NCBI GenBank assembly: GCA_027001995.1
Contig: JALTLO010000055.1
Location: forward strand, 1-20,802
Direction of reading: 5' to 3'
DNA length: 20,802 nucleotides
Source of the DNA: Planctomycetota bacterium
GTDB lineage: Bacteria; Planctomycetota; GCA-002687715; DRQF01
The notes beneath the pieces are model-generated. The model had not been told where the DNA came from and made no database searches. It saw only the letters and a program-made list of their open reading frames with translations. How positions within the stretch are numbered: the first letter of the stretch is position 1; the number at the start of each line of letters is the position of its first letter. Positions 1-20,802 of the stretch are shown here, piece by piece. The translations under genes and the position numbers were made by a program.

Positions 1-456
1 CTTTTTTTCTTCTAACTGGGGGATGAACTGTTGCTGGATGTGGGCGCGAAGAGATTCTTGGCCCGCGCCGATGATGAACGATCTTCCATCCACAAGGACC
101 GCTTTCGTGAAGGCAGCCATGTTTAAACCAAACAGATAAGAACCCGGTGTTTGGTTCTTCTTTAGCTTGATCTCATTGCCGTTGATCTTGATGGTTGCTT
201 TGTTGCTGATGAGGTCTCTGGTCACGGTGACGGACTTCGAGCCAGAGAATGAAACTGATCCTTCTCCGATTTGTCGATTGTTTCCTGTCCCATAGAGCAC
301 GGTTTGGATGAACTCGAAGAAGGACATCTCTCCCAGATCTCCGCCGTTCTTGAGCAAGGTGCAGCGTTGAGAGGCCCGGCACAAAACGACAGAGTCGGCC
401 CCTTTGTTGAGCCGAATCTCGGTCAGTTTCTTTAGGACGACATTCGCTTGACTCAT
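1..456 (-). CDS. Partial gene running off the left edge; N-terminus resembles an SMC/SbcC/YhaN-type ATPase head with a degenerate Walker A
   Basis: Not in the ORF track; translated by hand. ATG at 456-454 with GAGGGA upstream and 152 open codons to base 1: MSQANVVLKKLTEIRLNKG...KNGGDLGEMSFFEFIQTVLYG...GSVSFSGSKSVTVTRDL...LFGLNMAAFTKAVLVDG. The FEFIQTVLYG, VTVTR and LFGLNMAAF segments follow the order seen in SbcC/YhaN heads. Confidence 0.6.
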   Translation of the reverse strand, partial: MSQANVVLKKLTEIRLNKGADSVVLCRASQRCTLLKNGGDLGEMSFFEFIQTVLYGTGNNRQIGEGSVSFSGSKSVTVTRDLISNKATIKINGNEIKLKKNQTPGSYLFGLNMAAFTKAVLVDGRSFIIGAGQESLRAHIQQQFIPQLEEKK

Positions 457-687
457 CTTCACGATCCCTCATTCTTAGACATTCCCATGTCCACAGCGGG
501 CAGTCCAAGAGACTCGCCGCGAACTCATTATCGAACCAGATCTGGGTTTACTTGAATAAAAATTCCCTCCGCCAGGCTGATTGACGAAATTGGGGCAGCG
601 AGATCGTGAATTGTTCGGGTGTAGACCCAAAAATGGGTATAGAATTGGCTTTCTTGCTTGCTGGGGAAATCGGAAGAATTGATCTTC

Positions 688-1812
688 ATGAACGATGCTG
701 AACTCTTGGCTGAGATCGAACGTTTGGCCCGAAATGAGGGTTTTGAAGTGGCTGGGGCGATTCCCCTTAGCCTCATGGACGATCAACGGTTAGATCGTTG
801 GCTGGAACAGGGGTTTGCTGGCGAAATGGCCTATATGGCCAAATACCGCGATCAACGTTGCGAACCAGAGAAGCATTTTCCCCCTTTCCAGTCGGTGGTC
901 AGTTTTATTTTGCCTTATGACACCACGGAGCCATCATCAGCCTCTGAAATTGGCAATATCGCCCGCTATGCCCTGGGGGATGACTATCACGAGGTTATCA
1001 AGAAACGTCTGTTTCGTGTCTTGGACTCCCTGAAGTTGGCGGATCCTACCATTGAGGCCCGGGCTTGCGTCGATACCGCTCCGATCTTAGAGAAAGTCGC
1101 TGCCGAACGTAGTGGGGTGGGTTGGCAGGGCAAGCACAGCAATATTATTCGAGAGGGCCGAGGCTCCTGGTTTTTCTTGGCGGAGATCTTAATCAACCGC
1201 AACTTAGAAACGAAGGAGTCCAGCACAAATCGATGTGGAATTTGTGATGACTGCATTCAAGCATGCCCCACGGGCGCCATCACTTCGCCCTATGTAGTCG
1301 ATAGTCGTTTGTGTATTTCCTATCTGACCATCGAACTCCGGGGGCTGATCCCTCGCGAACTGAGATCGATGATTGGCAATCGCATTTTCGGCTGCGACGA
1401 TTGTCAGGAAGTTTGCCCCTGGAACCGTCTTGCTGCCCTCCCGGCCCTGGAGGAATTCGTCCCTCGGGATGGGTTACGCTCAACGACTCTCAGCCAGTGG
1501 ATGGATCAAGATATAGAATCGTGGCGTTTGACCTTTCGCCGATCTGCTGTGAAGCGAACGAAATTTCATGGCTTTAAGCGTAATGTTGCTGTGGCCATGG
1601 GTAATCACAAGAGCCCTTCGAACTTGCCTTCTATACGCCGGGCCTTAGGGGTGGAGCCTGCTTTGGTCCGTGCTCATCTCATTTGGGCTTTGCGTAAGAT
1701 GGGCTGCCAAGAGTCCTTGGAGCTTCTGTCCCAATGGAGGAAGAAGGAGTGTGATGCCATGGTATTGGCAGAATTTCACGGAGACTTAGATTCGCCTTTG
1801 GAGTCAAGGTGA
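688..1812 (+). CDS. queG: tRNA epoxyqueuosine(34) reductase QueG
   Basis: GEMAYM, IARYALGDDYH, VDTAPILEK, GSWFFL, 4Fe-4S motifs CGICDDCIQACPT and FGCDDCQEVCPWN, CISYLTIE, and a C-terminal HEAT-like segment. ATG 688 preferred over the track start at 658. Confidence 0.95.
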   Translation: MNDAELLAEIERLARNEGFEVAGAIPLSLMDDQRLDRWLEQGFAGEMAYMAKYRDQRCEPEKHFPPFQSVVSFILPYDTTEPSSASEIGNIARYALGDDYHEVIKKRLFRVLDSLKLADPTIEARACVDTAPILEKVAAERSGVGWQGKHSNIIREGRGSWFFLAEILINRNLETKESSTNRCGICDDCIQACPTGAITSPYVVDSRLCISYLTIELRGLIPRELRSMIGNRIFGCDDCQEVCPWNRLAALPALEEFVPRDGLRSTTLSQWMDQDIESWRLTFRRSAVKRTKFHGFKRNVAVAMGNHKSPSNLPSIRRALGVEPALVRAHLIWALRKMGCQESLELLSQWRKKECDAMVLAEFHGDLDSPLESR

Positions 1813-2402
1813 CGCCTGGCTTTTTCTAAATCTTCCGGAACATCTAAATCCCCTCGAACCCAGGGATTGCTGACATGGGCATAACCCACGTTTTTTTCCG
1901 TCCGTGTCAAGTTTCGCAGGGGGTCATCAGGTCCTAAGGCGCATACTCTTTCGGCGAAGGCCTTATCGAAGACAATGGGGTGTCCTCGTCTCTGAGCGAA
2001 GCTGGTGACATAGATAAGGCGACCCGGATCATGAGCCATGGACGCCGCCAAGGCTTCGTAGTCTGCGGCCTCAATGAGAGGTAAGTCCACCGGATGAAGG
2101 AGATAGTAATCGGCGTTGTGGCAGGCTTGGATACCCTTGATGAGGGAGCCGGTTTGACCATTTTGCCAGCTTTCGTTGATGGTCGATTGCAAGCCAAGGG
2201 CAGCAGCTGCCGCCCCGACCTGGTCGGCCTCAAAACCACAGACAACCTGGGTTTCAGTGAAGTCTGGGGTGAACTCTAACTTGGCGATTCTCTCCAGGGC
2301 TGTTTGCCCACAAAGAGGCAAAAGCGCCTTGATCTTGCCCATACGGCTACCGGCTCCAGCCGCTAAGATGATGCGTGCAACTTTTGGTCTTTCGGGCGTC
2401 AT
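1776..2402 (-). CDS. MocA/YgfJ-like (MobA superfamily) nucleotidyltransferase
   Basis: IILAAGAGSRMGKIKALL, NESWQNGQTGSL, PVDLP, RRGHPIVF, DLDVPED. Start is ATG 2402 or TTG 2408, which overlaps the upstream stop codon. Confidence 0.85.
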   Translation of the reverse strand: MTPERPKVARIILAAGAGSRMGKIKALLPLCGQTALERIAKLEFTPDFTETQVVCGFEADQVGAAAAALGLQSTINESWQNGQTGSLIKGIQACHNADYYLLHPVDLPLIEAADYEALAASMAHDPGRLIYVTSFAQRRGHPIVFDKAFAERVCALGPDDPLRNLTRTEKNVGYAHVSNPWVRGDLDVPEDLEKARRHLDSKGESKSP

Positions 2403-2404
2403 TG

Positions 2405-3499
2405 TCAATCTTTGCTGGCCAGCTTACGAAACAGATCTTTGGGCCGCCCCTTTTCCAAACTTCGGCAATAGGCATCGAGGAATCGCAGTTTTTCGCGCAA
2501 ACTGAGGGCACCATATTGAGGTAAGTCCCGGACCATTCGGCGCAGGTTCTTCACCCGCACTTCTTCACTGACGGTCACCAAGTGTTTGATGCCATCCAAG
2601 TCAACTAACCACAACTCGCCTTTTTCTGATGCCAGAATGTTGCTGGCTTTGAGGTCACGATTGGAGAAACCTTCCCCGTGCAGAAGCCCGACTAAGCGGC
2701 CCGCTCCAGCAATAAGGCTCAGACGTTCTTCCTTGTCCGCTGACCCCAGGGACTTCAAGTGATCAGCTCCCATTTGCACGTCCGTAAGATAATCCATCAG
2801 AAGATAGGACCGATGGATGCATCCCAAGACCCTACGATCGGCGTAAGCCAAGACTCGGGGAGTGCGAATTCCGATCATCTCAAGGTAGTAACCTCTTTGG
2901 TAAGCGGAACGAGCTCGGGAAGCGGCGAATTGATGTTTGACGAGATTGCGGTATTTCTTGAGATTAAATCTCTTGAGAAGGGCGGGACCGTCGGTTTTGG
3001 CTACGGTGGTGGCCCGAGAATCTTTGATGAGCGAGTCTCCGGGCTGCAAGAATTTGTCCGGGTTTTCTAAGACCAGTTTGTGGGCGTCGGACATAACGTC
3101 GTGACGGGCATGCCACACAAGGCCCCCAGCTTGTATCGTTTTGAAGTCTCGGTTGGTGTGAAAACAACGTTCGATTTCGCCGTTTATGTGATCTCGCATG
3201 GCGGGTTCGATTTGGGTTTCCAAAGACCTTCTTGCTAGATATGTTTCTGCGGCTTGTCGTCGCCTACGGGGGCTGGCTCCGTGCATGAGGGACCACAATT
3301 GGGAGAGGGCTAAGTGGGGGATGTCGACATGGGAACGCTTGACTAAGTCGACCTCTTGAACCGAAGGCAACCCAGATTCATCCCAGGAAAGCGCACTGGG
3401 GGAGGGGTCATTGATGAAGTAGCCACGATCATGGATCGATGCCACCATTTCAATGAGACGTTTGTTGCGGTCTATGTCTTCGGCGCTAAATTCGCTCAT
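2405..3499 (-). CDS. Kdo/WaaP/InaA-family lipopolysaccharide-type kinase with an N-terminal degenerate kinase-like segment
   Basis: LIKDSRATTV, LLKRFN, SRARSAY, GIRTPRVLA, LLMDY, LHGEGFSNRDLKASNIL, LVDLDGI, RLRFLxAY-like EKLRFLDAY. AAGGA RBS upstream of the ATG. Confidence 0.85.
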   Translation of the reverse strand: MSEFSAEDIDRNKRLIEMVASIHDRGYFINDPSPSALSWDESGLPSVQEVDLVKRSHVDIPHLALSQLWSLMHGASPRRRRQAAETYLARRSLETQIEPAMRDHINGEIERCFHTNRDFKTIQAGGLVWHARHDVMSDAHKLVLENPDKFLQPGDSLIKDSRATTVAKTDGPALLKRFNLKKYRNLVKHQFAASRARSAYQRGYYLEMIGIRTPRVLAYADRRVLGCIHRSYLLMDYLTDVQMGADHLKSLGSADKEERLSLIAGAGRLVGLLHGEGFSNRDLKASNILASEKGELWLVDLDGIKHLVTVSEEVRVKNLRRMVRDLPQYGALSLREKLRFLDAYCRSLEKGRPKDLFRKLASKD

Positions 3500-3593
3500 C
3501 GGCGTCCTTGAGCAGTTCTTTCTTGGCTTCCTTCATCCACAGGAGGAAGGGAGCATGATATGGTGCGGAAGTACTGAGTGAAACTGTGAATTC

Positions 3594-5078
3594 TTGGAGA
3601 ATAGAAAGGTTCGGGTGTTGGAAGAGCCGAAGCAGTTGAAAACCGTTGGTTCTGGCCGTTTGTGGGGGACTTCAGCGGGTGAAGAACTCTTAGATTTCTT
3701 GGGTTTGAGTACGCTTTTGGCGGTTGAGGAATTCTCTGGGGGGGAGGTTGTGAACGCTGGTGGCCACCGTTTGGTCCGAAAACTCCAAGGCCCCCAAGGG
3801 GAAATCGCTTATTTGAAGCAGAGTTTTCGGGCATCTGGTGGGGGCTTATTTCAGAGCGTGCTGAAACGCGGCAAACGCTATTCGGCCAGCCGCTTGGAAG
3901 CTGCCAATCTCCTGCGCCTGGGAAAGGCGGGATTCACCTGCGCTGAGGTCTTGGCTTTTGGAGAAGACATCAAAGGGTTGTCGGAGGGTTTTTCATTCCT
4001 TCTGACCCTTGAAGTGGCGGGGGACGACCTGGAAACTTATTTGTCTGGTCACATGAAAAGCTACTGCCGCACTGAGGACCACGACTTGGCCGTCATCTCT
4101 GCTCTTGTTGATTTGTCGACTCGCTTGATCAATCTGGGATTCTATTTCGAAGACCTTGTCCCTAAACATATTTATCTGTCCCAGGATAAAGAAGGGGGAG
4201 TCGTTCTCAGCTTAATTGACGTGGCCCGTTTGGATGTGTCTAAGGCGAAATCTGTTGCGCGAGGGGCCAAGATGCTGGCGAAGCTGAACGTCAATTTGCC
4301 CTTAGCCCAAGTGGGGCATTCCAGCCGCATCCGTTTCCTGCGCGCCATCGAACTTAAGACTCACTTGTCTCTCTTCACCTCTACTCACGAAGAAACAGAA
4401 CGACTCTTAGCAAAGCGTCGCTATCGTTTTGTCCTGTCGCCCTATACTCGTCCGCCCAATCCAAAGTTGTTGCGTTCAAGCAATGGGAGGCAAGCTTGGG
4501 TTGCGGACTTTGTAGACCCCCTGAAGCTGGCGCAAATTGACGCAGGTCCCGTTGATACTTTCGAATTCGCCAAGTCTGAACCCGAGGCCCAGATGTTGGT
4601 GGTGGAAGGCAGCCATGAGGATATCAAGCTGATGGTCAATCTTCACAGTGCGCTTTCGGGCTGGGTGAAAAAGTCTGACTTGGTTGGCTGGGAGATCGGC
4701 TCTGGGGATGCTCAGCAGTCATGGGCTGGATATTGCCCCGCAGACGCTCCTTGGTTGAAGGATTCTCTCGCCACATTAGCGGATTCCAAAGGGGCTATTC
4801 TTGCCCATAACCTGAGCCAAGTCCTATCAGCCTTTTTGCAAGTGGGGGTGTTGCCTGGGCATGACCTCTTGGGGGTTCTCAAATGGCAGAACGATGTCAT
4901 TATTGCTGAGTTCAAACCACCGTTCAGAACCAAAGATCTAAACGTCGATAGTTTGGGGATTCAGTTGGCTGAGGAATTGACCGGGATTTTGGGCCCTAGA
5001 AAAGCTGAATCACTGGTTCGGCTGGTCCAGATAGGCCGTAGAGGGCCTTTGGGGAGTCGGATGACTCTGGTTCGGTGA
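3594..5078 (+). CDS. WaaP-like (Kdo/InaA family) kinase with a ~200-aa C-terminal extension
   Basis: AYLKQ, SRLEAANLLRL, VLAFGE, SFLLTLEV, YFEDLVPKHIY (His at the usual Asn position, as in WaaP), LIDVARL, RIRFLRA. The TTG start is uncertain. Confidence 0.75.
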   Translation: MENRKVRVLEEPKQLKTVGSGRLWGTSAGEELLDFLGLSTLLAVEEFSGGEVVNAGGHRLVRKLQGPQGEIAYLKQSFRASGGGLFQSVLKRGKRYSASRLEAANLLRLGKAGFTCAEVLAFGEDIKGLSEGFSFLLTLEVAGDDLETYLSGHMKSYCRTEDHDLAVISALVDLSTRLINLGFYFEDLVPKHIYLSQDKEGGVVLSLIDVARLDVSKAKSVARGAKMLAKLNVNLPLAQVGHSSRIRFLRAIELKTHLSLFTSTHEETERLLAKRRYRFVLSPYTRPPNPKLLRSSNGRQAWVADFVDPLKLAQIDAGPVDTFEFAKSEPEAQMLVVEGSHEDIKLMVNLHSALSGWVKKSDLVGWEIGSGDAQQSWAGYCPADAPWLKDSLATLADSKGAILAHNLSQVLSAFLQVGVLPGHDLLGVLKWQNDVIIAEFKPPFRTKDLNVDSLGIQLAEELTGILGPRKAESLVRLVQIGRRGPLGSRMTLVR

Positions 5079-5144
5079 AGCCTCTGGAGACCTGGGTGGT
5101 GTTCAGCTAACCTCCGGTGGAATTTGACGTTTGAAAGAGATTCG

Positions 5145-6716
5145 ATGACTGACAGCAAAGATCAAGTCCCTGAGGATGATGCCAAGGCGATTGGCCGGGG
5201 TGCCCTTTACCTCACAATGACAAAATTGTGGTTTATGGTGAGTGGTTATGTCGTTTATTTCGGGCTTCCTCGTTTGTTGGGAGCGGGGGAAGAAGGCAAG
5301 GCGCTTTTTGGCAAGTATCAAGTGGCCATCGGATTGGCGAGTATTGCCAATGCTCTGGCGGTCCAGGGAACAACCCAAGCGATTGCACGTTTCGTCGGCC
5401 GCGGCAAGGTCGGCGGCATCCGGGCCTCGGCAATTCGGCTGCAAGCAATGCTGGGAGGCGGAGCATTCCTGATCTTGTTCTTTGGCGCCCCTTATTTGGC
5501 TTCGGGTTTGTATAGCGATGCTAGTTTGACCCGACCTTTGCAATGCTCGGCATTCATCACTTTGTTCTATTCTTTCTATGGCATTTACATGGGTTACCTC
5601 AATGGCAGCCGTGCTTTTGCCAAGCAAGCTTTGGTGGACTTCTCTTTTTCGACATTAAAAGTGATTGGCGTCCTCTGTGGTGCTGCTTTGCTGAAGGATG
5701 TCATTGACCCAGTTTCTGGCCCAATCATTGGGTGGGCAGCAGCAGCTTTGGTGGTCCTCGTTATGGGGCGAATCCTTTGTGGCCCCGCGATTGCAGGCAA
5801 CGATGTCTCTGTCAGTGAGCTCTTCAGGTTTCAGACATTTACTATGCTGGTGGCCGGTGCCGCCACCGCTGTGGCCAAAACAGATTTACAGGTGGTGAAG
5901 ATTGGCTTAGAGAAATTCCACACCCTGAGTGAAACAGAAATCGATGCCATAGCGGGGGAGTATTCAGCGGCTCAGGTGTTTGCCACCATTCCCTACCAGA
6001 TGGTGTTTGCCATCACCTTCATTCTCTTTCCCTTGGTAACTGCCGCCTCAGATAACGATCTTGAGAAGTTGCGTGGCTATGTCAAACAAACAACACGCTA
6101 TGCAGCGATGATTGCTGGTTGTGTCGTTTCTCTTTTTGTTGCCTGCCCAGAACGTACGCTCATGGTCCTTTTTCGTCCCGAGTATGCCGATGGTGCAGGG
6201 GCCTTACGCTTCCTTGCTCTGGGTTATTTTGCCTATTCCGTCTTCTTCATCATGGTGTCGATCATCACAGCGAGCGGCAAGCCTGCTGTGAGTTTGGGTC
6301 TCGTGGCGACGACCTTCCTGCTGCAGCTTGTTATCGGTTTCCCTTTGGTGGCTACTGTCGGATCTGTGGGGGCAGCGATAGCCACGATGATCGCTATGGC
6401 TTGCGGGCTCGTGATTGCCAACATCTACGCCAAGAAGAACTTTGGTCAGGGGGCAGACTGCAGTGTGATGCTCAGAATCGTGGGTTGCGGAGCTCTTGTG
6501 GGGTTCGTCGCCCATATTCTTTTGGCCCGTTCTACTTTCTGGGGTGGGAGTGGGGTTTTGGCCAACATTGGTGGCACAGGACTTGTTTCTAAGCTACTCA
6601 CTGCCGGTGGATTCAGCGTCTTGGGCGTTTGTTTCATTGCTCTTTTGGTCATCACACACGTCTTTGACGACAATGACAAAGCCAGATTTATGAAAGTCGT
6701 GAAGCGCGGCAAATGA
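5145..6716 (+). CDS. MOP-superfamily (Wzx/MurJ/SpoVB-like) oligosaccharide flippase
   Basis: About 12-14 hydrophobic segments. RLLG...FGKY, GEYSAA, LFPLVT, ALRFLA, GSVGAAIAT are typical flippase patterns, and it sits upstream of glycosyltransferases. ATG 5145 preferred over TTG 5124. Confidence 0.85.
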   Translation: MTDSKDQVPEDDAKAIGRGALYLTMTKLWFMVSGYVVYFGLPRLLGAGEEGKALFGKYQVAIGLASIANALAVQGTTQAIARFVGRGKVGGIRASAIRLQAMLGGGAFLILFFGAPYLASGLYSDASLTRPLQCSAFITLFYSFYGIYMGYLNGSRAFAKQALVDFSFSTLKVIGVLCGAALLKDVIDPVSGPIIGWAAAALVVLVMGRILCGPAIAGNDVSVSELFRFQTFTMLVAGAATAVAKTDLQVVKIGLEKFHTLSETEIDAIAGEYSAAQVFATIPYQMVFAITFILFPLVTAASDNDLEKLRGYVKQTTRYAAMIAGCVVSLFVACPERTLMVLFRPEYADGAGALRFLALGYFAYSVFFIMVSIITASGKPAVSLGLVATTFLLQLVIGFPLVATVGSVGAAIATMIAMACGLVIANIYAKKNFGQGADCSVMLRIVGCGALVGFVAHILLARSTFWGGSGVLANIGGTGLVSKLLTAGGFSVLGVCFIALLVITHVFDDNDKARFMKVVKRGK

Positions 6717-7663
6717 TCGACGGCGTGAAAATCACGGTCACAGTTCCGGCATACAACGAAGAGCCTCTCATTGAGCGCACGATTCGCTCGATCCCAGAGA
6801 TCGTCGACCAGATCATCGTGGTGGACGATGCCTCCACCGACCAAACGGTGAAACGCGTTGAGGAGTTAGCTGATAGCCGGGTTAAGCTGATACGCCGCAA
6901 GAAGAACGGTGGGGTGGGAGCGGCTATTGTCAGTGGCTACAGAAGTTTCCTCGAAGAAGGAGGGGACATCTGCGTGGTTATGGCAGGGGATGCTCAGATG
7001 GACCCTTCTGACTTGATCCCATTGCTCCAACCCATCATGGAAGACCGAGCGGACTACGTCAAAGGCAATCGCTTGGTGACTTCTGACGTTCGCAGTGTCA
7101 TGCCCAGAGAACGATTCCTTGGCAACATTGTTTTTACCATGTTGACTAAGATTGCCAGTGGCTATTGGCATGTGGTTGATTCTCAATGTGGCTATGCGGC
7201 GATTTCTCGTCGTACCCTGGAGCTGATCGATTTGGGCAGTGTCTATGAACGTTATGGCGTCCCCAACGACTTGTTGATCAAACTGAATGTGGTGCAGGCC
7301 CGGGTTTGTGATGTCCCGGTGCGGGCTATTTATGACCAAGAAGTTTCGGGGATAAACCCTTGGACGGCGATCCCCAAGATCAGCCTACTTTTGCTCCGTG
7401 GTTTCTGGTGGCGGATGTGGCAGCGTTATGTGCTGCGCGATTTTCATCCTTTGGTTTTGCTCTATTTCTTCGGGTCGTTCTTTACCACCGTTGGCATCGC
7501 CGGGGCCGCTTGGGTAGCATCTCTAAGACTTTTCGTTGACCAAGCGGTCACTTTTCCCACCGTTGTGAGTATTGCCATCTTGCTCATCGTTGGCATTTTG
7601 TCCCTTCTCTTCGCCATGACATTCGACATGCTGCATAATAGTGATCTCAAGGTGCGGGCCTGA
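6713..7663 (+). CDS. GT2 glycosyltransferase, DPM/GtrB/ArnC-like (polyprenol-phosphate type), with two C-terminal TM helices
   Basis: VPAYNEE, VVDDASTD, NGGVGAA, MAGDAQ, VKGNR, DSQCGY. ATGA overlap with the flippase stop. Confidence 0.92.
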   Translation: MIDGVKITVTVPAYNEEPLIERTIRSIPEIVDQIIVVDDASTDQTVKRVEELADSRVKLIRRKKNGGVGAAIVSGYRSFLEEGGDICVVMAGDAQMDPSDLIPLLQPIMEDRADYVKGNRLVTSDVRSVMPRERFLGNIVFTMLTKIASGYWHVVDSQCGYAAISRRTLELIDLGSVYERYGVPNDLLIKLNVVQARVCDVPVRAIYDQEVSGINPWTAIPKISLLLLRGFWWRMWQRYVLRDFHPLVLLYFFGSFFTTVGIAGAAWVASLRLFVDQAVTFPTVVSIAILLIVGILSLLFAMTFDMLHNSDLKVRA

Positions 7664-8862
7664 TGAACATCATTGTCCCTGCTACGTCTTTTCCGCGTTG
7701 GGATGATGACGCCGCTGGACGATTTGTTTTTGATCTTTCGAAGGGACTCTCGGAATTGGGACACACCGTGACTCACATAGTCCCTCGGAGCGACCAGGGC
7801 AGTGACTCTGACTTAACTTGTCCATCGGGGCTAACCGTGAGGACCATTTCATTCGGGGTGGGAAACTGGGGCAAAGGGCTGGCCTATGGGGCTGGCATGG
7901 GGGCCAATGTGAAGCGAAAGCCCTGGTTGGGGCTTGCAGTCCCTTCGATGCTCAGGGCGTTTAAGCGGGCGCTCACTTTGGCAGTTACGGAAGTCGAAGA
8001 TCCTCTGGTTTTGAGTCATTGGGCTTTCCCCGCTGGCTTAGTGGCCTCCGATGTGGCTTGCAGACAGGGCTTCCCCCATGTTGGTGTGATTCACGGTGGT
8101 GGGTTGCAGGCTCTCACTCAATCGAGACTCACTCAATCATGGGGGCATCGCTGGGCTAAGGGCTTGGATGCCTGTGTCTTCGTCAGTGAAGATTTGAAGA
8201 AGAAGGCCGCGTGTTTCTTGGGCCCTCGAAAGACCAAGCCTTCTCTTGTTCAGCCCATGGGTATCGATTCCTCTCGTTTTGCCCCCAGAAGTCCTCAAGC
8301 CCCGCTGGTTTCATCCGCGAAAGGGCTGCGGCTGTTGGGGGTCGGGCGCTTCATCAAACTGAAGGGCTTTGATCTTCTCATTGAAGCAGCATCTCACCTG
8401 GAGTTTTCTCAGGTGGTTCTTTGTGGCCAGGGGCCAGAAGAACAGAGGCTTAGGAATCAAGGGGCTCGTTTGGGTGTTTCTTGCATTTTCTTGGGCCAGC
8501 TCACACCCGAGGCTCTGGGTGAACAGTATCGTCTGGCAGATCTCCTGGTGGTTCCCAGTCGTTTGGGGCCACAAGGCCGCTCTGAAGGCAGCCCCATGGT
8601 GGTCTTAGAAGCGCTTTCTCAGGGGCTTCCCTTTGTGGGCTCAGCCACAGGAGGGTTGCAATCTTTGGCAGAACAGTCTTCTGCCGGGGTCCTTTTTATG
8701 CTGAACGATTGTCACGATTTACTTCGTTCAATTCGTGCCCTTGCTGCAGATGCCCCCCAAAGAATGACGATGAAGAAAGAAGGACTGCAATTCGCTGGCG
8801 ATCATGAGTACAGTGTGGTTGCAAAGCGAGTCGAAGAGTTACTTGAGAACGTGAGAAGATGA
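7663..8862 (+). CDS. GT4 (GT-B fold) glycosyltransferase
   Basis: SHWAFPAG, IHGG, FVSE, PMGID, VGRFIKLKG, VVPS...EGSPMVVLEA (EX7E). TGATG overlap with the GT2 gene. Confidence 0.92.
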   Translation: MNIIVPATSFPRWDDDAAGRFVFDLSKGLSELGHTVTHIVPRSDQGSDSDLTCPSGLTVRTISFGVGNWGKGLAYGAGMGANVKRKPWLGLAVPSMLRAFKRALTLAVTEVEDPLVLSHWAFPAGLVASDVACRQGFPHVGVIHGGGLQALTQSRLTQSWGHRWAKGLDACVFVSEDLKKKAACFLGPRKTKPSLVQPMGIDSSRFAPRSPQAPLVSSAKGLRLLGVGRFIKLKGFDLLIEAASHLEFSQVVLCGQGPEEQRLRNQGARLGVSCIFLGQLTPEALGEQYRLADLLVVPSRLGPQGRSEGSPMVVLEALSQGLPFVGSATGGLQSLAEQSSAGVLFMLNDCHDLLRSIRALAADAPQRMTMKKEGLQFAGDHEYSVVAKRVEELLENVRR

Positions 8863-11800
8863 AGCGATATCTGGGAGCATTCAGCGCTGGCCTCATCGCC
8901 GCAGCCATTCTTTGGGCTGTGGAGCTGTGGCGTTTGGCTCATGGTGACGCCCTCTCACAGCAGCATCTCTCCTTGTTTGACGGCCCGGCTCTCAACTTGG
9001 CCAAGCAATTTCTAATCCCTGCAATTCTCACCGGTGGTAGCTTGCTCACAACCGTGGCCCTGCGCGATTTGGTTCACAAGCGCGTCACATGGCGTCGACT
9101 GATCGTACCCATCTTGAGCTTGCCGGTAGTTGTGTGGTTGGGCCTTGAGCTCTCCATGGGAACCGGGATTCAGCGGGCGGGTTTGGGCAGCTTCGTTGTC
9201 TTGGCTGTTCCGGTGTTGGGCACTGCCTTTCTCTATTTGTCTGTCCTCCTCTGTGAGGCTTTGTGCAATAAGTGGATCAAGCTCTCGGCGATTCTCCTCA
9301 TTGGAGTTGTGGTGGCCGTGGGCTATGCCAATCGCACGATGCATTTGGGGCGCTATCGCTCAGTTCATGATGTTTTAGCGGCCTTCGAATTCTTGGGTGC
9401 CGCCACCATTGTTCTTCAGCTCTTTTTTCTTCATCGAGTATCCTCTCGCAAACCTCTTACTTGCATTCTCATGGCGGTGCTGGGATTGTTCTTTTTCACC
9501 CGCGCGATGGTCCTTTGGCCCATCACGGGGATGCCCAATGAGACCTTGCGTCAGGTCTATGGTCATGACGGGTTTCACAGTGAGCGCCTGCTCTACTGGC
9601 GACGGAAGTTAGGTGCCCACGGTGCCCCAATCCATGAGACCGACCAAGAGCTTCTCGATGGGATTCGCAACTGGCAAGAACTTGCCGCCGACTATCATGC
9701 TCAGTTGGATCAAAAACTGCCGAATCGGCGAACGTTTAACCTTGTTTGGATTTCAATCGATACACTTCGCCCGGATCGTTTAGGGTGCTATGGTTCCGAT
9801 GCCGGGCTAACGCCAGCGATCGATGCTATTGCCCAAGAGGGTGCCGTTTTTCGCGATGCCTACAGTCAATATCCTTCTACCAATTTGTCCAGCGAGTCCA
9901 TGTTTTTCGGGCGCTATCCTCGTGCCACGGCGATCTATCGCGACATCAAAGGTGATCTTTCAAAAGAGGATGCAAGGGCTCTGCGGTTTTCGGCCTTGGC
10001 TAAACAAAACGGTATGCATACCACGGCCAGCGTCGCTTTCACCGAAGAGTGGATGCACAGCCCCCTGTTCGTTCGAGCACTTGCCGACTATGAATCTGTG
10101 AACGAAGGGCGAACGGGAAGTCCCAGTTTAGACGGTGAACATTTCGCAAATTCTGCCATCAAGACGATTGATAGATTTCGTGAAAGTCGATTTTTCTTGT
10201 GGTTTCATCTTTTTGATCCTCATCATCCCTATGATTTTCGTGAGGGCTACGCTAAGAGCGAAGGAGCGGAAGGGCGCTACGATAGCGAAGTGGGCTACGC
10301 CGATTCCCAGGTTGCCCGGGTGGTTAAGAAGTTGAAGGATACTGGTCTTTGGGACACAACCATCATTGTGATCAACTCAGATCATGGGGAGGCTTTCGGC
10401 GAGCAAGGGCTGAAGTACCACGGTTCAAGCTTGCATGAAGCACAAATTCGTGTGCCTTTGATCATCCGTGTTCCTGGGATGAAACCAACGCAGCCTCAAG
10501 TCATCGCCGAAAACGTTGACATCTATCCCACCATCGCGAGTCTCTTAGCTCTTGATGGCACATCGGAGAACCAAGGGACAGACTTAACACCTCTCATGTT
10601 CGACTCTGAGTCCTACGGCGATCAATTCCCCAGTTTCGCCTATGCCGAATTGCCTGACGACGTCGAGGAGCTTTCTTCCAGCGCCAGGCGGACTGCCATC
10701 TTCCGACAGGGCCCGTGGAAAGTGAGGAAACAACTGCTTCTTGACTACACCGAGCTCTATAACTTGGATGATGACCCTTGGGAGACCAAGAACCTTGCAG
10801 CGGCTTTTCCTCTCAGGGCCAAGAAGTTAACGCAACGTCTTCACACGATGGCGAAATGGACCGGGAGTTTTGGTCGTAAAAGGAGCAGTCGGCAGATTCG
10901 TCACGAGCGCCTCAAAACTGCCAAGTCTCAGTTGATTGCCAAATCACCTGTGGCTGTGGGGCAGGCACTCAAGTACATCGCACGCCACGACCTGTTCGAG
11001 CTGAGGAATGACATCTTCGCCTTGGCGAAAGGGCAAAATGTCCTCGACGAGATTCGTTGTGAGTCTCTAGTCATGGCGGCTCGATGGAACGCACCAGGGT
11101 GGCGAGAGCTGGCCCTCGACTGGACCTATTCTGAAAACCCATCTGCTCGCTGGTTAGCCCTTGAACTCATTTTCGATGATCTGGCTCTCACCGATCAGTC
11201 ATTCTCTCAAAATTGGAGAGTGGACACCTTGAGGGCCTTGGCCGAGAACGCCAAGAAACTTGGTCGAGGAGATACCGGTGATGCACTTTTGGCCAGAGTG
11301 TTCGTCGCCCTGACAGTTCGGCTTTCTGGGATTAGAGCCAGCGATGATGATGTTGAGAGTGATTGGCGCCATCTCTTGGATAGCCACTACGTCGACCGAA
11401 ATATGAAGCGTCGCTTGGTCTTGGCATATTTGGATGAGCTTGACCACTTGTGGCGATACTTAGATCTTTTCTCCGAAGATCGAGAGCGGGGGCAGTTCCT
11501 GAATGCAATTTGGCGTTCAGGTAGACGTGCCCCGTGGTTGGATGTCGTTCGCGTACTCATTCCTGATCGCTACCTACGGGAATCCATCAAGCACGATATC
11601 TTACGTCACATCTCCTTTGATTTTCCCATCGAGATCCAAAATGAAGTGGCTTTGTTTTTCTTAGCTGGTTGGGACCCTGGTTTTCATGAGGAAGTGCTCA
11701 AAGAGCTTCTGCCTCGGTTGGGTAAGCAGCGCATTGAGCATTTGCAAATTGCCCGCAGTTTGATGGTTGATGGTGATGAGCTACTCCACAGTGGGCATTT

Positions 11801-12833
11801 TGAAGGTGCCGTTGAGGCTTTTGGAGAGGCAGAGACATATCTTGTCGGTTTAGCGATCGCTCGCCAGGTTACCCTCAAGCGCATTAAGGCATTGATGCTT
11901 GCGGGGCAGGGGGAGTTGGCTGAAAAGGTGCTGCGCTCCCAAAGCCCCTACGAAGGTGCATTTCGCCTGCCTGCCTTAGAACGGGAATTTGAAGTCTTGG
12001 GCCGCTATCATCCTTCACGAGGTTTGTTGCTTGATAGCGAAAAAATCGAAGTGGAGTCTGTTGCCTTGGCTCCTGCCGCTGAGCGTTTCGTTGTTGCGGA
12101 CCAAGACTTATTCCTGTCAGTTGCCTTAGCCAACAATAGCAGTCGTTCTTTGCCCGGTGGAGCATGGGGTTTGGGTGGCCGCTTACGTGTTCTTTGGTCA
12201 AGAGATGGCAAGACGAACTGGGAATACGGAACGCAGGTAGACTTGGGCCAAGGGATCTTGCCTCAAGAAAAGTGGAAACAAGAGATTGTTGTTCAGGCTC
12301 CAAACGAACTTGGGCATTGGTATGGCCGCGTGATCGTCAATCAGCAAGGGGGAGCTCGTTTCTATCAAGTGGAAGATGCCAGAGGGCTTTTTGAAGTGAA
12401 CGTCGTTCGTGCCCACCAAGGTCCACCGTCTGGCTCTTGGAACCCAGTGGAGATGGCGAAGTACTTCGAGTTTGATGAGCGTCTTCGGGATCCCCTTGTC
12501 GCCAAACCAGGAGGAACATTGGAGCTGATGGCTCTCGGCTACGAAGGTGCTTTTCGAACGCCTCCCTTATCCTTCGATGGCAACGAGCATGAAATCACTA
12601 TCGACTATATTTGGGACTCTGCCATTGAGAGCGCCAATCTCATTCGCATCGATCTCTTACCTGCGGGAGCATTTCCTCCCGTTGATAGTCCTATCATTCT
12701 CAACATTCCCTGTGACGGAAGTCCTCAGAAGTTCCAAGCCAAACTCCCTCGTTGCATTGGCCTCTACCGCGTCGAAGTCTGGATCGGCTACCGCCAGGGC
12801 TACTTACAGCTTCAGAATTTCACCATCCGCTGA
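8859..12833 (+). CDS. Large membrane-anchored sulfatase/alkaline-phosphatase-superfamily protein (Thr-type) with helical-repeat, TPR-like and Ig-like C-terminal regions
   Basis: About 7 N-terminal TM helices. NLVWISIDTLRPD (D301), YPSTNLSSESMFFGRYP (T341), HLFDPHHPY, YDSEVGYAD, NSDHGE (D508/H509), YHG, RVPLII, DIYPT, ELYNLDDDPWETKNL. ATGA overlap with the GT4 gene. Confidence 0.85.
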   Translation: MKRYLGAFSAGLIAAAILWAVELWRLAHGDALSQQHLSLFDGPALNLAKQFLIPAILTGGSLLTTVALRDLVHKRVTWRRLIVPILSLPVVVWLGLELSMGTGIQRAGLGSFVVLAVPVLGTAFLYLSVLLCEALCNKWIKLSAILLIGVVVAVGYANRTMHLGRYRSVHDVLAAFEFLGAATIVLQLFFLHRVSSRKPLTCILMAVLGLFFFTRAMVLWPITGMPNETLRQVYGHDGFHSERLLYWRRKLGAHGAPIHETDQELLDGIRNWQELAADYHAQLDQKLPNRRTFNLVWISIDTLRPDRLGCYGSDAGLTPAIDAIAQEGAVFRDAYSQYPSTNLSSESMFFGRYPRATAIYRDIKGDLSKEDARALRFSALAKQNGMHTTASVAFTEEWMHSPLFVRALADYESVNEGRTGSPSLDGEHFANSAIKTIDRFRESRFFLWFHLFDPHHPYDFREGYAKSEGAEGRYDSEVGYADSQVARVVKKLKDTGLWDTTIIVINSDHGEAFGEQGLKYHGSSLHEAQIRVPLIIRVPGMKPTQPQVIAENVDIYPTIASLLALDGTSENQGTDLTPLMFDSESYGDQFPSFAYAELPDDVEELSSSARRTAIFRQGPWKVRKQLLLDYTELYNLDDDPWETKNLAAAFPLRAKKLTQRLHTMAKWTGSFGRKRSSRQIRHERLKTAKSQLIAKSPVAVGQALKYIARHDLFELRNDIFALAKGQNVLDEIRCESLVMAARWNAPGWRELALDWTYSENPSARWLALELIFDDLALTDQSFSQNWRVDTLRALAENAKKLGRGDTGDALLARVFVALTVRLSGIRASDDDVESDWRHLLDSHYVDRNMKRRLVLAYLDELDHLWRYLDLFSEDRERGQFLNAIWRSGRRAPWLDVVRVLIPDRYLRESIKHDILRHISFDFPIEIQNEVALFFLAGWDPGFHEEVLKELLPRLGKQRIEHLQIARSLMVDGDELLHSGHFEGAVEAFGEAETYLVGLAIARQVTLKRIKALMLAGQGELAEKVLRSQSPYEGAFRLPALEREFEVLGRYHPSRGLLLDSEKIEVESVALAPAAERFVVADQDLFLSVALANNSSRSLPGGAWGLGGRLRVLWSRDGKTNWEYGTQVDLGQGILPQEKWKQEIVVQAPNELGHWYGRVIVNQQGGARFYQVEDARGLFEVNVVRAHQGPPSGSWNPVEMAKYFEFDERLRDPLVAKPGGTLELMALGYEGAFRTPPLSFDGNEHEITIDYIWDSAIESANLIRIDLLPAGAFPPVDSPIILNIPCDGSPQKFQAKLPRCIGLYRVEVWIGYRQGYLQLQNFTIR

Positions 12834-12877
12834 ACCGGCCTTTCTTTTGGGCCAAAACCTAGCCCCCGACATTTGAT

Positions 12878-14044
12878 CTAACCTTCGAAGAAGACACGGC
12901 CTTCTTTGGCTCTTTGGACCAGGAAGGCGCCGATCTCTGGGCGCATGACGCTGGGGGGAGGGCATTCGCCGCGAGAGAGCATGGCGCGGACGTCTGTGCC
13001 GCTGATCTGGAGCCAAGCGTCTTCGTGAGGGCAAGTATGTTCGGTGACGATGGACTGACAAGTCTCGCACCAGCAGGGACCGTGTAGGCGCATGGGAGTA
13101 ATCCCCAACTCATCTCCGAACTCGTCGAAGATTTTATGGCCAGCGTATTTCTCGTAGTAGTCCCCAACACCGGCATGATCACGTCCAACGATGAAGTGGG
13201 TACAGCCGAAGTTCTTACGAATGATAGAATGGAAGACCGCTTCTTTAGGACCGGCGTAACGCATGGCTGTGGTGAGACCCGCGAGCATGGTGTTGGCCTT
13301 GACGTAGTATTTCTCCGTCAAGATTTCATAACCTTCCAGAATGACTTCTGGTTGCATGTCACCCTTTTTCTTCCAGCCAATCAAAGGATGAATGAGCAGA
13401 CCGTCTGCATGTTCGAGGGCGATCTTTTGCAGGTGCTCGTGAGCGCGATGACCCAAATTTCTGGTTTGGAAGCCGACGATGCGTTTCCAGCCCTTTTCGG
13501 CGAACTGAGCGCGAACCTGGGAGGGTGATAAGTCGTAACCTCCAGGGATGAGGCTCTCGGCATAGTCAATCAATTCGATAGAGCCAGCGATGAGGGAGTC
13601 GCCCCAGTTCATCATCAGGTTGACGCCAGGGTGGGCCCGATCTGTTGTGCCGTAAACCTTCTGTGCGTAATCGGTCTTGTCTATGGTGAAGATCTCGTCG
13701 ACCGTGATGATAGCGGCAATGCTGTCGTCTGCGGCATTGATGATGGCGGCATCGTCGCCCACTTTCAAAGATTCCGTGTCACTCTTGGGCGCATGAAAGA
13801 CGATGGGGATGGTCCAAGGGATGCCATCGACCCGGTGCATGGTGTCCAAGACTGCCCGCACATCATTGGAACCCATGAACCCTGTGAGGGGTGAGAAAGT
13901 GCCGTTGGCAATTTTCTCCACGTCCAAGATTGCATTTTTGTCGGCTAAGAGCTTGGGTAAGGTCTTGGCGTAGTTGCGTTTTTCGTCGCGCTGATCGGCT
14001 GAGCAAGCGCGATCGATCAGTTCGCCACCGAGTGGTTCGTTCAT
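12878..14044 (-). CDS. sat: Sulfate adenylyltransferase (ATP sulfurylase, Sat type)
   Basis: FSPLTGFM, WTIPI, FQTRNLGHRAHE, MRYAGPKEA, RKNFGCTHFIVGRDHAGVG, Zn-site-like CETC...CPH, ISGTDVR, MRPE. Confidence 0.95.
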   Translation of the reverse strand: MNEPLGGELIDRACSADQRDEKRNYAKTLPKLLADKNAILDVEKIANGTFSPLTGFMGSNDVRAVLDTMHRVDGIPWTIPIVFHAPKSDTESLKVGDDAAIINAADDSIAAIITVDEIFTIDKTDYAQKVYGTTDRAHPGVNLMMNWGDSLIAGSIELIDYAESLIPGGYDLSPSQVRAQFAEKGWKRIVGFQTRNLGHRAHEHLQKIALEHADGLLIHPLIGWKKKGDMQPEVILEGYEILTEKYYVKANTMLAGLTTAMRYAGPKEAVFHSIIRKNFGCTHFIVGRDHAGVGDYYEKYAGHKIFDEFGDELGITPMRLHGPCWCETCQSIVTEHTCPHEDAWLQISGTDVRAMLSRGECPPPSVMRPEIGAFLVQRAKEGRVFFEG

Positions 14045-15771
14045 TTTTTGGCTTCTACTTTGTTGGTTACGCGGTCTTCACGAATGCGAGGATAAATCTT
14101 CTCGCGGGAGATACCTAAGTCGATCAAGTTGTCGTTGTCGTTCCAGGCTCGGCCATTGGTCATGCAGGTGTTGATGTCGAATCCGCTGTCAGCGATTTGT
14201 TCAAACACTTCGCTCAGGAAGCAAAGCATGTTTTCTTCGCGCACCATCTTGCCCAATTGATCCCAAAGGTGACGGGCGCCCCGGCGAGAGATTTTAGCCA
14301 AACCGATGAATTCGCCGTTGGCCTTGTCGTCTGGGATGTCCTTGGAAGCTTTGACGACTTTCCCTTTTTTCACGATTACTTTTTCGTCTTCAGCATCGAA
14401 GTCTTTGCGATTGTCGATAGCCAAGACGATGTCGCCTTCGGTGGCGATGAGGTCTTCTAAGATAGAGGGGTCAAAGATGATGTCGCCGTAGCATAAGATG
14501 AGGTTGGTGTCGCGCTTTTGCGCTAACCACAAGGAAACCGCCATACTGGTGGTTTGATACCAAGGGTTGTAAACGAACTGACCGTCGTAAATGTCGGAGG
14601 CCATGTAGTGTTCAATTTGCCGGTTGTTGTGGCCGGTGACGATGGTGACTTTCTCAGAGCTGATTCCCGACAACAGCAAGTTTTCCATCACATGGTTGAT
14701 GATGGTTGTGCCTCCGACGTCCAACATGCACTTGTGCTTGTTCTTGGTCAAGGAGCCGAAACCTGTAGAAGGTCCTGCCGCCATGATGACGGCTTCAAAG
14801 TCCCGGGCCAGGCTCTCTTCCACAGTGCGGGCAACCTTGGACATGGTGGCGATACATTCTTCAGGGTAGTCGCCAATGGCAGTTTCTTCTGAGAGCATCA
14901 AGATGTTAGCCCCGTCTAAAACGGCGTTGGCCACATCGGAGACCTCCGCCATGAAGGGCAGGGGTTTGTCGAGCATGGAGGTCAAGAATTGGGAGGCAAT
15001 GATGACGGGGACTTTGTAGTCTGCAGCTTTCTTGAGCACCATTTTTTGGGTGAGTGGCACGTTTTCTTTGCCGATCTCAGCTTCTAAATCTCCTCGATCA
15101 ATCATGATCATGGCGGCGTCACTCAAGATCTGGTCGACCTTCACCACAGCTTCTGCGGTTTCGACCTTGGCGATCACTTGGATCTGAGTGCCAACCAATT
15201 GAGACTGAATACGGCGCACTTGCTCAACGTTGCGGACGAAGGACAAACCGACATAGTCGATCTTGGCTTCAATGGCGATATTGAGAAGGTCGATGTCTCT
15301 TTCGAAGTCGAAGGGGATCTCACCGTGGATGCCACGGATGTTGATGCCCTTGCGAGTCGCCAAAGGGCCACCGACATGAACAACGGTATGAATGTCTTCA
15401 CCCTTGATGGCCGCGACTTCGAGCTTGATGCTGCCATCGGCGGCGGAAATCTGGTCTCCCGCTTTAAGGCTCTTGTAGAGGGGGCGGTAAGTCAAGTTGT
15501 CTGGTTTGAGAACAAATGCCTCGCCTTTTTTGAGCATGATCGGCTTGGCTATGTTGTCGGTTCGGATTTTGTTGCCTGGGAGGTCGAGGAGAATCTCAAC
15601 CCCTTTGGGGAGATCCTTTTTGAGCCCAGCCACCATTTTCTTGACGTCTTCAAGTGAGCCATGAGCCCCGTTGACCCGGGCGATGTTCATGCCAGCGTTG
15701 GCGAGTTTGTCCAGCCAGGACTTGGTAGCGGTTTTGGGGCCGATAGTGCAGATAAATCGAGTCTTAGACAT
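14041..15771 (-). CDS. Fusion of divergent pyruvate kinase (A+B domains, no C domain) and LicC/PntC-like nucleotidyltransferase, 576 aa
   Basis: PK part (~15771-14805): CTIGP, ARVNGAHG, LLDLPGNKIRT, LSFVR, IAKVE, DRGDLEAEI, AEVSDVANAVLDG, MLSEETA. NTase part (~14800-14041): AVIMAAG, KCML, YNPWY, YGDIIF, EDEKV, GEFIG, WNDND. ATG 15771 (MSKTRFICTIGP) matches PK N-termini. ATGA overlap with sat. Confidence 0.9.
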   Translation of the reverse strand: MSKTRFICTIGPKTATKSWLDKLANAGMNIARVNGAHGSLEDVKKMVAGLKKDLPKGVEILLDLPGNKIRTDNIAKPIMLKKGEAFVLKPDNLTYRPLYKSLKAGDQISAADGSIKLEVAAIKGEDIHTVVHVGGPLATRKGINIRGIHGEIPFDFERDIDLLNIAIEAKIDYVGLSFVRNVEQVRRIQSQLVGTQIQVIAKVETAEAVVKVDQILSDAAMIMIDRGDLEAEIGKENVPLTQKMVLKKAADYKVPVIIASQFLTSMLDKPLPFMAEVSDVANAVLDGANILMLSEETAIGDYPEECIATMSKVARTVEESLARDFEAVIMAAGPSTGFGSLTKNKHKCMLDVGGTTIINHVMENLLLSGISSEKVTIVTGHNNRQIEHYMASDIYDGQFVYNPWYQTTSMAVSLWLAQKRDTNLILCYGDIIFDPSILEDLIATEGDIVLAIDNRKDFDAEDEKVIVKKGKVVKASKDIPDDKANGEFIGLAKISRRGARHLWDQLGKMVREENMLCFLSEVFEQIADSGFDINTCMTNGRAWNDNDNLIDLGISREKIYPRIREDRVTNKVEAKK

Positions 15772-16051
15772 GAAATAGAGTTCCCAGCAATAAGACAAAC
15801 AACGTTCGGTGGCTCTTATGTTAGCACCGCGAGGTGGTTTCAAGTATACCTCCAGCATCGGTTTCCCTGGGTTTGTTACTCAAGGAAAGATGTGGCTATC
15901 GCTGGGGAATAATTTGGCTAATTTGGCCAATGGCCTGTGTTTCTTCCGATTGTTCCAATTTGATGGTTGGGGGGCGCTTACGTAGGCTTCTTTTGCCCCC
16001 AGTGAGGGGAAATTTGACCTGGAAGCATGAAATGGCCATTGAGAACAGAAA

Positions 16052-17905
16052 TTGACCAGTCCAAGCGATAATTCGGGTGTCTCTAAGATCGGTCTGCCGC
16101 GGGCTTTTGACCTCACCTGGCCCTTATTGGTGGGATTTCTTGCGATTTTGGTCACTCCCTGGGATGAGCCTCTGACTGCCGCCATCAATCCTTTAAGTCC
16201 GATTCCTTGGTTGGACACTTGGGCACATTTTCTTGACAAGTGGTCGACGCGCATCGAGCTATTGCTGCTCTTGAGTTTGTTTTTCTTGTCTCATTTGTGG
16301 ACGAAGTTCAAAACGCAGCGCAAGAGCCTCTGCGGCTTTGTCTCGGCTTGGGTCCTTTGTGAGATCGTGGTTGGGACTTTGAAGCGGGTGACTCATCGTC
16401 CCAGACCTGGGCATGTTGAAGGAATGCAGGACCAACTCCGGGTTCTTTTTGATCACATCGACTACAAGAGTTTTCCTTCTGGCCATACTGCTTTCGCCGT
16501 AACCGTGGCGCTTTTCTTGACTGTTTGGCGCCCGAAAAGCCTTTGGGTGCCTCTGGGATGGGGGCTGGCGATTCTCATTGGTCTTGGGCGTATCTACATT
16601 GGCGCACATCACCCCAGCGACGTTCTCGCTGGGGCCGCCGTGGGCTGGTTGCTGATGACAGTTTCCTGGAAAGCCACAACACCGGGTCGAGGCATTTTCG
16701 CATTTATTTATCCTCCCAAGCGTTTGGCACCCATGATTCTTGTGGTTTGGGCGTTGGTCGTGGGCTGGATTTTTCATGACTCCATTTCCTTACGGGACGG
16801 GATTTCCGGCGAGGTCTTGGCCAATTGGCACCTTCCTAAACAAGACTGGCTCCATGTCCTTGGGGAACCCATCTTTGGGCCGGCGCGGAAGATCGCAAGC
16901 CTGCCGGACTTAAGGATGGTTGTCCTGTGGGGAGGGTTTTGGCTCCTTTTTCTGTCTATCTTGGCCTTTCTTAAATGGGGTCTACGATCTCTCAAAGTCA
17001 CCACTTCTGTGATAGCCGCATCTTTGATCTGGGGGTTTTTGGCGATCAGCGGTGGTGCTGGTTGGGGGGGAAGGCCTCGTTCAGATGAGGCAAGAACATA
17101 TTGGGCATTTGATGCTCAGAGTCATTTGGGTGATCCCTATGACGGGGCTGTGAGCCTTGAGGACGGACTGAAGCGTTTTGCTGATTTGGGTTATAACATG
17201 GTGATTCCGACCTGGCATGATGCTTGGGCTCAAGGTTATATCTTGAGGGACAAAGCTGGCTGGGAGCCCATGGAGTTCTTTGGTGCGGAATGGAGCGGCG
17301 GGGACCCGGCGGACCATCCCCTTCACCTTTTGGTCTACAATCGTTCTGCCACCCCAAAGAATTTGAAGGCAATCACAGACTACTCTCTGTTGATTGAGGC
17401 GGTTCATCAAGCCGGTGGGCTTGTCATCGCTTCGCATTTTTGGCGAGGGGATAATGGGGCTATGCCATCGTCAGAGGAGTTGATCGCCGCCAACATTGAT
17501 GGATTTGAAGTAGCTGGCAGGAATGAGGAAGGCAGTTCGGAGGCCCTGGAGCGTTTAGGTGCACTTCGAGGTGGCATTGCCAAGCACAATCTCTTGGCTT
17601 TGGGAAACAGCGACTTTCACGGCAAACGTGGCTTCAACCAAGTGTGGAATATGGTGCCTCAGGACTTGGTGCCCCTCAGCCCGTCGGGTTTGATGGATGT
17701 CTTGAATTCTGGCAATCAAAAGCATCGCGTTGTGTCACTTCACTCTGACCCTGTGACTGGAATCTTCGGGCCATGGCACGCCCTTGTTCGCTATTTGCGG
17801 GAACTGCCCAAGAAGGGCCGAGTGGTATGGTTGCTGTGGGTGACAATCGCCGGTGTGCTTGTTTGGCGCCGGGGAATCAATATTCCATCTTCGAAAACAG
17901 AGTAA
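16052..17905 (+). CDS. PAP2 (type 2 phosphatidic acid/undecaprenyl-PP phosphatase family) membrane domain fused to a PHP-family domain
   Basis: PAP2 motifs KRVTHRPRP, SFPSGH and GRIYIGAHHPSDV. Further TM helices follow, then PHP-like FDAQSH..DG, PTWHD, GAEWS, HLLV, SHFWR, DGFEV, GNSDFHG and a final TM helix. The TTG start is uncertain. Confidence 0.82.
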   Translation: MTSPSDNSGVSKIGLPRAFDLTWPLLVGFLAILVTPWDEPLTAAINPLSPIPWLDTWAHFLDKWSTRIELLLLLSLFFLSHLWTKFKTQRKSLCGFVSAWVLCEIVVGTLKRVTHRPRPGHVEGMQDQLRVLFDHIDYKSFPSGHTAFAVTVALFLTVWRPKSLWVPLGWGLAILIGLGRIYIGAHHPSDVLAGAAVGWLLMTVSWKATTPGRGIFAFIYPPKRLAPMILVVWALVVGWIFHDSISLRDGISGEVLANWHLPKQDWLHVLGEPIFGPARKIASLPDLRMVVLWGGFWLLFLSILAFLKWGLRSLKVTTSVIAASLIWGFLAISGGAGWGGRPRSDEARTYWAFDAQSHLGDPYDGAVSLEDGLKRFADLGYNMVIPTWHDAWAQGYILRDKAGWEPMEFFGAEWSGGDPADHPLHLLVYNRSATPKNLKAITDYSLLIEAVHQAGGLVIASHFWRGDNGAMPSSEELIAANIDGFEVAGRNEEGSSEALERLGALRGGIAKHNLLALGNSDFHGKRGFNQVWNMVPQDLVPLSPSGLMDVLNSGNQKHRVVSLHSDPVTGIFGPWHALVRYLRELPKKGRVVWLLWVTIAGVLVWRRGINIPSSKTE

Positions 17906-18329
17906 TCACACTCTTGGAATCCTTGGTGTCGATGATGCCTTTGCGGGTGTCTTCGTTTTTCAATGTATGGGTGATCTTCGCCAAGATTCTAAGGTATTCT
18001 TCGTGAGCGTCGTCTGGCGCCGCAATCATCACGATGATGTTGACAGCCTTGCCGTCCATGGATTCGAAGGGGATACCTTCTTTGCTGATGCCGATGACGG
18101 CACAGAACTTCTTGACTTGAGGGATCTTGGCGTGGGGCACTGCCAAGCCGAAACCAATGCCTGTGGAGAGGATTTTCTCTCGATCTTTGATGGCACGGCG
18201 AAGCTTGTCCCGGCTGGTGATTTCTCGCCTGCGAGCTAAGACTTCAATCATCTGCTCGAGGGCCTCACGTTTGTCTTTTGTTTCAAGACGAATAACACCG
18301 CGCGAATTGATTAGTTCACCGAGATCCAT
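17877..18329 (-). CDS. PTS EIIA protein (fructose/nitrogen-type, PtsN-like)
   Basis: REKILSTGIGFGLAVPHAK (phospho-His), GIPFESMDGKAVNIIVMI, YLRILA. ATG 18329 has GGGAG 5 nt upstream; the alternative start is TTG 18374. Confidence 0.9.
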   Translation of the reverse strand: MDLGELINSRGVIRLETKDKREALEQMIEVLARRREITSRDKLRRAIKDREKILSTGIGFGLAVPHAKIPQVKKFCAVIGISKEGIPFESMDGKAVNIIVMIAAPDDAHEEYLRILAKITHTLKNEDTRKGIIDTKDSKSVITLFSKMEY

Positions 18330-18670
18330 GACTACTCCCTGGGGCGCAGGACTGATTTTCGAATCCTGCGACAAATCGTCGTATCCTGGTTTTCTTGACC
18401 GTCCTTGGTGCCCAAGAGTCGTTTCAGAAGAAAACCCATGCTCAACCGGGGAACAATACGGGAATACACTCGGATTTCAACAGTCCAGATCCACCAGTTT
18501 GAGCAGTTCTATGGGCGGGATCCGAGGAATAAGTCGGCTTTCCCCCGCGTTGCCCGTTTTGAACCCTTAGGCTAACATAGAAAAATGCTATAGCGGCTGC
18601 AGAAAAGGGCCCGGATCGGAATTGGAGCCGGAATCGCCAGTTCCGTTGAATTTGTTGCAGGAGAGCTTTT

Positions 18671-19612
18671 GTGAGTGATATTGAGAAGACCAAAGTTGCC
18701 ATTATTGGGTCTGGGCCAGCGGGATGGACCGCGGCGATCTATACGGCCCGTGCCAATTTGTCGCCGATTATTTTCGAAGGTCTTCAACCTGGCGGTCAAT
18801 TGACGATCACCACAGAAGTCGAGAATTATCCGGGTTTTCCCGAAGGGGTTCAGGGCCCAGATCTCATGATGCAGTTCAAAGCGCAGGCCATGCGCTTTGA
18901 GACGGTTTGCTACTCTGAAAACATTGTGAAAGTCGATTTCTCCTCCAGACCCTTCAAAATCTGGTCTGACAACCGAGAAGTCCACACCGACAGCATCATT
19001 ATTGCCACAGGGGCCACGGCCCGCTATTTGGGCCTGCCAGGAGAAGAGGCCTACTACAACAAAGGCATCTCAGCCTGCGCCACATGTGATGGATTTTTCT
19101 TCCGGGGCAAGGACGTGGTGGTCATCGGCGGTGGTGATTCCGCTGTTGAAGAAGCCACTTTTCTCACGCGATTCTGCAATGAGGTCACCTTGATTCATCG
19201 TCGAGATGAGTTGCGCGCCAGTAAGATCATGGCGAAGCGAGCTTTGGAGCATGAGACCCTCAAGATCAGGTGGAATAGCTCTGTTGTTGGCTATCATGGG
19301 GATGACAATGGTGTAATTCGGGCCGTCACCCTCAAGGATACAGTCACTGGGGAGGAAGTTGAGAAAGAAGTCCAAGGGGTCTTCATGGGAATCGGTCACA
19401 AGCCCAATACTGAGATCTTTCAAGGGTTACTCGATATGGACGAGGCGGGCTATTTGATCACCCAAGACAACAACACATACACCAATATCGACGGTGTTTT
19501 CGCTTGTGGCGACGTTCAAGATACGGTCTATCGTCAAGCGATCACAGCTTCGGGCACTGGCTGCATGGCTGCCATTGACGCCGAGCGCTGGTTGGAATCT
19601 CAAGAAAGCTAA
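18671..19612 (+). CDS. trxB: Thioredoxin-disulfide reductase
   Basis: IIGSGPAG, GGQL, VENYPGF, CATCDG redox motif, GGGDSAVEEA, HRRDELRAS, GVFACGDV, RQAITA. GTG start with AGGAG RBS. Confidence 0.97.
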   Translation: MSDIEKTKVAIIGSGPAGWTAAIYTARANLSPIIFEGLQPGGQLTITTEVENYPGFPEGVQGPDLMMQFKAQAMRFETVCYSENIVKVDFSSRPFKIWSDNREVHTDSIIIATGATARYLGLPGEEAYYNKGISACATCDGFFFRGKDVVVIGGGDSAVEEATFLTRFCNEVTLIHRRDELRASKIMAKRALEHETLKIRWNSSVVGYHGDDNGVIRAVTLKDTVTGEEVEKEVQGVFMGIGHKPNTEIFQGLLDMDEAGYLITQDNNTYTNIDGVFACGDVQDTVYRQAITASGTGCMAAIDAERWLESQES

Positions 19613-19634
19613 GACCCCCAAAGGATCGACCAGA

Positions 19635-20549
19635 ATGCCTGTAGTTTCGAGTCTTTTCGACAAAGCCATCGCAGCATCTCTGCCTCTTGTGCCCAAGGCC
19701 ATTGTTCGCAAATTCGCTAAACGTTACGTCGCCGGAGAAAAATTGGATGAGGCCGTCGCCCGGGTCAAGGACTTGGGGAAATGGGGGGCCTGCGCCACCA
19801 TTGATGTGCTGGGCGAAGAAATCGAGAATATCGCCGCAGGTGATGAGGCTAGGAAGCAGTACATCGACGTCTTAGACCGTATCAGGTCTGAGAATTTGGA
19901 CGCAAACATCAGCATCAAGCTCACGGCTTTTGGCCTCAAGATCGACAAGGAGGTCACCTATGAGCGGGTGAGGGCCGTCGTGAGTCACGCTCAAAGTCTG
20001 GGTAATTTTGTCCGTATTGACATGGAAGATTCCCCAACGACGTCGGATACGATCGCCATCTACCGCCGTCTTCGAGCTGAAGGATTTGATAACACAGGGT
20101 TGGTGTTGCAAGCCTATATGCGCCGATCAGCCCAAGACGTGGCAGAACTGAAAGATCTTAAGCCGAGCTATCGGCTATGTAAGGGGATCTATGTAGAGCC
20201 AGAGGAGATCGCTTACAAGGGCTTCCAAGAAATCAACAACAACTTCATCACTGTCCTTGGTGACATGTTTGACGCCAGCTCTTACGTGGGTATCGCGACC
20301 CATGATCACGACTTAGCCGATCGAGCTGAGAAACTTCTGAAAGAGCGCCAGATTGCCAAAGAGTCCTACGAATTCCAGATGCTCTTGGGAGTTGATCAGT
20401 CTCTCGGGGTGAAGCTCATCAAAGCTGGGCACAAATTGCGGGTTTACGTGCCTTTTGGAGATGAGTGGTATCTCTACTGCATGCGCCGTTTGAAGGAGAA
20501 TCCGAAGATTGGACGTTATGTTCTCTTCGGCATGTTTAAGAAGGGGTAG
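19635..20549 (+). CDS. Monofunctional proline dehydrogenase (ProDH)
   Basis: RYVAGE, DVLGE, SIKLT, RIDMED, LQAYMRR, RLCKGIY, IATHD, EFQMLLG, RVYVPFG, YCMRRLKE. ATG 19635 has AAGGA upstream, 22 nt after the trxB stop. Confidence 0.93.
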   Translation: MPVVSSLFDKAIAASLPLVPKAIVRKFAKRYVAGEKLDEAVARVKDLGKWGACATIDVLGEEIENIAAGDEARKQYIDVLDRIRSENLDANISIKLTAFGLKIDKEVTYERVRAVVSHAQSLGNFVRIDMEDSPTTSDTIAIYRRLRAEGFDNTGLVLQAYMRRSAQDVAELKDLKPSYRLCKGIYVEPEEIAYKGFQEINNNFITVLGDMFDASSYVGIATHDHDLADRAEKLLKERQIAKESYEFQMLLGVDQSLGVKLIKAGHKLRVYVPFGDEWYLYCMRRLKENPKIGRYVLFGMFKKG

Positions 20550-20576
20550 AGGGACGGTCCTCGGGAAATCCTTCAA

Positions 20577-20661
20577 TAGGCAAGGAGGGACTCGAACCCT
20601 CACGTTCCAATGGAACTCGGGATTTTAAGTCCCGTGCGTCTGCCAATTCCGCCACTTGCCC
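20577..20661 (-). tRNA. tRNA-Leu(TAA), 85 nt, CCA not encoded
   Basis: Reverse complement GGGCAAG TGGCGGAATTGGCAGACGCA CGGGA CTTAAAA TCCCG AGTTCCATTGGAACGT GAGGG TTCGAGT CCCTC CTTGCCT A. It shows acceptor stem (G1-U72), D-loop GG, anticodon TAA, long variable arm, T-loop TTCGA and discriminator A. Confidence 0.97.
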
Positions 20662-20700
20662 AACTCACCGCCCCAAGACTGGATTGGCTTGTTGTGCGAC

Positions 20701-20729
20701 ATGGTTCCGCGACTGAGGGCGGGAGTCAA
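20701..20729 (-). promoter_or_regulatory. Putative sigma70-type promoter for tRNA-Leu
   Basis: On the minus strand, TTGACT-17 nt-AACCAT lies ~40 nt upstream of the tRNA 5' end. The -35 and spacing are good; the -10 is weak. Confidence 0.4.
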
Positions 20730-20802
20730 GGGTCTTTTTTGGGTCATCTCATCAAATCTCCCCCGTCGCTTTCTCAATCAAAGAAAGTACAATGAGTCAA
20801 AT

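Follow-up and report, generated by a model that had tools for sequence, protein, structure and literature searches.

The window, that is, the whole stretch of 20,802 nucleotides from a Planctomycetota bacterium analysed here, encodes a genuine fusion of a pyruvate kinase (PK)-like barrel with a PntC/LicC-like nucleotidyltransferase (NTase), and this fusion, with an adjoining sat gene directly downstream, is present in 23/23 genomes of the same Planctomycetota order. A role of the resulting module in cell-envelope decoration, as envisaged in an earlier note on this DNA, is supported; it is an evenly balanced question whether the module decorates a lipid or glycan with sulfate taken directly from APS while its PK domain drives Sat, PPi removal being the likeliest means. 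The features concerned are as follows.

15771-14041, minus strand: fusion gene, a single ORF of 576 aa
14806-15771, minus strand: PK-like A+B domains, residues 1-322, of the DRGD clade, with no allosteric C domain (PF00224, E 3e-74; model pLDDT 91.6)
15097-15099, minus strand: Asp225, where the PK motif VARGDL has Ala; the last residue ahead of helix 226-233 (DSSP of the model)
14041-14805, minus strand: PntC/LicC-like NTase, residues 323-576, with the altered signature GPSTGFG...HK
14761-14763, minus strand: Gly337, where the PPi-binding Arg of GXG(T/S)RX4-8PK stands
14044-12878, minus strand: sat, ATP sulfurylase, 388 aa, above the PRK04149 and TIGR00339 cut-offs
16052-17905, plus strand: divergent PAP2 phosphatase (PAP2 domain) with a PHP-like C-terminal part (a lead, score 0.90)
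8859-12833, plus strand: membrane-anchored sulfatase-fold protein, 1324 aa, PF00884, with Thr (YPSTNLS) for the sulfatase Cys/Ser motif
5124-8862, plus strand: flippase, GT2 and GT4 of a convergent glycan operon, not a constant part
G000 C182:65372-66148: CAPT (CDP-alcohol phosphotransferase) of the window's genome

A domain search of the 576-aa protein confirmed the architecture described in the earlier note, with the PK barrel at residues 2-307, an NTP_transf_3 domain starting at residue 327, and no C-terminal allosteric domain (PK_C, PF02887). Both domains are present in 110/120 homologues among the matches listed (the window's own 605-aa call being counted here), and the domain junction at about 14805 is covered by an independent contig, X3 record 16 of a second study (14386-14876, 7 differences); the assembly artefact that the earlier note had named as a possible refutation is thereby ruled out. 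The 576-aa start is favoured because homologues P0004-P0006 align from residue 1 of that form. Fused forms longer than 1008 aa were canonical PK repeats only, which is weak evidence, and a scan for promoters and terminators stayed at chance level.

Sat carries PUA_2 and ATP-sulfurylase domains with intact QTRN, HxxH and GRDHA motifs. Bases 14041-14044 read TCAT on the plus strand, i.e., ATGA, so the fusion stop and the sat start overlap as the earlier note had claimed, and sat appears from this overlap to be translationally coupled to the fusion; a predicted complex of the two proteins scored 0.00, which bears neither way on their interaction. The suggested recurrence of the pair also held, with sat within 1.5 kb in 33/35 fused loci (L004 has the fusion without sat), and none of the remaining 378 Planctomycetota that were searched gave a fusion-level match, all genomes being MAGs, in which absence means "not found". 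Across the clade, sat lies within 1.5 kb in 55/80 metagenome loci vs 0/68 canonical pyk loci, the latter serving as control from a genome contig scan whose unspecific pattern gave 80 loci, 12 of them clade members; among clade loci with both flanks, the link is seen in 25/31. Fusions to the NTase account for 5/80 metagenome clade loci, and Sat-PK, PK-Sat, PK-CysC and PK-Sat-CysC fusions also occur. Since genes of the PK clade so often adjoin those of Sat and APS kinase, or are fused to them, what the clade is tied to is sulfate activation and not the NTase.

The PK domain retains the catalytic set R32, N34, H37, D63, K68, R70, K141, S177, K202, E204, D228, S260, S294 and E296, and the Mg/phosphoryl-transfer residues of canonical pyruvate kinase, which we take to be R73, N75, D113, K270, E272, D296, T328, S362 and E364 in PKM numbering, are all represented. 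It thus resembles canonical pyruvate kinase (PF00224; K+-independent type, Lys68) in its A+B domains and these residues, at 36-37% identity, but differs in that the C domain is missing, Asp replaces the VARGDL Ala, the PTRAE Arg is mostly gone, the nucleotide-closing lid is absent from 21 homologues, and the fusion is a sat-tied second copy beside a canonical pyk. The window protein has D225 and M274 in place of the A-R-G-D-L Ala and the PTRAE Arg; Asp225 is invariant in alignment A1 (n=55), and the pyk of the same genome has Ala there. The PTRAE Arg occurs in 15/241 clade rows vs 154/154 canonical rows, and although the canonical rows were chosen on Ala, so that the Ala column is true by definition, the PTRAE column is independent of that selection. 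In true PK, the amides of a helix backbone bind the carboxylate of pyruvate; judging from the DSSP of the model and from PK structures, Asp225 probably caps this helix and closes the pyruvate site while the Mg/phosphoryl-binding residues stay. Most clade members retain the lid and all phosphoryl-transfer residues, as would a working PK. With the defining column masked, a quick tree set 70/72 Asp rows apart from 40 canonical rows, and the two long-branch PK-Sat rows (L140, L201) failed to separate.

The earlier note had also proposed a search for a canonical pyk and cysDN elsewhere in the genome, and both were found (pyk on contig C141; cysD-cysNC). As a second PK was also found in 3/5 other carrier genomes, a sole or glycolytic PK is ruled out. 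Annotation calls members of the clade plainly "pyruvate kinase" in many phyla, at capsule and O-antigen loci and on plasmids; no characterisation of the clade was found in the literature, no member with the motif pattern in viral contigs, none in E. coli genomes by DNA-level search, and none in a plasmid search with a stand-alone query at 1e-40. On Komagataeibacter plasmids, the same PK clade is accompanied by only a sulfotransferase, as in the two-gene cassette of NZ_CP023041.1, and at four loci (L142, L149, L184, L208) PK stands with TauE and an AEC transporter only, without sat.

The NTase domain has the LicC/PntC fold, and PntC proved to be its nearest structure, as anticipated in the earlier note (6pd2, Foldseek TM 0.85; 1jyk, TM 0.78). 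The PntC consensus is GXG(T/S)RX4-8PK, in which Arg15 is the PPi-binding residue of the PPi pocket, and the R15A and K25A variants retain <10% activity (PMC6697681). The window protein reads GPSTGFG...KHK instead: the Arg15 equivalent is Gly in 97/105 fused domains and Arg in 49/51 unfused relatives, and the Pro24 equivalent is His346, with His for Pro in 99/105 fused domains. The equivalents of Lys25, Lys153 and the Mg site are kept in the window protein (K347, K477, D430, D545, D547), and that of Lys25 is present in 77/105 fused domains, being lost too in lidless forms. Because Lys347 and Lys477 are retained in this order, slow cytidylyl transfer may still occur. The system is comparable to PntC, LicC, IPCT and the CDP-alcohol phosphotransferases (6pd2, 1jyk, 4mnd) in its fold, its Lys and Mg-site residues and its pairing, close to glycan genes, with a CAPT or a transferase of TagF-like type, but unlike them has Gly for the PPi-pocket Arg, His for Pro, and a sat-coupled PK barrel as partner instead of a PEP mutase or transaminase. 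No phosphonate genes recur among its neighbours, and neither PEP mutase nor phosphonopyruvate decarboxylase, the marks of a phosphonoglycan locus, was found in the window or among annotated neighbours.

Two alternative transferases accompany the module in the order: a CAPT orthologue in 17/23 genomes and a Thr-type sulfatase-fold enzyme (Thr-AlkP) in 5/23, with both in 0 and neither in 1 (76% complete), an exclusivity that tracks kinship and amounts to about two or three events, so that a hypergeometric figure overstates it. CAPT retains canonical TPN and DxxDGxxAR motifs and directly follows sat in 6 order genomes; no orthologue was found outside the order (401 Planctomycetota searched), and an unrelated CAPT follows the fusion at L267. 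The PAP2 gene lies upstream of the fusion in 20/23 order genomes, the remaining 3 being cut by contig ends, and is a possible lipid-phosphate partner; at L268 a PAP2 gene shares an operon with the fusion, and flippase/GT homologues also flank it there. The glycan-locus setting emphasised in the earlier note stood in the window itself, where the sulfatase-fold gene, last after flippase-GT2-GT4, converges on sat with an end-to-end gap of 44 bases; a fixed link was dropped, however, for the operon adjoins the module in only 6/16 order genomes that have long stretches and is missing from 7 whose flank is long enough, and the sulfatase-fold gene is adjacent mainly in family f1 and is not a constant part. 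The operon is a possible acceptor pathway, and the sulfatase-fold protein a candidate periplasmic transferase.

As generally taught, bacterial sulfation proceeds from APS to PAPS and then to a sulfotransferase. The module does not hold the APS kinase and PAPS sulfotransferase of such a cassette: cysC is adjacent in 0/35 fused loci vs 33/51 unfused sat-linked loci, and in the window's genome cysNC and a sulfotransferase-like gene form a separate cluster on C49. Among the order genomes, APS kinase was found in 12/23, PF01507 in 9/23 and sulfite reductase in 1/23; neither of the first two was found in 10/23 (MAGs, 7 of them at least 90% complete), APS kinase was not found in 3/3 Omnitrophota carriers tested, and aprA was found in 0/5 by a search without a positive control. 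Since sat is kept order-wide and about half of the genomes have no detected APS kinase or reductase, an APS consumer or a job of Sat outside those known is indicated. Because sat is fixed beside the fusion while half of the order shows no known APS-using enzyme, the module probably places sulfate on sugars of the cell surface or on lipids of the membrane along a route not described so far.

In such a route, Sat would convert ATP and sulfate to APS and PPi, as family knowledge and its intact motifs suggest, and the PK-like domain would act as a Sat-dedicated helper driving this very unfavourable step, not as a glycolytic enzyme and not chiefly as a supplier of the NTase. The NTase-fold domain, in which the NMP and oxyanion sites are kept and the PPi-pocket Arg is lost, would bind APS as a mimic of its usual NMP-oxyanion product, to be either handed on or turned into a cytidine form; CAPT or, elsewhere, a soluble Thr-type sulfatase-fold enzyme would then place the group on a hydroxyl of a lipid or glycan with release of NMP, although, by its canonical motifs, CAPT is better matched to an ordinary CDP-alcohol as donor than to APS. 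Given this reading of the module, PPi removal is the leading candidate for the PK-domain activity, at somewhat under even likelihood, followed by ATP regeneration as a tentative option and by transfer of a sulfuryl or phosphoryl group onto a small acceptor as a more doubtful one. PPi removal is favoured because family I PPase was found in 3/23 order genomes and DHHA2 in 0/5, because of the lidless homologues, and because ATP sulfurylase-pyrophosphatase fusions are a known precedent (PMC2275785). Against it, membrane H+-PPase in 20/23 gives PPi another exit, and the role makes less sense where the clade PK has only a sulfotransferase, or only TauE and an AEC transporter; the fusion has no Pfam match to PF00719, DHHA2 or PF03030. 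The reaction PPi + ADP -> ATP + Pi as a pull on Sat was dropped on its free energy (about +11 kJ/mol). Taken whole, the claim that the DRGD clade is a PK-fold pyrophosphatase or other non-PEP phosphoryl enzyme for sulfate activation, and that an Arg-less PntC domain and CAPT form a path that bypasses PAPS and classical sulfotransferases, leading from APS or cytidine phosphosulfate to a sulfated lipid or glycan core to the order, is unlikely.

Similar arrangements are known, in that PAPS synthases (Sat-CysC, PDB 2gks) and the stramenopile/haptophyte sulfurylase-pyrophosphatase fusions (PMC2275785) likewise join a helper, fused or adjacent, to a canonical Sat with its unfavourable reaction; the helper here is instead of PK fold, and the NTase-fused subfamily has no gene for APS kinase, CysQ or a PAPS-using sulfotransferase next to it. 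In a capsule locus of C. jejuni, a "pyruvate kinase, barrel domain", a sulfate adenylyltransferase and a Na+/H+ antiporter are listed, by annotation only and with no function given (PMC2993937, Table 3). This is the same gene trio as in L134-L137, unlike the fusion in having a stand-alone barrel without NTase, and synteny suggests that the PK gene of that strain belongs to the clade.

The module may also be read differently. The PK domain might phosphorylate, or sulfurylate from APS, a small alcohol or acid that the NTase converts to a CDP derivative, from which CAPT, a TagF-like protein or AlkP transfers the sulfated phospho-group in the ordinary way; PntC as nearest structure, the canonical CAPT motifs, the TagF-like neighbours at L007 and L009 and the position of the altered PK residue in the acceptor site all fit, and the missing APS sink would be accounted for. 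We nevertheless judge it unlikely, for the NTase residues whose loss leaves PntC nearly inactive are mostly gone (Arg15 equivalent) or gone in lidless forms (Lys25 equivalent), and 75/80 clade loci keep the same Asp without a fused NTase, leaving the PK product without an activating enzyme. The corresponding option of the earlier note, phosphorylation by PK followed by nucleotidylation, is weakened on the same grounds, as the NTase lost the Arg needed in PntC and the clade usually travels with Sat/CysC and without an NTase. Quite unlikely is a pyruvate kinase, unregulated but otherwise ordinary, that serves PAPS synthesis by holding ATP up and ADP down; the NTase fold would then stand in for the C domain as a nucleotide sensor, and CysC elsewhere would finish PAPS. 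The retained catalytic residues, the PK-CysC and PK-Sat-CysC fusions (suited to ADP recycling), the cysNC of the window's genome and the NTase in the regulatory-domain position agree with it; APS kinase was nonetheless not found in 11/23 order genomes or in the Omnitrophota carriers, a canonical pyk is also present, and the fixed Asp, the lidless forms and the CAPT/AlkP partner are left unexplained. Moreover, the earlier note's option of local NTP regeneration or PPi coupling is weak in its ATP-regeneration form, because the Sat reaction yields no ADP and none of the fused loci has cysC alongside; the PPi-coupling form, like that note's option of sulfuryl chemistry with APS, is still a candidate.

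Very unlikely, in turn, is that the PK-like domain feeds Sat by freeing sulfate (or APS) from an organosulfur acid taken up by the cell, such as sulfopyruvate or sulfolactate: the PK-TauE-AEC cassettes without sat look like import-cleave-export modules, and a TauE or Na/H-antiporter-family gene lies beside many sat modules, but the order's module has no transporter, and neither a dehydrogenase nor a transaminase recurs among the neighbours. It is extremely unlikely that Sat adenylylates a PK-made oxyanion other than sulfate, e.g., phosphoramidate, in parallel to the Campylobacter MeOPN pathway; in the capsule loci L135 and L136 the neighbours of cysC-sat-PK include kpsC and DUF2972 proteins, and a GATase and an intact NTase lie beside the module at L145, but every module read has canonical motifs at the Sat anion site, and sulfotransferases, CysQ and TauE recur nearby.

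Sulfation straight from APS, with PK-fold help to Sat, remains the preferred reading, and the PPase role, if true, would add a new fold to those with that activity. The core proteins are soluble except CAPT, and a cultured food bacterium carries a version of only two genes, which makes the question directly testable. Establishing the activity of the clade would correct a widespread misannotation as "pyruvate kinase" and could bring to light a pyrophosphatase of new fold or a novel chemistry of sulfuryl transfer.

The fusion of a pyruvate kinase (PK) barrel with a nucleotidyltransferase (NTase) domain is a real, conserved and undescribed module; the two-domain ORF, its ATGA overlap with the ATP sulfurylase gene sat, and the convergent glycan operon described in the earlier note were all borne out when the window was re-read.

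The fusion gene and its neighbours in the window
15771-14041, minus strand: fusion, 576 aa, PK barrel (A and B domains) and PntC/LicC-like NTase
14044-12878, minus strand: sat
16052-17905, plus strand: PAP2 phosphatase with PHP-like domain, divergent and upstream of the fusion, conserved across the Planctomycetota order of this genome

Both domains are present in 110 of the best 120 homologues, 21 of these 110 missing the lid (B) domain of PK, while nine of the 120 are stand-alone barrels of 317 aa; moreover, a contig from an independent study spans the domain junction. A canonical pyk and further sulfate-activation genes, proposed as genes to look for elsewhere in the genome, were both located, the former on contig C141 (with VARGDL, PTRAE and the C domain) and the latter on contig C49, where cysD-cysNC and a sulfotransferase-like gene form a cluster of their own. 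When tested for membership, the module fell outside canonical PK, LicC/PntC and PAPS cassettes; it resembles nucleotide-activated surface-decoration pathways, crossed with sulfate activation. No characterised PK-NTase or PK-Sat protein was found in the literature searched, outside which most subscription papers fell. One paper lists, without comment, a C. jejuni capsule locus in which a gene annotated "Pyruvate kinase, barrel domain" accompanies an antiporter gene and sat (PMC2993937).

Fusion-level matches (E < 1e-230) were obtained in 23 of 401 Planctomycetota genomes, every one from the order, which contributes 23 genomes to that set, and the next best match is a stand-alone barrel at 1e-100; outside the order the fusion occurs only here and there, for instance in 6 of the 351 genomes of the phylum to which an Omnitrophota carrier belongs. 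The linkage to sat is recurrent, with sat directly downstream in 23/23 order genomes and within 1.5 kb in 33 of the 35 fused loci counted, a set in which metagenome loci may in some cases duplicate genomes; of the other two, one is cut by the contig end and one (L004) is without sat. Within the sequence examined at each, cysC is absent from all 35. The window's flippase and GT2 are not fixed neighbours of the fusion: among the 16 order genomes for which long stretches are available, they adjoin it in 6 and are missing from 7 whose flank is long enough to show them. At locus L268, a single operon contains the fusion and sat together with homologues of both. Just before the window's flippase, two genes resembling Kdo/WaaP-family LPS kinases lie divergently (2405-3499, minus; 3594-5078, plus), and at least seven more homologues of its membrane-anchored sulfatase-fold protein occur in the genome (contigs C88, C105, C68, C79, C51, C153 and C89).

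The PK domain belongs to a wider clade, searched for by a motif pattern in which Asp (Asp225 in the fusion) replaces the Ala of VARGDL; the pattern matched none of the canonical pyk loci and at least 80 metagenome loci. Of the 80 listed, 55 have sat no more than 1.5 kb away (25/31 where both flanks are present); none of 68 canonical pyk loci has sat. NTase fusions account for only 5 of the 80, and cysC occurs in 33 of the 51 other sat-linked clade loci among the matches listed. Clade PKs are also fused to Sat in either order, to CysC, or to both, and their recurring neighbours include CysQ, TauE, a Na/H-antiporter family gene, sulfotransferases, TagF-like and Thr-type sulfatase-fold proteins, and nonulosonic-acid genes.

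Arrangements of the Asp-clade PK in compared loci (L) and protein homologues (P)
L140, L194, L203, L204, L213; P0160, P0192, P0131: PK-Sat-CysC triple fusions; PK-Sat, Sat-PK and PK-CysC double fusions
L142, L149, L184, L208: PK with C domain, TauE and AEC-family transporter, no sat
L258:805-2644 (NZ_CP023041.1), L259:6315-8990 (NZ_CP041349.1): LuxR, sulfotransferase, PK, no sat or cysC; Komagataeibacter plasmids
L135:6654-14416, L136:6932-12115: DUF2972, (cysC), sat, PK, antiporter, by kpsC or heptose genes; Campylobacterota capsule-type loci
P0093-P0113; L007-L010, L267: lidless PK-NTase fusions, the entire lid domain being deleted; Omnitrophota-type glycan operons

MeOPN genes usually lie in Campylobacterota capsule-type loci. 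An HD-domain gene converges on PK in two of the four AEC-transporter loci. The 892-aa protein encoded at L198:1-2676 (minus) has an NTase-like but degenerate N-terminus as well as a PPDK_N domain, and its gene shares a cluster with those for a CDP-alcohol phosphotransferase (CAPT), a PK-Sat fusion and a sulfotransferase.

Magnesium and phosphoryl residues are equally conserved in 241 clade and 154 canonical alignment rows, but just 15 of the 241 retain the PTRAE Arg. After masking of the defining column, a quick tree placed 70 of 72 sampled clade rows apart from 40 canonical rows. Asp225 immediately precedes helix 226-233 in the predicted structure model. In PK, backbone amides at the start of that helix hold the pyruvate carboxylate, and the PTRAE Arg of the adjoining subunit steadies it; an Asp in this place could cap the helix, occupy the carboxylate site and render the PTRAE Arg unneeded.

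The top match of the NTase domain in both sequence and fold searches is PntC, whose PPi pocket, according to PMC6697681, comprises a GXG(T/S)RX4-8PK motif including Arg15, the R15A, K25A and K153A variants each retaining <10% activity. The Arg position holds Gly in 97/105 fused domains and Arg in 49/51 unfused relatives; the motif Pro is His in 99/105 and the Lys is retained in 77/105. Given this loss of the Arg, and given that the alignment shows no variation at Lys477 on the acceptor side or at the Asp residues of the Mg site, the domain looks, from its sequence, able to hold an NMP-oxyanion and poorly built for NTP turnover.

CAPT directly follows sat in six order genomes, and its orthologue is found in 17/23 (on C182 in this genome) but not in any of the 378 Planctomycetota genomes outside the order; it is an additional copy, with three PF01066 genes in carriers versus two in non-carriers (5 genomes). 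A soluble Thr-type sulfatase-fold protein (AlkP) is present in 5/23, all among those without CAPT; this split tracks kinship and therefore counts as a few events. In another phylum, however, an unrelated CAPT (L267), the same AlkP (L010, L268) and TagF-like genes (L007, L009) recur next to the fusion.

Sulfite reductase occurs in just 1/23 order genomes, which suggests that the order does not assimilate sulfate. APS kinase was found in 12/23 and PF01507, here CysD-like and mostly adjoining cysNC, in 9/23; ten of these metagenome-assembled genomes, seven at least 90% complete, have neither, and APS kinase was likewise not found in three Omnitrophota carriers, genomes without a completeness figure. 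Sat would supply APS, the PK domain would assist Sat, the NTase domain would handle APS, and CAPT or AlkP may transfer sulfate, or a sulfated phospho-group, onto lipid or glycan.

PPi removal is the favoured role of the PK domain, because it fits the Sat fusions in both orders and the lidless forms, and because soluble PPase is scarce (family I in 3/23 order genomes and not found in 20/23; DHHA2 in 0/5 tested) and ATP sulfurylase-pyrophosphatase fusions are known (PMC2275785). Counting against it are a membrane H+-PPase in 20/23, the lid kept in most clade members, and the cassettes that lack sat. Recycling of ATP by the PK domain agrees with the PK-CysC fusions but is ill-suited to the module of the order, as no ADP would be made in half of the genomes; it is possible, too, that PK phosphorylates a small acid which the NTase then nucleotidylates, as the earlier note proposed, a route that would match the canonical CAPT motifs.

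Returning to PPi removal, the clade may, tentatively and with the chances rather against it, represent a PK-fold pyrophosphatase (or other non-PEP phosphoryl enzyme) for sulfate activation that, with an Arg-less PntC domain and CAPT, would permit PAPS-free sulfation from APS or cytidine phosphosulfate. The two Komagataeibacter plasmid cassettes, which hold LuxR, sulfotransferase and clade PK only, provide a cultured, minimal test system for the clade PK.
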